Below, in pieces: positions 1 to 62,689 of a stretch of 62,689 nt of DNA (positions within the stretch are counted from its first letter, which is position 1; each line of letters opens with the position of its first letter). The stretch comes from a virus (taxonomy: Duplodnaviria; Caudoviricetes). The stretch is from positions 1-62,689 of IMG/VR virus record IMGVR_UViG_3300009506_000027. One strand, given 5' to 3'. The translations under genes and the position numbers were made by a program. Under the pieces are notes generated by a model that had not been told where the DNA came from, made no database searches, and saw only the letters and a list, made by a program, of their open reading frames with translations.

Positions 1-917
1 TTGCCCTTCACGATATCCACCGGCCCCTTCCCGTCCCCCGCTTCCGGCTCCCGGTACACGAGCCCCACGACCGCCCCGCCAGTCTGCGGGAGCACCACCT
101 TTGATTGGTCGTAAGCACCCCCGAACCTGAAACAGCAGGTTTCCCCGTACTCACCCAGACGGAGGAACGAAGACGGAGCGCACGAGAACACCACCCGCCA
201 CCGATGCCGGAAAGACGACCAACGCTGACCCATGGCCTCGCAGAAGAGAGCCCCGGCCCGCTGGAGATTCGCCCCATCCTCCCCCACCAAACGCTTCCCC
301 AACTTCCCCAAGGCCCGGAGGAACACCCTGGACGGCTTTCCACCTTCCTCGCACCGGAACACCACAGCATCCCGCGCCCCGTCCATGACTTCAGAATAGG
401 CGAGCAAATCCTGAAACTCCCCCTTGAGCCTATCCCGCCCCAACTCCCCAGACGCCGGAATTTCTACCCGGAAATAGTCGGGCCCCGAATCCATGAACCC
501 CACATCACCCCCCGCTTCCATGGTCCTGCGCCTGAACACCTCGAAAGACGGCTGAACCTCCACGAGCCCGAAATGGTGCGCCTTGATATGCTGGGGCTGA
601 AACACCCGAACGCTTCCCACCCCTTGGACCCCCGCCGCCATGCACGAGTCCGTCCATTCCCTGGAGACATCCCCGGCAGACACCGACCCTTCAACGGCCC
701 CGACCCACGACCAACGCCAACCGCCCCCGAACAACCCACGGAGCCTTGCCGTACGGTCCCAGATGGAAGCCACCCACCCGTATAGATCCCCCCGGAACAA
801 CGCGCCACCCTTTTCCAACACAGCCTCGCACCGTGCCACTTCCTTTCCGACTTCCTCTTCCTTGGATCCCGGAGCATACACCCAGGAGGAACCGGAACAA
901 CCTTCAGTCTCACACAT
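1..917 (-). CDS. Hypothetical phage protein, >305 aa, running off the window edge (absent from the ORF track)
   Basis: Manual translation from ATG 917 gives MCETEGCSGSSWVY...VVFSCAPSSFLRLGEYGETCCFRFGGAY...DIVKG, open to position 1. GAAGGGG RBS and TGATG coupling with the upstream ORF. The 105..785 + ORF is its antisense shadow. Confidence 0.8.
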   Translation of the reverse strand, partial: MCETEGCSGSSWVYAPGSKEEEVGKEVARCEAVLEKGGALFRGDLYGWVASIWDRTARLRGLFGGGWRWSWVGAVEGSVSAGDVSREWTDSCMAAGVQGVGSVRVFQPQHIKAHHFGLVEVQPSFEVFRRRTMEAGGDVGFMDSGPDYFRVEIPASGELGRDRLKGEFQDLLAYSEVMDGARDAVVFRCEEGGKPSRVFLRALGKLGKRLVGEDGANLQRAGALFCEAMGQRWSSFRHRWRVVFSCAPSSFLRLGEYGETCCFRFGGAYDQSKVVLPQTGGAVVGLVYREPEAGDGKGPVDIVKG

Positions 918-991
918 CACTTTTCCCCTTCCATGATGAGGAACACGAGCACCACCAGGAACACGAGAAACCCCAGTCCAGCTTGAAGCAC
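917..991 (-). CDS. 24-aa hydrophobic peptide MLQAGLGFLVFLVVLVFLIMEGEK
   Basis: GTG overlaps the upstream TAG and TGA overlaps the downstream ATG; one TM-like stretch. Confidence 0.6.
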   Translation of the reverse strand: MLQAGLGFLVFLVVLVFLIMEGEK

Positions 992-1227
992 TAGACCCCC
1001 TTCCCCCTGGACGGACACCCCCGGCACCTCCCGCCGCACTTACAGACACCCGCCCGGATCCGGCCCCGAACCAATGGCCCCAGGAGATCCGGGCCCACCA
1101 AACGGGCCTGAGCCACTAGGTCTTCCTGGCACGGATCCGACCCGACCGAACCAAAAAGATCCAACTGCCCCAACGCCAACGCCCGGAGGAAGACCTCCCC
1201 ACCGTCCGAGCCTACCACCGGTTCCAC
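991..1227 (-). CDS. Hypothetical protein (78 aa, Cys-rich C-terminus)
   Basis: Fills the leftward operon and is coupled to its neighbours. Confidence 0.5.
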   Translation of the reverse strand: MEPVVGSDGGEVFLRALALGQLDLFGSVGSDPCQEDLVAQARLVGPDLLGPLVRGRIRAGVCKCGGRCRGCPSRGKGV

Positions 1228-1580
1228 CCCCGCCCCGTATCACTTCCCCCCCCCACGCCCCCGGCCCTGGACCGCCACGGAGCCCCCTTCCCGTCGATTG
1301 CCCGTCCCGTCCCTTCCCACCGTGCCACCGTGCCCACCTCAGAGAGCATGAGCCCCAAGACCTCCCCCAGCGACCACGACCCCCGGAGCCCGTACCCATT
1401 GCCGCCCCACTTGCCCTTGATGGACTGGACCGACCGGCACCGCACCGGCACCAGATACCGCAGAGCCCGCTTGACCCTCTTCCGCAGAGCCCGCCGCCGC
1501 ACACTGGCCCGCACCACGTCACCGAACGACCACAAGAACACCAGCACCAGCACCGAAACACCCAGCACCTGAACCAACAT
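1212..1580 (-). CDS. Hypothetical membrane-anchored protein
   Basis: ATG 1580 after AGGGGG; N-terminal hydrophobic segment followed by a basic stretch. Confidence 0.55.
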   Translation of the reverse strand: MLVQVLGVSVLVLVFLWSFGDVVRASVRRRALRKRVKRALRYLVPVRCRSVQSIKGKWGGNGYGLRGSWSLGEVLGLMLSEVGTVARWEGTGRAIDGKGAPWRSRAGGVGGGSDTGRGWNRW

Positions 1581-2076
1581 GGAACCCCCTAGCTGAAACG
1601 TGAAAGAACCCCGCAACCTCCCCACCCACTAGCCGGAACTTGCCCCGGCCCTCGCACGTTACAGTCTGAAGGAGCGACCCACCAAACTGTCAACTGTAAG
1701 ACTTTCGTAAACTGGGGGCGCTGAGGCGTACTCTGGATGGGACAGTCGGAAGAATCCCACATACTGACCCCCGAACCCATAGCACCCCCGAAATATCCAG
1801 AATCCAGAAAAATGGAATGGACCGGATCGACCCCCACTTGCAAAATGCCACACTAGCCAAACCCGCAGACCCGGCACCGGACCGGGCCCCTGGGGTTTCT
1901 GGGGTCCTGGAGGCGGAACGGGTACCCCCTCACATATTTGGCGCAGTTGTTATAGCGGCCTCGAAAAAAGGGGGTGGCTCATTTCAGCCATTTTTAGGCT
2001 CGCCTAAATCTACCGTGCAAATTCATGCACGGTTTATGTCATAAAGGGCTTTCTTTTTTCAGGTGCCGCGACAGCC

Positions 2077-2105
2077 TTGACAGCCCTTGTAACCTGTTGT
2101 AGTAT
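2077..2105 (+). promoter_or_regulatory. Sigma70-type promoter for the rightward accessory array
   Basis: TTGACA-17 bp-TAGTAT in the divergent intergenic region. Confidence 0.65.
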
Positions 2106-2280
2106 GCCATTACTTAGTCTCCGTGCGAGACTGAGCCCCTAGCGAAAGGCGAGGCCCAGGAATCCCTATCCTCGTGGAAAGCCCAAGCAGCAGAGTCTAG
2201 CTCTGAAGTACAAGAGGGCGGGTGAACTGGGCCGGACCTTTATACGACGCGGAAAGAACCGAAAGGAGCGGAAAGAACCC

Positions 2281-2526
2281 ATGGCGTATTCCTACCTATC
2301 GCAGTTCCCCTATATCGTCATCGAAGACTGTCAGGATCCGGATAATCCCGTCCTCTGTTCCGACTTGGCCGAAGTAGCCAAGGCTGCGGAGGGTATCCTT
2401 CGTGCCCACCGTAACAGCGCAGTTCTCTGTTTCCGAATCACCCCTACGAACCGATTCACGGCTCGCACCTCGTTTGAGGTGGTCGAGGAAGTGATCGAAC
2501 CCAACGCAGACGCGGAAAGGAAGTAA
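2281..2526 (+). CDS. Hypothetical protein
   Basis: ORF with upstream AAGGAG; first gene of a tightly packed array. Confidence 0.7.
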   Translation: MAYSYLSQFPYIVIEDCQDPDNPVLCSDLAEVAKAAEGILRAHRNSAVLCFRITPTNRFTARTSFEVVEEVIEPNADAERK

Positions 2527-2529
2527 CGT

Positions 2530-2796
2530 ATGGCAAAGATGACTCGCTTCAGTATCCTCAGCATCCCCACCGACAAGATCACCGAGTTCTACAAGTACAT
2601 GGCGATGCTGGTCAAGACTCCGGGTGTCATGGTCCTGGAGTTTGAGCACAGGGAGGAGTGTCCGCTGGGCGATGGTTGCAGCGACCTCGACCTCTGTACC
2701 TGTGGTGAGATCCCGCAGTGCAACATCTACGCGAAGGATGGTTCCGAGTTTGAGGTGGAGGACGCCTTCCTGGAGTTCATAAAATCGGAGGGCTAA
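2530..2796 (+). CDS. Hypothetical protein (Cys cluster)
   Basis: ORF, RBS, tight spacing. Confidence 0.7.
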   Translation: MAKMTRFSILSIPTDKITEFYKYMAMLVKTPGVMVLEFEHREECPLGDGCSDLDLCTCGEIPQCNIYAKDGSEFEVEDAFLEFIKSEG

Positions 2797-2799
2797 GCC

Positions 2800-3006
2800 A
2801 TGAAATCCGTGGAGTTTTCATTCTCAGCCGACTACGGCGTCGGCATCACTCGTTTCCCGAACCGGAAGCGGTGGTGTCTGTTCGTGAGGGACGGCGCAAA
2901 ACACTTTCCGCTGGCCTATTTCCTCACCGAAACGGATGCGGAAATGGCCGTAGCGGCGCTCGACCAACTGGCCCGAGCAGCCCGGGGGGACCATGGGACC
3001 GATTAA
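2800..3006 (+). CDS. Hypothetical protein
   Basis: GGAGG RBS, tight spacing. Confidence 0.7.
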   Translation: MKSVEFSFSADYGVGITRFPNRKRWCLFVRDGAKHFPLAYFLTETDAEMAVAALDQLARAARGDHGTD

Positions 3007-3253
3007 CTGGCCGTGGCTCTGTTTCGGGCTCGTGTGTGGGGCCTCCCTGGGCCTGTTCATGTTGGCGCTCTCGCTGTTGGGGAGGGGTTCACCTGGGCGC
3101 ATAGTCGTGGCCTGGCGAGTCCTGTACCGCTGGGAAGGGAAGCAGGATTGGCTGGTCACGAAGTACGACGGCTTCTTCAAGGAACGGGTGCCGGGAGTGA
3201 GGGTGGTGCAGCCCCTCTACCTGAGCCCCGAGGAGGAGTGGCGGTATGAGTGA
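2993..3253 (+). CDS. Hypothetical membrane protein
   Basis: N-terminal TM segment; overlaps both neighbours. Confidence 0.65.
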   Translation: MGPINWPWLCFGLVCGASLGLFMLALSLLGRGSPGRIVVAWRVLYRWEGKQDWLVTKYDGFFKERVPGVRVVQPLYLSPEEEWRYE

Positions 3254-3761
3254 GCTTCAGATTGAGAAGGTGGAGTGGCTGCTTCAGCCGAACGGTATGG
3301 CCGGGAGCGTGGAGGTAGACCACCATGGCGATCCAGAGTACCAGCACTTCATCGCCCAGGTGGGGCCGTTTGAGGAGGGCGCGAACGTGGTGATCCTGAG
3401 CCCAGAACAGGCCACTGAACTCCTCGACCTGCTGAGGTCCGATGGGGAGCCGTTGAACACCCTCGCCGCCGAAATCAACGAGATCAACGTTGGGAACGGC
3501 TGGAAGGTGGCTACGCCTGAATCATGGGACGATGAAAGGCATATCCCCACCCTCCTCTGTCTGATTCATTCGGAGGTTAGTGAGGCCCTGGAGGGGTTTC
3601 GCCACGGCGACCGCGAGAATGTAGCCGAGGAATTGGCCGATACGCTCATCCGGGTTCTCGACCTTGCCGGTGGCCTGGGCATCGACATGGACGGCGAAGT
3701 CACTTCAAAGCTCGCCAAGAATCGAGAAAGGGGGTTCCGTCATGGAGGAAAAGCGATCTAA
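3246..3761 (+). CDS. MazG-like NTP pyrophosphohydrolase domain protein
   Basis: ExxE...EExD motifs (LIHSEVSEALE...EELADTLIRVLD) and C-terminal KLAKNRERGFRHGGK. Confidence 0.8.
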   Translation: MSELQIEKVEWLLQPNGMAGSVEVDHHGDPEYQHFIAQVGPFEEGANVVILSPEQATELLDLLRSDGEPLNTLAAEINEINVGNGWKVATPESWDDERHIPTLLCLIHSEVSEALEGFRHGDRENVAEELADTLIRVLDLAGGLGIDMDGEVTSKLAKNRERGFRHGGKAI

Positions 3762-4281
3762 GGCTCAGCCCGAGGGGGAGCCGGTGGCGGAACGTCCCAT
3801 TGGCTACATCACGCCCTTGGATATGGCGCGGGTTTCGTCCATGGAGCCGAGCGTACCTTCCGTGAACATCTGGGCTGAACCCGATGATGGCGACCTCCCC
3901 CTCTACCTCCATCCCAAGCCGAGCCGGGAGCAAGGGGAGATGTGTGGGCCGCATGGAGTGTGTGAGTTCGCTGTTGTGGGTGCCGCGAACCACCCGCAAG
4001 CGTCTTTGGGCGATCTGGCACTCGACCGGGATGATGCACCCAAGGGTTCGGTAGTTGAGTATCAGATCAAATGTCAGGTCTGCCACCGAGACGGATTTCT
4101 TTTGCTCAATCAAGCACCACCGAGCCGGGAGCGGGAGGCGGCCCTAAGCATTGTCGCCCAAGCGATCATGGCGGCTTACACGAGTCACCACTTGCCCGAC
4201 GAGTTCAAGTCACTCGGAAAACGCGCCAGCGAAGCACTAGCCATCCTCGCCGGGAAGGAGGCCGACGATGGCAAAGAATGA
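3742..4281 (+). CDS. Hypothetical mosaic protein
   Basis: Probable ATG at 3742; PLYLHP motif and a CxxC. Confidence 0.65.
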   Translation: MEEKRSKAQPEGEPVAERPIGYITPLDMARVSSMEPSVPSVNIWAEPDDGDLPLYLHPKPSREQGEMCGPHGVCEFAVVGAANHPQASLGDLALDRDDAPKGSVVEYQIKCQVCHRDGFLLLNQAPPSREREAALSIVAQAIMAAYTSHHLPDEFKSLGKRASEALAILAGKEADDGKE

Positions 4282-4522
4282 TGGAGGACCGGCGTTTCCG
4301 TGCGGAGAATACACGGAGGGGCACCGTGAAGACAGCACCCCGATCAAACAGCCTAGGCACCACGGCATGACCCTGCGCCAGTGGTATGCGGGGTTGGCGA
4401 TGCAGGGGATGTTGGCAAATCCCACACTGTCAAAGAATTTTCTACTAGATGAACTGGCGCAGGATGCACTTGACATGGCCAACGCCATGCTGAAAGAGGA
4501 GGCCGACGATGGCGAAGTATGA
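4268..4522 (+). CDS. Conserved small phage protein (GGPAFP...GMTLRxxYAGxAMQG type)
   Basis: Recognisable motif that is widespread in phage early regions. Confidence 0.8.
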   Translation: MAKNDGGPAFPCGEYTEGHREDSTPIKQPRHHGMTLRQWYAGLAMQGMLANPTLSKNFLLDELAQDALDMANAMLKEEADDGEV

Positions 4523-4853
4523 GTTTACGCCCGAAATGGGTGAGATCAGCGGGTTCGGGGGCGGCTACGAAGAGTGCTGTCGAAACATGGTGAAAGCCGG
4601 AATGGAATGGCTGGACGCACACCCGGAGGCCGATCCAAGGTTTCACGGCTTCAAAGGAATCTACGGGGTCATCGACGAAGACAACGATGACGCCAGGGGT
4701 CTGACGGAGGCCGTGATTGCTGGTGCCAATGGGGACGCTACGGGAGCCATGCACCAAGCCACAATCTCTCATTGCCTGTTCATCAGGAAGAACAGGTGGG
4801 AGAAGTATGTCGAAGAAATGAGCAAGCCGGAGGCCGACGATGAACAGCCGTGA
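4509..4853 (+). CDS. Hypothetical protein
   Basis: GGAGG RBS, coupled ORF. Confidence 0.75.
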   Translation: MAKYEFTPEMGEISGFGGGYEECCRNMVKAGMEWLDAHPEADPRFHGFKGIYGVIDEDNDDARGLTEAVIAGANGDATGAMHQATISHCLFIRKNRWEKYVEEMSKPEADDEQP

Positions 4854-5091
4854 GGTTTTGGAACGGATGGCGAAGGCTGGAACGGAAGCTATGCCTGGGT
4901 CCATGGAAGGGGATTGGGACATCTTGACGGAATCCTATCGAACCCATTCCCGCGCCTTCATCCAAGCCGCCCTCGCTGAGTTGGTGGAGATCACCGGAGC
5001 CGTTGATGAAGATGGGTTCCTGACACCGGACGTAGCCGAGGACCTTGGCTATCTCATCATCAAGATGGTGGAGTTGAAAGATGGACAGTGA
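4840..5091 (+). CDS. Hypothetical protein
   Basis: GGAGG RBS, coupled ORF. Confidence 0.7.
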   Translation: MNSREVLERMAKAGTEAMPGSMEGDWDILTESYRTHSRAFIQAALAELVEITGAVDEDGFLTPDVAEDLGYLIIKMVELKDGQ

Positions 5092-5407
5092 CCCGAAGCG
5101 GGTGGTGATTCATGGGCGCGTTCGGACAAAGGACGTGAAGCCCTATGAACACGGTGGGTATCGGCCACCGCATCCGATAGTTGTTCACCCACCGGAAGGC
5201 CGTGGCGGGTCCGTCCCGGTGTCCATCCTCCAGCACCACGAGAACGGCGTGGGTCCGGTGGAGAAGTGGATGGTGGAGTTTGCCAAGGGCACATTACTCC
5301 ATCAGCCAGAAGAACTCGCCCACATAGATCCCGGTGGGTGGCGTATCGTAGCCGCTGGTAAGATCGCCGCCGCCCTGCAAAAGATCCTAGGAGCCGATCA
5401 TGAGTGA
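5081..5407 (+). CDS. Hypothetical protein
   Basis: Coupled ORF with RBS. Confidence 0.65.
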   Translation: MDSDPKRVVIHGRVRTKDVKPYEHGGYRPPHPIVVHPPEGRGGSVPVSILQHHENGVGPVEKWMVEFAKGTLLHQPEELAHIDPGGWRIVAAGKIAAALQKILGADHE

Positions 5408-5681
5408 CCCCATCGAAGAGATCCGGAAGCGGGTGACGAAGGAAAACACCATTCGGCTCGTTTACGGCCCCCAAGGGAGAAAAGATGTCACCGCCCTCTT
5501 GGCCGAGATCGACAGGCTGCGGGAAGTGGTAGTCAACCTATGGAAACAGGCCGACCCACCGAAGGATTGGGCCTGTCCAAGATGTCGGCCAGAAAGCGAT
5601 ATGCTGGTCGAGGGGTTCGTTTGTGCATACCACAAAGCGGAAGACATCGCCACCGAAGCCCTGAAGGGAGGTTCGGAATGA
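5400..5681 (+). CDS. Hypothetical protein with Ead/Ea22-like ALLAEIDRLR segment
   Basis: ALLAEIDRLR motif and CPRC. Confidence 0.65.
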   Translation: MSDPIEEIRKRVTKENTIRLVYGPQGRKDVTALLAEIDRLREVVVNLWKQADPPKDWACPRCRPESDMLVEGFVCAYHKAEDIATEALKGGSE

Positions 5682-5989
5682 GTTGTTCTGTCTGCGGTCG
5701 CGGAAACTGCATTGCTTCTTTTCATTCAACCGCAGAGCAAGAAAGGGTGGAGAAATTACGAGAAAGCGACCCGACCAATCTCTATCTGCCCGAAGAGGTT
5801 GGGCGGTTGGAAGATGAGCTCGACAGGCTGCGGGGGGCGCTGAACATGACCGCCGACGCTCTTAGGCGAGCACGCTTAGAAATGACAAACGACTATTACA
5901 ACAAGCCCCGAAGAGGGATGGAGGAATCCTGCGCTTTGGTTGACAACGCCATTGACATCGCCACCGAAGCCCTGAAGGGAGGTGGATGA
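5678..5989 (+). CDS. Hypothetical protein (C-terminus shared with the upstream gene)
   Basis: ATGA overlap at 5678; ends DIATEALKGG like the previous gene. Confidence 0.7.
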   Translation: MSCSVCGRGNCIASFHSTAEQERVEKLRESDPTNLYLPEEVGRLEDELDRLRGALNMTADALRRARLEMTNDYYNKPRRGMEESCALVDNAIDIATEALKGGG

Positions 5990-6909
5990 TGGACGAGCCG
6001 GTGGACCCTATTGAGTTCTGGAGATCGGCGGCACACGCTCACCGGCTGAAGGCGTGGGAAATGGATGTTCGCCTTCAAGCCTTGGAGGAGCGGGTGGGTT
6101 GGATTACCCAAATCATCAAAGACAACGGTTATATCGAAACTGCCCAAGCACGTTCACTGAAAGGAGATGAGGCCGATGCCGGGGTTGGAGCCGACGTGGA
6201 ATCCAGAAACCACGACGTAGCGGAGCCCCGGAGTGTTGAGGAATGCAACTGCTTTGATGTGTTGGGGCATAGGCTGACCGAAAGTATTGGGTATGCCTAT
6301 TTCCCACCCTGCCCCATCCACGGCACTCCGGGGCCATCCGATTCTCAACCCGACAATACTATTGTTGGCGATACAATAGATCAGCCGATAAGCGGCTTAA
6401 CACCCGATAGATCAGACGATACCCAAGATGGGTTGGATCGTACCCAAAGCTGGCTTGAGCAAGCCTACAGGCGCGGTAGGGCCCGCTGCGAGTATTCTGA
6501 TGAAAAGGGTTCCGCCCACCGCTTCGATTACAGGCCGACACCAGAGCAGGCGGCTCATACGCACGGCATGGCGGCTGCTTCGGAGCTTCTGGTGGCGCGA
6601 ACCCTTGGCAGAGAATGGCTGGCATCCGGACTGGACGCCGACGACGGCGTTGACGTCGCCGGAAGCGTGAGCGTGAGGTGGACGCCCCTCCCGAAGGGCT
6701 CTCTGATTCTCCATCCGGGAGACATGGCGCGATACTCGGTCCTGGTGACGGGGAATCGGCTGGATAAATTGGAGATCGTGGGGTACATCGTGACCTCCAG
6801 GGGCCAGGTTTCGGACTATTGGCGGGACGATGTGCGGCACGCGGCCTTTTTCGTGCCCCAGGAGGCACTTTCACCCATCGAAAACCTGATGGAGGGAGGA
6901 TGTGGCTGA
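5986..6909 (+). CDS. Hypothetical protein; C-terminal domain possibly of restriction-endonuclease-like fold
   Basis: 307-aa ORF. The C-terminal GMAAASE...GVDVAG...FFVPQEAL pattern resembles a common phage family (from memory). Confidence 0.55.
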   Translation: MMDEPVDPIEFWRSAAHAHRLKAWEMDVRLQALEERVGWITQIIKDNGYIETAQARSLKGDEADAGVGADVESRNHDVAEPRSVEECNCFDVLGHRLTESIGYAYFPPCPIHGTPGPSDSQPDNTIVGDTIDQPISGLTPDRSDDTQDGLDRTQSWLEQAYRRGRARCEYSDEKGSAHRFDYRPTPEQAAHTHGMAAASELLVARTLGREWLASGLDADDGVDVAGSVSVRWTPLPKGSLILHPGDMARYSVLVTGNRLDKLEIVGYIVTSRGQVSDYWRDDVRHAAFFVPQEALSPIENLMEGGCG

Positions 6910-7325
6910 TGTTTGCGCTGCTGGCGATGGTTCTGTTCCTTAATCTTCAATCTCAGATGAAGATTCACTCATTCACCACAGAAGGCTCTGGCGTCAAGTC
7001 GGAACAGGTGAGCTATGACGGCCACAATTTCGTCACAGAGCGAAGGGCTTACCTGGATCTGGTGGTCAATGCGACCGCTGACGCCGTGATTGTGACCATT
7101 ACGGACGATCTGGGGGGATTCCCGGAGGCTGATGATCCTCTGGAGTATTTCGGATGGACGGATGAGGGCGGTTTCGCACCCTTCACCTTCCTGATTGACA
7201 CTGACGGGTCCAGGATCCCGGATGAGGCGAGTGAGTGGACCGTTCACTTCATGCTCACACCATTTTCCGACGTCGAGGGACGCGGTGAGTCGGTGATGGG
7301 CAAGTACACCTTTCACCTGGAGTAA
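6900..7325 (+). CDS. Putative exported or membrane-anchored protein
   Basis: ATG 6900 after GGAGG; hydrophobic N-terminus. Confidence 0.65.
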   Translation: MWLMFALLAMVLFLNLQSQMKIHSFTTEGSGVKSEQVSYDGHNFVTERRAYLDLVVNATADAVIVTITDDLGGFPEADDPLEYFGWTDEGGFAPFTFLIDTDGSRIPDEASEWTVHFMLTPFSDVEGRGESVMGKYTFHLE

Positions 7326-7327
7326 CG

Positions 7328-7783
7328 ATGGCAAGCTATGTGAACGAAGTGCGCCTCCTCGGCTACGCAGGCATCGACCCAGAGGTCCATGTCTTCGATG
7401 GGGGTGGTCAGGTCACGAACATCAACCTGGCGACGACTCGCTACTACCGGAAGGGCGGGTCAGAGGACTGGAATGAGGAAACGACCTGGCATCGGCTCGT
7501 TTTCTATGGAAAATCGGCTGAACAGGCTGCGGAATGGTTCCACAAGGGCTCTCGCATCTACGTGGAGGGCTACATTCGCACCCGCAAGGTCGAGGAAAAG
7601 TATTTTACGGACGTCGTCGTGGATCGCTTCATCAACCTCGACCCCAGGGAAGACAGTGACAGCCATCAGGGCTCCAGTAGGAGCTATTCTCAACCCAAGA
7701 AGACTACGCCGTCCGACCTGAGGGGTGAAACGACCGATCCCCTGGGTCCGCTGGACGACGTAGACGACGATCTTCCATTCTAA
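7328..7783 (+). CDS. ssb: Single-stranded DNA-binding protein
   Basis: VNEVRLLG, LAT, TWHRLV, KGSRIYVEGYI motifs and acidic tail DDDLPF. Confidence 0.95.
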   Translation: MASYVNEVRLLGYAGIDPEVHVFDGGGQVTNINLATTRYYRKGGSEDWNEETTWHRLVFYGKSAEQAAEWFHKGSRIYVEGYIRTRKVEEKYFTDVVVDRFINLDPREDSDSHQGSSRSYSQPKKTTPSDLRGETTDPLGPLDDVDDDLPF

Positions 7784-7798
7784 CAGGAGGCACTGACA

Positions 7799-7870
7799 AT
7801 GACTTCGGTTCTGACTCTCTCGCTGGCCTGGGTGGTGTCCTGCCTGTGGCCTCGCATCTTCCTTCCGTAG
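7799..7870 (+). CDS. 23-aa hydrophobic peptide
   Basis: AGGAGG RBS; MTSVLTLSLAWVVSCLWPRIFLP. Confidence 0.5.
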   Translation: MTSVLTLSLAWVVSCLWPRIFLP

Positions 7871-7878
7871 GGGGTGAC

Positions 7879-7998
7879 ATGAGCATGATCCTCTTCGGTC
7901 ATTTCTTCGCGTTCAACCTGATCTGGATTCCGACATTCTTCGTCACCTGTATTGGGCTGAACCCTTTCGTGAACAAGATCATCACCTTCGTACCGTGA
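7879..7998 (+). CDS. 39-aa hydrophobic peptide
   Basis: GGGGTG RBS; GTGA overlap with the next gene; Phe/Ile-rich. Confidence 0.55.
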   Translation: MSMILFGHFFAFNLIWIPTFFVTCIGLNPFVNKIITFVP

Positions 7999-8411
7999 TC
8001 GTCTGTATCGCGGGTTCTCGGGGGATCAACGACTACGACGCCCTCGTGAAGGCGATTGACGGGGCTCGTTTCCGAATCAACCTCATCCTCACCGGGGGTG
8101 CGAAGGGCGTAGACCAGTTGGCTACCCGGTATGCGAGACATACCCGGACCCAGTACGCCGTCTTCCCCCCGATGTGGGATGAGTTGGGCAAGAAGGCTGG
8201 TTTCGTCCGCTCCGACCACATGATCCAGGTCGCGGACGGCCTGATCGCCCTCTGGGACGGTCATTCCCGTGGCACACTCGGGACGATCCGTTTCGCGGTC
8301 AAGCGGAACTGTCATATCTTCGTAGCAGACGAACACGGAGACATGATGTGGCGGCGATCGGATGACGGAACCGAGGAAGAGAACCGGCCTGTGCCGTGGG
8401 TGCTGGGATGA
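7995..8411 (+). CDS. SLOG-superfamily (YspA/DUF2493-like) nucleotide-binding protein
   Basis: IAGSR...GGAKGVD...AGFVR...LIALWDGHSRGT motifs. Confidence 0.85.
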   Translation: MIVCIAGSRGINDYDALVKAIDGARFRINLILTGGAKGVDQLATRYARHTRTQYAVFPPMWDELGKKAGFVRSDHMIQVADGLIALWDGHSRGTLGTIRFAVKRNCHIFVADEHGDMMWRRSDDGTEEENRPVPWVLG

Positions 8412-8619
8412 CTTCGCAAGGGAAGGTCCTGGATGCCGTCGTTATGCTCGCTCACGGGCAGTACGAAGGTACCTGCTCGCATGGGAGGCTGACCCGAACC
8501 TGGAAGCCTCCTACGAGCAGGTGGACGTGTTGGACTGCTGGGCTGCTCCTGGGAGGGTTGGTGTCTTTCACGATCTTCCGTTTTTCGTCAAACCTCAACC
8601 GAAAGAATTTGAAAAATGA
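8362..8619 (+). CDS. Hypothetical protein
   Basis: ORF with CxxC; ATGA overlap downstream. Confidence 0.55.
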   Translation: MTEPRKRTGLCRGCWDDFAREGPGCRRYARSRAVRRYLLAWEADPNLEASYEQVDVLDCWAAPGRVGVFHDLPFFVKPQPKEFEK

Positions 8620-8652
8620 CCCCTTTTCAGCCGATTTGTTATAGCGATAAAA

Positions 8653-8790
8653 AAGGTACAGCGCGAAGGTACGGCAACGCGGGTCAGCAAGTTCTTTCGC
8701 CACAACGACTTACAGCGCAGTTGCCTTTTGAAAGGTACAGCGTCGAGGGACACAATATAATAAGAATATATAAAAGCCAAGAAAAGAGTG
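8653..8790. repeat. Iteron-like AAGGTACAGCG repeats plus AT-rich tract (candidate replication origin)
   Basis: Copies at 8653-8663 and 8732-8742, a variant at 8666-8676, a partial at 8711-8717, then AATATAATAAGAATATATAAAA. Confidence 0.55.
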
Positions 8791-8901
8791 AATCATGGGG
8801 GGACCAAATTTCGCCGCCGATTCGTGAAGAATTGGGTTTGGTGGAGTGTCCCCCGCCTCGCTCGCTGGATTCATCGCTCGACTTCACAGAGGGGGAATGA
8901 A

Positions 8902-9237
8902 ATGGCAGAGATCAGGGAAGCGGTTGTACCTGGGGGGACGTTGGATGCGGAGGCCCGCGTCTGGTCGGAAGCGGAGGTGTTGGACTTGGGCCTCCAGTTG
9001 ACCGCCGTGGTGATGACGTCGGTTTACGGCGGGACGATGGAGGAAGCCTGGAAGACCTACGAGGAGGAGAAAGACGGGAAGGCTCCTTGTGAGGAGTTCC
9101 GGGACTTCGCCCTGATGGGGATTCACCTGGCCGAGCTTTTGACGTTGAAGGTCGGCCTGAGGGACGTCCTGGGGCTGGATGTGGATGCGATTCTGGCCCC
9201 ACACCAAAAGGAGGCTGAAAATGGGGAAGATGAGTAA
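8902..9237 (+). CDS. Hypothetical protein
   Basis: ATG 8902 after GAGGGGG. Confidence 0.7.
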   Translation: MAEIREAVVPGGTLDAEARVWSEAEVLDLGLQLTAVVMTSVYGGTMEEAWKTYEEEKDGKAPCEEFRDFALMGIHLAELLTLKVGLRDVLGLDVDAILAPHQKEAENGEDE

Positions 9238-9610
9238 AGATTGGATGGTCGCCTGGGCCGTCTGGTGGCTGGTGTTCCTGGCTGACCTGTTTTTCTGGCA
9301 CCACGTCTGGTTCACCCGAGGCATCCTGATTGCCTTCCTGGTGCTGGAGGTTTGGGGGGCGGCGTTCAGGAAGCGGGGCGGCGATACCCTGAGCGAGTTC
9401 CAGCAGTGGATTTCGGCCCACGCCGGGGAGGACGCGAGGTGGTGGCAGTCGTGGAACGCACTCGTGACCGGCCTCGCCCTACTGGTGTCAGTGCAGGCCG
9501 GGTACGTAGTCATGGATCTCTGGGGCCGTTGGGACCTGTCGGTCATCGCCATCCTGACTGTGTTCCTGTGGAATCTTTTCCACTGGACGGAAAGCGAAAG
9601 GTACGGTTAG
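9221..9610 (+). CDS. Multi-pass membrane protein
   Basis: About four Trp-rich hydrophobic segments; AGGAGG RBS. Confidence 0.7.
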   Translation: MGKMSKDWMVAWAVWWLVFLADLFFWHHVWFTRGILIAFLVLEVWGAAFRKRGGDTLSEFQQWISAHAGEDARWWQSWNALVTGLALLVSVQAGYVVMDLWGRWDLSVIAILTVFLWNLFHWTESERYG

Positions 9611-9957
9611 TGAGGCCCTGGATCGGAGTTGACCTCGACGGAACGCTGGCCGTCTACGACAAGTGGGAGGGGCCGACCATCATCGGCCCCCCTGTCCCCA
9701 GGATGGTGGAGCGGGTGTTGGCGTGGCGGGAGGAGGGGTGGCAGGTGAAGATTTTCACTGCCCGTGTGGCTGACGCGAAGGAGCGCCACGAGGCCCACCC
9801 CGCCATCGAAGCCTGGTGTAGGGAACACCTGGGGGAAGTTCTGCCCATCACCTGCGAGAAGGACATGGGGATGGTGGAGCTTTGGGACGACCGCTGCGTG
9901 CAGGTGCGGAAGAACACTGGCGAACCCATAGGGAGGAGCACTCGTGGCCTTAGTTGA
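9610..9957 (+). CDS. HAD-superfamily phosphatase (PNKP phosphatase-like)
   Basis: IGVDLDGTLA (DxDGT), IFTAR and LWDDR motifs; GTG overlaps the upstream TAG. Confidence 0.85.
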   Translation: MRPWIGVDLDGTLAVYDKWEGPTIIGPPVPRMVERVLAWREEGWQVKIFTARVADAKERHEAHPAIEAWCREHLGEVLPITCEKDMGMVELWDDRCVQVRKNTGEPIGRSTRGLS

Positions 9958-10318
9958 TGAGCAGTGGGGTGAAAGACTCCTAGACGTAGCTAGGGATATT
10001 ATGAAGGTCGTTGTATCCACGAGCAAGAATGTGGACGCCCTGGCGGCGCGGGTCAGTAATCTGGAGGAGCGGACCCTGCCGCCAGCCGACCGCTGGGGGG
10101 ACGAAGACGAGAAGGAGGCGTCCGGTGTCCTCGTCCCCATCGAGGAACTAACCGAAGCGTTGGCCGTCCTCGACCGAGCCCGTGCCTGTATCATCGCCAC
10201 GGCTGAGATCCCGATGCGCCTGGAGACAGTGCGCTTCCCCAAGACACTGAAGGCGATTGATCGCCTCTTTCATAAGGTGGGGTACGATGGAGCGGGTGCG
10301 CATCAAGAAGTGGGGTAA
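9944..10318 (+). CDS. Hypothetical protein
   Basis: GGAGGAG RBS; coiled-coil-like segment. Confidence 0.7.
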   Translation: MALVDEQWGERLLDVARDIMKVVVSTSKNVDALAARVSNLEERTLPPADRWGDEDEKEASGVLVPIEELTEALAVLDRARACIIATAEIPMRLETVRFPKTLKAIDRLFHKVGYDGAGAHQEVG

Positions 10319-10481
10319 AGACCACTACGAGGATCCACAGAAGCCGGGGTTCACGCTCTGTGGGTTTATGGTCCCATGGAAGCGCCGGGAGCCGCAGTAC
10401 AAAAAGCTCTGCGTGGAGTGCCGCAAGGTCTACCAGATGCGTTTCGAGGACCTGGTGAAGGAAATGCAGCATACCCCTTGA
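10287..10481 (+). CDS. Small putative Zn-binding protein
   Basis: H...TLCG...CVEC pattern; ATG 10287. Confidence 0.6.
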   Translation: MERVRIKKWGKDHYEDPQKPGFTLCGFMVPWKRREPQYKKLCVECRKVYQMRFEDLVKEMQHTP

Positions 10482-10505
10482 CACCACATTACAGGACGTT
10501 ATCTT
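10478..10505 (+). promoter_or_regulatory. Sigma70-type promoter of the large ncRNA
   Basis: TTGACA-16 bp-TATCTT directly upstream of the structured region. Confidence 0.65.
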
Positions 10506-10509
10506 CCAG

Positions 10510-11360
10510 GTCGCTGATTGAAAACTGGAATACAGGCCGCATGGGGTCTGTGAGGATATGCCGGGGCGACCCGGCGAAAGGGGATCGGTTTCCTGCGACC
10601 CCCCGCCTACGGGTCCAGCCATGTAAGCTCGCGCTGGTTGGCGTGGACACTTCCACGACTGACGCTTCCGCGAACCGGGAGATAAGCCCGAAGGAGGACC
10701 ACCCCGAGCAGTGGGCAACGCTGGCTGCGAAGGGTGGGGGAACGAGGGCCGACAGTGAACGAGTAGCGTGAGAGTTTGAGTCCCGATCAAGGACGAAGGC
10801 GATTACGAAGAACCGCACGGGCAAGGGTTGGGACACCCGATGGTCGTGTGGCCCGAGGAGTAGCGGCGACGTGAAACTCAGAGGGAGAGTGGCATTGACT
10901 GACTCAAAAGGTCAGGCACCCACCGGACGGGCTCTTTCTCGCAGGTTAACCAAGTGTGATTAGCTCAGTGGTAAGAGCAAAGCGGCGATAACGCTTAGGT
11001 CGCGGGTTCGACCCCCGCATCATACACCAAAAACGGAAAGACCCGTCCGGCACTGGAGACAAAAGTGGCTTAATCCCACGCCCTCCGGGGAACGTGGGGT
11101 GGGACAGACTCCCAAGGTCAGTCCTACTTGGTCGGAAGACGGAGGTAGCTCCTTAGCGGGAGCCCGCAGGCCGCAAGCCTGGCCCGAGTGTGAAGACCGA
11201 GTACATCCGGTGCGACAAGCCTAACGCCTGGCTTTCAAAACGGCAGTCATGGCCCATACCAGCCTCGCTGGTGGACAACGCGGGAACCCTACGGGTGGAG
11301 CCGGGGGATAATCCGACAAAAGGGGGACCAGAAAACGCCCATAGTCTCAGGGCGTTTTTT
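10510..11360 (+). ncRNA. GOLLD-like giant structured RNA with an embedded tRNA
   Basis: ~850 nt with no credible ORF; dense hairpins with GCGA and UACG tetraloops; 5' GTCGCTG pairs with CGGCGAC (10864-10870); GOLLD-like words GAGTAGC, GCTTAATCCC and TCAAAA; terminal hairpin AAAACGCCC-ATAGTCTCA-GGGCGTTTT. Confidence 0.75.
10954..11029 (+). tRNA. tRNA-Ile(GAT) with atypical anticodon loop (G32, C33)
   Basis: Acceptor GTGTGAT/ATCATAC, D stem GCTC/GAGC, anticodon stem AAGCG/CGCTT with loop GCGATAA, T arm GCGGG-TTCGACC-CCCGC, encoded ACCA; 76 nt. Confidence 0.85.
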
Positions 11361-11424
11361 CATATCTATACCTTGTGTTTCGGGCCGTCACTGGCTATTC
11401 TGTTCTGTGAAGGGAGGTAATATC

Positions 11425-11637
11425 GTGACAGCAATTCCACCGGAAGGCTACAAGAAGTATCCCTGGGCCCTCGGCCCGATGAAGCTGCCCTGCGACTTCT
11501 TTTTCGAGGGTGACGACGCGGACAGAGCGGCGAGTGCCGCCAGGGTATGGGCGTCACGTAACAAGCATCACGGGATCCGCGTGGCGACCAGGAAAGAGCC
11601 TGGCGGCGTGCGAATCTACTTCCAGCAGGAGAACTAG
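11425..11637 (+). CDS. Small basic protein, possibly DNA-binding
   Basis: GGAGGT RBS before GTG; YPW...GGVRIY pattern. Confidence 0.65.
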   Translation: MTAIPPEGYKKYPWALGPMKLPCDFFFEGDDADRAASAARVWASRNKHHGIRVATRKEPGGVRIYFQQEN

Positions 11638-11638
11638 C

Positions 11639-11860
11639 ATGGCGAGGCAGAAGCTCTTTGAGTACGCAGCCATCTTCCACCCAAGGGCCACCAAAGCCCA
11701 GAAGGACGCCGGGGAGGACCCGAAGTCCGAAATCATCATCTTCCCCGAGGTCGTTCTCGCCTACGACGAACGTGAAGTGGCGATGCGCGTCGCCAAGCAA
11801 CTCCCCGACTCCTACATGGACAAACTGTCTCAGGTCGAAATCATCATCCGGGGTTTTTAG
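11639..11860 (+). CDS. 73-aa phage protein ending on a slippery heptamer
   Basis: MARQKLFEYAAIFHP...QVEIIIRGF; G GGT TTT immediately before TAG. Confidence 0.75.
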   Translation: MARQKLFEYAAIFHPRATKAQKDAGEDPKSEIIIFPEVVLAYDEREVAMRVAKQLPDSYMDKLSQVEIIIRGF

Positions 11861-12087
11861 CCGGTCCTCCCCGCCAGGAGCAGCCCGAAAGCGAGGCTGC
11901 GGGGCAGGACGTCACGTTGGTTCCTGGGTGGCGGTCCGAACCCGTGTGGTGGGCCGAGCAGCCTGGATACAACACAAACGGATTCGTTGACAACGCCCAC
12001 ACAATCTCCGACAATGCTGGAGGCGTGCTTTACACCTACACAGCAACCGACGCCTCTTCGTATATGGCCTCAGAGGTGGTCCCGTAA
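11851..12087 (+). CDS. -1 frameshift extension of the 11639 gene (~76 aa)
   Basis: The -1 frame is open from the slippery site to TAA at 12085-12087, which overlaps the next ATG; GC-rich hairpin just downstream of the heptamer. Confidence 0.65.
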   Translation, partial: GFLAGPPRQEQPESEAAGQDVTLVPGWRSEPVWWAEQPGYNTNGFVDNAHTISDNAGGVLYTYTATDASSYMASEVVP

Positions 12088-12488
12088 TGGAACATCCCCG
12101 ACGACTGCCGATCCCCCACCGAGGGGGAATGTTGTCGGGGAAGAATTACACCAAGCCGACGTCGTGGTCTGCCGCGTTGCGGAGGGACTTGAAATACATC
12201 CTTGAATGGATGATGGCGCTACGGGTGGAGGGTGCCGACAGCCTTCTCAAGCTCGTGCCCAAGGTCGATAGCGCGATCGTCGGCTTCAGGGTTGGGAGCA
12301 AGGCACTAAGGATGATGGCCGGAATAGACTGCCGCTGCGACGCCCTCCCCCATAAGCCCTACTGCACGATCTGGAAACGCTTGAAATTTGGCGAACACTT
12401 CTGGTCAGAGTACGGGATGACGCCGAGCACGGATGAGCCGCCAGTCGGCTATGGTGAGGATGTGATCCAATTTCCGAAGGTGGTTTGA
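12087..12488 (+). CDS. Hypothetical protein
   Basis: ORF with CxC...HxxxC; GAGGTG RBS. Confidence 0.65.
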   Translation: MEHPRRLPIPHRGGMLSGKNYTKPTSWSAALRRDLKYILEWMMALRVEGADSLLKLVPKVDSAIVGFRVGSKALRMMAGIDCRCDALPHKPYCTIWKRLKFGEHFWSEYGMTPSTDEPPVGYGEDVIQFPKVV

Positions 12489-12489
12489 C

Positions 12490-12756
12490 ATGGAGAGCAA
12501 GGTCGCAGTGCGCGGGGTTCAGTTCGTCTGGTACGTTCTGCGGGTCCGCGAGTGGTGGTTCGGCTTCCATCGTTTGAACTGGAGTACCGACCTTCGCTAC
12601 ATTTACCGATGGTTCCTTGGACTAGGTCCGCTGACGATTCGGCGGTGGGAACCACGTCCTTTCGAGGAGTTGAAGAGTGAGCGCGACGCCTATCATCAAA
12701 AGTGGGGAGGACTCCCCGGACCCCCAGCCTCCCCGCCTTGGTCAAGAGTTGGCTAA
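12490..12756 (+). CDS. Hypothetical Trp-rich protein
   Basis: Coupled ORF. Confidence 0.5.
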   Translation: MESKVAVRGVQFVWYVLRVREWWFGFHRLNWSTDLRYIYRWFLGLGPLTIRRWEPRPFEELKSERDAYHQKWGGLPGPPASPPWSRVG

Positions 12757-12958
12757 GCAAGCGATTGAAATGTACCAAGACTTCCGTACCGAGGGGTTTA
12801 GCGGCAAGGAAGCCTTTGAGCTTCTGAAGATGTTCGTCGGCCCGCACTACGCTATGGTGGTGCAGGGCATCCACCGGGCCGGGGTGGCGAGGGAGGCGGC
12901 GGCTGCGGCCCGCAACAAAGGCCCTGACATTCTCATTCCGCGACCTCAGTTGAGGTAG
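12677..12958 (+). CDS. Hypothetical protein
   Basis: GAGGAG upstream; ends 2 nt before the next start. Confidence 0.6.
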   Translation: MSATPIIKSGEDSPDPQPPRLGQELAKQAIEMYQDFRTEGFSGKEAFELLKMFVGPHYAMVVQGIHRAGVAREAAAAARNKGPDILIPRPQLR

Positions 12959-12960
12959 GT

Positions 12961-13806
12961 ATGGCCGACCCCAAGGTCACGCCCACCGCCGCGATTGGTG
13001 CCGCTGGGCTGAGGAGCCCTGCGGAAACCAACGATCATCGTATCGAGGTCGGCCTAGCGCCAGTACCCCCAATGCTCGCCCCCGACCCCACGGGTGAGGA
13101 TGACATTTTCCTCGCCACCGGGGTCATGCCGTTTGAGTCACCCCTGGAGGACATTTACAACTACGTCGAGTCCAGGGCGATGCAGATGGGCTCGCACATT
13201 CGCCGCAGTCGCGGCCTCCCTCCCGGAGCCAAGGAAGAGAATATGCTCTCCGTGGAGGAGAAGGCTCTGGTGATCCTGGGGCGTGCTATCGGCGTGACCT
13301 GGCGGGGGATCAAGGCCAGGATCATTGAGGAGCGCATCAAGCGGGATGAGGTGCCACCCGACCGGGAGAGCGGGAGCTACCACGCCTCCGTGATCGTCCC
13401 CCACCGCCCCATCGTCGATGCCATCCACGCCGATATGCTGGACGCGCTGGAGGTGTTCTCGCCCCTGGTCGGTGGGTCGCAGCGCATCATCTGGCGGGCG
13501 AAGATGATTGAGTTCTACCGCCAGCGGATCTTCACCGTTGCGCGGTCACGCCTGAAGGCGAAGGAAAAGGAGGCTAGGATTATCGCCATGGACAAGGCGA
13601 TGGAGCGGCACATCCGGTTCTTCGATGGCCTGATGAAGGAGGAGGACATTGCCTCACTCCTCGCTTCCCCGTCCGAGCGGGTGGCCTCGCAGTCGAAGAC
13701 GAAAGCAGAGCAGGAGATCCAGAAGCTCTTTGATGAGGGTGAGATCACGGACCAGGAGCGGATTGACCAACTGAGGGAATTGAGACATGGCGACCTTCGA
13801 CGCTGA
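12961..13806 (+). CDS. Helical protein; candidate terminase small subunit
   Basis: Position upstream of terL and helical composition only. Confidence 0.4.
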   Translation: MADPKVTPTAAIGAAGLRSPAETNDHRIEVGLAPVPPMLAPDPTGEDDIFLATGVMPFESPLEDIYNYVESRAMQMGSHIRRSRGLPPGAKEENMLSVEEKALVILGRAIGVTWRGIKARIIEERIKRDEVPPDRESGSYHASVIVPHRPIVDAIHADMLDALEVFSPLVGGSQRIIWRAKMIEFYRQRIFTVARSRLKAKEKEARIIAMDKAMERHIRFFDGLMKEEDIASLLASPSERVASQSKTKAEQEIQKLFDEGEITDQERIDQLRELRHGDLRR

Positions 13807-14164
13807 CGCATCACCCAGGGAGCGCCTGGAGGCCCTCCTTCAGGTCCCCCCCATCGAACAAGTTCACGAGAACGTTCGGAGGATGTGGCACATGGGGGAG
13901 CGGTTCCCTGTCCCCAAGTTTATCCCATCTTGTCCGTGCTGCTCCTCCGTAGACGTGATCCTGCGCTACTTCAGGTTCTTCAAGCGCGGCGGGCACGCCA
14001 CCTATCCGTTCCGTTGTGACGTCCACATGAAATGTGCGACGTGCAGTGTGGTGTGGGCCTACGGGGTTGTGATCCCGGAGGAAATGTTCATCAGGAACCA
14101 GAAATACGGGATGGTTCACAGGAAGATCATCCTCCAAAGATTGGAGAGCAAAGAGGGTGTCTGA
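13787..14164 (+). CDS. Zn-ribbon protein
   Basis: CPCC...CATC; overlaps the terL start. Confidence 0.65.
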   Translation: MATFDADASPRERLEALLQVPPIEQVHENVRRMWHMGERFPVPKFIPSCPCCSSVDVILRYFRFFKRGGHATYPFRCDVHMKCATCSVVWAYGVVIPEEMFIRNQKYGMVHRKIILQRLESKEGV

Positions 14165-15875
14165 GCCCGTATCCTTTCACGAATGGCTTTTCGCCGTTTG
14201 CGATTGGAAGATTTCTTCTGGGATGATGCGGGGCAGGCCATTCACCTTCGACGCCTTCCCCTGCCAGATTGACATCTGCCGCGATCGGGCCAGGCGTCAG
14301 GTGGTGATGAAGTCAGCCCAGATGGCGGTGTCCGAACTCTTCACCCTCGCCCGTCCGTTCTGGGCTGTGGCAAACCTCGGCACAAACTGGGGGATCCTTT
14401 TCCCGACCCAACAGGCGATGCGGAACTTCTTCCGAACCCGCATCAAGGGTGCGCTCGCCACCAACCCCTACCTTCGCCGGATGACCACCGCAGAGAACGA
14501 GGGCAACGTCACGGCGTTCGGTCACGAAATCTACCTCCGGTATACGACAACCGAGACAGCTATCGCCACCTTCGATGCTGATGGGGTGACGGTTGATGAA
14601 CACGATATGCACAACCAGGAGTCTCTGTTTGGTGCAGAAACCTCCCGTACTCAGGGGGCCATGGGCGAGACTTACTGGTTTGAGGTGTCCACGCCGTCCT
14701 TCCCCGCGTTCGGGATCCACCGCTCATTCCTGGTATCCGACCAGAAGGTGTGGTTGATTAAGTGCCCGCACTGCGGCAGCGAGAACAACTTGACCGAAAA
14801 GCTGGGCCCATACGACATGGCCGATGCGACGGAGTTCTTCCTGGATTTCCTGGGGGAGGAGAACTTCGCGCACTGGAAGAGCTATTTCATCCCCTGCTCG
14901 AAATGCGGTAAGCCGCTGGACCCCGTTGCCCCATTTGATCCATCTAATCCCTCTTTCGGCGGGGGCAGGTGGGTGGCCACCTACCCCGATAGGGACCTTT
15001 CCGGGTACCACCTGCAAATCTTCCAGCGTCTCTATGAGGGCGGCACCCCAGCCGTGCTGCGAAGACTGCGCGAGAACCTGATTAAGGCCAGCGATCCCGT
15101 TCATGTTCGGCGGTGGTGGAACTACTCTCTCGGGATGCCCTACCTGTCGAGGGAGGGGAGGCTGACCGACAAGGACCTGGAAGCGGTCACGACGAACTAT
15201 TACGACGACCTGTGGGCTCAGGACTTCGTCTATCGGAACGTCTACAACATCCAGACCATGAAGGGGGACTGGATCGGCGTGGACGTTCGGACGGGCCAGT
15301 ATCACATCATCGAAATGAAGCGGATCAGCGATCACGAGAAACTGCTGGTCGGCGTGGGATGGGTGAAGGACACGACGGAGCTTCTGGAGTATTGGAGGCG
15401 GCGTGGGAAGCCCGTCCTGATTATCGACTCCATGCCCGACACCAACGAAACCAGGACCCTCGTTCGTGCCATCGGGCGGCGGGCACGGAGAGCGACGTTC
15501 TCTCGCAGCACCAGGATCCTCTGGCAACCGAGCGGGGACAAGGATCACATCATCGTGAACCGCCCCGTTTCGATGGAGGGCCTGAAGTCCATGATAGAGA
15601 GCCGGTCCCTGATCGTGCCGAGGCTGGCGTGGGAGGTGGGCGCTGGGATCGTCAAGGAGGTGGGGACGGCGCGTATAGAGGAGACTCTGAGGGCCCACTT
15701 CAAGGCCCCGGTGATGGTACGCTCTTATTCCAACGACCTGGCGAACGAGGTGTACGATTTCCCCAAGGATGCTATGGGCGGGATCGACCCCCACTTTTTC
15801 ATGGCGGGGTCGTTGGCTTATATTGGCTCCCAGGTTCAGGGCGCACCGGCTTTTGCACTAAGGATCCCGCGATAG
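14157..15875 (+). CDS. terL: Terminase large subunit, lambda GpA-type
   Basis: VVMKSAQ Walker A variant, VDE Walker B, STP motif, SDQ...CPHC...CSKC zinc finger, IGVDV nuclease motif. Confidence 0.9.
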   Translation: MSEPVSFHEWLFAVCDWKISSGMMRGRPFTFDAFPCQIDICRDRARRQVVMKSAQMAVSELFTLARPFWAVANLGTNWGILFPTQQAMRNFFRTRIKGALATNPYLRRMTTAENEGNVTAFGHEIYLRYTTTETAIATFDADGVTVDEHDMHNQESLFGAETSRTQGAMGETYWFEVSTPSFPAFGIHRSFLVSDQKVWLIKCPHCGSENNLTEKLGPYDMADATEFFLDFLGEENFAHWKSYFIPCSKCGKPLDPVAPFDPSNPSFGGGRWVATYPDRDLSGYHLQIFQRLYEGGTPAVLRRLRENLIKASDPVHVRRWWNYSLGMPYLSREGRLTDKDLEAVTTNYYDDLWAQDFVYRNVYNIQTMKGDWIGVDVRTGQYHIIEMKRISDHEKLLVGVGWVKDTTELLEYWRRRGKPVLIIDSMPDTNETRTLVRAIGRRARRATFSRSTRILWQPSGDKDHIIVNRPVSMEGLKSMIESRSLIVPRLAWEVGAGIVKEVGTARIEETLRAHFKAPVMVRSYSNDLANEVYDFPKDAMGGIDPHFFMAGSLAYIGSQVQGAPAFALRIPR

Positions 15876-15923
15876 GGAGGAGGACGGCCATGACAGATTA
15901 GCACACTCCACTAGGAGGCTGTC

Positions 15924-16076
15924 ATGGCAGAGAAAGGGTCCAATACCCGAGAGCGGGGGAAGAGGGCTGGCCGCAGCGCGAAGCCCACCCCCTGCCATCG
16001 TCTTCGCTGGCCGCAGGCATTGAAGGAACGCCTGGAGCGGGCGGGGATCAACACTTCACCGAGGAAGTGTTCGTGA
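15924..16076 (+). CDS. Small basic protein (50 aa)
   Basis: AGGAGG RBS; manual translation MAEKGSNTRERGKR... Confidence 0.45.
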   Translation: MAEKGSNTRERGKRAGRSAKPTPCHRLRWPQALKERLERAGINTSPRKCS

Positions 16077-16312
16077 GGTACCAAGTCACAACGGTTCGGC
16101 TGGACGCGACGAAAAACAAGATGCACGGGAACAACATCCAGGGCATCGCCAGCGTATCCAGCCTGCTCGCCCACGGGTGGGAGTTCGCCGGAACCCTGCG
16201 CGTGGGCGACGACGTTGTGGTGTTCCTACGCCACCGACGTTGGCACTGGCGTTTCTGGAAGAAGGAAGAAACCCCACCTGGAAAGAAAGCCTTTGCAGTC
16301 TACCGCCACTAA
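16067..16312 (+). CDS. Hypothetical protein
   Basis: ORF with GWEFAG motif. Confidence 0.55.
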   Translation: MFVRYQVTTVRLDATKNKMHGNNIQGIASVSSLLAHGWEFAGTLRVGDDVVVFLRHRRWHWRFWKKEETPPGKKAFAVYRH

Positions 16313-16419
16313 TTCCCTGTCACTGAAAAAGGACACTTTCTCTTGCAGTGCGCAGGTTGAATAATTAGAGTGTGGAGTGCGGTAGTGGCGAACTGGCTAG
16401 GAGACATTGTGAGTCAAGC

Positions 16420-18084
16420 ATGGAAAATTGGATTTCCAAGACTCTCGAAATAGCTCGTAATGTCTTTGGTGCCGTAAGGACTTCAGAAACCGATCCTGAA
16501 GGATCTGCCTTCAAGGTAGTCGAACAGGCGTTCAACGATTACAGTGACTACCGTGAGGAAATCCAGAAGCTCCGCGACTTCTATAACGGCGACCAGATCC
16601 AAGGCACGGGACTGAACTCGGGGGACTACTACATCCCCGACTGGCCCGACGAGGAAGAGGACGAGAAGACGACGCGGGCAGACAGGATGGCCGAACTCGC
16701 CTGGAACCGCGTCCGCGATGGTGTCCTCACCCACGCCGATGCCCTGTATGCGTCAGGGGTCGGCGTTTCTGTGCATCGTAGGATCGAATGGCGGGAGTGG
16801 GCGACGGCGACCCCGGAGCAGCAGAAGTGGCTGGAGGAATACTTCGCCCATCGGTTCTGGGAGACTAATGAGATCGCCCATTTCATGTGGGACACCTGGA
16901 GGGTGGTCGGTGGTGAGCGCAGCGCCGTCGTGATGAACCAGTGGGTGGACACGAGGGCGCGGAGGCTCAGGAAGTTCGCCAAGACCGACAACCAGCGCCA
17001 ACTTCACAAGGACTATGGGTGTGTCTGGATGGAGAGACTGGACAACCTTCAGGTGATCCCCGTGCCGCACCCGAACACCCCACGCGAGTTGGGCGGCATC
17101 ATCCGGTGGTACAAACGGCCCATCAGCGAAGACGTCCCCTACACCGTTATGTCCGACTGCTACCCCGGTGAGCGGGACACGATTACTGAACTTATCACGG
17201 ATGATAAGTGGTATCGGTGGATGGGCACGAAGCTGGAGCAGCACCAGTGGGGGACCGACAACCTTTACGGCGACGTCCGCACCATCTTCACATGGTTCAG
17301 GAACGCCGCCGACATTGCCGACTCCGAAGACAGTATGGCCGCGCAGCTTCTTCTGCTGGAGAACATCTACACGGGTGCGGAGATCGCACGGAGTCACGCC
17401 TTCCCCGAGACACTGTACGCTGGTTTCGAGCCACCGATGCGGGAGGATACGGCTACGGGCAGGCAGATTCTCGAAAAGGGGCCGAACGTAGCCTACGTCG
17501 CTCAGGATCCGAACGCGGAGATCAAAAAGGTAGCGGCCCCGGCACAACTCAGCGATGTTGGCCTCAACGACACCCGAATCCATTCGATGCTAGATGAAGC
17601 CCTCGGACTCTCTCAGATTGAGCGAAATCAGGCGGGGGGCTCTGGCGGGCTGGGCCAGCTACGGTCGGCTCCTGCGCTGGGTCGCCTCCAGGGTCGGAGC
17701 GAAAGGCGGCGGCGGCGTAAGATCCTCGCCGCAGACAAGGCAGAAAGGGATCTCTTCCGGTCGGTGAGGGACATGACCGTGTTCCACGCCTTCCCGGAGC
17801 CAGAGCGTCAAGCCTTCGCGGATTCCCGTGTGGTTGTGACCTGGCCCCCAGAAGGCTTCGGGCTGGATATGTATACCGAGGCCCAGAAGGATCAGATCGA
17901 AACCCAGGCTGGACTTGAAACGCGAATGGAACAGCTTCGTAAGAGGCACCCGGAGGCGTCGGAGGCCGACCTTGAGGCGATGCAGACCGAGATTGAGAAA
18001 GAACTGGAGTCGCAGAAGTCTCCAGATCGTAAGCCGGAACCCAACGCGACGTTGCGGTCCAACGCCCAACCCGAGAGTACATAG
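16420..18084 (+). CDS. Portal protein (SPP1-like features)
   Basis: Follows terL; KLRDFYNGDQ...WN motif; acidic helical C-terminus. Confidence 0.8.
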   Translation: MENWISKTLEIARNVFGAVRTSETDPEGSAFKVVEQAFNDYSDYREEIQKLRDFYNGDQIQGTGLNSGDYYIPDWPDEEEDEKTTRADRMAELAWNRVRDGVLTHADALYASGVGVSVHRRIEWREWATATPEQQKWLEEYFAHRFWETNEIAHFMWDTWRVVGGERSAVVMNQWVDTRARRLRKFAKTDNQRQLHKDYGCVWMERLDNLQVIPVPHPNTPRELGGIIRWYKRPISEDVPYTVMSDCYPGERDTITELITDDKWYRWMGTKLEQHQWGTDNLYGDVRTIFTWFRNAADIADSEDSMAAQLLLLENIYTGAEIARSHAFPETLYAGFEPPMREDTATGRQILEKGPNVAYVAQDPNAEIKKVAAPAQLSDVGLNDTRIHSMLDEALGLSQIERNQAGGSGGLGQLRSAPALGRLQGRSERRRRRKILAADKAERDLFRSVRDMTVFHAFPEPERQAFADSRVVVTWPPEGFGLDMYTEAQKDQIETQAGLETRMEQLRKRHPEASEADLEAMQTEIEKELESQKSPDRKPEPNATLRSNAQPEST

Positions 18085-18092
18085 CGGAGGCC

Positions 18093-18773
18093 ATGATGGC
18101 TGAGGAAGTGAATGAAGGGGGCAACAAGCCCACGGGTGACAACTCGGATGAGGAAACCCAGAACGCTGGCTCCAGCGACGGCGGCGACGGCAAGGACAAG
18201 TCGAAGCAAAAGAAGCTGGAAGAATCTTCGACGGAGGAGCTAATCACCTACATCAAAGAACTCAGGAATGAGTCCAAGGGTAGGCGAGAGAAGATTTCGG
18301 AACTGGAAACCCTCCTTGAAGGCGTCCCGGATCTGAAGAAGAAGCTGAAGGATCTGGAGGACAAGGACAAAACCGAGGAGGAGCGGCGGGGTGAGCGGTT
18401 GAAGGAGTTGGAGGAAGCCGCAGGCCAGGTTCCCGAACTTCAGAAGGCTCAGGAGTACGTCAAGAAGGTTCTCGGGGAACGGATGAAAGTGGTGGAGGAC
18501 ATGGATGAGGAGACAAAGGCTCCCGTCCTTTCTCTGCTGGAGGATCTACCCAAGAAGGATTACTTGGGTCGGCTGAAAGTGATTGACGCCGTCCTCGCCG
18601 TTTCTGGGGTGAAGAAGAAGGACGTTGGGGATATGTCGGCTGAGGAAACCGGCAACCCAGCGGAAACAGGGGATGGAGAAACTGGTCGCACGATGGCGCA
18701 GGACCTTTCCTGGAGCCCGATGGGGCAGCAGGAGGCCGAGTGGGCTGGTTTAATCAAGAAATCATCCGAGTAG
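18093..18773 (+). CDS. Capsid scaffolding protein
   Basis: Acidic coiled coil with ELRNESKGRR; lies between portal and capsid. Confidence 0.75.
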   Translation: MMAEEVNEGGNKPTGDNSDEETQNAGSSDGGDGKDKSKQKKLEESSTEELITYIKELRNESKGRREKISELETLLEGVPDLKKKLKDLEDKDKTEEERRGERLKELEEAAGQVPELQKAQEYVKKVLGERMKVVEDMDEETKAPVLSLLEDLPKKDYLGRLKVIDAVLAVSGVKKKDVGDMSAEETGNPAETGDGETGRTMAQDLSWSPMGQQEAEWAGLIKKSSE

Positions 18774-18785
18774 GAGTGCTGACCT

Positions 18786-19214
18786 ATGGCTGATGTAACC
18801 AAGGTGACGGCTGCTATCCGAGCGGTTGAGGGTGCGGCCCATCAGGTTTACACGGCTGATGCCGCATCCGGCTACACTCCTGTCGTGGGCGACCTCGTTG
18901 CCATCGCTGGCAACGACACAGTGGATGAATGTGATGCCACGGACGCCAACGGGCTCGTTGAGCCCATTGGGGTCGTGGAATCCTTCAAGGCTGTGCGCAC
19001 CACGGCTGGAGCCGCTGGGTACCGTGTGACCGCAAGGTTCGGCGGCATCCTGGAGGGCTTCACCGGCCTCACGGCTGGGACCGTCCTCTACAATTCTACG
19101 ACTGCGGGAGCGATTGCCGACGCAGATCCCACCGCAAGCGGAGTCACGGGAATCCCGATTGGTGTTGCTATCAACGCCACTCAGGTTCTCTTGGCCCTGC
19201 CACGCCTCGTCTAA
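18786..19214 (+). CDS. Capsid decoration/cement protein
   Basis: Ala/Gly/Thr-rich with GLTAGTVLY...IGVAI pattern; upstream of the capsid gene. Confidence 0.7.
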   Translation: MADVTKVTAAIRAVEGAAHQVYTADAASGYTPVVGDLVAIAGNDTVDECDATDANGLVEPIGVVESFKAVRTTAGAAGYRVTARFGGILEGFTGLTAGTVLYNSTTAGAIADADPTASGVTGIPIGVAINATQVLLALPRLV

Positions 19215-19235
19215 CGGGGAGAAAGGTAGACTACC

Positions 19236-20342
19236 ATGGCTGATACGACCTATGGCATCCACCTGTCTCCCGACCTGTATGGTGGCACCGTACAGGGAAT
19301 GGACATTGAGAAACTTTCTCGGGAACGTATCCGGGAAATGCTTGATGCGAGACAGGAAGCAAGAAACGCTGCTGCCGACCTGATCCTCGGTGGGCTCGCC
19401 ATTACCACGACCGAGCGTGCGACCCTGATCGGGCAGCACAATGCTCTCGGGGAGTGGGAAAAGGGCACCGAGACTGGGCGTCCCAAGCGGCGTCGGGTGT
19501 CTGGCCTCACGGGGCTGGGCTTCCCCCTCTACAAGTTTGAGACTCGTTCCGGCTGGAGCTACGATTTCCTGGCGAAGGCCAAGAACATCGAACTCCTCGC
19601 CACTTTCGAGGAGATCATGGGTGGACACTTGCAGGCGCTCTACAAGGACGCCCTGCGTGCCCTGTTCTCCAACACCGCCTACACCTGGAATGACGAACTC
19701 TTCCCGGAGGACGGTGACATTGCGGTGAAGCCCCTGGTCGGTGCGGATTCCGACTATACTCCCCCGCCCTGGAACGGGAATGAGTTCGATGGGACTCACG
19801 ACCATTACCTCGCCATCGGAGCCACCTTCGATGAGGCTGACATGACCACGGCTTGCGACGAAGTCCGCGAGCATGGTTACGCCATGCCGAGGTCCATCGG
19901 CGGGTTCGGTGGACACATGGAACTCTGGATTCCAGAGAACATGAAGGCGACGGTGATCGCGTTCACGAATCACGTTGAGGCCAACGATTCCATGGTGGCC
20001 GACGTCAACAAGATTTGGGCGCGTGTGGACGGTGATCGGTACGAAGGATACAACAGCGCGGCCAAGTGCTGGATTCGGGTCGTGCCGTGGCTCCCGGATT
20101 CCTACTACATCGCTTTCGCCAACACCATCACCGCCCCTGGGCAGAGGAACGCTTTCGCGCCTCTGCGTCGGCGTGTGCCGCAACAGGCTGCGCTGCGCGG
20201 GATCAAGCGGTTTGACGACCGCGAGTTCCCCCTCCAGGACGCCTACTGGGTTGACTGGTTCGGGTACGGTGTCTACGACCGCGTTTCTGCGGCCTGTGGG
20301 TACCTCCATGCCGACACCTACACGGTGCCGACCATCAGCTAG
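19236..20342 (+). CDS. Major capsid protein
   Basis: 368 aa, synteny, followed by a terminator; C-terminal FGYGVYDR. Confidence 0.75.
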   Translation: MADTTYGIHLSPDLYGGTVQGMDIEKLSRERIREMLDARQEARNAAADLILGGLAITTTERATLIGQHNALGEWEKGTETGRPKRRRVSGLTGLGFPLYKFETRSGWSYDFLAKAKNIELLATFEEIMGGHLQALYKDALRALFSNTAYTWNDELFPEDGDIAVKPLVGADSDYTPPPWNGNEFDGTHDHYLAIGATFDEADMTTACDEVREHGYAMPRSIGGFGGHMELWIPENMKATVIAFTNHVEANDSMVADVNKIWARVDGDRYEGYNSAAKCWIRVVPWLPDSYYIAFANTITAPGQRNAFAPLRRRVPQQAALRGIKRFDDREFPLQDAYWVDWFGYGVYDRVSAACGYLHADTYTVPTIS

Positions 20343-20350
20343 GCCGGATA

Positions 20351-20378
20351 GGGCGGGGGATGAGCCCCCGCCCGTTTC
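20351..20378 (+). terminator. Intrinsic terminator after the capsid gene
   Basis: GGGCGGGGG-ATGAG-CCCCCGCCC followed by GTTT. Confidence 0.65.
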
Positions 20379-20398
20379 CACAACTACGAGGTAGACCG

Positions 20399-20668
20399 AT
20401 GGCGAAGTTGACCTTCATCGAACGGTACAGGACGGACACGCGGTTCAAGGAACGCGCAGACGGGCTCTTGATGGAGTCCATTTTCGCTATGGCTGGGATT
20501 GACGCGCAGAACCTCTGCCGACTCTGGGAAACTGGGGATCGCATCCTCAAATTGGAGGACGTGGCGACCAGGCTCGTGCAGGTGGACGATGCGGAGAAAT
20601 CCAAGCCCAAGGCAACGACCAGGCGTTCAACCAAAAAGGCTGACGCCACAACGGGCGACGACGGATAA
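20399..20668 (+). CDS. Hypothetical protein
   Basis: GAGGT RBS; TAATG coupling. Confidence 0.65.
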   Translation: MAKLTFIERYRTDTRFKERADGLLMESIFAMAGIDAQNLCRLWETGDRILKLEDVATRLVQVDDAEKSKPKATTRRSTKKADATTGDDG

Positions 20669-21081
20669 TGACTTTCGTAGCATACGCGACCGTCACGGAC
20701 ATTCGGGCGTATATGCCGACAGGGGTTGACGACCTCTGGGAGCACGACGAAGACAATGCCGCTGACTCTCTTCGGAGGGCCGCAAGGAAGATCAACGAGC
20801 GCTTCGCTGCCATGGAGCGCTTCACGGTTATCCCCATCGAAGCTGAAGATGACGGGGACTACGCCGAGGTCCTTGTGGAACTCAACGTCTATGAAGCTCT
20901 CTGGGATCGCGTCCGGGGGCTTTACGCAGGTGAGGCGTTTGAGGAACAATGGGCGTGGATTCGGATTCGTCTGAATACCATGTGGACCGGGATTGAGAAC
21001 GGACAGTTCTCTTTCGGCTCCGAACCGGAGGCTGCTGCAAGCGGTGGGGTTGCTGTCCACACACGCAGAAGCTCTCCGTAG
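20668..21081 (+). CDS. Head-tail adaptor
   Basis: N-terminal YATVTDI motif; synteny. Confidence 0.7.
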   Translation: MTFVAYATVTDIRAYMPTGVDDLWEHDEDNAADSLRRAARKINERFAAMERFTVIPIEAEDDGDYAEVLVELNVYEALWDRVRGLYAGEAFEEQWAWIRIRLNTMWTGIENGQFSFGSEPEAAASGGVAVHTRRSSP

Positions 21082-21090
21082 GGAGGGACC

Positions 21091-21564
21091 ATGCCGCAGA
21101 GCGACGTGAGACTCCACGAGTTCATGGAGGCGATCAGGGACCAGATCGTGTCCGAGGTGAGCTATCTGGACGGTTACGTTGACGTCGTGGACGCAGACGC
21201 GGACACTGCGCCAGAAGTGCTGCGAAAAGCCATTGGCACTGGGCGATACGGTGTGAGGATCATGCCCGCCGAGCCCGCCATGGAGGGCGAACCTGGGATG
21301 GGCCAGACAACGCTTTGGACCTTCAACGTTTTAGTCGTTACCCTCTTCAGGAAGATGGGTGCGATGGGACGTAGGCCCAAAGACGACCAGGGTAGCGACA
21401 TCACGATCACCACGAAAGAGGTGATGAGTGCCCTTATGGGGCAACGTTTATCGCTGCTCAACCAAGGTGGAGTTCACTGCGGGCCCGTGCGCTACACCAC
21501 GGACGGCAGTGCCCTTCAAGTTATGACCTTCACAGCGAGCGGTAGCTCCAGGGAAGCGAGGTAA
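21091..21564 (+). CDS. Tail terminator/completion protein
   Basis: Size and position before the tail tube gene. Confidence 0.55.
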   Translation: MPQSDVRLHEFMEAIRDQIVSEVSYLDGYVDVVDADADTAPEVLRKAIGTGRYGVRIMPAEPAMEGEPGMGQTTLWTFNVLVVTLFRKMGAMGRRPKDDQGSDITITTKEVMSALMGQRLSLLNQGGVHCGPVRYTTDGSALQVMTFTASGSSREAR

Positions 21565-21566
21565 CA

Positions 21567-22775
21567 ATGCCCGGTGGATATGAGTCGGGCCTGAGATTGG
21601 TTGAGCATTACAGTGGCCGGGACAACGCGAACAAACAGACTCGTGGCATTTTCCCGACTCTGTCGTCAGCGCCGGAAATCAATGTCGGCAGGGCAATTCG
21701 CAACGCCGAGAACCGGATCACTGGGACTGCCGCTCAGGCTGCACACACCATCAGTGTTCATGGGACGTTCCCGACAGCGTCCGTAACCATGGATGCAAGG
21801 CCGGAGGATGTGATTCTTCCCCTGATGGCCTTCTTCCACAACCGAGACTACACGGTGATTACCCCAGGGGCCACGGGCACCGGGGGCGAGTATACGTCAC
21901 CCTACACCGAGGTAGGGACCTTCCAGTTCGGGATGCTGGATGCGAAGCCGGATTACAACGGTGCCGTCATCGGCACCTATGACGGTGCGGCTGCGACCTA
22001 CAACGAAGTCGTGACCATGTCGGATGTGTACTCCATCGGGTTGGAGTACCTGTACGGTCACGGCGACCTCGGTGATTCCGACAACGCTGCGTTCATCGAA
22101 AACTTCGTCGCCAACATGATTCGGTTTGAGACTGCACGCGGCATTGACAACTACCTTCTGTTCACCTTTTCCGGCTTCGGTAGGAGTGGGGACGAGGTCG
22201 CTGATGTGACCGAGGCCGCGTGGGGTCCTGGCGTGAACGGTTCGTTCTCCAGCCAGTCTGTCCTGACGCCCGAGGACCTGACCCTAACGCTGATGGAACT
22301 CAACGATGTTGACGTCGCGGCCAAGTTCGCGCCGTGGCTCGACTCGCTCACGATCGAAATGACCAATGGCATTGATGGGCGGGATGCCCTCGGTTACGAC
22401 GAATACAACGCGCTTGCTACTGCTGGCCGTCCTTCGGTGACGGGGACGATCGGCATGGGCCATGTTGACGGCGATTTCCTGGATGCCCTGAAGAACGGGT
22501 ACAAGTTTGAGTTGACCGTCACGTTCTCCAGCGGGACCAACGAGAACATCAAGATCACGCTGCCCTACTGCAAGCTCCACGAGAACTTCAACCCCACGTC
22601 AGGCGATGTGGGAGCCGACGTTACCCTGGAAGTCCCGTTCCGTGCGGTTATCGACCCGGACGTGGCGAAGTCGCTGGTGGAGGTCGAAGTCGATACCGTC
22701 TTCGACGTCCGTACCAACAGCTTCTTCAACGCGACCACGCTGGCTGAAGCCACGACCTACACGGACATGACGTAG
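21567..22775 (+). CDS. Major tail tube protein
   Basis: Beta-rich; SLTIEMTN...VTGTI...KITLP...EVPFRA pattern; upstream of the chaperones. Confidence 0.75.
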   Translation: MPGGYESGLRLVEHYSGRDNANKQTRGIFPTLSSAPEINVGRAIRNAENRITGTAAQAAHTISVHGTFPTASVTMDARPEDVILPLMAFFHNRDYTVITPGATGTGGEYTSPYTEVGTFQFGMLDAKPDYNGAVIGTYDGAAATYNEVVTMSDVYSIGLEYLYGHGDLGDSDNAAFIENFVANMIRFETARGIDNYLLFTFSGFGRSGDEVADVTEAAWGPGVNGSFSSQSVLTPEDLTLTLMELNDVDVAAKFAPWLDSLTIEMTNGIDGRDALGYDEYNALATAGRPSVTGTIGMGHVDGDFLDALKNGYKFELTVTFSSGTNENIKITLPYCKLHENFNPTSGDVGADVTLEVPFRAVIDPDVAKSLVEVEVDTVFDVRTNSFFNATTLAEATTYTDMT

Positions 22776-22783
22776 GGGGTACC

Positions 22784-23071
22784 ATGAAGATTCGACCAGA
22801 GGCTTTGGTCGAAACCTGGGCTCTGCGTCCTGATGCGTTCGCTCTGGAACCTGAACACATCAGGGCGCAGTTCGCCTCCCAGGTGGAGGCCAGGATGAAG
22901 GAACTGGAGGCTGGCGATGCCCTACCGGAGCGTGAAACAGAGGAACTACCTGCACTGGAAGAAGCCGTCAGTGGCGAAGAAGCGGGACAAGAAGTATGGG
23001 ACGAGGATCCAGAAGAAGAAGACGCGCCCGAAGCGCAAGTAGAAACCAGGGTTGAACCCGAGGAGGACTAG
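22784..23071 (+). CDS. Acidic hypothetical protein
   Basis: Glu-rich ORF with RBS. Confidence 0.6.
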   Translation: MKIRPEALVETWALRPDAFALEPEHIRAQFASQVEARMKELEAGDALPERETEELPALEEAVSGEEAGQEVWDEDPEEEDAPEAQVETRVEPEED

Positions 23072-23470
23072 GTGTCCATCAAGATTGATCTGACGCAGGA
23101 CGGTCTGAGGCCCATGACCATCAAGGGCACGGACGGGGACGGGGACGAATTTGAGGCCAGGTTCGTCTTCAAGAGGCGGCTGAACCGCCAGCAGGCCATG
23201 ACCATGACCAAGACGGTCGGCAAAGGGAAGAAGGCGAAGGAGGTTCCCGACCTGGTACGCCTCTACACCACGACCATCGCGTCTATCCACCTGAAGAAGG
23301 GTTTCGAGGGCGTCTTCGCTGACGGCTCTCCCATCCCGACCGACCATCCGATTGAGGACGACGGGCAGATCGTCGCCATTATGAACTTCCTGCCCTCCGA
23401 CATTACAGAGCCCGTGGATTCCCATATCCTCGGCGCTGCTGAACTGGAGGTGGAGGAAAAAAACTCCTAA
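23072..23470 (+). CDS. Tail assembly chaperone (G)
   Basis: Ends on slippery A AAA AAC (23458-23464); lies before the tape measure gene. Confidence 0.75.
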   Translation: MSIKIDLTQDGLRPMTIKGTDGDGDEFEARFVFKRRLNRQQAMTMTKTVGKGKKAKEVPDLVRLYTTTIASIHLKKGFEGVFADGSPIPTDHPIEDDGQIVAIMNFLPSDITEPVDSHILGAAELEVEEKNS

Positions 23471-24018
23471 AGTGGGCGGCTACCGCGCACTACCTCGCGG
23501 CCAGTGAGGAGGGGAAGTGCGATGGCTGTCCACTCGACGGTTTTCCATCATCGGGCCGCGTCTGTCTCTTGGATCCAGACACCTACCCCGTCACCCTTGC
23601 GGACGGCGGGGTTGAGGTGCAAATTGAGTCCAAGGCAGAGATGCTTCCACGTCTGACGGAGTTCACCGAAAAGGTGTTCACCGAACTCAATCGCCCTGGG
23701 GTGGCTGTTCATCCCAGGGCGTTTTTAAGAGTGAAACAGGGGAGGAAGCGGGTTCCCATCTGTCCAGCATCGTTGCCGGTTCCCCGATGGGCCAGGGCGG
23801 TGGTCGAACAGATTTCGATGGACATTTCGGGGATGCAGCCCCGCTTCTTTTACAACGACAGGCCGTGGTTGGAGCAGCCAGCGATCTACTGCGTCTGCTA
23901 CATCGCTGTTACGGAAGCGAAGCAGGTCGTGGACGATTGGCTGGAGGAGCGGAGGAAGAAGCGGGAGCCCAATGAGCAGCGCAGACCCATTCGTCGTCAA
24001 GGTAATCAACCTCGCTAA
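23458..24018 (+). CDS. Tail assembly chaperone -1 frameshift extension (GT)
   Basis: The -1 frame (LLKWAATAHYL...) is open and continuous with the 23569..24018 ORF. Confidence 0.75.
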   Translation, partial: KKLLKWAATAHYLAASEEGKCDGCPLDGFPSSGRVCLLDPDTYPVTLADGGVEVQIESKAEMLPRLTEFTEKVFTELNRPGVAVHPRAFLRVKQGRKRVPICPASLPVPRWARAVVEQISMDISGMQPRFFYNDRPWLEQPAIYCVCYIAVTEAKQVVDDWLEERRKKREPNEQRRPIRRQGNQPR

Positions 24019-24535
24019 GATCATGCGGAACACGCGGGAGTGGTTGCGCCTGTCTGGCAACCGTATCGCCAAAAGGATGATTAAGAACATTGACAAGGGG
24101 GTGAACGCCTACCCCTTCGTGGCGAAGGGCGCTCCCCTGATCGCTGGCACTATGAGGCCCCTCGCCACCCCCACCATCAACATTCGCCAAGAGAACGGCC
24201 ACTCCAGCACCAAGCCCTATTTCGAGACAGGGTACACCCGTGACCATATCGGGCCGCATGATCTCACCGATACATCCGTTTTGGTGGGCGGTACGGACGT
24301 AAAGGCGCAGCGGTGTATCCTCCTGAACTATGGTACGGACTGGGTCGAACCCGGACCCATGAAGATCATCCGGCAGAGACTCCATTCCAGGATGCCCAGC
24401 ACCGACATCCCCGCCAGGAATCCTATCGGCTACACCCAGGAGGATGCCAACGCGGTCTTCGCGTTCTGGCACAAGGCGTTTATGACGGGTGACACCACGA
24501 GCAGCCGGATGGTTATGACCATCCCGTCCATCTAG
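23972..24535 (+). CDS. Virion morphogenesis/neck protein (Mu gpG-like)
   Basis: KPYFETG...NYGT...IPARNPIG motifs. Confidence 0.6.
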   Translation: MSSADPFVVKVINLAKIMRNTREWLRLSGNRIAKRMIKNIDKGVNAYPFVAKGAPLIAGTMRPLATPTINIRQENGHSSTKPYFETGYTRDHIGPHDLTDTSVLVGGTDVKAQRCILLNYGTDWVEPGPMKIIRQRLHSRMPSTDIPARNPIGYTQEDANAVFAFWHKAFMTGDTTSSRMVMTIPSI

Positions 24536-24543
24536 GAGCAGCC

Positions 24544-27360
24544 ATGCCAAGCACCGACATTGTCATCAACTTGGGAGGGTCCAAGGCGGCGACCATCAGG
24601 GACCGTGCGGCTGCTCTTGAACAACTTGCTATGGCGGTGGGTGCGATCAAGACGGCGTTCTCAAACGCGCCGTTCACCCAGGCCACGGGTGGGATGAAAA
24701 ACTTCAACACGGAGATCCGCAAGGCCACTACCAGTACCAAGAAGTACGGGACCGCAGCCCAGAACGCTGGCGAGCGTACTGACCGATTCGGCACCAAGCT
24801 CGGGAACGCGAGGAACGCCCTGGACAGGTTCCGGCTCCTCTTCATGCGTATGGTGCGGATTATGACGGCCTTCTTCATTATCAGCACTGTCACCCGCCTG
24901 GTGAGGGACTTCGTTGAAACGATCACCAAGGCCCCGATGCAGATGGAGCTTTGGAACAAACAGCTTGTGGTCCTGAGCGGGAACGCCACGCTCGCCGCCC
25001 AGCGCCTTGAATTGCTGAAGAAGGTTGCCATCGAAACTCCGCTGGAGCTTCCCGACCTCTTCCAGGGGCTCACCACGTTGCAGGCGTTCAACGTGGAGAT
25101 TTCCGACAAGACGCTCCCCCTCCTCACCGACCTGGCTGCTGTGTCCGGTCGGACCTTCCAGGAGGTTGCTGAGGTGGTGGGCAAGGTGATCGCTGGGTCG
25201 CCCACAGCCATCACACGGTCGCTGCCGACCCTCGCCATCAACCCGATGGAGTTCAAGGCGCTCGCTGCGGAGCTTGGCTCTCGTTCCGAGGCTCTATTCC
25301 AGATCATCCGAGAAAAGTTTGAGGGCTTCGCCAAGGAGTCCGCGACCACCGTGATCGGCGTGATCTCCAACATCAAGGACGCCTACTTCGTCATCATGGC
25401 CGACATTGGGGACGCGCTGATGGCTCCCCTGCGCGAATCCACCAACGCCATCATGGCATGGCTTCAGGAGATCCGCACCAGCCCAGCGAAGCTCCGTGAG
25501 TTGCAGGACAAGGTGATGCTGGTGGGGGACGAAATCTTCCGCTTCGTGAAACACGTCTGGGACGCGGTGATGGCTATGAAGGAGTTTGCTGATAAGATCG
25601 GCGGCGTCACTACTGCCATCAACGTGTTCCTTGGGTTCCTGGTCGGGAGGGCGATCGCGGCTAAGCTAGTCGCCCTCGCCTCGGCTGCGAGGGAGGCGGG
25701 GACGGCTATGGCCTTCCTCCAGGGCGCGATCAACCCGTACCTCCTGATTGGTGGGATCGTGGTAGCCGGGATTGCCTACTGGATCTCCAAGATCAACGAG
25801 CAGAAGGACGCGCTGCGGCTCCTCACCCTGCGCCAGTACGAATATGCCAACGAGCTTCAGCGCACCAACAATATGCTGGCGAAGAACATCCAGATGGTGG
25901 ACGCGCAGAAGCGTGCCAACCAGGCCGGGACCATCTACAATATGGCAGACGAACTCGCTGCCGCAGCCACCGATGCTGAGAAACTGAAGACCCTGATCGG
26001 GGCTGGCGGTCGGGCGGTGGCGGCAGCGCTCCCCGGCCCGCTCGCGGATGAGGCTACCGAAGCCATCAACCGGCTGATCGCCAACGAGGTGCGCCTCAAC
26101 GAACTCCAACAGAGGATGCAGAAAAATCCGGCGACGGCCCTGCTCCACGAGGGGACCTATAACTCCCTGCTGGAGCGTCGCGGGGAACTGATTGGAGAGT
26201 TGGTAGAAAAGTATCGGCTGGCCGGGGACGTGATGATCGCGGACGCCTTCCAGATCATGGCGGCGATGGAGCCCCCGATCCCGTCCATGGGTGAGGGGAC
26301 GGGGGACGATACCGACAAGATTGATAAGCTGAAGGAGTTCCTGAACTTCTGGAAGGACGGGCTCGTGGATCCCATGTCCACCCAGTTCGATATTCTGCAA
26401 TCGAAGTTCGATGCGGGCCTCATCACCAGCGAGGCTGCGCGTGAACAGACGGCGCGGCTGCGGGGGCTCGCTGAGTTCTGGAGGAAATTCTTCCTCGACC
26501 AGCAGAATCCCCTTGTCCAGCAAGTTGGGGTAACGCTCACCCCGTTGATTGGGAACATGGATCAGTTCACAGAATCGCTGGATGATGAAATCACGGGTGC
26601 CTTCCAGGAGCGCTTCACCGACATCAAGCTCCAGATCGAGTTGGGCTTGGAGCCCGAGGCGGCTACGGCTGCTCTCACGGCGCTGAAGGAAGAGATCGTA
26701 GCCAAGATGGAGGGCCTTGGCGACGATCTCACTCCTGAAATGCAGAAGGCGTTCAACACCATCATCACGGGGATCAACAACGCGATTGATAGCCTGAAAC
26801 CCGAGGACCTGAGCCAGGCGTTTGAGCAGACCCTTCGGATGGTAATTAAGCAGGGCGCGGACGTCATGGCCGAAGCTCTCGGCTCCCTGATTGCAGGGGA
26901 CGCTGGTACGGGGCTGACGCAGGCGATGGGCAAGATGTTCGCTGGGGCCCTGAACATCATGGGCGACGCGATGATCCAGATTGGTACGGGAGCCCTGCTG
27001 ATCCAGAAGCTCTTTGAAAACATCACCAGCCCCGCCGCTGCCGCAGCCCTGATTGCTGGCGGTATCCTGCTGAAGGCGTTCGCCAATGCTATTGGGTCGA
27101 AGATGGGCGACGCGATGAAGAACGGTGGCTCTAGCGCTGGGTCGGCTGGGTCGGTCGGGCCGCTCAACTACCCAGAGTTCAGTGCGGGTGCTTACGGTGA
27201 CAAGCGGTCCTGGTACGTGGAGATCCACGCGATTGATGCGCAGAGCTTTGAGCAGGCGCTCGCCAACAACCGCGCAGCGTTTGGTCGGCAGATCGCGCAG
27301 GTAGCCCGTGACGACAGGTCTACGGGCGGTCAGGCTTACGGTGCCTTCCAGCCAGCATAG
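24544..27360 (+). CDS. Tape measure protein
   Basis: 938-aa Ala-rich helical protein; A.ETP tape-measure domain; SNIKD motif. Confidence 0.9.
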   Translation: MPSTDIVINLGGSKAATIRDRAAALEQLAMAVGAIKTAFSNAPFTQATGGMKNFNTEIRKATTSTKKYGTAAQNAGERTDRFGTKLGNARNALDRFRLLFMRMVRIMTAFFIISTVTRLVRDFVETITKAPMQMELWNKQLVVLSGNATLAAQRLELLKKVAIETPLELPDLFQGLTTLQAFNVEISDKTLPLLTDLAAVSGRTFQEVAEVVGKVIAGSPTAITRSLPTLAINPMEFKALAAELGSRSEALFQIIREKFEGFAKESATTVIGVISNIKDAYFVIMADIGDALMAPLRESTNAIMAWLQEIRTSPAKLRELQDKVMLVGDEIFRFVKHVWDAVMAMKEFADKIGGVTTAINVFLGFLVGRAIAAKLVALASAAREAGTAMAFLQGAINPYLLIGGIVVAGIAYWISKINEQKDALRLLTLRQYEYANELQRTNNMLAKNIQMVDAQKRANQAGTIYNMADELAAAATDAEKLKTLIGAGGRAVAAALPGPLADEATEAINRLIANEVRLNELQQRMQKNPATALLHEGTYNSLLERRGELIGELVEKYRLAGDVMIADAFQIMAAMEPPIPSMGEGTGDDTDKIDKLKEFLNFWKDGLVDPMSTQFDILQSKFDAGLITSEAAREQTARLRGLAEFWRKFFLDQQNPLVQQVGVTLTPLIGNMDQFTESLDDEITGAFQERFTDIKLQIELGLEPEAATAALTALKEEIVAKMEGLGDDLTPEMQKAFNTIITGINNAIDSLKPEDLSQAFEQTLRMVIKQGADVMAEALGSLIAGDAGTGLTQAMGKMFAGALNIMGDAMIQIGTGALLIQKLFENITSPAAAAALIAGGILLKAFANAIGSKMGDAMKNGGSSAGSAGSVGPLNYPEFSAGAYGDKRSWYVEIHAIDAQSFEQALANNRAAFGRQIAQVARDDRSTGGQAYGAFQPA

Positions 27361-27369
27361 GAGGGATAG

Positions 27370-27789
27370 ATGGCGGTAGACTATAATCCGGGGACCAACC
27401 CCTTCGACCCCCAGGACGATTTTCCGTCCACAGCCACCGGGGTCGTGCTTCCTGGTGGGGTAGACGCCGTGGAGGCCGACTACTCCTACATCGGAAGTGT
27501 GGACTTCAAAACAATCATCAACGAGTCGTGGGGTGGGAAGGAAAAAAGGACGGCCCAGGTCCCGGCGAGGCTTCGTTTCAAGATCATCTACGACCAGCTT
27601 ACGCCGACCGACGCCAACACTCTCTGGAACCATTACCTGGCGCAGGAGGGCCAGCTTTACGCCTTCAGCTATTTCGAGTATCTGAGCGAGGAGGAGTTCT
27701 CCGTCCGGTACAATATGCCGTCCATGGACAGGGAAACCTTCCTCTATGAGGCCGAGAAAACCGGCATCGAACTCATCCAGGTGTTGTAA
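27370..27789 (+). CDS. Distal tail protein
   Basis: After the tape measure; GKEKR...GQLYAF pattern. Confidence 0.65.
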   Translation: MAVDYNPGTNPFDPQDDFPSTATGVVLPGGVDAVEADYSYIGSVDFKTIINESWGGKEKRTAQVPARLRFKIIYDQLTPTDANTLWNHYLAQEGQLYAFSYFEYLSEEEFSVRYNMPSMDRETFLYEAEKTGIELIQVL

Positions 27790-30700
27790 TGCGAAGCCTC
27801 AGTAGCGCGATCCAGGCCATTCTCGCTGCGGACCAGCAGCGTCCGGTCACGACCGTCAAGATCACCTTGCGTGACGTGGGGGCGACGGAGATTTACGCGG
27901 CGACCCATGAGGTCACAATCTCCTCCCAGCCCTACACGGGAGATATGCTTGGGCTCCCCAGGATCGTGGTGAGCGAGGAATCCGGGATTGACCATATCGT
28001 TGTCCAACTCGCCAACGCAGACTGGTCGTACTCCTCATACCACAACCAGAACGACTTCGACGGCGCGACCGCAGAGGTCAACCAGTATTTTGCCACGGAC
28101 GCCGGATACACCACGTTTGAGGGTCCGGTCCTACTCTTTTCGGGTACGATCTTCCGGCCCGAGGTCAATGCTCAGGTATTGACGCTCAACGTTATGGCCG
28201 ATGCCCGGATGGCAAGGGGCGGGAGCCTCGGGCGCACGATCACAAACCACTGCGGGTGGTTGTTCGGGAGCACGGACTCCAACTGCGGCTACACCTACTC
28301 CGCGCAGGTGGCCTCCGGTGGATCCTACAATGTCGGTGACTGGGTGCCCCTTTCCGGATCGCCCGCTACGGACCAGGATGGTGTGGCGCTGACCGCCGAC
28401 ACCATGGCGAACGTACCAGCGAACTACATCAAGATCATGCGCGGAAGTCCAACGGGCACAGAGATTTACACGAATCTCTACATCGCGTCGTCCGATCTGG
28501 ATAACTCGCAGATCAAGTTGGGCTACAATTTGGAGGATGGCCCGCTTCCCCCTTGGTCGCTCTCTGCCGGGGACTATATCGTCTACGTTGGTTGCCCACG
28601 CGACACAATCCGCGAGTGTGCGCGGCGTTGGCAGTTCGGGTCAGCGACCCGCCAGCAGGATAAGTTCGGCGGCTTCGACTACAACCGAGACAAGATCCTC
28701 CCCTACGCCAACCCGAAGCAGGGTGTGGTGGCGCAGATGAGCGGGGTGATGGGGGAGATCGTCCCCATCCCCTACGGATCCCGGTGGACGACCCCCATGA
28801 TCCTCGGCCTCCACCACCGCGCACATGGAGGGAACGGGGCCTGGGCTGCGTGGAACTCCACCAGGGACGGCCCGTTCGTGGTCTGCATCATCGGTGAGGG
28901 CCCCCTGGATACTGGCATTGAAACGATTGAGGACGACATCATGCTGGACGGTGCGCTGATCCGCGCCACCCAGTATTACGTCAACCAGGACTGGGAGGAT
29001 AAGTTCGATGTGCAGACGGGGACCACCACACAGGCCCCCTCGGACTTCTTCCCCATGTGGGACACCGACCACAACCTGCCTGGGTTCTCCGCTCTCAGGA
29101 ACATCGGCTATTTCATCCAGGAGCTTCCCGAGAGCTACGACGTCCAGCCCCACATGACCAACGAGTTGTGGGATCACTTCAATCCACCGATCGGCAGCAC
29201 GGATTGGGGATCCCTGAAGCCAGCGTCCTCCTACTTCACCCGCACGCGGTATTGGTCGGTCGCCACCCCCGACATACAATGCAAATACAAGGGGAAGAAG
29301 GTTCAGAAGTACGTGTACTCCGGTGGCGTACCCACGACCGATGCTTACGAATACTCCCGCAACCCCGTCTGGCAGATCCTCGACGTCCTGACGGCGAGCT
29401 ACCGCACGGACGACAGCGATCAGTGGTCGGCTGGCCTTGCTACCAGTGAAGTAGACCTCGGCTCCTTTATCGACTGGGCCGACTACTGCGAGGAGCAGAT
29501 TGACGTCTACGACTACGACGGTAGCAGCATCACGGTTGACCGTTATGTGTCGGACTTCTACGTCAAGTCCAGCAAGAGGGGCGAGGTCCTGGAAGCCCTC
29601 CTCCTCGCCTGCCGTGGTGCCCTGGTGGCGCGGGACGGCAAGGTGGGGATCGTGCTGGACGCGCCGCTCGGCGGTACGGGCACCGTAACGGGCGCTACAA
29701 GCACTTCGATCACCGAAAGCACCCGTGACGGCCTGACGGACGCCTCGTGGCCCACAGGGGGCGTCAGCGGCCTTCTGACGGGCCGGTACCTGAAGATGCT
29801 TACTGGTGCTGCGGCTGGTGATGTTCGCACCATCACCTCCAACACCGGGACGACGATCAATGTCTCCGCGTCTTTCAGCACAACGCCCAGCCCCGGTGAC
29901 ACCTACGCCGTCTACGCCGTCGAACTGAATACGGACAACGTGGGTCCGATCCGGGTGGGACACAAGAAGCCCCTCTACGAACTCACGAATCAGGTGATCG
30001 CCAGCTACGAGTCCACCAAGGACCAGGGCAGGCAGGCCACCATCCCGATTCCAGACACCTACGAGGACGACCAGGGCGACTACCACTTCGACAAGTTCGG
30101 CCTGAACGAACGGAAGATTCAGATGGACGCCACGACGGAGTGGCAGCAGGCCGTTCGGAACGGATGGTATGAGCTTCGGAGGGAACTGGATCAGAACTTT
30201 GAGTTCATCATCGAAGGTCTGAATATCGAAGGGCTGGCGGTGGAGGTGGGGGACGTGGCCCTCATCAACCACGACATTAGCGGGATCACCAACGAAACGG
30301 TTCGGGTTACGAGGGTCGAGGACAACGGCAACGCCACCTACTCCCTGGTCTGCGAGCTTTTCCGGGACCATGTCTACCTGGATTTCCCCACCGACGATTT
30401 CGATTCGGTGGACATTTCCTCCAACCTGATCCCGCCCCACGGCGTTCCTTCCCATGTGACCGGCGTGACCATTGACCACTACGTCGAAATGGACAACGAG
30501 GCTCCTTGGGTCGTGGTAGAATGGGAGCAGCCTGGCTGGCCGTATCGCAACTGGTCTGTCGTGATTGAGTCCCGTTTCCAGAACCCGCTGACGGAGGTGT
30601 GGGGAGACTGGGAGGAGATCGGCACATCCATCACGACGAAGTTCACCTTCCGCTCCGCTCGCCTCGGCATGATTGAGGTACGTCCCACCTTGATGAGCGC

Positions 30701-33700
30701 GGTGGGCGTGAAGGCGAACGACCCCCTGGAGAACGGGACCTCCTCGGGCGGGAACACCTCTACCACGTTGAACGACACTACTCGTGCCTGGGACATCAAC
30801 GCCTGGGACGGGTGCTATGTGAGGATCACGAGCGGGACCGGGGACGCCAACGACCCGAAGGAGATCGTCAGCAACACAGCAACAGAACTGACGATCAACG
30901 GCACCTACCCGTGGAGCCCCACCCCTGACGGAACATCCGTTTACGAAATCTACGTGCCCTCGCCCGAGGTACAGGAACAGATCACCGCTGGGATTGGTTA
31001 CGGCTTCCCCTTCCTGGACGAAGACGATGGCGACCTTTTCCTGCATCCAGGATGGCAGCTTGGCCTTGCCTGCAAGTACCTGGACTCTGACACCGCTCCT
31101 ACGCTGAACGACGTAATCACGACAGGAACGATCCTCACGGCTGATGGAGCACCAGAGGACGGCACAAACGTCCACACGTTCACCACAGACGGGGAGATCC
31201 GGTACGTCGGTATCGTTTACTACCTGGACGAAGCCTGCACCCAGGGCGAGAGCGGCCTGACTGTCCTCCGGTATACCTACCACGAGGCAGACAACAACCC
31301 CAAGGTGGTGTGGTTCCCCTACATCCCGGACACTGTTGGATACGAGGGCGCACGGTTCGTCGCTACCGACGACAGCAGCCAGGTCAACTTCGGGTACGAC
31401 ATTATCACCGAGGGCGACCCGGATCCGACGTGGCCTGGCGACTACACCATGTCCGGGTTGGTTGCCGACCCCTATGTGGAGGACATTGAGGTACCCAAGC
31501 CCGCCGAGGGCGCGACCCGCAAGGTAATCCTGTTCAACTGCGTGGATGCTGACGGCAGAACCTTCCGGCCAACGGACGATCCTGGGCGCGTTTACATTGA
31601 CGGGAACTCGCGGCCCAGCGGCTACTGCACCTACGACATTGAGCCTGATTATACGCCCGTCATTACACCGCAGGCGATTGAAACGGATACGCAGTCCTGG
31701 CGCTTCCGGGTAAAGAAGACGAACATCGGCTCCGAAGCGTGGGACGCGATCTCCTGGGACGATCTGACCACCGGGGAATACTCGGGGAACACTTTCGAGC
31801 CCCAGTACATGACCTCCTACGTCCTCACCGAGACTGAATGTCTCAACGTGGAGGTCGTCTTCTTGAGAACGTCGGCAACGGACGACACCACCCAGTCGCT
31901 CTCCATGAAATCCGAGGCGATGCGGTTCACGGTCTACCCGTTCTTCGACACAGTTGTACCAACCGTACAAGCGTACCCAGGACAGGTCGGCTCCGTGGGG
32001 AACCTCTACCTGGTCATCAACGACCCCAAGGGGTTCACGGTCGAGACTGCGTTCAAGGCGGTAGAGGATTGGGACGGCGAGGACTTTGACGACCCGACCG
32101 ATGGAAGCTGGAACCGCGACACCATCGTACCCTACAACCTGACCGAGACAGTCAACCTGGGCGAGGACCACAACAGCCTGATCGCCTGGGCGGTGGGGTA
32201 TGACCTTGGCGACGGGAACGGCACCGTTTACATCCAGGGCTCCAACATCTTCGACCTCGACAAGATCCCGGTCGTGTTCGGTGCCCTGCACGTCAATGCT
32301 AATGGTGACGTCTACCTGTCCGCGAACGGCAGGGAGGACCTGAAGTCCATCCAGTATCTCACCTCCACCACCTCCATGCCTGGGGACGTGTCCGGTGGTA
32401 CGGTGGTGAATGGGCGGTCCACCAACACCCTGGTCTACTCTGGCCTCACGGATGGCTCTACGCTGTATATCCGTGTGCGTGGCTACAACCTCGTGGGTGG
32501 GGCTGTCGGTGGTGGTGATGAGTCAACCGAAGACTGGCTGGGCCAGGTCACGAATATGCACTCATCCCAGATTCCTGGGGTGAAGGTATACAAGTCGCAG
32601 AGCGGTTCTACCGGCACGCTGAACATCCTGGTGGACGACCCGGACGGGGTGCAGGTGGCGAGTTCGTTCCAGGACCAGTCTGGCGGCGGGGATTTCAGCC
32701 TTTCGTCCGACCCGACGACATGGTCCGGGTACGACAACTCCTCGCCCTATGACACCAGCGACACCGTGACCCTGGTGGACAAGCACACCAGCTTCATCGC
32801 CTGGGCCGTTGGGTACGACCTTGGTGGCGGGACTGAGTGGATCACCGGCACGGAAACATTTGATATTGATGAGAACCCGTCCGGGACCGGGACCGCTGTT
32901 GTGTACTCCAACGGCAACGCCTCCTGCGACCTGTTCGGTGATGAAGACACGGCGTCGTGGAAGGTGGCGGCATCCGTGACCTCCTTCCCCACCGCGACAA
33001 CGGTGAGGGCGCAGACCGCCGACGATGGGCAGAGCCTCACCGCGTCGGACATTGGCACGCTGGTATCGGCATCAAACGGTGACACCATCTACTACTCGGC
33101 CTTCCCGTACTCCTCCACCGGAGGCGGCGGGACCGAGGGTGCGATGGTGAATTTCATCGGGAACTACTTCGACACCGACACGCTGCCGACCGATCCGGTT
33201 GCCCCGAAGGCGTTCGTGGTACCCAGCGTATCGGGCTCCACCGGCACCTTGGATCTGACGGTGCGGGACGAATACCTGTCCGTTACGGCTATCGAAAAGC
33301 GAACGAAGCAGGGCAGCGGCGCGTGGAGTTCGTGGAGCAGCCTGACCGGGGGCACGGGGACCATCGGTGTAGACGAAGACCTCACACGCTCACAGACCGT
33401 CACGATTGAGGAGAAACACAACTCTGAAATCGGTATCAGGATCGCCTGGACCGATGAACTCAGCGCCACGCGGTACACCTACTTCAGCCAGACCTATGAC
33501 CTGAACGTCATCCCCTCCGTGGTTTGCGGACTTTCCCTGACGCTGTCGAAGGTGTACCTCGCGTGGATCGGTGACGATGACCTGGCCTCCATCACCTACA
33601 AGACGTCCACCTCTGCCATGCCCGTGGACGTATCTGGCGGGACGACGGTGGACGGGCGCACGGGGGACGAGCAAGACCTCGGCACCCTGAACCGTGGCGA

Positions 33701-35705
33701 AATCATGTACGTCCGGGTGCGCGGCTACTCTGCCGTTAGCGGTGGGGGCACGGCGTCTGCTGAAGACTGGACGGGGATGATCCGGCGCGACTTCACGCTC
33801 ATCCCGACCGTGCAGGTGGTGGCGTCGCAGTCCGGTACCACCGGGACGGTAACTTTGAATATCGAGGACCCGGATTCAAAGATGAACGCCACATCTTTTG
33901 AAACCGGGATTTCTCCAGACGCCAATCCAGCCAACTGGTCCGGGTACGATAACTCCGATCCCTATGGCACCACCCAGAACATCACGATTGAGGAAAAGCA
34001 CCCCACGGTGATCCACTGGGGGGTCCGCTACGACCTCGGCCTCGGTGATGGGAACGTCTGGATTACGGGCTCCCATACCTTCGACATTGACACGATCCCG
34101 AGTGTCACGGCAGAGCTTCAGCAGGTGGGGAACTATCTCTACCTGTCGTGGAACGGCGACGAAGACGTCGGCTCCATCAAGTACCTGGGGAGCACCGGGA
34201 GTATGCCTACCGAGGCAAACCTCGACGCATCAGGTACTTATAACAATAACAGGGCGGGCCGCATCACGCTCTACACGGGTACGTTCTACGAGGGTAAGGA
34301 GTATTACGTTCGCCTGCGGGCCTACTCCGGTGCGAGCGGGGCCGGGGACCAGTCGGCGGAAGACGTTCAGGTTTCTGCGGCGCACTCCATTTCCGGCCCA
34401 CCTCTGGTCAAGGTCATCGCCACCCAGAGCGGCACCACGGGGACGCTGACCATCACCGTGGACGACCCGCTCCTGCGGGTGAACGCCACCGCTTTCGAGC
34501 CCATCGCTGGGGGCGGGGCCTTCAGCCCGAACTCGGACCCAGCAAGCTGGAGCAACTACGACAACTCCTCGCCATATACCTACTCGGACACGGTAGACAT
34601 TAATCCGAAGCACGGGAGCGTGATCTGGTGGGGGGTCAGGTGGGGGCCGACCAACGACTCGACCTACAAGTGGATTACGGGATCCCACACCTTCGACGCT
34701 GACCTCCAGGCAGAGATCAACTCCATGTCCCTGGATGTGGACGAGAACGGATACGCGGACGTGTCCGTCATCGGTGACGAAGACTGCGACAATATTTACG
34801 TGCGCGTGGGGGTCGGGTCGGCACCGACAGACCCCACGAATGGATCCTATCACGGCACCTTCTCCGGCAACAACGGGGTCGCCACAACTTCTGTGGCGGT
34901 GTCTGCTGGCGATCAAATCTACATCAAGGCCAGGGGCTACAACGGGTCTGACCCAGGGCCAGTGAAGCAACTGGTTGTTAAGTGGGTGGCTACTCCCATC
35001 GTGTCAGTCGAAGTCACTTTTGACGATGACGGGTACGCGATCGTTTCTGCCACGGCTGGCGACGACGCGACCTACATCTACTACAACGCGGACATTGGCT
35101 CTGACCCAGGAACCCCCACGAGTTCGGTCTATGACGGCTCAATCTCCGGTAGCTCTGGGAGCCACACCAGCACCACGATCCAGGCCGACATGGGTGAGGA
35201 GGTCTGGGTCAACATTCGGGCCTACGCTGGTACGGTCGCTGGCCCCGTGTTCGGGATCATCAAGGCCCGTCGCGGCGTGGGGACGGTATCGAAGACGCAG
35301 TATTTCCAGGCTACTGGGATCATCGGGCAAAGCTCGGGTGTGGTGGAGACTGACGGCTACCTCGCCGCCACAAGCACATCCTCTACGGAGGTGAAGGGCG
35401 GCATCACGATCCCGCAGGGCGTAGTGATTACCGACTTCGGTGCCAGGTTGTACCGGGGAGGAGCCTCGGACGCCGCCAGCGCCTCCCTCCTGGCCGGTCC
35501 CTATGGTGCGCTTTGGTATGTGATTGCCGCCGCCACCGCCACCGGAACCGGGTGGACAACGCCGTATGACACCGCCAACTATACTGTGACCTCTGCGGCG
35601 ATTTCATTGAAGCTAGTGTTTGACGCGAACACCAGTGGCGACGATGTAAGGTGTGACTACATCTGGATCACCTACGACGCATCGGACGTGGACAAGACCC
35701 TCTAG
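27789..35705 (+). CDS. Giant tail-tip protein (hub plus gpJ-like central fibre plus repeated Ig/FN3-like modules), 2638 aa
   Basis: CGWLFG...C...CPR...C...FGGF hub motif, VPIPYG, GEGP, SRNPVW, VEVGDV; five internal ~200-aa repeats. Confidence 0.85.
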   Translation: MRSLSSAIQAILAADQQRPVTTVKITLRDVGATEIYAATHEVTISSQPYTGDMLGLPRIVVSEESGIDHIVVQLANADWSYSSYHNQNDFDGATAEVNQYFATDAGYTTFEGPVLLFSGTIFRPEVNAQVLTLNVMADARMARGGSLGRTITNHCGWLFGSTDSNCGYTYSAQVASGGSYNVGDWVPLSGSPATDQDGVALTADTMANVPANYIKIMRGSPTGTEIYTNLYIASSDLDNSQIKLGYNLEDGPLPPWSLSAGDYIVYVGCPRDTIRECARRWQFGSATRQQDKFGGFDYNRDKILPYANPKQGVVAQMSGVMGEIVPIPYGSRWTTPMILGLHHRAHGGNGAWAAWNSTRDGPFVVCIIGEGPLDTGIETIEDDIMLDGALIRATQYYVNQDWEDKFDVQTGTTTQAPSDFFPMWDTDHNLPGFSALRNIGYFIQELPESYDVQPHMTNELWDHFNPPIGSTDWGSLKPASSYFTRTRYWSVATPDIQCKYKGKKVQKYVYSGGVPTTDAYEYSRNPVWQILDVLTASYRTDDSDQWSAGLATSEVDLGSFIDWADYCEEQIDVYDYDGSSITVDRYVSDFYVKSSKRGEVLEALLLACRGALVARDGKVGIVLDAPLGGTGTVTGATSTSITESTRDGLTDASWPTGGVSGLLTGRYLKMLTGAAAGDVRTITSNTGTTINVSASFSTTPSPGDTYAVYAVELNTDNVGPIRVGHKKPLYELTNQVIASYESTKDQGRQATIPIPDTYEDDQGDYHFDKFGLNERKIQMDATTEWQQAVRNGWYELRRELDQNFEFIIEGLNIEGLAVEVGDVALINHDISGITNETVRVTRVEDNGNATYSLVCELFRDHVYLDFPTDDFDSVDISSNLIPPHGVPSHVTGVTIDHYVEMDNEAPWVVVEWEQPGWPYRNWSVVIESRFQNPLTEVWGDWEEIGTSITTKFTFRSARLGMIEVRPTLMSAVGVKANDPLENGTSSGGNTSTTLNDTTRAWDINAWDGCYVRITSGTGDANDPKEIVSNTATELTINGTYPWSPTPDGTSVYEIYVPSPEVQEQITAGIGYGFPFLDEDDGDLFLHPGWQLGLACKYLDSDTAPTLNDVITTGTILTADGAPEDGTNVHTFTTDGEIRYVGIVYYLDEACTQGESGLTVLRYTYHEADNNPKVVWFPYIPDTVGYEGARFVATDDSSQVNFGYDIITEGDPDPTWPGDYTMSGLVADPYVEDIEVPKPAEGATRKVILFNCVDADGRTFRPTDDPGRVYIDGNSRPSGYCTYDIEPDYTPVITPQAIETDTQSWRFRVKKTNIGSEAWDAISWDDLTTGEYSGNTFEPQYMTSYVLTETECLNVEVVFLRTSATDDTTQSLSMKSEAMRFTVYPFFDTVVPTVQAYPGQVGSVGNLYLVINDPKGFTVETAFKAVEDWDGEDFDDPTDGSWNRDTIVPYNLTETVNLGEDHNSLIAWAVGYDLGDGNGTVYIQGSNIFDLDKIPVVFGALHVNANGDVYLSANGREDLKSIQYLTSTTSMPGDVSGGTVVNGRSTNTLVYSGLTDGSTLYIRVRGYNLVGGAVGGGDESTEDWLGQVTNMHSSQIPGVKVYKSQSGSTGTLNILVDDPDGVQVASSFQDQSGGGDFSLSSDPTTWSGYDNSSPYDTSDTVTLVDKHTSFIAWAVGYDLGGGTEWITGTETFDIDENPSGTGTAVVYSNGNASCDLFGDEDTASWKVAASVTSFPTATTVRAQTADDGQSLTASDIGTLVSASNGDTIYYSAFPYSSTGGGGTEGAMVNFIGNYFDTDTLPTDPVAPKAFVVPSVSGSTGTLDLTVRDEYLSVTAIEKRTKQGSGAWSSWSSLTGGTGTIGVDEDLTRSQTVTIEEKHNSEIGIRIAWTDELSATRYTYFSQTYDLNVIPSVVCGLSLTLSKVYLAWIGDDDLASITYKTSTSAMPVDVSGGTTVDGRTGDEQDLGTLNRGEIMYVRVRGYSAVSGGGTASAEDWTGMIRRDFTLIPTVQVVASQSGTTGTVTLNIEDPDSKMNATSFETGISPDANPANWSGYDNSDPYGTTQNITIEEKHPTVIHWGVRYDLGLGDGNVWITGSHTFDIDTIPSVTAELQQVGNYLYLSWNGDEDVGSIKYLGSTGSMPTEANLDASGTYNNNRAGRITLYTGTFYEGKEYYVRLRAYSGASGAGDQSAEDVQVSAAHSISGPPLVKVIATQSGTTGTLTITVDDPLLRVNATAFEPIAGGGAFSPNSDPASWSNYDNSSPYTYSDTVDINPKHGSVIWWGVRWGPTNDSTYKWITGSHTFDADLQAEINSMSLDVDENGYADVSVIGDEDCDNIYVRVGVGSAPTDPTNGSYHGTFSGNNGVATTSVAVSAGDQIYIKARGYNGSDPGPVKQLVVKWVATPIVSVEVTFDDDGYAIVSATAGDDATYIYYNADIGSDPGTPTSSVYDGSISGSSGSHTSTTIQADMGEEVWVNIRAYAGTVAGPVFGIIKARRGVGTVSKTQYFQATGIIGQSSGVVETDGYLAATSTSSTEVKGGITIPQGVVITDFGARLYRGGASDAASASLLAGPYGALWYVIAAATATGTGWTTPYDTANYTVTSAAISLKLVFDANTSGDDVRCDYIWITYDASDVDKTL

Positions 35706-35714
35706 GAGAGCACA

Positions 35715-36080
35715 ATGCCGGGGAAATACGAGGAAACGCAGGCGATGGTGGATCTAGTCAAGGCTGGAGCACGCACCGTTGCAAGTGAGGATTTCAAGGA
35801 AAAGAGGAAGGCGTTCATGCCGTCCCTCCAAACCCTGGAGGACAAGTTCCGTGAGGAGCTTCGCGCCGTAGAGGCTGCGGAGGCTTATGAAGACGGCGTG
35901 GAGATCCAGCATCGTTGGGAGCGGATTCGTGGCAAGTACCAGGTGGGGATCAAGTGCATTGATGAGATTCAGGCACAGGTCCGCAGACTTCACAAGGTTA
36001 TTGATGAAATGGGTCCGCTGGTTGATGAGCAGGTGCAGAGGGCCATCGAATACGGTGGCTACGACGATCCTACCGCGTAA
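35715..36080 (+). CDS. Hypothetical coiled-coil protein
   Basis: AGGAG RBS. Confidence 0.7.
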   Translation: MPGKYEETQAMVDLVKAGARTVASEDFKEKRKAFMPSLQTLEDKFREELRAVEAAEAYEDGVEIQHRWERIRGKYQVGIKCIDEIQAQVRRLHKVIDEMGPLVDEQVQRAIEYGGYDDPTA

Positions 36081-36098
36081 GAGTCAGGAGGGGCAACC

Positions 36099-36230
36099 AT
36101 GACGGCGACGCAGATTGTACTTGGTGTAGTGATCCTCGCCGTTCTTGGCGTGGTAATCGCGGCCATGTTCAAGGGCATGAAGGCCGACAGTGTGGTGGTG
36201 GACGAGGTGGGGGAGGAAGAGGATGGCTAA
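36099..36230 (+). CDS. 43-aa single-TM protein
   Basis: AGGAGG RBS; MTATQIVLGVVILAVLGVVIAAMFK followed by an acidic tail. Confidence 0.65.
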   Translation: MTATQIVLGVVILAVLGVVIAAMFKGMKADSVVVDEVGEEEDG

Positions 36231-36567
36231 CGAAAACGGGGGCGGCAGCGTGCGCGGGATTACCATTAGCGGTACGACGCTCACGAAAGTCCTTGCGAGC
36301 CTCAACGGCATCCTTCTAGCCGTATCACTCTACTTCCTTTCTTCCTTCGGTGGAGCGCAGGCGAAGAACACGGAGCGGCTGAACACCGTGGAGCGCAACG
36401 TGGCGGTGATTCAGGGCAACCGATTCACTGCTGGGGACGCCATCGCGCTCCAGCATGACGTGAGCGCAGACATTACGGCGCAGGTGCAGGCCCTCCGGTT
36501 GGAAATGAACGCCCGCTTCGACAGGTTGGAGGACAGGATCAATCGCATCGGCGGGGGAGAACAATAA
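36223..36567 (+). CDS. TM plus coiled-coil protein (lysis-module type)
   Basis: Hydrophobic helix then ARFDRLEDRI; TAATG coupling. Confidence 0.65.
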   Translation: MANENGGGSVRGITISGTTLTKVLASLNGILLAVSLYFLSSFGGAQAKNTERLNTVERNVAVIQGNRFTAGDAIALQHDVSADITAQVQALRLEMNARFDRLEDRINRIGGGEQ

Positions 36568-36851
36568 TGCTCAGAGGACTGAAGGAGATCGGCGGAAGAG
36601 GGTTTAGCATCGTAATCTGGTGCAGCGGGATCCTCCTGATCGTGGAGCTTCTGTTGTTCTGGGCCCTCTTCGACGCCAAGATAACATCAGAAGATTTTGC
36701 TGGGCTGACGCAACTTTTCATCTTGATGATCGGTGCCATGGGTGGTGTCTATCAGGGGCAGAACCTCATCAACGCCATGCCAGGAACCAGGAAGTGGGAA
36801 GGAAATCCCAACTCTGGAGATTCGACCATCACATCGGATCCCAACAAGTAG
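36567..36851 (+). CDS. Candidate holin (2 TM)
   Basis: 94 aa, two hydrophobic helices, polar tail. Confidence 0.5.
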   Translation: MLRGLKEIGGRGFSIVIWCSGILLIVELLLFWALFDAKITSEDFAGLTQLFILMIGAMGGVYQGQNLINAMPGTRKWEGNPNSGDSTITSDPNK

Positions 36852-36959
36852 CACGAGAAGCCTGTCACCTGGAGGGGACGGTTTCTCTTTTGTTCACCAA
36901 GGCGTGAGTGTAGATTGGAGTGACCCTGCGGAGGGTCCGAGAAACCCAGGAGAAATACC

Positions 36960-37355
36960 ATGACCGTGAGAGTTGACACCGACGTTGTGAACGGACTTGC
37001 CGACGCCTTCGCCGCCTACTTCGATAGCGGCGTTCTGGAGGTCAGGGACGGGACACAGCCCACTGATGCAGACGACGCCGCAGTCGGGAACGTACTCGCC
37101 AGCATCACCCTGCCTGCCACCGCCTTCGGCGCTGCCTCCGGTGGAGTGGTTTCCAAGAACGGGACGTGGCAAGACGGGTCCGCGAACCAGTCCGGCACCG
37201 CCACTTGGTTCAGGATGAGGGATTCGGGTGACACCTACCGCCTGGACGGCTCCTGCGGCCAGGGCTCCGGGGACTTGAGCTTCGATGATTCATCCATCGT
37301 GGCCGGTGGTGTCGTGACCATCACTGCGTTCAGCGTGACGATGCCCGAGTCCTAA
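36960..37355 (+). CDS. Small beta-rich virion fibre subunit
   Basis: DGTQP...LASITL...AFGAASGG...GTATWFR...DGS pattern common in phage fibre clusters; AGGAG RBS. Confidence 0.7.
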   Translation: MTVRVDTDVVNGLADAFAAYFDSGVLEVRDGTQPTDADDAAVGNVLASITLPATAFGAASGGVVSKNGTWQDGSANQSGTATWFRMRDSGDTYRLDGSCGQGSGDLSFDDSSIVAGGVVTITAFSVTMPES

Positions 37356-37401
37356 GCCGAATCGACAGCTTCGGATGTTGAAAAACACACCTTTCGACGC
37401 G

Positions 37402-37439
37402 AGGGACAGACGGCTAGGGGTCGTCTGTCCCTAATTTTT
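37402..37439 (+). terminator. Intrinsic terminator
   Basis: 13-bp stem AGGGACAGACGGC/GTCGTCTGTCCCT followed by AATTTTT. Confidence 0.7.
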
Positions 37440-37453
37440 GAACGGAGAGTGAA

Positions 37454-37843
37454 ATGCCTGATGCAATTCTGGGGCTGAAGAAAGAGGTGAGGGGCGAAGA
37501 CAGCGACGTCTTTATCGTCGTTCTGTTGATGTACGACATTCCCCCCGCCCAGCTTCAGACCGACGTGAACGGCGATCCCATCGTTCTCTCGCCCTCCGCT
37601 GGCCTGCCCGCCGAGTCCGCACTCGGCCCGGAGCCGGTCACGCAGGCAGAGAAGGATGAGTTCGATGCAGGAACATCTGTTTGGGCCATACACAGCTTCC
37701 TCCTTCGCCCGACCATGGACAATGCGGACATGATCGCGGAGGCGAGGAAGGGGTGGGCTGCGAGGAGACTGGAGCTTATTGCCGAGTACGAGGCGCTGGC
37801 CGGTTCTTGGGAGAACACGGGCGTCCGTATCTCCCCGACATAA
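37454..37843 (+). CDS. Hypothetical protein
   Basis: GGAG RBS. Confidence 0.7.
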   Translation: MPDAILGLKKEVRGEDSDVFIVVLLMYDIPPAQLQTDVNGDPIVLSPSAGLPAESALGPEPVTQAEKDEFDAGTSVWAIHSFLLRPTMDNADMIAEARKGWAARRLELIAEYEALAGSWENTGVRISPT

Positions 37844-37854
37844 GGAGTTGGATC

Positions 37855-38217
37855 ATGGCTTGGGAAGCATCACCGGGAACCCAGATTTCGACCAGTGCGT
37901 CGGTGAACGGCACGACCTACGGTGACAGTTCCAGCACGGTGAACCTGAATCCAGGCGAGTCCTGTCTGGTGACGGTCGATTCCGACACGAACGGGACGAC
38001 CGACGACCTGATTGTGGGGGTGTTCTACTCAAACGACGGCACGAACTGGGATGACGATCCGAACCGTTCGTTCCTGATCGACAAAAACACCGATCCCCAC
38101 CAGAAGTCGATCATCGTGAGTGGCCCGCCACACTTCAAGCTGATGTATAAGGGCACCGGCTCGACCGACACGTTCACCGTTCAAGCCTACGCTCGTAAGG
38201 ACGGGGTGAGCGCCTGA
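37855..38217 (+). CDS. Small jelly-roll-like virion protein
   Basis: AAGGAG RBS; SNDGTNWD motif. Confidence 0.65.
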   Translation: MAWEASPGTQISTSASVNGTTYGDSSSTVNLNPGESCLVTVDSDTNGTTDDLIVGVFYSNDGTNWDDDPNRSFLIDKNTDPHQKSIIVSGPPHFKLMYKGTGSTDTFTVQAYARKDGVSA

Positions 38218-38243
38218 TCCTCTAGCCTGGAAGGAGGGTCAGG

Positions 38244-39122
38244 ATGGCAGACTATGGGACGACCCGGAGGTTGTACTACCCCCAGGACAGGGTGAAGCCA
38301 CAGTCGTGGCTGGTCGATCCTGCCCAGATTGCTACGGAGTATAGGAAGCTCCTGGCCGACACCGTTCTCGCGGTGCCCTTTTGGGAGACGCAGGCCGGTG
38401 ACGGGCACCCATTTGACGATGTGAGCCCGTACCACCGCTCCCTTGTAGCGGTTAACGGAAACTCAGTGATTGTACCTTCGGTGGGGGCGTGTGGCCCCAT
38501 GTTTGAGTTCACTGGGAACGCCACAGCGGACAGGATAAACATCGGGAGCATATTGACGACAGATCCGCTCTGCATGTGCAATTCCGAAGAAATGACCTTC
38601 TTGTTCTTCGGCGTCCTTCAGGGCAGGCCATGGAATAGCAGTAATCCTAGAATTTTTGATAAGTCGGATGGAGGCTCCTGCGCGAACGGCTGGGCTGTAA
38701 GCTTGGCGGACGCGACGAGCGTTTCCGACATGACATTCTGGAGGACCAGCTCCTATTCCTCCTGGCGGTACGACAACAAGCTTGCTGATGGCAAGGAGCA
38801 CAGTGTCATGTTCCGCGTCATCAGTAACAGCGTGCATTGCTTCTTCGATGGAGTAGACCAGGGAAGCCGACGAACTGGGTCCGGTACGCCGACATTCCCA
38901 GCACCGTCCGTGGCTACCAACGCCGCCATCGGAAACTGGAACCATACCACCGACCGAGAATTTTATGGGCACATCAGCATGGTGGCGATCTGGGACCGGG
39001 CTCTGACCAATGACGAGATAGCCCTACTCGCAAGCGACCCCTGGGGACTGATCCGTCCAGGGCAATCCGTGCCTACCCCACGCAGGCCATCTTCCAGTAC
39101 AGCGGTTTGGTTGCGACGATGA
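38244..39122 (+). CDS. LamG/ConA-like lectin domain protein
   Basis: FFDG...AIGN...FYGHISMVAIWDRALTNDEI. Confidence 0.8.
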   Translation: MADYGTTRRLYYPQDRVKPQSWLVDPAQIATEYRKLLADTVLAVPFWETQAGDGHPFDDVSPYHRSLVAVNGNSVIVPSVGACGPMFEFTGNATADRINIGSILTTDPLCMCNSEEMTFLFFGVLQGRPWNSSNPRIFDKSDGGSCANGWAVSLADATSVSDMTFWRTSSYSSWRYDNKLADGKEHSVMFRVISNSVHCFFDGVDQGSRRTGSGTPTFPAPSVATNAAIGNWNHTTDREFYGHISMVAIWDRALTNDEIALLASDPWGLIRPGQSVPTPRRPSSSTAVWLRR

Positions 39123-41029
39123 GCAGCAACGTAAAGCCTGCTGAATGGGGATGGACTCCAGACGGGTTGGTATCCGACTGGAAGCCGTTTGCCGAGGGGT
39201 TACGCGTCCTCGTTCCCGGTTGGGGGAAAAGATCGCCGCTGTATCTGGACGGTGTGCCTACTGCTCCGACATGGAACGGCACCGCATCTGAGGCTGTTGG
39301 CGCGTTTGGGCCGCAGTTGGATCACGATGCTAACGGGTGCCTGAATCTCGGCAACAACGACGCGACGAAGGGACCGACCAACGAGATCACGGTCGTCTAC
39401 ATCACGCAGGCGTCCACGCTGACGCAAACGAACAATTACACGGGGCTGAACAAGGGGAACGGATACCGGATTGCGACGAACAGTAGTTCGTCCGTCTGGA
39501 ATTTTGAAGTGAGCGGCACGAACGCGAACTCCGTTTCGATCACTGATTCGGCTGACAGAACGCTCCCGTTGATTCTCGTAGGAAGATGGGCGTCCAATAC
39601 GCTGGAGTCGATGCGGGCATACCGCCTGTGGGACGGTGCGCTGATTGCCAGTGACGAGGATGGTACCCCGGTTACGGGTCCGATTGACTACTCCGACGCC
39701 ACGAGTCTGTACGTAGGTGCGAACCATTACGGGTCAGCGAATTGCTACGACGGAGATAGTCTGTTCGTTGCCGTCTGGGATCGTGTGCTCACGGATAGCG
39801 AGGTCGAACAGTTTGTCAACGACCCGTGGGGGTTGATTCGCCCTGCACGCATTGTCCCAGTCCAGATCAAGACACCGACGATCATCCGGCAAAGCCTAGA
39901 AGATGGCGTCAAGCCTGCGCACTGGAACTGGAGGCCGGAGCACCTCGCTGACCCGTATCGTACGATTGCCGAGGGACTCGTGTCGGTGATGCCCTGTTGG
40001 TTGGAGCCGAGTGGGTCGGCAGACATTCACGGATACGATTTAGTGACGGGCAAGGCCCTGGACGGTTCCGGCTCCTACCCCATGAGCCTTTATCCTTCCC
40101 GTTATGGCCATTGCCTCGCAAGGTACGATAGCCAAAGCACCTACATTGCCAGCCCACTTGTGGGGGCCGTTCCGGGTGGGATCACCTTCATTGTCGGTAG
40201 AAAAGACACGAGGACCGGGGACTATGGCGGAGTGTTTTGTGTTGGGGCTGTGAGTGGTAGCCAATGCGTCCGGCTTGGCACCACCCTCGCCTATGTGAAC
40301 CAACTGGATTTTTCCAGCATCACCGGGCCGGGGTACACTGATGGGGTGCAGATAGACGATTCCTCTTATGGCCGAAACGATTACCACGTTTTCGCCGGTC
40401 AGGCTGGCTTCGGGAAGCTCCGACTGTGGATAGATGGCAAAAATCACATTGACACAACGCTCACGAGCACGCACAAAGGCTTGTATCCATATGCGAATCA
40501 GCGATACACACCTGGTCAGTGGGCGTGGGGTATCAACGGGTTCGGTGAGATCCATTTTGCCTACGTGTGGGACAGGGAACTGACCGAAGAAGAGATCCAG
40601 CTTGTAACGGCTGATCCCTGGGGGATGATCCGGCCAGTGCGGTTGCTGTCGATTCCGCCTGTCACGACGGACGACGGTGCGCGTAACGCTACGGCCACAC
40701 TGGACCTCCCGGCCCTCACGGCTTCCGGCACGGCGACTCATGTGGGGCCGGTTGCGCGTAACGCGACGGCGGCGCTGGACCTGCCCGCCCTGACCGCATC
40801 TGGTACCGCTACCCACGTAGCCCCGTCCGCGTCCATATACCATTTCCGCTGGAGGGATGACGACAACAATGAAGCGAGTGCGACCTGGCTTCAGACCGAA
40901 GACTCCAACTACTCGGTCCAACAGGACGCAGAAATCCGCCTGCGTATCCAACTACGGGCTCCTCCATCCGGTGCTGCGCAGGTAGAGTGCGCGGAGGACG
41001 GCACCGAAGACTGGTTCACCCTGGAGTAG
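39107..41029 (+). CDS. Double LamG-domain protein with two LPALTASG repeats
   Basis: Two WDRxL...DPWGxIRP domains; C-terminal FRWRDDDNNE module. Confidence 0.8.
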   Translation: MVATMSSNVKPAEWGWTPDGLVSDWKPFAEGLRVLVPGWGKRSPLYLDGVPTAPTWNGTASEAVGAFGPQLDHDANGCLNLGNNDATKGPTNEITVVYITQASTLTQTNNYTGLNKGNGYRIATNSSSSVWNFEVSGTNANSVSITDSADRTLPLILVGRWASNTLESMRAYRLWDGALIASDEDGTPVTGPIDYSDATSLYVGANHYGSANCYDGDSLFVAVWDRVLTDSEVEQFVNDPWGLIRPARIVPVQIKTPTIIRQSLEDGVKPAHWNWRPEHLADPYRTIAEGLVSVMPCWLEPSGSADIHGYDLVTGKALDGSGSYPMSLYPSRYGHCLARYDSQSTYIASPLVGAVPGGITFIVGRKDTRTGDYGGVFCVGAVSGSQCVRLGTTLAYVNQLDFSSITGPGYTDGVQIDDSSYGRNDYHVFAGQAGFGKLRLWIDGKNHIDTTLTSTHKGLYPYANQRYTPGQWAWGINGFGEIHFAYVWDRELTEEEIQLVTADPWGMIRPVRLLSIPPVTTDDGARNATATLDLPALTASGTATHVGPVARNATAALDLPALTASGTATHVAPSASIYHFRWRDDDNNEASATWLQTEDSNYSVQQDAEIRLRIQLRAPPSGAAQVECAEDGTEDWFTLE

Positions 41030-41033
41030 CGCT

Positions 41034-43139
41034 ATGGCGAATCCAAATGGTGGACTGCATACTTGGAGGTTCTACCAGAACAATAACTCGGACCCGGATA
41101 GCTGCACCGCTATCGGAGCCGAGGGAAGCACCACCGAGAATATCACCCTCGACGTCCCCTTCATGGTCAGGATCGGGTCCTACAATGACTCGACCGCCAA
41201 TTTCAACACCACCGTTCAGCTTCGGTACAGGGTGGACGGTGGGGGGTGGAACAACGTCAGCGCGAGTTCGTCCAACGTCCGTATTTATGACGGCCAGCCT
41301 ACCGATGCTACGACCTGTGATACCCAGAACCTAAGCTCATACAGCACATTTACTTGGGAGTCGGACGGGTATTACGACGATGGCGACGGGCTGACCACCT
41401 CCATCGCTCACGCCAAAAACACCTTCTGGGAGGACCAGTGGTGCGTCGTTCTCCGCAGCGCGGAGTTGAGCGGCGGGGAGGCGATTGAGTTTGACGTGGT
41501 GTTCACTGGCGGGACGATGGATACGCCAGCGGATTACCCAGAGGTGCAGGCCGTCGCCGCGTCCTCTGATAGGAACGCCACCGGGGCTGTATCTCTGCCA
41601 TCCCTCACCGCTAGTGGGTCGGCAACCCATTCTCCACCCACCTTCAACGCCTCTGCCGCCCTGAGCCTACCGTCCCTGACGGCCTCGGGTGTGGCCGACT
41701 TCGGCCCGCCATTCTTTGCCACCGCCGCCCTGGCCCTCGCCGCGCTCACGGCTACTGGGACGGCAACGTTTTCTGCTGGGGCCAACGATGCGACCGCGTC
41801 CCTCAGTCTACCCGCTATCACGGCCTCCGGGACGGCAACGAACGCCGACCCGATCAAGCTATTTGATTCAACGTGGATTCCATCGGGCGGCGCAGATACA
41901 ACCAGACAGCTTACGATCCCGCCCGGACTGAGTGGTGCAGACTTCGTTGCTGGTAGAATTGAGGACACCGACAACCCCGCTGATGCGATCACGGGCGGCG
42001 AGGGTAAGTTCACGGAGTTTGAGTGGGCGATCACGCCCACGGCGGCTGCGGTAGGGAAGACGTGGAAGTTCCGTATCACCTTTGGCGGCACACCCGTCGA
42101 GTTCACCGTCACGCCGAAGCTGAGTGTCACGGCTGGGGTCAACCGGAACGCCACCGCTGCGCTCTCGCTGCCGCCACTGACTGCGTCGGGCACCGCGACC
42201 CACGCCCCACCCGAGTTCCAGGCCACGGCAGCGCTGGGCCTACCGGCACTTGCGGCTGCGGGAACGGCGACCCACGCGCCACCGGCAATGCAAGCGACGG
42301 CGGCGCTTTCGCTCCCATCGCTTACTGCGTCGGGTACAGCTACCCATGCCCCGCCTGAGTCCCAGGCCACTGCGAGCCTCACGCTTCCGGCCCTCGCTGC
42401 CTCGGGCACGGCCACACACGCTGCGCCCGAGTCCCAGGGGACGGCAAGCCTCACCCTCCCGGCCCTGGCCTCATCCGGGACGGCGACGTTTACCAAACCG
42501 ACCTTCGATGCCACGGCTGCGTTGTCGCTCCCCGCGCTTACCGCATCGGGTACGGCGACGCACGCCATTTCGCCCAGCGACGGGACCGCTGCCCTCACCT
42601 TGCCTGCGCTCACGGCGAGCGGGACGGCGACGCACGCTATCGCGGAACGCTCTGCGACGGCGGCGCTCACACTCCCAGCACTCACCGCATCTGGCACGGC
42701 GACGCACGCTATCTCCCCAAGCAACGCCACGGCGGCGCTCACACTCCCAGCACTGACGGCCACCGGCACGGCTACCCATACGCCGCCAGAGTTTCAGGCG
42801 ACTGCGGCCCTGTCCCTGCCAGCCGTCACGGCGTCCGGTGCCGCTACTCACACGCCACCAGAGTTCCAAGCTACGGCGACGCTCTCCCTGCCAGCGTTGA
42901 CGGCGAGTGGCACCGCCCTGTTCGATGTGCAGGAGCTTGAGGGATTCAGGTGGCGCGACGATGACAACAATGAAGCGAGCGCCACCTGGCTGGAATTGCA
43001 GGACGTCATTCATTCGTGCAGCCCGGACACGGAGCTTCGCCTGCGGCTATTGATCCAGATTCCTGCTGGCGGTGTGGTTCAGATTGAGTGCGCGGAGGAT
43101 GGAACGGAGGACTGGTTTGTTCTGGAGGGCCCGCCATGA
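41034..43139 (+). CDS. Beta-strand-repeat fibre protein A
   Basis: About 15 ATAALxLPALTASGTAT repeats between three globular modules. Confidence 0.75.
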   Translation: MANPNGGLHTWRFYQNNNSDPDSCTAIGAEGSTTENITLDVPFMVRIGSYNDSTANFNTTVQLRYRVDGGGWNNVSASSSNVRIYDGQPTDATTCDTQNLSSYSTFTWESDGYYDDGDGLTTSIAHAKNTFWEDQWCVVLRSAELSGGEAIEFDVVFTGGTMDTPADYPEVQAVAASSDRNATGAVSLPSLTASGSATHSPPTFNASAALSLPSLTASGVADFGPPFFATAALALAALTATGTATFSAGANDATASLSLPAITASGTATNADPIKLFDSTWIPSGGADTTRQLTIPPGLSGADFVAGRIEDTDNPADAITGGEGKFTEFEWAITPTAAAVGKTWKFRITFGGTPVEFTVTPKLSVTAGVNRNATAALSLPPLTASGTATHAPPEFQATAALGLPALAAAGTATHAPPAMQATAALSLPSLTASGTATHAPPESQATASLTLPALAASGTATHAAPESQGTASLTLPALASSGTATFTKPTFDATAALSLPALTASGTATHAISPSDGTAALTLPALTASGTATHAIAERSATAALTLPALTASGTATHAISPSNATAALTLPALTATGTATHTPPEFQATAALSLPAVTASGAATHTPPEFQATATLSLPALTASGTALFDVQELEGFRWRDDDNNEASATWLELQDVIHSCSPDTELRLRLLIQIPAGGVVQIECAEDGTEDWFVLEGPP

Positions 43140-43465
43140 GCGCCGTAACCTGGGCCTGGAAGATCGTCTATGAGATTCAAGATCCGGTCACGTCACACGA
43201 CTGTAAGCCGGAAGAAACCCCGGCGTGGGAGGTCCTGGCTATTGGACAGCCTGGTGTAGACTACCGCGACCTCGTACACAACGAGCGCTACTACATCTAC
43301 CGTGAGGACAAGGGGTTCTGGACGGGCCATGACTTTATTGGCCTGATTGACCAGTTGGTACACTTCGCCCATTTGGTCAGGGCGGTGCGTGTCGGGAGGG
43401 ACACGCTGAACAGCACGATGAAGAAGACGGTGGAAGACCTCGGCGTGGAAATGCGAGGTAAATAA
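43136..43465 (+). CDS. Hypothetical protein between fibre paralogs
   Basis: ATGA and TAATG coupling on the two sides. Confidence 0.7.
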   Translation: MSAVTWAWKIVYEIQDPVTSHDCKPEETPAWEVLAIGQPGVDYRDLVHNERYYIYREDKGFWTGHDFIGLIDQLVHFAHLVRAVRVGRDTLNSTMKKTVEDLGVEMRGK

Positions 43466-46035
43466 TGGCTACTCCGAATACTGGTCAGCACACATGGAGG
43501 TTCCAGGAGAACGACAATGCGTCGGTGAACTCCTGTTCATTCCGTGGTGCCGAGGGCAGTACAACGGAAACAGCCATACTCGACACGCCATTCATCATCC
43601 GGATAGCCCGATGGAATGACACCAGCGCCAACTATTCGGGCACCCACAAGCTCCAATATCGGAAGAACGGTGGTACGTGGACTGACGTGACTGGAAGTAG
43701 TTCCAACGTCCGCGTCTACGACGGCTCTCCTACGGATACGGAAGCGTGTTCTCAACTGCTGTCCAGCTATTCAACCTACTCCTTCGATTCGGACGGCAGC
43801 TACGACGACGGCGACGGGGTTGTGACCTCGGTGTCCCACCCCAAGACCAATTTCTGGGAGGACGCCTGGTGCGTAACGTTGCGCTCTGCTGAAATGAGCG
43901 CCAGCGATTATGTAGAGTTCAGGTCCGTACCCGACAACGGAACCACCACCACTGAAAGCTCCTTCGCCAAGATCACGGCGACAGCGGCCAGCATTGACAG
44001 CAACGGGACGGCAGCGCTGAGCCTGCCATCCCTGACGGCCAGTGGTACCGCCACCCATTCACCGCCTACGTTCAACGCATCGGCGGCGCTGAGCCTGCCA
44101 GCCCTCGCGGCCAGCGGCACCGCAACCTTCCAGTCAGTACACAACGCTACGGCGTCCCTTTCGCTGTCGGCGCTGTCGGCTTCAGGCGCAGCGACTCATA
44201 CCCCGCCAGAGTTCCAGGCCACCGCTGCGCTCTCGCTGCCGTCGCTCACCGCGTCTGGCGCTGCGTCCAAGGGTGGATATTTCGCGGTGGCGGCACTCGC
44301 GCTCGCGGCGCTGACTGCCAGCGGGACAGCTACCAGCGCCCCTCCGGGGAATAACGCCACCGCCAACCTGTCTCTCCCTGCCCTGACAGCATCGGGCACG
44401 GCCTCCAGGGAGGGCGGGTACAACGCCACCGCCGCGATCAGCCTCCCCGCGCTTACTGCTGGTGGAACGGCTACCTTCGCAACGGTCCAGGCGTTCAACG
44501 CCTCGGCATCCATTTCCCTGGCAGCGCTTACCGCCAGCGGCACCTCCACCGAACTCGACCCGATCAGGCTGTTTGATTCCACATGGATTCCCTCCGGGGG
44601 CGCTGATACCACGGCGCAGTTAACGCCACCGGAGGGAATGGACACTGGGGATTTCAGCGCAGGCCGGATTGAGGATCTGGACAACCCCTCCGACTCTATC
44701 GCGTCAAGCGTCGGCTATACGGAAATGGAGTGGGCGGTCAGGGCCGAGACTCCATCTGCCGGGAAGACGTGGAAGTTCCGGGTGAGGGTCAACGGCGTGA
44801 TCGTGCCACTGGCGGTCACGCCAAAGCTCGCAGTCGGTGAGGGCTTCAGCGGCACCGCATCACTGAGCCTACCGTCACTCGCTGCATCCGGTACCGCCAC
44901 GTTCGTCAAGCCCGAGGTGCAGGCTACCGCCGCGCTCTCACTCCCGGCGCTGACGGCGTCCGGGACTGCGACCCACGCACCACCGGCATCCAACGCAACC
45001 GCCGCGCTCTCACTCCCGGCGCTGACGGTAAGCGGGACGGCGACGTTTGAGTCCGGTGAGATTACAGCTACCGCTGCCCTGACGCTCCCGGCCCTGACCG
45101 CGAGCGGGACAGCGACGTTCGTTAAGCCAGAGGTACAAGCGACGGCAGCGCTCTCGCTCCCGGCGCTGACGGTGTCGGGGACAGCCACCCATACACCGCC
45201 CGAGTTCAGCGCCACTGCCACTATCACGCTTCCGGCGCTGGCGGTGAGTGGAACCGCGACGTTCGTAAAGCCAGAGGTGCAGGCGACGGCGTCCCTGGAT
45301 CTCCCGGCCCTGACGGCGTCGGGTACCGCGACACATATCGTTGCCGACAACGTAGGTACGGCAGACATTCGCCTCCCGGCCCTGACCGCGTCGGGGACCG
45401 CGACCTTCCCCCACCAGCGGGGCAGTGCGGCTGTGGCGCTACCGGCTCTCTCAGCTACGGGCGCTGCAACATTCGTCAAACCGGAAATTACCGGGACCGC
45501 CGCAGTCAGCCTGCCCGCACTGGTCGCTTCGGGTACGGCAAGGAAGTTCCAAGCTACTGGTAGCGTCACGCTTCCGGCACTAACGGCCACCGGAACCGCC
45601 ACTTCCACACCGCCTGAGTTCAACGCCACAGGAAATGTGGCGCTACCTTCCCTCACCGCCTCCGGTACGGCGCAAAGGCCCTACCTGGGGTCTGCCGCCC
45701 TCGCCCTACCAGCCCTCACGGCTGCGGGTACGGCAACCTATTCTTCGGGGACGAACAACGCGACGGCAGAGATCACCCTGCCAGCCATCGCGGCCTCGGG
45801 GACGGTTTCCACCGACCACTCCGCTGGCAGACCCCTGGACGTGGACGCGGAGATCCGGCACGATTTGGACGTGTCGGCTGGGGTTCAGCATGACCTGGAT
45901 GTAGACGTTACCGGAACCATCAGACACGACCTGAAGGTTGACGCTTCAATTATTCAGGACCTAACTGTGGATCTTACCATCAAGCATGACCTAGATTTAA
46001 CGGGAGAACTGAGGAGCCAGGACGATGACAGCTAA
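43465..46035 (+). CDS. Beta-strand-repeat fibre protein B
   Basis: About 22 repeats; modules shared with protein A; C-terminal HDLxV repeats. Confidence 0.75.
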   Translation: MATPNTGQHTWRFQENDNASVNSCSFRGAEGSTTETAILDTPFIIRIARWNDTSANYSGTHKLQYRKNGGTWTDVTGSSSNVRVYDGSPTDTEACSQLLSSYSTYSFDSDGSYDDGDGVVTSVSHPKTNFWEDAWCVTLRSAEMSASDYVEFRSVPDNGTTTTESSFAKITATAASIDSNGTAALSLPSLTASGTATHSPPTFNASAALSLPALAASGTATFQSVHNATASLSLSALSASGAATHTPPEFQATAALSLPSLTASGAASKGGYFAVAALALAALTASGTATSAPPGNNATANLSLPALTASGTASREGGYNATAAISLPALTAGGTATFATVQAFNASASISLAALTASGTSTELDPIRLFDSTWIPSGGADTTAQLTPPEGMDTGDFSAGRIEDLDNPSDSIASSVGYTEMEWAVRAETPSAGKTWKFRVRVNGVIVPLAVTPKLAVGEGFSGTASLSLPSLAASGTATFVKPEVQATAALSLPALTASGTATHAPPASNATAALSLPALTVSGTATFESGEITATAALTLPALTASGTATFVKPEVQATAALSLPALTVSGTATHTPPEFSATATITLPALAVSGTATFVKPEVQATASLDLPALTASGTATHIVADNVGTADIRLPALTASGTATFPHQRGSAAVALPALSATGAATFVKPEITGTAAVSLPALVASGTARKFQATGSVTLPALTATGTATSTPPEFNATGNVALPSLTASGTAQRPYLGSAALALPALTAAGTATYSSGTNNATAEITLPAIAASGTVSTDHSAGRPLDVDAEIRHDLDVSAGVQHDLDVDVTGTIRHDLKVDASIIQDLTVDLTIKHDLDLTGELRSQDDDS

Positions 46036-46342
46036 CCCATTGACGCTGAAATACAAGTCGGACGGCACGTTGGTCCTGACTGCTAAGTATCTGGACGGGA
46101 GCGAGGTATGGCAGAACCTCCTTGGGGCGACCATCAATGTGACCCTCGTGGAGCAGGGTGTTGAGATTCAAGCAGCAGCAGCGGCGACGGAGATCGGGGA
46201 CGGGGTGTACGAACTGGACCTTCCCTATGATCTGAACGTTGAGCCAGACGCCGTCGTGACGGCGCAGGTGGAGGTGATCGCAGCCGGTGGGTCGCGCACC
46301 TACGCTGAGATCAAGCTGAAGATCACCACGGACAAGGATTAG
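46025..46342 (+). CDS. Small Ig-like protein
   Basis: Beta-rich with GDGVYEL; GAGGAG RBS. Confidence 0.6.
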   Translation: MTANPLTLKYKSDGTLVLTAKYLDGSEVWQNLLGATINVTLVEQGVEIQAAAAATEIGDGVYELDLPYDLNVEPDAVVTAQVEVIAAGGSRTYAEIKLKITTDKD

Positions 46343-46344
46343 TC

Positions 46345-46824
46345 ATGCCACAATTTGGCACGGCGTCCAAGGGCAAGCTCATTACTTGCCACCCGCTCCT
46401 CCGTGAGATCGCCTACCTCGGGATCCGCTACTGGGACTACACCATTGTCCATGGGTTCCGGGGCGAGGAGCTTCAGAACGAACTCCTGGCGCAGGGTATG
46501 ACAACCAAAGCCTGGCCCGAGAGCCTGCACAATCATCTATCGGATCAGGACGACGTGGACGGGGGGTACGCCAGCGACCTGGGTGTACCCCTTTCTCTTG
46601 CCTTCGATTTCGCACCGTGGTACCCCGTGGTGCCGCACATCCGGTGGAGGAACTCGGATGAGTTCTACCACATGGCTGGACTGATTATCGGAATGTCGGA
46701 AGACTACCTGAACGAGCGCGGGTTCTGGCTGCGCTATGGCGGGGATTGGGACGACGACCAGGACCTCCACGACCAAACCTTCCTGGACCTCGGCCACCTT
46801 GAATTGAGGCGCATCGGTACATGA
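46345..46824 (+). CDS. Endolysin, M15 family (L-Ala-D-Glu peptidase-like)
   Basis: CHP...GFRG...Q...SxHN...SLAFD...GGDW...DLGHLEL zinc motifs. Confidence 0.9.
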   Translation: MPQFGTASKGKLITCHPLLREIAYLGIRYWDYTIVHGFRGEELQNELLAQGMTTKAWPESLHNHLSDQDDVDGGYASDLGVPLSLAFDFAPWYPVVPHIRWRNSDEFYHMAGLIIGMSEDYLNERGFWLRYGGDWDDDQDLHDQTFLDLGHLELRRIGT

Positions 46825-47519
46825 ACTGGATGAAGATGTTGGAAGTGCTGAAACGACCAGTGCTTCCGGGCGGCAAGCCTGTGATCGTGGCGGTGGTTGC
46901 TGCCATGCTCGTCCTCACGTCGTTCGTCGGGTATCTCTTCGGGAAAAATAGGGTGCCCAACACAGTGGAGCGGGTGGTGGTGAGGGAAGTGACCAGCAGG
47001 GAAATGCAGCAGGAGTTGGAGGGCCTTCGCCTGAAAAACGAGGGCCTGTTGGCACGTATCAGGGGGATGGTGGAGGTAGGGCCGGAAGAGATCCTGAACC
47101 AAGATGAGCCCGTCGTGGGGTGCCCGGAGCAGGCGATTACGGAAGTGCGCATCGCCCCGTTCCGGTTCGCAACCTACGGGCGCATGACGATGTTGGACAC
47201 GGACTCTGCCACCCTGCAACCCACTTATCAGCTATCCCTCCTGAAGAACGTGGACGTGAGCCGTTGCACGGAGTTCTACTTCAACGGCGAGGAGTTCATC
47301 TGTGACACCCCGCGTCTTGGTGTCCTGGACCTCTTCTTCTATGGGCACGCGGTCTATGATCCAGCCCACGCCCCATCCGACCAGCGCTTCTTGGACGCTG
47401 GCGTCGGGATCCGGTGGCAAAGGTGGCCCGCCTCGCGGTGGAAGATTGAGGCGGCGTATGACGTCAACGGATGGTTCACCCTGGGACTCAGGAGGGAGTT
47501 CAGGATTCTCGGCAAATGA
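46821..47519 (+). CDS. Membrane-anchored protein after the endolysin (spanin-like?)
   Basis: N-terminal TM, short coiled coil, C-terminal amphipathic beta strands; ATGA overlap. Confidence 0.5.
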   Translation: MNWMKMLEVLKRPVLPGGKPVIVAVVAAMLVLTSFVGYLFGKNRVPNTVERVVVREVTSREMQQELEGLRLKNEGLLARIRGMVEVGPEEILNQDEPVVGCPEQAITEVRIAPFRFATYGRMTMLDTDSATLQPTYQLSLLKNVDVSRCTEFYFNGEEFICDTPRLGVLDLFFYGHAVYDPAHAPSDQRFLDAGVGIRWQRWPASRWKIEAAYDVNGWFTLGLRREFRILGK

Positions 47520-47531
47520 CCTGGAGGGGCG

Positions 47532-48779
47532 ATGCCGAAAATCTACAATAGGAAATGTGACTTTTGCGGCACGAAATACAAAAACGCGAGCGAGCATTTT
47601 TGCAGTAGGGAGTGCTATAATGCCTACCGCGCCGCACAAGCCAGAGGGAACACTGGAAAGAATCTCTACCCGTTCCCGGAACCAGAGGTAGAGATTGATA
47701 TTCTCGGGGACCGTGGGACACTCAGGATAGAGGGATCGGTCAGGATCAACACCCCGGAGGCGCTGTGGGCCAAGGCAGACCTGGATCCGCAGGAGTGGGA
47801 GTTCGTTGACGGTTTCTACAAGAGCTATGAGGGGTTCCTGAAGGACAGTGACGGGAATCCGGTAGTCGTCCCGATGTTCAGCGTGACCGTCAAGTTCAGG
47901 AGGAGGCTCCTCAACTTCTTCGACCTGAAGCCGAACATCCTGAAGATCGTGAGGCCCAAGTTACCGAAGTCATTCCCCGACCACTACACCAGCGTCCACT
48001 ACTCCGACCTCCACTTTCCCTACCACTCTCCCCGAGCCCTCAACATACTCTATCAGATATTGGACCTCACCCAGCCGGAACTGGTGGTGGATCACGGCGA
48101 CACGATGGATTGTCACGCGATCTCCAAGTATGAAAAGGATCCAAACGCCAGGGTGACGATGGGCGAGGAGGTGAAGATGGCCTCCGCTCACCACGGTACG
48201 GTCCACGCCATCACCCCGACCGCCAAGCACGTTTGGCTCCTGGGCAACCACGAGGACAGGCTGCGCCGCCTCATCTGGAGCATCGCGGACAATCGCGCTG
48301 CCGGGGAGCTTCTGACCCTTGGGCCCGTCATCGAAGCCCTCCGATGGAGCAACCTGGTGGGCGTAGGGGACCTGGGGTGGGAGATCATTGAGTACCCGGA
48401 CCACAAGCTCATTCATAACCGCCTGATTCTGAAGCACGGCGACGTGGTACGGGCCGGAAGCGGGAAGACAGCCAAGGCCGAGTACGATAAGTACCGCAAG
48501 AGTGGAATGTCCGGCCACTCCCACAGGATAGGATACTTCGGTCAGCGTGATTACAACGGTACCCACGGGTGGTGGGAGATCGGTATGCTGGGGAGGATCG
48601 AACACCGATACGTTTCGTGGGCCGACTGGTTACAGGGCCTCGCCGTCGTCACCTGGACCCCAGACCATAAGAAGTTTGCTGTGGAACAGATCCACATTTT
48701 GGAAGGGAAGTGCTATTTCCGTGGGAACCGCCTGGAGGGGGACTCCACCTCCTTCGATGACCCCCTGGTAGGTGATTGA
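47532..48779 (+). CDS. Calcineurin-like metallophosphoesterase with N-terminal Zn finger
   Basis: DLH, GD, GNHE, HG and GHSH motifs; CDFC...FCSREC. Confidence 0.9.
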   Translation: MPKIYNRKCDFCGTKYKNASEHFCSRECYNAYRAAQARGNTGKNLYPFPEPEVEIDILGDRGTLRIEGSVRINTPEALWAKADLDPQEWEFVDGFYKSYEGFLKDSDGNPVVVPMFSVTVKFRRRLLNFFDLKPNILKIVRPKLPKSFPDHYTSVHYSDLHFPYHSPRALNILYQILDLTQPELVVDHGDTMDCHAISKYEKDPNARVTMGEEVKMASAHHGTVHAITPTAKHVWLLGNHEDRLRRLIWSIADNRAAGELLTLGPVIEALRWSNLVGVGDLGWEIIEYPDHKLIHNRLILKHGDVVRAGSGKTAKAEYDKYRKSGMSGHSHRIGYFGQRDYNGTHGWWEIGMLGRIEHRYVSWADWLQGLAVVTWTPDHKKFAVEQIHILEGKCYFRGNRLEGDSTSFDDPLVGD

Positions 48780-48804
48780 CTTTCTCCCGTTAGCATGATA
48801 ACGT
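48776..48804 (+). promoter_or_regulatory. Promoter of the recombination/replication block
   Basis: TTGACT-17 bp-TAACGT with a TGn extension. Confidence 0.6.
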
Positions 48805-48837
48805 AGTAGACACCATTAACCTTGGACGGGGGAGAGA

Positions 48838-49125
48838 ATGTCCGACTACTACGAACAGCAGGCCAAAACGATCCGTACCATTGAGAACTCCGTCCAGTCC
48901 GGGTTCACCCTGAGTGAGACAATCAGGATGCTACTCGGCATTTCTTTTTCGGAGTTCTCCAAGAACACGGGCCTCAAACAGGAAGAGATTTCCATGTGCC
49001 TGCTCGGCTACCCAGGACGGGAACTGCCGAAGGTGAGGAAGGCCCTGGCTCGAAAGCTGGGGCTGAAACTGGAACAGATGAACGACCTGATTTCCAGGTA
49101 CTCCAGAGAACCACAATTCGATTAG
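48838..49125 (+). CDS. HTH transcriptional regulator (XRE/Ner-like)
   Basis: GISFSEFSKNTGLKQEEIS...ALARKLG. Confidence 0.65.
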   Translation: MSDYYEQQAKTIRTIENSVQSGFTLSETIRMLLGISFSEFSKNTGLKQEEISMCLLGYPGRELPKVRKALARKLGLKLEQMNDLISRYSREPQFD

Positions 49126-49134
49126 GGGGAACCT

Positions 49135-49449
49135 ATGCGTAAGCTGATGCTTCGCATCAAGCGGTGGATTGTCTCCTGGCGTGACTACCTATTGCTCTCT
49201 TTCGCCTGGTGGGTAGCCCGCAGATACGACGGTACGATTGTGCGCTACCCGCACCTGAGCTACGCCACGGCCAAAACCATCGAACTTCAGGAATACGTCA
49301 GAGTCAGCGGCCACCTGAATACCGTGAGCGGGAGGAGGCCGAACGCAGTCAGAAGGCTGAACAAGGACCTCGAAAGCATCGCTGATACCCTGACACGATT
49401 CTTCCTCGTCCCTGGTGGTACAGACTGGGGGCTCCCCAGTGACGATTAG
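49135..49449 (+). CDS. Hypothetical protein
   Basis: ORF with RBS. Confidence 0.6.
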   Translation: MRKLMLRIKRWIVSWRDYLLLSFAWWVARRYDGTIVRYPHLSYATAKTIELQEYVRVSGHLNTVSGRRPNAVRRLNKDLESIADTLTRFFLVPGGTDWGLPSDD

Positions 49450-50566
49450 CATACCAGGCTGGCCTGCCGTGAAGGAGTTGACCAGCCGGATCGTGAAGGA
49501 CGCCAACGGCGACTCGGTGAACCCGATGGTGAACCGGGAGGCGTGGAAGGCGGCGAGGTTCCCGACCCTGGGGTCGTCCGATATGCCCGCTGTCGTTGGC
49601 CGCGACCCTTACCGGGAGTCGTGGGAAATCTGGGACCGCATCGTGCTGGGGGACTGGCCCGAGATTGATAACAGCGATATTCGCCGGGGGGTGAAGCAGG
49701 AAAAGGTGGCGCGGCAGACTTTCATGGAGCGCACCGGCCTGGACACCCTGGCCCTACCCATGGTGCGGCACCGGGACACGGCGAGGATCGTCACCGACAC
49801 GGACGGGCTCGTGCTGCCCCCGACAGACGGGAAGTGGCCGCAGCAGATCCTCGACTCCGAAGTCTGGTCGGCGGTGAAGGGGATGAAGGGGCCGGGGTGG
49901 CTGGAGATCAAGGTCCCGCGCATTGCTCGCTTCTACCAATTCAAGGAAGAGGGGATCCCCGTATCCCACGTCATCCAGGCGCAGAACCACGGCATGGTGA
50001 CGGGTCTGGATTGGGGCTTCTTCGTCTTCTACACAGCCGAATATGACGATCTGATCGCCTTCCCAGTCCTGACCGACTGGGACTTCTGCGGGTACCTCCT
50101 GCCCACCGCCCTCGGCTGGCTGGAGCAGTATGTGGATGCGGAGGTGAGGCCAGAGCGTCCGATGCCGCCGCCCGCCAAGTGGCCCGACCCGATCCCCGGC
50201 GAAGCAACGATCCGTACCGACCCTGCATGGATGGACGCCACTGACGTCCTCATCTACAAGCACTACGAAGCTGAGGAAGCGGAGCAGCATAGAGCGGAGG
50301 CCGAGTCCGACGTGATTGACCTCCTCGGTGAGGGCGAGCAACACGTCGCCGGGAACGGCGTCAAGGTGACGCGGAAGAGTACCACCAGTCAACGCAGGAC
50401 CGACTGGAAGAAGTTTCGTGCAGCGCTGAAGCTGGCCCAGAAGAACGGGGACGTGGACGCGCTGAAGGCCCTCGACCCTGATGGCGAGGAATGGAAATAC
50501 AACACCGCGACCAACGAGAAAGTGAAGGTCGAGGTGTTCGCATCCAACCCCATGGAGGGATTCTAA
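49439..50566 (+). CDS. YqaJ/lambda-exonuclease family nuclease
   Basis: W...R...LGSSD, E, DG, LEIK and Q motifs; start codon uncertain. Confidence 0.88.
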   Translation: MTISIPGWPAVKELTSRIVKDANGDSVNPMVNREAWKAARFPTLGSSDMPAVVGRDPYRESWEIWDRIVLGDWPEIDNSDIRRGVKQEKVARQTFMERTGLDTLALPMVRHRDTARIVTDTDGLVLPPTDGKWPQQILDSEVWSAVKGMKGPGWLEIKVPRIARFYQFKEEGIPVSHVIQAQNHGMVTGLDWGFFVFYTAEYDDLIAFPVLTDWDFCGYLLPTALGWLEQYVDAEVRPERPMPPPAKWPDPIPGEATIRTDPAWMDATDVLIYKHYEAEEAEQHRAEAESDVIDLLGEGEQHVAGNGVKVTRKSTTSQRRTDWKKFRAALKLAQKNGDVDALKALDPDGEEWKYNTATNEKVKVEVFASNPMEGF

Positions 50567-51795
50567 TGGGACTCATTAGCAGGAAGATGCTGAAGCGTCG
50601 TCCGCAAGAGCTTGGGAAGATCAAGATTGGGGGGAAGGGTGCCGAGAAAGGCTCCTCCTCTGGCAAGACCTTCCGACAGCCGGTGAAGTATGACCACTTC
50701 GTCGTGACCAGCCGTGCCCGTGGTCAGGACGGCAACTTTGAACTGGATCGAACGATCCACGGGCACCCCGACGTCGGGTCACATCCGACCTCCTTGGCTG
50801 GGGTGCTGATGTACGAGACACCGGAGGAAAACTTCCACGCCGAAATGGCTCTCTACAGGGGGCGCACCCAGAAGGTGTCCACCTGTGACGGCGAGGAGCG
50901 GGTGTTGCTGGGGACCGGGGAGCGGACACGATGCGCGAAACTGGAGGGCAAGGAGTGTGACTGCAAGCCCTACGGTCGGCTCCACGTTCAGCTTTGGGCT
51001 TCCCCACACGTCCTGGGGTACCACACCTTCCGCACCACCTCCTGGGAGTCCGTGAACAACATCCAGACGGCGCTCCAGGAAATCTATGAGCGGTTCGGTA
51101 GCTGCTACCAGGCACCCATTCGGCTTGTCCTCTACCCAGCGGAGAAACAGTACCAGCAGGGCGGCGAAACGAGAGTCAGCACCTCCTATGTGGTGGGGCT
51201 GGTGCTCGCCATGTCCCTGGAGGAGGCGGCGAAGAGGATGGTGGAGACACGCCGCCAGCTTGACCTCACCAGGAACGAGCTTCGCCTCGTCGCCGGGGAG
51301 GTCGCTGCCGACCAGGACCGCATTGACCTGGAGGAGGCTGAGGATATTTCGGAGGAGTTCTTCCCGGACGAAAGCATCACCGCCTCGGTGCAGACGCAAG
51401 ACACCCTCAATGGGCTGAAGGCAGAGCTTGGCGTGGGCCTGGATGCCGATTTTCAGGTTGTCGGGGATTTTCGCAGTGGAGAAAAGTCGCCAGAACGGGA
51501 AAACGACGACACGTCCGAGGGACCTGTCGTCCAGGCAACCACATGGGAGGACGAGGCCGAGGCCACCTTCGCCGGGATTCAAGGCACGATCCAGGATAGG
51601 AATGAGGAGGAGGCCCTGGAGGTGGTGACGAAGTACCTCCGCAAGTATCTCTCCCGCGTGTCCCTGGAGACTCAGGATTTCGTGCGGTCCAGGTTCGGCG
51701 CGGGTGACTATACCCTGCGGAAGGCTACCAACGATTTGAAGAAGGTGATCTGGGAAGCCAAGGAGCTAGAACCACGGGCCAACGAGCCGTTCTAA
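50566..51795 (+). CDS. Gp3-like ('recombination directionality factor'-annotated) protein, candidate annealase
   Basis: ELGKIKIG...P.K.DHFVV, CDG, CKPYGRL and FRTTSWES motifs; TAATG-coupled to YqaJ. Confidence 0.65.
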   Translation: MGLISRKMLKRRPQELGKIKIGGKGAEKGSSSGKTFRQPVKYDHFVVTSRARGQDGNFELDRTIHGHPDVGSHPTSLAGVLMYETPEENFHAEMALYRGRTQKVSTCDGEERVLLGTGERTRCAKLEGKECDCKPYGRLHVQLWASPHVLGYHTFRTTSWESVNNIQTALQEIYERFGSCYQAPIRLVLYPAEKQYQQGGETRVSTSYVVGLVLAMSLEEAAKRMVETRRQLDLTRNELRLVAGEVAADQDRIDLEEAEDISEEFFPDESITASVQTQDTLNGLKAELGVGLDADFQVVGDFRSGEKSPERENDDTSEGPVVQATTWEDEAEATFAGIQGTIQDRNEEEALEVVTKYLRKYLSRVSLETQDFVRSRFGAGDYTLRKATNDLKKVIWEAKELEPRANEPF

Positions 51796-51809
51796 ATGGG
51801 CGGCGTCTG

Positions 51810-51869
51810 CGCTGTACCTTCGGGTCGTGAAAACGCAGTAAGTACCGATACGAACGCTGTACCTTCGGG
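51810..51869. repeat. 15-bp direct repeat CGCTGTACCTTCGGG x2 upstream of the initiator
   Basis: Copies at 51810-51824 and 51855-51869; the core is the reverse complement of the 8653/8732 motif. Confidence 0.8.
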
Positions 51870-51876
51870 GGGATAA

Positions 51877-52242
51877 ATGGAGGACTTCGGCTTCATCAAA
51901 ATAAGCCGTAAGTTCTTCGCCAGCGAAATGTGGAAAGAAGGACGCTGCCTATCCAAGGCAGAGGCTTGGTTGGACCTTCTTTCCAGTGCAACCCACGAGT
52001 CCACGGTGCGCATGGTCGCTGGCTTCCCTGTCGAGCTTCGGCGCGGAGAATTGGTAGCCTCCGACTCATACCTGATGAGGCGGTGGCGCTGGAGCAGGAA
52101 CAAGGTTCGCTTGTTTCTTAAACATCTGGAGCTTGAAGAACGCATCCAGCTAATCGACCACAAGGACGCCAACCAGACGGGCAAGCTCATCTACATCATC
52201 AACTACAACCGATACCAGGGATGGGAGGGTGATATTGTTTGA
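51877..52242 (+). CDS. Replication initiator, N-terminal winged-helix domain only
   Basis: GFIKISRK...EAWLDLL...RGEL...RWRWSRNKVRLFL...INYNRYQ. Confidence 0.8.
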   Translation: MEDFGFIKISRKFFASEMWKEGRCLSKAEAWLDLLSSATHESTVRMVAGFPVELRRGELVASDSYLMRRWRWSRNKVRLFLKHLELEERIQLIDHKDANQTGKLIYIINYNRYQGWEGDIV

Positions 52243-53572
52243 CCAACCACAGCACGAGGAGCGGGCCGAGTTCGTAGTCCTGGCCTCGGTGCTTCATGGA
52301 AGTGAGCCCCTGGGGGAGGCGATCGAACGGCTCAGTCCCCACGATTTCAACTGGAGACAGAACCGGCTGGTTTTCGAGGCCGTCCTGGGGTTGTTTGAAA
52401 AGAACCATCCGGTGGATCCGGTCAGCATCATGGAGGAGCTTCGGGCTCGCGGCACCCTGGAGGACGTGGGCGCGGACTACATCGGGGAATTGGTGGAGGG
52501 CGTCCCCCACACCGATCACATCGAACATCACTGTAAGCTCGTGCGGGATGCCTCGGCCAGAAGGAAACTGGCAGGTGTATGTCAGGCCACCTTGACCAAA
52601 CTCGGGGCGCACGGGGAAGGCACCACCGAGGAGATCCTGGAGGCAGCGGAGCGAGGGATCTTCGACATTTCCCACAACGTAGCCTCGGGTCAGCCGGAAC
52701 GCCTATCGGACATTCTCAACGCCACCATGGACGTAATCAGGAGGAGGAAGGCGTCAGGCGAGGAGACTTTCGGCATCCGATCCGGGTTTCCTCTACTAGA
52801 CCACACCACTGGGGGGTTCCACGACGGGGAGCTTTACATCCTTGCCGCCCGACCTTCGATGGGGAAGACGTCCCTCGCCATCAACTTCATTGACTACATC
52901 GGCGTGACGAAGGAGCTACCTACCCTGATGTTCTCGCTGGAAATGACCAAGCAGGACGTGGCCCTTCGCGTGACCTCCCTCCGTACTGGGGTTCCGATGC
53001 GAAACTTCAGGGCCACCAAGTTCCTGAACCCCGACGACCTCCTCAGTATCTCCCGACAGCAGCGTTTGATTGACACATCCCCCATCGTCATTGACGACCA
53101 GCCAGGTGCCTCCATCCTCGCCATGCGGGCGAAGGCCAGGAGACAGATGATCCGGGAGCCCTTCAAGGTCCTGGTGATTGACTACCTCCAGTTGATGAAC
53201 GGCGGCTCCGTGCGCCATGTCAACAGGAATGAGGAGATCAGCTATATCTCCCGCAACCTGAAGGACCTCGCCCGCGAGCTTGGCGTGCCGGTGATTGCCC
53301 TGAGCCAGTTGAGCAGGGCCCCGGAGCAGCGCCCCGACCGGAGGCCCATGCTTTCCGACCTCCGGGACTCGGGGTCCATCGAACAGGACGCGGACTGTGT
53401 GATGTTCCTCTACCGTCCGGAATACTACTTCGGTGAGGTGCATGAAGGCAGGAACATCGCCGGGAAAACTGAGGTGAACGTGGCGAAGAACCGGAATGGC
53501 CCCACGGCGACGGTCAACTTCACCTTCAGAAAAGAAACCATGAAGTTCTACGAGGAGGCGATGGAGAGATAA
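52229..53572 (+). CDS. dnaB: Replicative DNA helicase
   Basis: AARPSMGKT, FSLEM, IDYLQL, LSQLSR, SDLRDSGSIEQDAD and KNRNGPT. Confidence 0.97.
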   Translation: MILFDQPQHEERAEFVVLASVLHGSEPLGEAIERLSPHDFNWRQNRLVFEAVLGLFEKNHPVDPVSIMEELRARGTLEDVGADYIGELVEGVPHTDHIEHHCKLVRDASARRKLAGVCQATLTKLGAHGEGTTEEILEAAERGIFDISHNVASGQPERLSDILNATMDVIRRRKASGEETFGIRSGFPLLDHTTGGFHDGELYILAARPSMGKTSLAINFIDYIGVTKELPTLMFSLEMTKQDVALRVTSLRTGVPMRNFRATKFLNPDDLLSISRQQRLIDTSPIVIDDQPGASILAMRAKARRQMIREPFKVLVIDYLQLMNGGSVRHVNRNEEISYISRNLKDLARELGVPVIALSQLSRAPEQRPDRRPMLSDLRDSGSIEQDADCVMFLYRPEYYFGEVHEGRNIAGKTEVNVAKNRNGPTATVNFTFRKETMKFYEEAMER

Positions 53573-54078
53573 TGGACCTTCGGATCTTTGGTCAGGACCT
53601 CGGGAAGTGCTGGGGGTGGGCCACCATCCTCCAGTCGGACAGCGACGCCATCCCGGAGATAGACTTCGGTGAGGAGGAGGCAGGAAACGATGCCCTTACT
53701 AACGCCAGCGCCGGGATGATCTACTATACGTATAGGAGGTGGCTCCAGGGGTTCCTGGAAGACGTCCACCCCACGCTGGCTGTGTATGAGTCCGTCCGGT
53801 TCACCCGTGGTATGTCTTACATCGAAGGACAGAAGGGGATCCTGCTCTCTGAGTTAGAGTTAAGGGGTATCCCTTACTATGGACTTCCCATAGGAACACT
53901 TAAGAAGTGGGCCACGGGCAGCGGGAAGGCCGACAAGAAGGAAGTCATGCGGGCCGTGAGGGACAGGTGGGGGCCGGGGTTTTCGCAGCTTGGCCCGTGG
54001 GATAACCGAAAGAAGCTCACCGACAACATGGCCGATGCCCTCTGGTGCGCCCATCACGGTTGGAGTACGGCCTCCTGA
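53572..54078 (+). CDS. RuvC-like Holliday junction resolvase
   Basis: GQDLG, VYE, TLKKWATGSGKADK and DNMADA. Confidence 0.85.
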   Translation: MDLRIFGQDLGKCWGWATILQSDSDAIPEIDFGEEEAGNDALTNASAGMIYYTYRRWLQGFLEDVHPTLAVYESVRFTRGMSYIEGQKGILLSELELRGIPYYGLPIGTLKKWATGSGKADKKEVMRAVRDRWGPGFSQLGPWDNRKKLTDNMADALWCAHHGWSTAS

Positions 54079-54087
54079 CAAAAGGGT

Positions 54088-54118
54088 GGCCCTGACGCTA
54101 GGGGGTGACGTCAGGGCC
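54088..54118. terminator. Hairpin between the convergent transcription units
   Basis: GGCCCTGACG...CGTCAGGGCC 10-bp inverted repeat; no clear U-tract on the + strand. Confidence 0.45.
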
Positions 54119-54161
54119 GGTCGGCTAGTGGGGACTCAGGGGGAAGGCCGACAGTTACAAT

Positions 54162-55322
54162 TTAGGCGAGCCTAAACTTTGCGTCAACGCTGGTGTCCTG
54201 GTACAATCGGGCCACCGCACGCTCCACTGCCCCGACCCTTTCGTCCTCTGCCTTCTTCCCGCGCCGATGAAACTTGCTGTCGATTACGTGGCCCGGAGTC
54301 ACGCCCAGGATGAGCGAGATCGTGAACGGATGCGCTCCGTTTTCTGCCATGTGGATCGCCCCCATCTGTCGTAGCACGGAGGGGTTGTACTCCAGGTCCT
54401 TGTAGATCCACGACAGCATCTTCTGGGACATGATCTTCCCAGGGAGCCCGCCCTCGTTGAAGCTGTGAAGTACCTCCCGTACTAGATCCATCGGTAGCGG
54501 CACCACCCGCTCGGTGTTCCTGGACATTCGCCTCGTGTAGGGTTCCCCGGCGACGTAGACGTGCCCGACGCCCGACTTCCCCCACTGAGCGATGGGGTGC
54601 GTTTCCTGCCAGGTACGCACGAACCAGGACTCATCCACCGCTGCGTAGATTTCGTGGCTGCTGGCCTCGGAGTGCCCCACAATCTCCATCGCCTGCTCCA
54701 GGGTGGCCCCGGTGTTCAGGAGCCAGGTGACGCAGGTGTGACGCAGCCCGTGGGCGCTGGCCTCGGGAGCCACGGCCTTGAGGTGCCGGTCAATCAGGTA
54801 CCGCACCCCCCTTTCGGACACAGCGCTGCCCGTGGGAGACTGGAAGAGGGGGCGACTGACGTGGCGCTTGCCCACCGTACTGGTCCGCTTCAGGTGGGAG
54901 CCCTCGCCAGCCGCAAGGCGCTCAACTCGTTCCTGGAGGGGCTGTGGAACATAGATTTCACGCCTGCCTCCCCCCTTCCCTTGAACGGAAATGAATAGCC
55001 GCCCATCGCGGGGGTGAATGTCACCCAGCCGGATCCTACGAAGCTCCACCTGCCTGAGCCCACAGACCAGCCCCATTTCAACCAACACCTGGTCACGCAG
55101 ATTCCCGGCAACGGCTACTGAGTCCAGCAGGGCCTTCGCCTGTTCGTAGGACAACCCCCTGCTGTCGGTTGTCCCAGGCAACTGCGGGGGTGTGGGACGC
55201 ACCGAGTCCCAGGCCAGCCTGTGGATCTCACCGGCCCCCAGACCGGCGTAGCTGAGAATGGACATGGCGCGACGCACGATGTTCGTGTCGCTGAAGATTT
55301 TCTCCTTGAGTGAGCCCCCCAT
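54162..55322 (-). CDS. Tyrosine recombinase with atypical architecture
   Basis: Catalytic set GLRQVEL, GKG, HGLRH, GH and Y; no core-binding domain evident; degenerate second domain. Confidence 0.88.
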   Translation of the reverse strand: MGGSLKEKIFSDTNIVRRAMSILSYAGLGAGEIHRLAWDSVRPTPPQLPGTTDSRGLSYEQAKALLDSVAVAGNLRDQVLVEMGLVCGLRQVELRRIRLGDIHPRDGRLFISVQGKGGGRREIYVPQPLQERVERLAAGEGSHLKRTSTVGKRHVSRPLFQSPTGSAVSERGVRYLIDRHLKAVAPEASAHGLRHTCVTWLLNTGATLEQAMEIVGHSEASSHEIYAAVDESWFVRTWQETHPIAQWGKSGVGHVYVAGEPYTRRMSRNTERVVPLPMDLVREVLHSFNEGGLPGKIMSQKMLSWIYKDLEYNPSVLRQMGAIHMAENGAHPFTISLILGVTPGHVIDSKFHRRGKKAEDERVGAVERAVARLYQDTSVDAKFRLA

Positions 55323-55353
55323 AAGTTTCCCCCCTGGTTAAGGTCGTGTTATA

Positions 55354-55382
55354 ACGATAACTAAAGAGGGGGTGTGTGTCAA
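55354..55382 (-). promoter_or_regulatory. Recombinase promoter
   Basis: TTGACA-17 bp-TATCGT on the minus strand. Confidence 0.6.
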
Positions 55383-55723
55383 TCCCGCCTCCACGGGTCC
55401 GTACCGCCAGGTCCATGCACGGGACAATCCCTGGGAGGCTCCGACGCATCATGGTCGTCGGTGTAGATCCGACAGTCGGTCGGACAGGTACAGGCCATGC
55501 GTGCCCATTTCTCGTAGTCCTCGGAGGCACGCCACCGTTGGTAGTTCTTTGAATCCCTCGGCATATCCTTCGGGTGGACGTTGGTGGCCGTGCCCTTGGC
55601 CTTCAGCGCCTTCAGGCGTTGGTTATAGTCAGGTGCCAGCTTCCTCTTCGGCTGCTGTTCCTTCGCACGCTCCTCCCGGAGGCGCTGTTGCAGGCGCAGC
55701 ATCTTTCGTCTACGGCTTCCCAT
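55379..55723 (-). CDS. Basic protein with C-terminal Cys/His cluster
   Basis: CTCP..C...CPVHG; TAATG coupling. Confidence 0.7.
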   Translation of the reverse strand: MGSRRRKMLRLQQRLREERAKEQQPKRKLAPDYNQRLKALKAKGTATNVHPKDMPRDSKNYQRWRASEDYEKWARMACTCPTDCRIYTDDHDASEPPRDCPVHGPGGTDPWRRD

Positions 55724-56322
55724 TAGGACAGGTCCCCCAGGCTGTATCCAAGTGCCTTCAACTCGTCGTCGTGGTAGCGATTGATCCAGTCAATCGCACC
55801 GGATGTGAAATAGGACGCCTTGTGTTCGGTCGGCTTCCCCGGCGTCACGTTTTTGCGCTGCATTTCCCCCTCCTGCAACGGCATGAGCCCCTGGGAGAAG
55901 AAGAATAGCGCGAGGTCATCCTCCAAGTTCTCATAGCGGAGGACTCTCTTCATCCCAGGGAGGCGTTCCCAGTAGAACCTGAACATCCTTCCCCGGTTGG
56001 GGAAATATTTGATCCCCCTGACCATGAAGTCGTTCAGGAACTCCACCGAAACCCGGTCGCCCCCGCCCTCGGTCCACTGCCACCAATGGGAAAGGATGGC
56101 GTCGAAAGGGTTTCGCACGGTGAAGACGTAGTAGAAGTCCTCCGGCCTAGAAATCCACCAACGCCTGTAATCATGGCTTTTGTAGGGCCTGAGAACCCAC
56201 GGGCTGTCGTGGTGGCCCCCCAGGGGGTCAAAGCCCCTCGCACGGAGTAGGGGTACGGTGGCGGTGGACCCAACGCACTGGTGGTGCAGGAATACGATGC
56301 GCTTGTCGAAGTGAATGTCCAT
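55723..56322 (-). CDS. Sulfotransferase family 2-like protein (degenerate 5'-PSB loop)
   Basis: IVFLH..., VRNPFD..LS, LRYENLEDD and D...LGY motifs. Confidence 0.75.
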   Translation of the reverse strand: MDIHFDKRIVFLHHQCVGSTATVPLLRARGFDPLGGHHDSPWVLRPYKSHDYRRWWISRPEDFYYVFTVRNPFDAILSHWWQWTEGGGDRVSVEFLNDFMVRGIKYFPNRGRMFRFYWERLPGMKRVLRYENLEDDLALFFFSQGLMPLQEGEMQRKNVTPGKPTEHKASYFTSGAIDWINRYHDDELKALGYSLGDLS

Positions 56323-56531
56323 TACTCGCCGCGCTCCCTCCTCCACTGCCAGAGCTTCCGCTGGTGGTTCTTGAAGCGCTTGTACTCACGGACCCTCCCC
56401 AGCCACCGGAGGGCCATGCGGAAGTCTCGTTTCGCCTCACGGTCCATGGATGACTTGTCGGCGTGGTGTAGGGCCCGTTCGATAGCGCGGAGGACACGTT
56501 TACTGGTGTGTGGGCGTCGGATCTTTTCCAT
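56322..56531 (-). CDS. Small basic protein
   Basis: MEKIRRPH...; coupled between the two sulfotransferase-like genes. Confidence 0.6.
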   Translation of the reverse strand: MEKIRRPHTSKRVLRAIERALHHADKSSMDREAKRDFRMALRWLGRVREYKRFKNHQRKLWQWRRERGE

Positions 56532-56533
56532 AG

Positions 56534-57136
56534 CTAGACCCTGTATCCCAACACCAGCATTTCGTGGCGGTAGCGTGAGGCCAGGAGGTCTAGGGCCTCG
56601 GGGGTATAGTGTTCCTTCCATGTGCCCGCAGGCTTCCCTACGGTCATGTGCTTCGGGTCGCGCTGAAGCTCCCCCATGGACGCGGGCTCCAGATCGAAGG
56701 TCTTCAGAAACTCCACCGTGTCCATCCTGAGCAATTCGTACCGGAGGGTGACGGCGTTCGGGCAGTCCCACACGAAACGCCACATTCTCCGGTTGCACGG
56801 GAACAGTCTGGTCTGATGCTTGGGAAACTCCTCCAGGAACACGGGGCAGACCTTTTCCTGATTGGCCTCGGGAAACTGATGCTTGTACTGAGCCCACCAG
56901 GTCAGCATGGCGTCCCCATGGTGCCGTACCATATAGGCGAAGGACCACTGGGAGGGGTCCGAGTCCCACCAGGCCCGCATCTGGGGGCTTTCGATGTAGG
57001 TGTGGAGATTGCGCGGCCCCTCGTGCCGGGAGCCGATCATCTTGAACCCACGCTTGAACAGCAGGTTCTCCCAGAAGCGCGACGCTGCTGTGGCGTGGAG
57101 GGGAAAGGCGATCTTCTTTTCGACGTGGATGAGCAT
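56534..57136 (-). CDS. Second, more divergent sulfotransferase-like protein
   Basis: MLIHVEKKIAF, VRHHGD, LRYE and WKEHYTPE...RYRHEM..LGY; TGATG coupling. Confidence 0.7.
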   Translation of the reverse strand: MLIHVEKKIAFPLHATAASRFWENLLFKRGFKMIGSRHEGPRNLHTYIESPQMRAWWDSDPSQWSFAYMVRHHGDAMLTWWAQYKHQFPEANQEKVCPVFLEEFPKHQTRLFPCNRRMWRFVWDCPNAVTLRYELLRMDTVEFLKTFDLEPASMGELQRDPKHMTVGKPAGTWKEHYTPEALDLLASRYRHEMLVLGYRV

Positions 57137-57351
57137 CAGGACTGGCCCCCCGCCCCACCGTCCTGAACCGTGACGGGAGGGCGGGAAGTCGCGGTGCCCT
57201 GTACCTTCAGGTTCATCAACATCAACTTGACGAAATTCTTGGTAAGCTCCAATTCGTAGCGGACGCCCAGGTTGTTGCAGGCGGGGCATCCAGCGCCATC
57301 GCACGCCTCACACTGTTTCGGCGTGACCTTCATATCTCCAGGAAGAAGCAT
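57136..57351 (-). CDS. Small protein with DnaJ-type CxxCxGxG zinc finger
   Basis: CEACDGAGCPACNNLG. Confidence 0.65.
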   Translation of the reverse strand: MLLPGDMKVTPKQCEACDGAGCPACNNLGVRYELELTKNFVKLMLMNLKVQGTATSRPPVTVQDGGAGGQS

Positions 57352-57360
57352 CTTGCTCTC

Positions 57361-57645
57361 CTAAAGTGGTAGTGGAATCTGCTGCCAGCGTTCGCGCCAG
57401 CCGCGCCGTACTGTATCCCTCACAAGGTCCTCGACAGGAATCCACCTGGCGATGGGAACGACCTTGGTTACTGGGACCTTCGTGCCCCTGGCCTTCTCCT
57501 TGATCCAGTCGTTGAGGAGCTTGGAGTCCGCCCCCCGGCAGACCCCGATAGCAACCTCGCCATTCAATTTCCCAAGCGTGACGGCCCGGAAGGGGGTTTT
57601 CTTATCCCCCAGGAACACCTTATCCCCCTGCTTGATGTTCACCAT
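57361..57645 (-). CDS. Hypothetical protein
   Basis: Coupled ORF with RBS. Confidence 0.65.
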   Translation of the reverse strand: MVNIKQGDKVFLGDKKTPFRAVTLGKLNGEVAIGVCRGADSKLLNDWIKEKARGTKVPVTKVVPIARWIPVEDLVRDTVRRGWRERWQQIPLPL

Positions 57646-57653
57646 CCATCCCC

Positions 57654-58400
57654 CTATTGCATGGTCACGAATTGAACCGCGTGGAAATCCTTCCTCGGTA
57701 GCACCACATTCAGAAGCTCAGGGTGGTCGTTGAGCAGTGCCATCCTGGTCGCTGGGACGGCGGCTGGGTTCCACGGTGCCAGAATATCGGGCAGGATCCA
57801 GTTGACCTCAAACTCAGGTAGGGGCGTCCCCCCGAGGTCCGGGCATGGGGGGTCGTTGATGCTCTTGGCAGTAGCGTCCGTACCGTAGCCACCCTGGTAG
57901 GCGCAGAGGGCGAAGACCTCGTCCTCCAGAACGTTAATCATGGGCGGATATTCGTACTGGGGCCAAGCGGCGTCGGGCGCACGGTTGAATCCGTACCCCA
58001 TAATGAAGAGGATCGGGTTGGCCGTGACGTCCAGGTGCCAGTTGCCCTGCCGTAGTACCTGGATCTTCAGCGTGTCGGGCGAATAGACGCCAAGGGTGTC
58101 CATTACTGAGTGAACCACTACCGCCGAAATGCGGCTCTCGTCGCTTACCGTCACGGAAATCGAAGAGGGCGTGAAGCTACTGTCAGCAGCGATGGCCCAG
58201 ATCGGACAGGACACCTGCATCCCGACGTAGCCATCCATCCGGTATCCCCCGCCCTGCTCACGCATGGGACAGTTGTGCCCGATCCCGGCGATGGTTCCGT
58301 ATGCGGTACCGTTGATGGTGATGGTGGCCTGCTGACCCGGAAGGGGGTCGTGTACTAGAGCGAGCGCAGCGAAGACTGCCAGCCAGCGAAGGTGCTTCAT
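57654..58400 (-). CDS. Exported protein with signal peptide
   Basis: GAGGA RBS; MKHLRWLAVFAALAL; beta-rich with four Cys. Confidence 0.7.
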   Translation of the reverse strand: MKHLRWLAVFAALALVHDPLPGQQATITINGTAYGTIAGIGHNCPMREQGGGYRMDGYVGMQVSCPIWAIAADSSFTPSSISVTVSDESRISAVVVHSVMDTLGVYSPDTLKIQVLRQGNWHLDVTANPILFIMGYGFNRAPDAAWPQYEYPPMINVLEDEVFALCAYQGGYGTDATAKSINDPPCPDLGGTPLPEFEVNWILPDILAPWNPAAVPATRMALLNDHPELLNVVLPRKDFHAVQFVTMQ

Positions 58401-58411
58401 GTGGTTTCCTC

Positions 58412-58717
58412 CTAGAGGGTGGGGATGATGGTGAGAAAGGCAAGGACGGCATAAACATGGCAGAGAACCGGCCCAGCCATGTCCCCTATGCCGTCCCGGA
58501 CGGCGCGACGCATGGGGTGTCCTTTGACCTTGTGCGTCTTCCAGTTGGATCCCTCGCGCACCCCGAACCCAAGCATCAGGGCCTCGGAAATGAACACTCC
58601 GGCCAGGGGGTGGACGTGGGTGCCAAGGTAGGTGAACGGGGCGCAGATCAGTAGGTGGGACAACCAAGATAGCGGGTCGTTCCTGCCAATTTGCTGCTGG
58701 ATTTCTGAGAGATTCAT
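58412..58717 (-). CDS. Small membrane protein
   Basis: Hydrophobic segments with an H...RE...D pattern. Confidence 0.65.
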   Translation of the reverse strand: MNLSEIQQQIGRNDPLSWLSHLLICAPFTYLGTHVHPLAGVFISEALMLGFGVREGSNWKTHKVKGHPMRRAVRDGIGDMAGPVLCHVYAVLAFLTIIPTL

Positions 58718-58795
58718 AGCCCCTGGTGTTGCTGAGTGTGCCCCAATGTTAGCAAAGATGGCCCCGTTTCATAGTGAAAGGCAAGAGTCTGTTCC

Positions 58796-59068
58796 CTACC
58801 CGCCGTTGACCATAGTATTCGCGGGCGTCTTGATGTAGCAGAGCGTCCGCAGGCTATCCATGTCCACCACCTGGATATGCAGCAAATTCGTGAGCGAATC
58901 TATCTGCCGGTTCTGCCGAACCAATAGCTGCCGCTGCACCGTCCACTCCCGCTCTAGCTCCTCGTGGTGGCGAATGTGGCTCACCATGGCGAACGCCGCC
59001 CAACCGTAGCCCGTGACGATAAAGAGCCAAGTGAGGATGGTCTTCGCCGCAAATAGCTTCTTTTTCAT
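58796..59068 (-). CDS. Membrane-anchored coiled-coil protein
   Basis: MKKKLF followed by a TM segment; ATG 59068. Confidence 0.65.
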   Translation of the reverse strand: MKKKLFAAKTILTWLFIVTGYGWAAFAMVSHIRHHEELEREWTVQRQLLVRQNRQIDSLTNLLHIQVVDMDSLRTLCYIKTPANTMVNGG

Positions 59069-59280
59069 TTCACCAGTCGCTTTCTCAGGTATCCCCACGT
59101 CAGGGTTACAACCCCGTCGCCGTCCAGGATGATCTTTGCCCACTTCCATGAAATACCGCAGGCACGGACAAACTTCCGCGCCTCCTCCTCGGTCGTCGGA
59201 ATCCAGCGAGCGTTTTGGTGGCGTATCCTAATGTGGTCCTTGACCCGGAACGCCTGGCTTTTCGGAATCGTTTCGTACAC
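59065..59280 (-). CDS. Hypothetical protein
   Basis: AGGAGG RBS; ATGA overlap. Confidence 0.65.
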   Translation of the reverse strand: MYETIPKSQAFRVKDHIRIRHQNARWIPTTEEEARKFVRACGISWKWAKIILDGDGVVTLTWGYLRKRLVK

Positions 59281-59395
59281 GGTTTGCCTCCTGTACCATC
59301 CGATTCAACCCCAGCATCAGCCAGGCGATGATGAAGGGTGTCACGACCCCAATAATCCACCCGAGAATCAGGGATGGTGCGTCAAGGTTTGCCAT
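59228..59395 (-). CDS. 55-aa single-TM protein
   Basis: MANLDAPSLILGWIIGVVTPFIIAWLMLG...; TGATG coupling. Confidence 0.55.
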   Translation of the reverse strand: MANLDAPSLILGWIIGVVTPFIIAWLMLGLNRMVQEANRVRNDSEKPGVPGQGPH

Positions 59396-59610
59396 CAATC
59401 GGGCTCCGCTTCCAAAAGGTCATTGGCTCTGACCCACCTCTTGCGGGTCACATAGCCCCAAACAATCACTTCTACTAGGACACGGTGGCCCTGCACTTTG
59501 ATAACCGTGCAGGGCGTCCCCATGCCCGTACCGCCCTCCCTGGGGTCGGGTTTCAGGATCAGGGTGTCCCCCACCTCGGGGGGTGGGGCTGGGGTTCCGC
59601 TCGCGGTCAT
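59395..59610 (-). CDS. SH3/KOW-like small protein
   Basis: EVGD...TVIKVQG.RVLVE pattern. Confidence 0.55.
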   Translation of the reverse strand: MTASGTPAPPPEVGDTLILKPDPREGGTGMGTPCTVIKVQGHRVLVEVIVWGYVTRKRWVRANDLLEAEPD

Positions 59611-59825
59611 TACGGCATTAGCTCCGCTCTGATGTTGGCCCTCACCCCGAAGTATTGCCTGAACCGTGCCAACGCCCGCTCCCTGGCCTCGGGGAAGGTC
59701 CCATCCGACGAATAAAGATAGCTCCCTTTCGCCGGATCGTCGGCAAGAATTTCCCAGAAGCCCTCACCCCTCGGCTCTGTCTTGTGGGCGCTCTTGTAGC
59801 GGTCGGTGCTGACTTCGATCGCCAT
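59610..59825 (-). CDS. Hypothetical protein
   Basis: AAGGAGG RBS; H...PRG.G.W motif. Confidence 0.7.
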   Translation of the reverse strand: MAIEVSTDRYKSAHKTEPRGEGFWEILADDPAKGSYLYSSDGTFPEARERALARFRQYFGVRANIRAELMP

Positions 59826-59827
59826 GG

Positions 59828-60214
59828 CTACGCCTCCTTCCAGTCGGGTGCCATGCAAACCTCTACGCCCCGTTCCTGGAGGAATTGCGCTGCCAGGGCC
59901 GCGCTCGCCACCTCCTTGTCGGAGAGAGTGGGGAGCCCCTGGATGTAGGCATAGAGCCTCACGGTGGGGACATGGGACAACACCCCCACCAGGAGGATCC
60001 GCCCCAGGAGGAGGTCCCTGGGTCCAGGCTCATCCGTGATGACGTGGACCCGCACCAGATCCTTGGTGTCCACAATCCTGTCACGGATCTCCCGTACTAG
60101 GGCGATCGTGGCCCTCCACCGCTCCCCTTCTTCAAACTTCCCCCGCACGTCCAGGCAGAAGACGTGCAGCCGCACTCCCCCGCCGCCATCGCAAACCGCG
60201 TCGTCATATTTCAT
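59828..60214 (-). CDS. Hypothetical protein
   Basis: Coupled ORF. Confidence 0.6.
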   Translation of the reverse strand: MKYDDAVCDGGGGVRLHVFCLDVRGKFEEGERWRATIALVREIRDRIVDTKDLVRVHVITDEPGPRDLLLGRILLVGVLSHVPTVRLYAYIQGLPTLSDKEVASAALAAQFLQERGVEVCMAPDWKEA

Positions 60215-60278
60215 CTAGTCGTGTTCTCCCAGAATGATGTAGAGAATTGCCAGGATCACCATGAGCTTCACGGGCCCC

Positions 60279-60683
60279 CTACCGTTCCTGGCAGTCGCAA
60301 GACTGGCCGTAGGGCTGCGACCCCCAGTGGCTATACGAACCGAACGTGTCCCGGTGGGACCGCTCGAAATCAGTCTGCCCCCGGTAGTCTGCCATGGACG
60401 TTTTGATGCGAGCCCGACCGTTGATCCGGTAGCAGGCCCGCATGAACGCCCGATGCCCGTGCCAACATACGGCCCCAGGCACCCGCCTGTACTGACCGTC
60501 TTTGTTCTTCTGATGCCGGGACCGGCGACCCCACTTGACCGGCAAGCCGGTGGTGGTGGGGCCGTGGGTCCTGAGCGTGAACCGGAACGCCCGTCCATCC
60601 TTCACGGGCTCATCGGAAAGCCTCACGCCCGCACTGGCGGCGGCGTGCTGGATCTCTGCCGCCGTGAGTCCCCAGACTTTCAT
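60279..60683 (-). CDS. Hypothetical protein (CWHGH motif)
   Basis: ORF with RBS; AVCWHGH...CDC. Confidence 0.7.
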   Translation of the reverse strand: MKVWGLTAAEIQHAAASAGVRLSDEPVKDGRAFRFTLRTHGPTTTGLPVKWGRRSRHQKNKDGQYRRVPGAVCWHGHRAFMRACYRINGRARIKTSMADYRGQTDFERSHRDTFGSYSHWGSQPYGQSCDCQER

Positions 60684-60968
60684 CTATTCTCCCCCTTCCC
60701 CACCCGCCATGGCCCCATGGACGCGCTCACAAGCCTCCTGAAGGGCTTTGACGTGCGACCTGACCACGTAGTCGGATCCGCAGTCCGGGACCGGCGTGCG
60801 GTATTCTAGGAGGGTTTCTGCGGCCTCCAGGAGTCCGGTCATACCCTCAAAGATGTTCGCCACGTACCGAAGCTCCGCAGCGTCTTCCGCTTCACCAAAC
60901 TCGGCGGTGTCGTCGGCGTAGTCCCGGAGCCGCACCGCACACAATACCAACCGTTCGTTGACCGTCAT
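60684..60968 (-). CDS. Hypothetical protein
   Basis: Coupled ORF. Confidence 0.65.
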   Translation of the reverse strand: MTVNERLVLCAVRLRDYADDTAEFGEAEDAAELRYVANIFEGMTGLLEAAETLLEYRTPVPDCGSDYVVRSHVKALQEACERVHGAMAGGEGGE

Positions 60969-61243
60969 TAGGACCCCCGGATTGCAGGATGATCCGGGCC
61001 GTACTTCTCCCGGAGGAAATCGGAGGTAATGGCGGTAAACTCCACGCCATCAATCCCCCGCAGAATGTCCGACGCCTCAACGTCCACCAGATCCCCCTTC
61101 GCATCCCACTTGGCCCAGAGCCGCCGCCCCGCCAGGGTGGAGCACGGCCAGGACGCCCCCGGCCTGGAAGCCCAGGCCAGGGTGTCGTTCTCGGTGAGCC
61201 AAAGCTGGGTGCAGCCGTCCGCTGCCTGCCATTGCGCCATCAT
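60968..61243 (-). CDS. Hypothetical protein (WASRPGASWPCSTL)
   Basis: TAATG coupling on both sides. Confidence 0.7.
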   Translation of the reverse strand: MMAQWQAADGCTQLWLTENDTLAWASRPGASWPCSTLAGRRLWAKWDAKGDLVDVEASDILRGIDGVEFTAITSDFLREKYGPDHPAIRGS

Positions 61244-62115
61244 TAGACGGCCACCCTTTCCACCCTCACGGGCTCAACGTCGATGCCCGCCAGGGCACCG
61301 GCACCGTGGTTGATGGGGGCAGGGGGTAGCACGGCACGCCCCGCCATCAGGTCGTCCACCACCATCCGGCGCTCAGTGGCCTCCACCACCAGATCCAGGA
61401 GGCCGTGCAGCCGGGTGGTGCGCTTCGTCAGGTCCAGTTGGTTCGATCCCTTGAAGACCTCGGTATAGGCGTTCAGCAGGGACCAAAGGTTGCGGGGGAG
61501 GAAGTCGGCATGATCGGGCTCGCGCCACGCCTGAAGAACCTTGGTGATGGTGGCGTTCGCCATAACCTGATAGTCCACCGACCGAATCAGAATGTCGTGG
61601 GCCATCACGTCGGTAACGTCGGTCATCTTGTAGGCAGCGATCCGCCTGTCCTGGGATACCTTGGCCTCATGCAGCCGACCCAGGCCCTCAAACAGAAGCC
61701 GGTCCAGGTCCCGCATGATCCAACGAGTGTGCTTGCGGAAGACCACAATGTCTCCGCTGAAGGCCATGTTGTCGCAGACAAACACGCGGCTACCGCAAGC
61801 GAGCCCAGCACTGAACCGCTTGTTGTGAGCGTTGCGGATCCCCAGGATGACCTCATAGTCAGGCAGGACCATCCCGGAGGTGCCATTGCTCAGGGAAATG
61901 ACGCCGAACATCATTTCCCCTTCGTCGCCCCAGAGCCCATAGCTCTGGTCGTGGACCTGAAGGCCGATGCCTTCCAGGTTGCCCACCACGGCATCAATCA
62001 GGGCACCGTGGGGGATCGGGTAATGGGTGTCGGTGGGGGCTGGGGTTTCTACGGCGTAGACCTCCTCAACGGGAACACGGTTCGCGCCGCAGTGCAGACA
62101 CAGTGGGTTTCTCAT
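61243..62115 (-). CDS. DUF932/DUF945-family protein
   Basis: PIPH, GIRNAH, RVFVCDN, RKHT and WSLLNAYT motifs. Confidence 0.8.
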   Translation of the reverse strand: MRNPLCLHCGANRVPVEEVYAVETPAPTDTHYPIPHGALIDAVVGNLEGIGLQVHDQSYGLWGDEGEMMFGVISLSNGTSGMVLPDYEVILGIRNAHNKRFSAGLACGSRVFVCDNMAFSGDIVVFRKHTRWIMRDLDRLLFEGLGRLHEAKVSQDRRIAAYKMTDVTDVMAHDILIRSVDYQVMANATITKVLQAWREPDHADFLPRNLWSLLNAYTEVFKGSNQLDLTKRTTRLHGLLDLVVEATERRMVVDDLMAGRAVLPPAPINHGAGALAGIDVEPVRVERVAV

Positions 62116-62120
62116 TTCCG

Positions 62121-62426
62121 CTACTCGCTTTCTGCCCCTTGGGGGCTATGGGTCCTGGGGGTCCTCCCAATGGGGTAGGGGGATGTATAAGCCAGGACGA
62201 TAAATTCCTCCAGGTCGCTGCGCTCGCAGTCCTGGATCTCAAAATTCTCAAAAAGGAAGAAGTTGGTGATTAGCTCGCTCACCACGGGATCAGCAGCGGA
62301 GGGAATCTTGCGCCCCTTCTTGTTGCAGCAGTCCTTCACGGCGACCGGGGCACGGTTGAAGAACAGAACCTCAACGCGCCCCAGGTCCACCACCGCCGCA
62401 CTCTCTGTCAGTATGAAGAGTCTCAC
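62121..62426 (-). CDS. Hypothetical protein
   Basis: GGGAGG RBS before GTG. Confidence 0.55.
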   Translation of the reverse strand: MRLFILTESAAVVDLGRVEVLFFNRAPVAVKDCCNKKGRKIPSAADPVVSELITNFFLFENFEIQDCERSDLEEFIVLAYTSPYPIGRTPRTHSPQGAESE

Positions 62427-62479
62427 TCGCTCGCCTCCCGTCCAGGGTTGACACTACAAAACAACTGGTTACAGTAATA

Positions 62480-62508
62480 ACGATAACGAAACGTGAACAA
62501 GGCGTCAA
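62480..62508 (-). promoter_or_regulatory. Leftward promoter of the right arm
   Basis: TTGACG-17 bp-TATCGT on the minus strand. Confidence 0.6.
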
Positions 62509-62525
62509 GTCGATAACGGGCCGAC

Positions 62526-62685
62526 ACTGTAAACGATTGCCCGTACTAGCTTTATGAATCGGTGAGGCTGTTTGAAAAATCGGAAACCGCGCCCGTACTG
62601 GAAACCCGTGGGAATCCGAGTCCAGGAATGTGAGCCCGTACTGTGAACGATCGCCCGTACTGACTGTGAACGATCGCCCGTACTG
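62526..62685. repeat. GCCCGTACT-core repeat array with a 23-bp tandem unit
   Basis: Core at 62539, 62591, 62634, 62653 and 62676; ACTGTGAACGATCGCCCGTACTG x2 at 62640-62685; variant at 62526-62548. Confidence 0.9.
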
Positions 62686-62689
62686 ACTT

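What the first reader, a model, noticed from the sequence alone, without database searches (positions are those of the whole stretch)
10478..11360. GOLLD-like giant ncRNA with its own promoter and a nested tRNA
Seen: a promoter, ~850 nt of dense structure, a 5' domain closed by 10510-10516/10864-10870, and a 3' terminal hairpin with a TAGTCTCA loop. A full tRNA is clamped by a long helix, CCGGACGGG-C-TCTTTC (10923-10938) / GAAAGA-CCCGTCCGG (11036-11050). Established: GOLLD RNAs are phage-associated, of unknown function, can carry tRNAs in a variable region and form multimeric cages. The GOLLD assignment rests on motifs recalled from memory. This would be a high-GC variant, useful for covariation analysis.
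Basis: partly seen in the sequence, partly recalled or inferred. Interest (0 to 1): 0.85.

Follow-up and report, generated by a model that had tools for sequence, protein, structure and literature searches.

The report
Phage GOLLD RNA carrying a tRNA
This is a real copy of GOLLD, a known giant cage-forming phage RNA, with an isoleucine tRNA gene embedded in it; it is a new example of a known kind, not a new class.

Summary
Window 10510-11360 (+) is a GOLLD RNA gene. The Rfam GOLLD model (RF02032) matches 10880-11355 end to end (146.6 bits, E 1e-40). That is 3.4 bits under the curated cut-off, so a standard Rfam scan misses it. A tRNA-Ile(GAU) with encoded CCA (10954-11029) sits in the GOLLD variable linker, as in 8 of 26 other viral GOLLD loci I collected.

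Its 9-bp part (10923-31/11042-50) is a conserved, covarying GOLLD helix. Its 6-bp extension is no better than chance across 29 GOLLDs and competes with a supported stem.

The upstream 370 nt is a shortened GOLLD 5' domain. A profile and a covariance model built only from other GOLLDs each find it, and nothing else in the window scores significantly.

A sigma70-like promoter ends 5 nt before the RNA. The last GOLLD hairpin plus a U-run looks like an intrinsic terminator.

The host genome is a complete 62.7-kb temperate tailed phage from sediment. Its two nearest relatives lack the RNA, so it is a gain/loss cassette.

High-GC GOLLDs and tRNA-bearing GOLLDs are already published. Verdict: interpretation supported; new member of a known kind; moderate-low interest.

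The parts
10478..10505 (+). Sigma70-like promoter: -35 TTGACA (10478-83), 16-nt spacer, -10 TATCTT (10500-05). The -35 box overlaps the stop codon of the upstream ORF.
   Evidence: 10 of 12 matches; 1 site found against 0.3 expected. The homology to other GOLLD 5' ends starts at 10510, which is where a transcript from this promoter should start. Consensus match only; no start mapped.
10510..10879 (+). GOLLD 5' domain, about 370 nt. This is about 60-90 nt shorter than in the five nearest relatives.
   Evidence: A profile of 5 other GOLLD 5' domains (window excluded) gives a single hit in the whole window, 10510-10694, E 1.5e-5. Isolated fold z = -2.57; reverse strand z = +0.33. Relatives measure 433-464 nt from the equivalent start.
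10510..10516 (+). 5' strand of the helix proposed to close the 5' domain (GUCGCUG); partner is 10864-10870 (CGGCGAC).
   Evidence: Present in the MFE and centroid of the isolated domain, not in the full-length MFE. By my reading of the sequences printed, L057 can form 5 bp in the same register with different letters and L055 cannot. Inconclusive.
10559..10576 (+). GNRA-type hairpin UGCCGGG-GCGA-CCCGGCG, in the conserved first third of the 5' domain.
   Evidence: Alignment A1 columns 61-67/72-78: 7 pairs, all with compensatory changes among 6 sequences.
10623..10768 (+). Central multi-branch subdomain of the 5' domain, with one long arm deleted relative to relatives. Closing helix 10627-36 with 10753-57 plus 10760-64.
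   Evidence: Covariance model R1, built from 5 other GOLLDs only, scores 29.7 bits, E 2.7e-7, model positions 1-187. The next hit in the window has E 0.58. The same helices appear in the MFE.
10864..10870 (+). 3' strand of the proposed 5'-domain closing helix.
10880..11355 (+). GOLLD conserved 3' domain (the part Rfam RF02032 models).
   Evidence: 146.6 bits, E 1e-40 to 1e-42, full model. All 29 invariant columns of the 29-sequence alignment A2 are present.
10880..10941 (+). First stem-loop of the 3' domain. Outer stem 10880-88/10933-41; loop UCAAAAG at 10904-10910.
   Evidence: Helix 1: 9 pairs, 7 with changes on both sides, 82.4% of cells paired.
10923..10931 (+). 5' strand (CCGGACGGG) of the linker-closing helix; partner 11042-11050 (CCCGUCCGG). 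It crosses the outer stem, so it is absent from Rfam's nested consensus.
   Evidence: helix 2: 9 pairs, 8 with changes on both sides, 77.8% paired. For the two helices together the covariation score is 0.552 against 0.183 +/- 0.019 in shuffles (0 of 500 reach it); slid controls are <= 0.206.
10942..11041 (+). Variable linker of GOLLD, here filled by a tRNA gene and short flanks.
   Evidence: The tRNA falls in the insert of the Rfam alignment. Linkers of other GOLLDs sit at the same columns.
10954..11029 (+). tRNA-Ile, anticodon GAU, with genomically encoded CCA (11027-29). It is the only tRNA in the 62.7-kb genome.
   Evidence: (60.7 bits). AUC plus AUU make up 512 of 533 Ile codons in 17 large ORFs.
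11036..11041 (+). Not supported as a family feature.
   Evidence: 47.7% paired against 48.3% in shuffles; covariation 0.098 against 0.102. It competes with the supported outer stem.
11042..11050 (+). 3' strand of the linker-closing helix.
11050..11057 (+). Strand just after the linker that pairs with 11206-11213 (8 bp). Rfam marks this as a pseudoknot. I infer it is the J13/15-L20 contact that the cryo-EM paper shows is made between neighbouring RNA copies.
   Evidence: a duplex of 6 or more bp is possible in 28 of 29 GOLLDs with very different letters; the window's is -14.7 kcal/mol. The mapping to bridge B7 of PMC12286853 is my inference.
11206..11213 (+). Partner strand of the pseudoknot/kissing contact.
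11332..11360 (+). Last GOLLD hairpin: stem AAAACGCCC/GGGCGUUUU, loop AUAGUCUCA, then a U-run. It probably doubles as an intrinsic terminator.
   Evidence: The terminator scan does not list it because its loop limit is 8 nt and this loop has 9. Several relatives (L053, L057, L064) also have T-rich tails after this hairpin.
10287..10481 (+). Upstream flanking ORF (64 aa, no family match), left border of the cassette.
   Evidence: A 57%-identical homologue lies in relative L002 at 4017-4175, followed directly by the homologue of window 11639-11860. GC3 is 0.80, as in real genes.
11425..11637 (+). Downstream flanking ORF (70 aa, no family match).
   Evidence: A 54%-identical homologue lies in relative L003 and is absent from L002. 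No PHROG or Pfam match.

Best explanation
Window 10510-11360 (+) is a stand-alone gene for a GOLLD RNA of about 850 nt, carried by a complete 62.7-kb temperate tailed phage.

Shown here:
- a full-length covariance-model match of the 3' domain;
- retention of all family-invariant nucleotides and of the covarying helices;
- a homologous but shortened 5' domain;
- a canonical tRNA-Ile(GAU) with encoded CCA in the variable linker;
- strand-specific excess folding energy;
- a promoter-like site and a terminator-like last hairpin that bracket the RNA exactly;
- absence of the whole element from the two closest phage relatives.

Inferred from solved GOLLD structures (PMC12286853; PMC12990946):
- The transcript folds into separate 5' and 3' domains and assembles with copies of itself into a closed, dihedrally symmetric cage of roughly 10-14 copies.
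- The 8-bp pairing 11050-57/11206-13 would serve as a contact between neighbouring copies.
- The linker, and so the tRNA, would point into the lumen.

Most likely function (about 25-30%; the family's function is unknown): the cage is a store or shield for the covalently attached tRNA precursor. It would keep the precursor away from processing enzymes or host tRNA-cutting defences until it is released during lytic growth. The tRNA would then read AUC and AUU, which are 96% of the Ile codons in the phage's large genes.
For: -: RF02032 match, 146.6 bits, E 1.1e-40, model 1-416 of 416; no ROOL match at E <= 10. reproduces the score.
- the window carries all 29 columns that are invariant in 29 GOLLD 3' domains, including GUGGA, AUAAUC and the UA.UCUCA loop.
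- the outer stem and the linker-closing helix covary (score 0.552 against 0.183 in shuffles, 0 of 500; slid controls <= 0.206).
- the kissing/pseudoknot pairing is possible at 6 or more bp in 28 of 29 GOLLDs, and at 8 bp in the window.
- models built without the window find its 5' domain and nothing else there scores significantly (E 1.5e-5; 29.7 bits, E 2.7e-7).
- z = -5.06 on the + strand against -0.72 on the - strand.
- the tRNA.
- a tRNA sits at the same linker position in 9 of 27 loci (window included; 24 distinct sequences).
- the promoter.
- terminase, major head, tail, DnaB and integrase genes; the record is rated 100% complete.
- relatives with 76-78% identical terminase have 0 of 2 GOLLD matches, and in L002 the genes flanking the cassette are adjacent.
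- ORFs overlapping the RNA have GC3 of 0.55-0.70, against 0.75-0.80 in real genes.
- contigs >= 99% identical from two further sediment samples of one study cover 10599-11328 and 10661-11322. Two of them bridge the tRNA with both flanks, so the element exists unchanged outside the source sample.
Against: - The score is 3.4 bits under Rfam's gathering cut-off.
- The 5' domain is about 60-90 nt shorter than in the nearest relatives. In a sequence-based alignment only 47 of 81 consensus pairs hold in the window; the second half aligns only with a covariance model and a large deletion.
- No close relative of this particular RNA was found in viral, genome or metagenome collections with my patterns, so there is no covariation evidence specific to this variant.
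- No direct evidence of transcription, ends, tRNA release or assembly. The libraries that hold it are labelled metatranscriptomic, but the tool rates them 'probably DNA'.
- The host is unknown, so the sigma70-type promoter reading may not apply.
- The storage or shield function is conjecture. In one Mycobacterium the internal tRNA is a pseudo-tRNA with no detectable expression (PMC6582537, passages).
Confidence: 0.9

Rival explanations
1. A decaying GOLLD relic. The useful gene is the tRNA-Ile, and the surrounding GOLLD sequence is a non-functional remnant that merely supplies a promoter and terminator.
For: The score is below Rfam's cut-off. The 5' domain is shortened and has lost a long arm. 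The element is absent from the two nearest phages.
Against: All 29 invariant columns and the long-range pairings are intact. Folding energy is strongly strand-specific over the full length. Of the 26 other full-length GOLLD matches, 4 also fall below the cut-off, so a sub-threshold score is normal for divergent members. Published GOLLDs also differ in which 5' arms they have and still assemble (PMC12990946, passages).
Confidence: 0.05
2. A new RNA class that only resembles GOLLD, since it fails the curated Rfam threshold.
For: 146.6 bits against a cut-off of 150. The 5' domain shows only weak sequence similarity to other GOLLDs (best pairwise E 2e-6).
Against: The match is end to end with E 1e-40. 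The tRNA insert is scored as a long insertion in the model's variable region, and I infer that this depresses the score. The invariant motifs, helix positions and linker position are the same as in 28 other GOLLDs.
Confidence: 0.02
3. Protein-coding DNA. One of the overlapping ORFs is the real gene: 10376-10771 (+) 131 aa, 10191-10790 (-) 199 aa, 10489-10836 (-) 115 aa, or 11190-11420 (+) 76 aa.
For: Open frames of 76-199 aa exist.
Against: Their codon-position GC is flat (GC3 0.55-0.70, GC2 0.49-0.58), unlike real genes here (GC3 0.75-0.80, GC2 0.32-0.48). The one ORF tested, 10376-10771, has no Pfam match. Long spurious frames are expected at 60% GC. The RNA models explain the whole interval. 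I did not run large-database protein searches on these ORFs.
Confidence: 0.01

Closest known systems
GOLLD RNA (Rfam RF02032; env-38 GOLLD 14-mer, S. agalactiae GOLLD 12-mer cryo-EM structures)
   Same: Full-length model match of the 3' domain, the invariant motifs, the covarying stems, the pairing between the post-linker strand and a distal loop, a variable linker at the same place, a separate and less conserved 5' domain of about 400 nt, and phage carriage.
   Different: It scores 3.4 bits under Rfam's cut-off. Its 5' domain is 370 nt with one long arm missing; env-38 has 420 nt (PMC12286853), and the whole S. agalactiae RNA is 700 nt (PMC12990946). GC is 59%. No assembly data exist for this copy.
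Mycobacterium / Mycolicibacterium GOLLD in horizontally acquired tRNA clusters
   Same: High-GC setting; a tRNA or pseudo-tRNA inside the GOLLD linker (PMC6582537 and PMC12990946, passages read; Morgado 2020 seen only as a citation because the paper is not held).
   Different: Those copies sit inside arrays of 30 or more tRNA genes on bacterial chromosomes. This one is in a phage whose only tRNA is the embedded one. Here the tRNA looks fully canonical (60.7 bits, encoded CCA).
tRNA-bearing GOLLDs in IMG/VR contigs (L053, L057, L059, L064, L066, L068, L069, L070)
   Same: The tRNA is at the same linker position and is flanked by the same closing helix. L053, L066 and L069 also have no other tRNA within 1.5 kb.
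   Different: The tRNA identities differ (Gln, Ser, Gln, Cys, Lys, Ser, Gly, Lys). The nearest 3' domain (L068/L080) reaches only nhmmer E of about 1e-25 and lies in a tRNA island at 43-49% GC.
ROOL RNA
   Same: A large phage-associated RNA that also forms cages and is often near tRNAs (PMC12286853).
   Different: No ROOL match at E <= 10. It is an unrelated fold.

Membership tests
GOLLD RNA (RF02032) | Significant end-to-end match to the family covariance model | tested here: met
   146.6 bits, E 1.1e-40, model 1-416 of 416, at 10880-11355 (+).
GOLLD RNA (RF02032) | Reaches Rfam's curated gathering score (an operational cut-off, not a biological feature) | tested here: not met
   146.6 against 150 bits. 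Of 26 other full-length GOLLD matches in viral contigs, 4 also score below it (137-149.7 bits).
GOLLD RNA (RF02032) | Family-invariant nucleotides, including GUGGA.AA...GGGAA, AUAAUCC and the last loop UA.UCUCA | tested here: met
   All 29 invariant columns of the 29-sequence alignment A2 are present in the window.
GOLLD RNA (RF02032) | First 3'-domain stem-loop plus the helix that closes the variable linker, both supported by covariation | tested here: met
   18 pairs, 80% of cells paired, 15 pairs with double changes, covariation 0.552 against 0.183 in shuffles (0 of 500).
GOLLD RNA (RF02032) | Long-range pairing of the strand after the linker with a distal loop (Rfam pseudoknot; an intermolecular bridge in the cryo-EM structure) | tested here: met
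   8 bp, 11050-57/11206-13. A duplex of 6 or more bp is possible in 28 of 29 GOLLDs with different letters.
GOLLD RNA (RF02032) | Variable linker at a fixed position that may hold a tRNA | tested here: met
   tRNA-Ile at 10954-11029 lies in the model's insert region. The same position holds a tRNA in 8 of 26 other loci.
GOLLD RNA (RF02032) | A separate, less conserved 5' domain of about 400 nt directly upstream | tested here: met
   370 nt. Profile hit 10510-10694, E 1.5e-5. Covariance-model hit 10623-10768, E 2.7e-7, with one arm deleted. The last roughly 110 nt (10769-10879) are not matched to relatives.
GOLLD RNA (RF02032) | Carried by a phage or prophage, often near tRNA genes | tested here: met
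   Terminase, head, tail, DnaB and integrase genes. The record is a virus rated 100% complete. There is no tRNA array; the embedded tRNA is the only one.
GOLLD RNA (RF02032) | Self-assembly into a closed homo-oligomeric cage | not testable with these tools
   Needs an in vitro transcript with mass photometry or cryo-EM.
GOLLD RNA (RF02032) | Expressed as a long RNA, rising during phage lytic growth | not testable with these tools
   Only assembled contigs of public runs were available, and they cannot show transcription or ends.
ROOL RNA | Match to the Rfam ROOL model | tested here: not met
   No ROOL match among the 8 matches listed at E <= 10 for 10300-11500.
tRNA (RF00005) | Cloverleaf match above the curated cut-off with a readable anticodon | tested here: met
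   60.7 bits against 29. ARAGORN calls Ile, anticodon GAT. A 7-bp acceptor stem and encoded CCA are seen in the sequence.

The most novel reading that the evidence does not exclude
This is a naturally minimal GOLLD unit: a compact RNA with one 5'-domain arm missing, bracketed by its own promoter and terminator. It has been gained or lost as a cassette of about 0.95-1.15 kb between closely related temperate phages, and it carries the phage's only tRNA inside the predicted cage lumen. If the missing arm changes the copy number of the cage, and if the cage controls release or protection of the tRNA-Ile, this small system would show that the core job of GOLLD is tRNA cargo handling rather than anything tied to large tRNA arrays.
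Probability: 0.15. Interest if true: 0.6.

Novelty: new member of a known kind. Interest (0 to 1): 0.3.

Why it matters
The function of GOLLD is still unknown even though cage structures have been solved. This copy adds three things:

1. An example that standard Rfam annotation misses, because it scores just under the cut-off.
2. A clean presence/absence comparison with sister phages. It delimits the functional unit as promoter, 5' domain, 3' domain with one tRNA, and terminator.
3. A natural variant with a shortened 5' domain, which could be used to test how the arms set cage stoichiometry.

It does not open a new class. High-GC and tRNA-bearing GOLLDs are already in print.

Tried and rejected
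1. Default Rfam scan of the whole window: only the tRNA passes. GOLLD appears only in E-value mode.
2. search_dna_similar of 10400-11420 against cultured phages: only the tRNA part matches, in 4 records at 78-84%.
3. Searches for close relatives of this particular RNA:
- the subfamily 3' pattern in viral contigs gave 4 stretches, three already held and a fourth (L044) that is not a close relative;
- in genome contigs it gave 9 MAG contigs (6 Saprospiraceae, Lewinella, Verrucomicrobiota, Opitutia), none close;
- a tighter pattern in metagenome contigs gave 1 contig, L080, which closely resembles L068;
- the 5'-end motif in viral contigs gave only L057's contig.
As a result there is no covariation set specific to this variant.
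4. The sequence-based alignment of six 5' domains (A1) mis-aligns the window's second half. Only 47 of 81 consensus pairs hold, and the 4-bp consensus version of the closing helix is broken or gapped in 1-2 of 6 sequences per pair. I replaced this with a covariance model for the central subdomain.
6. Public runs: contigs of X2 and X3 lie only within 10599-11328, and no contig covers the flanking genes in 9500-12400. It is tempting to read this as a transcript. However, these are low-depth contigs of one study, the tool rates the libraries 'probably DNA', and missing cover proves nothing, so I do not count it as evidence of expression or of ends. X4 and X5 (mangrove RNA-seq) give only short 90-96% pieces of relatives.
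7. Host: the terminase and major head protein reach at most 27.6% and 25.1% identity to cultured phages. The host is left open.
8. Neighbouring small ORFs: no PHROG or Pfam family, except a weak polynucleotide-kinase-like hit for 9352-9957.
Morgado 2020 (PMC7549688) is not held. Weinberg 2009 was not looked up. Supplementary alignments of PMC12286853 could not be seen and may already contain near relatives.
Full report
**What is there.** The interval between the ORF ending at 10481 and the ORF starting at 11425 is 943 bp with no convincing gene.
- The four ORFs of 76-199 aa that overlap it have flat codon-position GC: GC3 0.55-0.70 and GC2 0.49-0.58.
- TerL, the major head protein, DnaB and the two flanking small ORFs have GC3 0.75-0.80 and GC2 0.32-0.48.
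- ARAGORN and Rfam find one tRNA in the whole window: tRNA-Ile(GAU) at 10954-11029, 60.7 bits, with CCA encoded.

- At Rfam's gathering thresholds only the tRNA is reported.
- In E-value mode on 10300-11500, the GOLLD model RF02032 matches 10880-11355 (+) over all 416 positions: 146.6 bits, E 1.1e-40, against a gathering score of 150. No ROOL match appears at E <= 10 (same score).
- The tRNA lies in the model's variable insert.
- A sub-threshold score is not unusual. I collected GOLLDs from IMG/VR with a conserved pattern, which gave 41 stretches. Of these, 26 of 40 searched records have a full-length GOLLD match. 22 score above the cut-off and 4 below, at 137-149.7 bits (L044 could not be searched there).

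**3' domain anatomy against 28 other GOLLDs (alignment A2).**
- The window carries all 29 invariant columns, including GUGGA, GGGAA-type and AUAAUC motifs and the UA.UCUCA of the last loop.
- The outer stem of the first stem-loop (10880-88/10933-41) and a second helix, 10923-31/11042-50, covary strongly. 80% of cells are paired and 15 of 18 pairs show changes on both sides. The covariation score is 0.552 against 0.183 +/- 0.019 in 500 shuffles (none reach it) and <= 0.206 when partners are slid by 1-3 columns.
- The second helix closes the variable linker. It crosses the first stem, which is why Rfam's nested consensus omits it.
- The other half, UCUUUC 10933-38 with GAAAGA 11036-41, pairs in 47.7% of cells against 48.3% in shuffles (covariation 0.098 against 0.102). 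It would also displace the supported outer stem.
- In this one sequence the thermodynamic MFE does choose the long clamp. A local alternative pairing therefore cannot be excluded, but it is not a family feature.
- The strand just after the linker (11050-57) pairs with 11206-13 (8 bp). A duplex of 6 or more bp is possible in 28 of 29 GOLLDs with quite different letters.
- I infer this is the L20-J13/15 contact that Kretsch et al. describe as found by covariation and shown by cryo-EM to bridge neighbouring chains (PMC12286853, passages read).

**Embedded tRNA.**
- A tRNA occupies the same linker position in 9 of 27 loci, window included (24 distinct sequences). The identities differ: Gln, Ser, Gln, Cys, Lys, Ser, Gly, Lys, Ile.
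- Within 1.5 kb of the other 26 GOLLDs, 15 have further tRNAs, 3 have only the embedded one, and 8 have none.
- In this phage the embedded tRNA is the only one.
- It reads AUC and AUU, which are 512 of 533 Ile codons in 17 large ORFs.

**5' domain.** Rfam does not model it, and published work describes it as less conserved (PMC12286853; PMC12990946).
- Folded alone, 10506-10885 gives -162.7 kcal/mol, z = -2.57. The reverse strand gives z = +0.33.
- The window's 5' domain resembles that of L057 (nhmmer E 2e-6), which groups with L055, L058, L065, L068 and L060. They share a 5' motif, UGAUUGAAAACUG...GGCCGC...GGGUC.GUGAG.AUA, and hairpins with compensatory changes.
- A profile built from the five relatives without the window gives exactly one hit in the 62.7-kb window on either strand: 10510-10694, E 1.5e-5. 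It starts 5 nt after the -10 box.
- The sequence-based alignment misplaces the second half, and only 47 of 81 consensus pairs hold in the window.
- A covariance model of the central multi-branch subdomain, again built without the window, hits 10623-10768 at 29.7 bits, E 2.7e-7. The outer 10-bp helix and an inner 4-bp helix are intact, and one long arm is deleted. The next best hit has E 0.58.
- The domain is 370 nt, against 433-464 nt from the equivalent start in the five relatives.
- Closing helix: by my reading of the sequences printed, L057 can form 5 bp in the same register with different letters, L065 4 of 7, and L055 none. In the alifold consensus, only 4 bp of the helix survive. I rate the closing helix inconclusive.
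- Positions 10769-10863 are not matched to relatives.

**Transcription signals.**
- TTGACA-16 nt-TATCTT at 10478-10505 is the only promoter-like site in 10000-11800 (10 of 12 matches; 0.3 expected).
- The last GOLLD hairpin (11332-58, 9-bp stem, 9-nt loop) runs into six U's ending at 11360. The terminator scan skips it only because its loop limit is 8 nt.
- Over the full 851 nt, z = -5.06 (0 of 20 shuffles as good), against -0.72 for the reverse strand.

**Genomic setting.**
- The window is an IMG/VR virus record rated 100% complete. It has terminase, major head, minor tail, DnaB-type helicase and integrase genes, so it is a temperate tailed phage.
- No cultured phage is close: at most 27.6% identity for terminase and 25.1% for the head protein. 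The host is unknown.
- The two nearest viral contigs (terminase 78% and 76% identical) have no GOLLD, in the 7 kb upstream of terminase or anywhere in their records (0 of 2).
- In L002 the homologue of the upstream ORF (4017-4175) is followed after about 44 nt by the homologue of window 11639-11860. GOLLD plus the 70-aa ORF 11425-11637 are therefore missing there.
- L003 has the 70-aa ORF. Its similarity to the window begins at about 11326, inside the stem of the last GOLLD hairpin, and continues through the U-run and leader.
- The RNA is thus a discrete cassette that has been gained or lost among sister phages.

**Other samples.**
- Contigs >= 99% identical occur in two further sediment samples of one study. 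They cover 10599-11328 and 10661-11322, and two of them bridge the tRNA and both flanks.
- Two mangrove RNA-seq runs hold short 90-96% pieces of related GOLLDs.
- Contigs cannot show transcription or ends, so I do not count this as expression evidence.

**Comparison with what is known.**
- GOLLD RNAs are phage or prophage RNAs of 700 to more than 800 nt, with a conserved 3' domain, a variable 5' domain and a disordered linker that points into a homo-oligomeric cage.
- Solved assemblies are a 14-mer for env-38, a 12-mer for S. agalactiae full length and a 10-mer for its 3' domain. Which 5' arms are present differs between the two full-length RNAs, as does the stoichiometry (PMC12286853 and PMC12990946, passages read).
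- tRNAs in the linker are noted in both papers.
- High-GC copies are described in Mycobacterium tRNA clusters, one with an internal pseudo-tRNA and low expression (PMC6582537, passages read). Morgado 2020 was seen only as a citation.
- The window's RNA meets every structural criterion I could test. The only failure is the operational Rfam cut-off.
- It is therefore a new member of a known kind. Its particular traits are 59% GC, a shortened 5' domain, a stand-alone cassette in a mid-sized temperate phage, and carrying that phage's only tRNA.

**Mechanism.**
- Shown: sequence and structure membership, the position of the tRNA, the bracketing signals, and the presence/absence polymorphism.
- Inferred: transcription from 10478-10505 to 11360; folding into two domains; self-assembly into a closed cage through contacts that include 11050-57/11206-13; the tRNA inside the lumen.
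- Conjectured (about 25-30%): the cage stores or shields the tRNA precursor until release in lytic growth.
- Other ideas in print, such as enclosing ribosomes or other cargo (PMC12286853), are not excluded.

Noticed in passing
window 11326-11425 vs L003 5190-5296: Similarity between the window and the GOLLD-less relative L003 starts inside the stem of the last GOLLD hairpin (GGACCA..AACGC.C ... GGGCGUUUUUU) and runs through the leader of the next ORF. L003 has an ordinary terminator there with a different loop. Either L003 keeps about 35 nt of a lost GOLLD, or the cassette recombined at the terminator.
   Followed up: partly
L077 514-932 and 1357-1780: A 2,039-bp contig of an Opitutia MAG (57% GC) holds two GOLLD 3' domains in tandem on the same strand (profile E 2e-21 and 2e-30).
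   Followed up: no
L071-L074, L076, L079: Saprospiraceae and Lewinella MAG contigs match only the last roughly 110 positions of my GOLLD 3'-domain profile (plus tRNA-like pieces; in L074 also a weak match to the first ~140 positions), although they carry the full terminal motif pattern. They may be divergent GOLLDs or GOLLDs with large inserts.
   Followed up: no
window 10896 onward, loose ends of run contigs X4 and X5: Mangrove RNA-seq contigs that match 10857-10896 continue with different letters that still form a hairpin around a (C)AAA(A)G-type loop. This suggests related GOLLD variants with compensatory changes in the first 3'-domain stem-loop.
   Followed up: no
window 27789-35705: A single 2,638-aa ORF on the + strand inside the structural module, very long for a 62.7-kb phage. 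Not examined.
   Followed up: no
window 1-2000: Strongly negative GC skew (-0.29 to -0.34) and higher GC (0.62-0.64) than the rest of the genome, with a 349-aa ORF on the - strand running off the end and no PHROG match.
   Followed up: no
window 9352-9957: A 201-aa ORF two genes upstream of the RNA has weak PHROG hits to polynucleotide kinase (E 2e-6) and phosphoheptose isomerase (E 6e-6) families and no Pfam hit. A kinase/phosphatase for RNA ends near a tRNA-bearing RNA could be relevant, but the match is weak.
   Followed up: no
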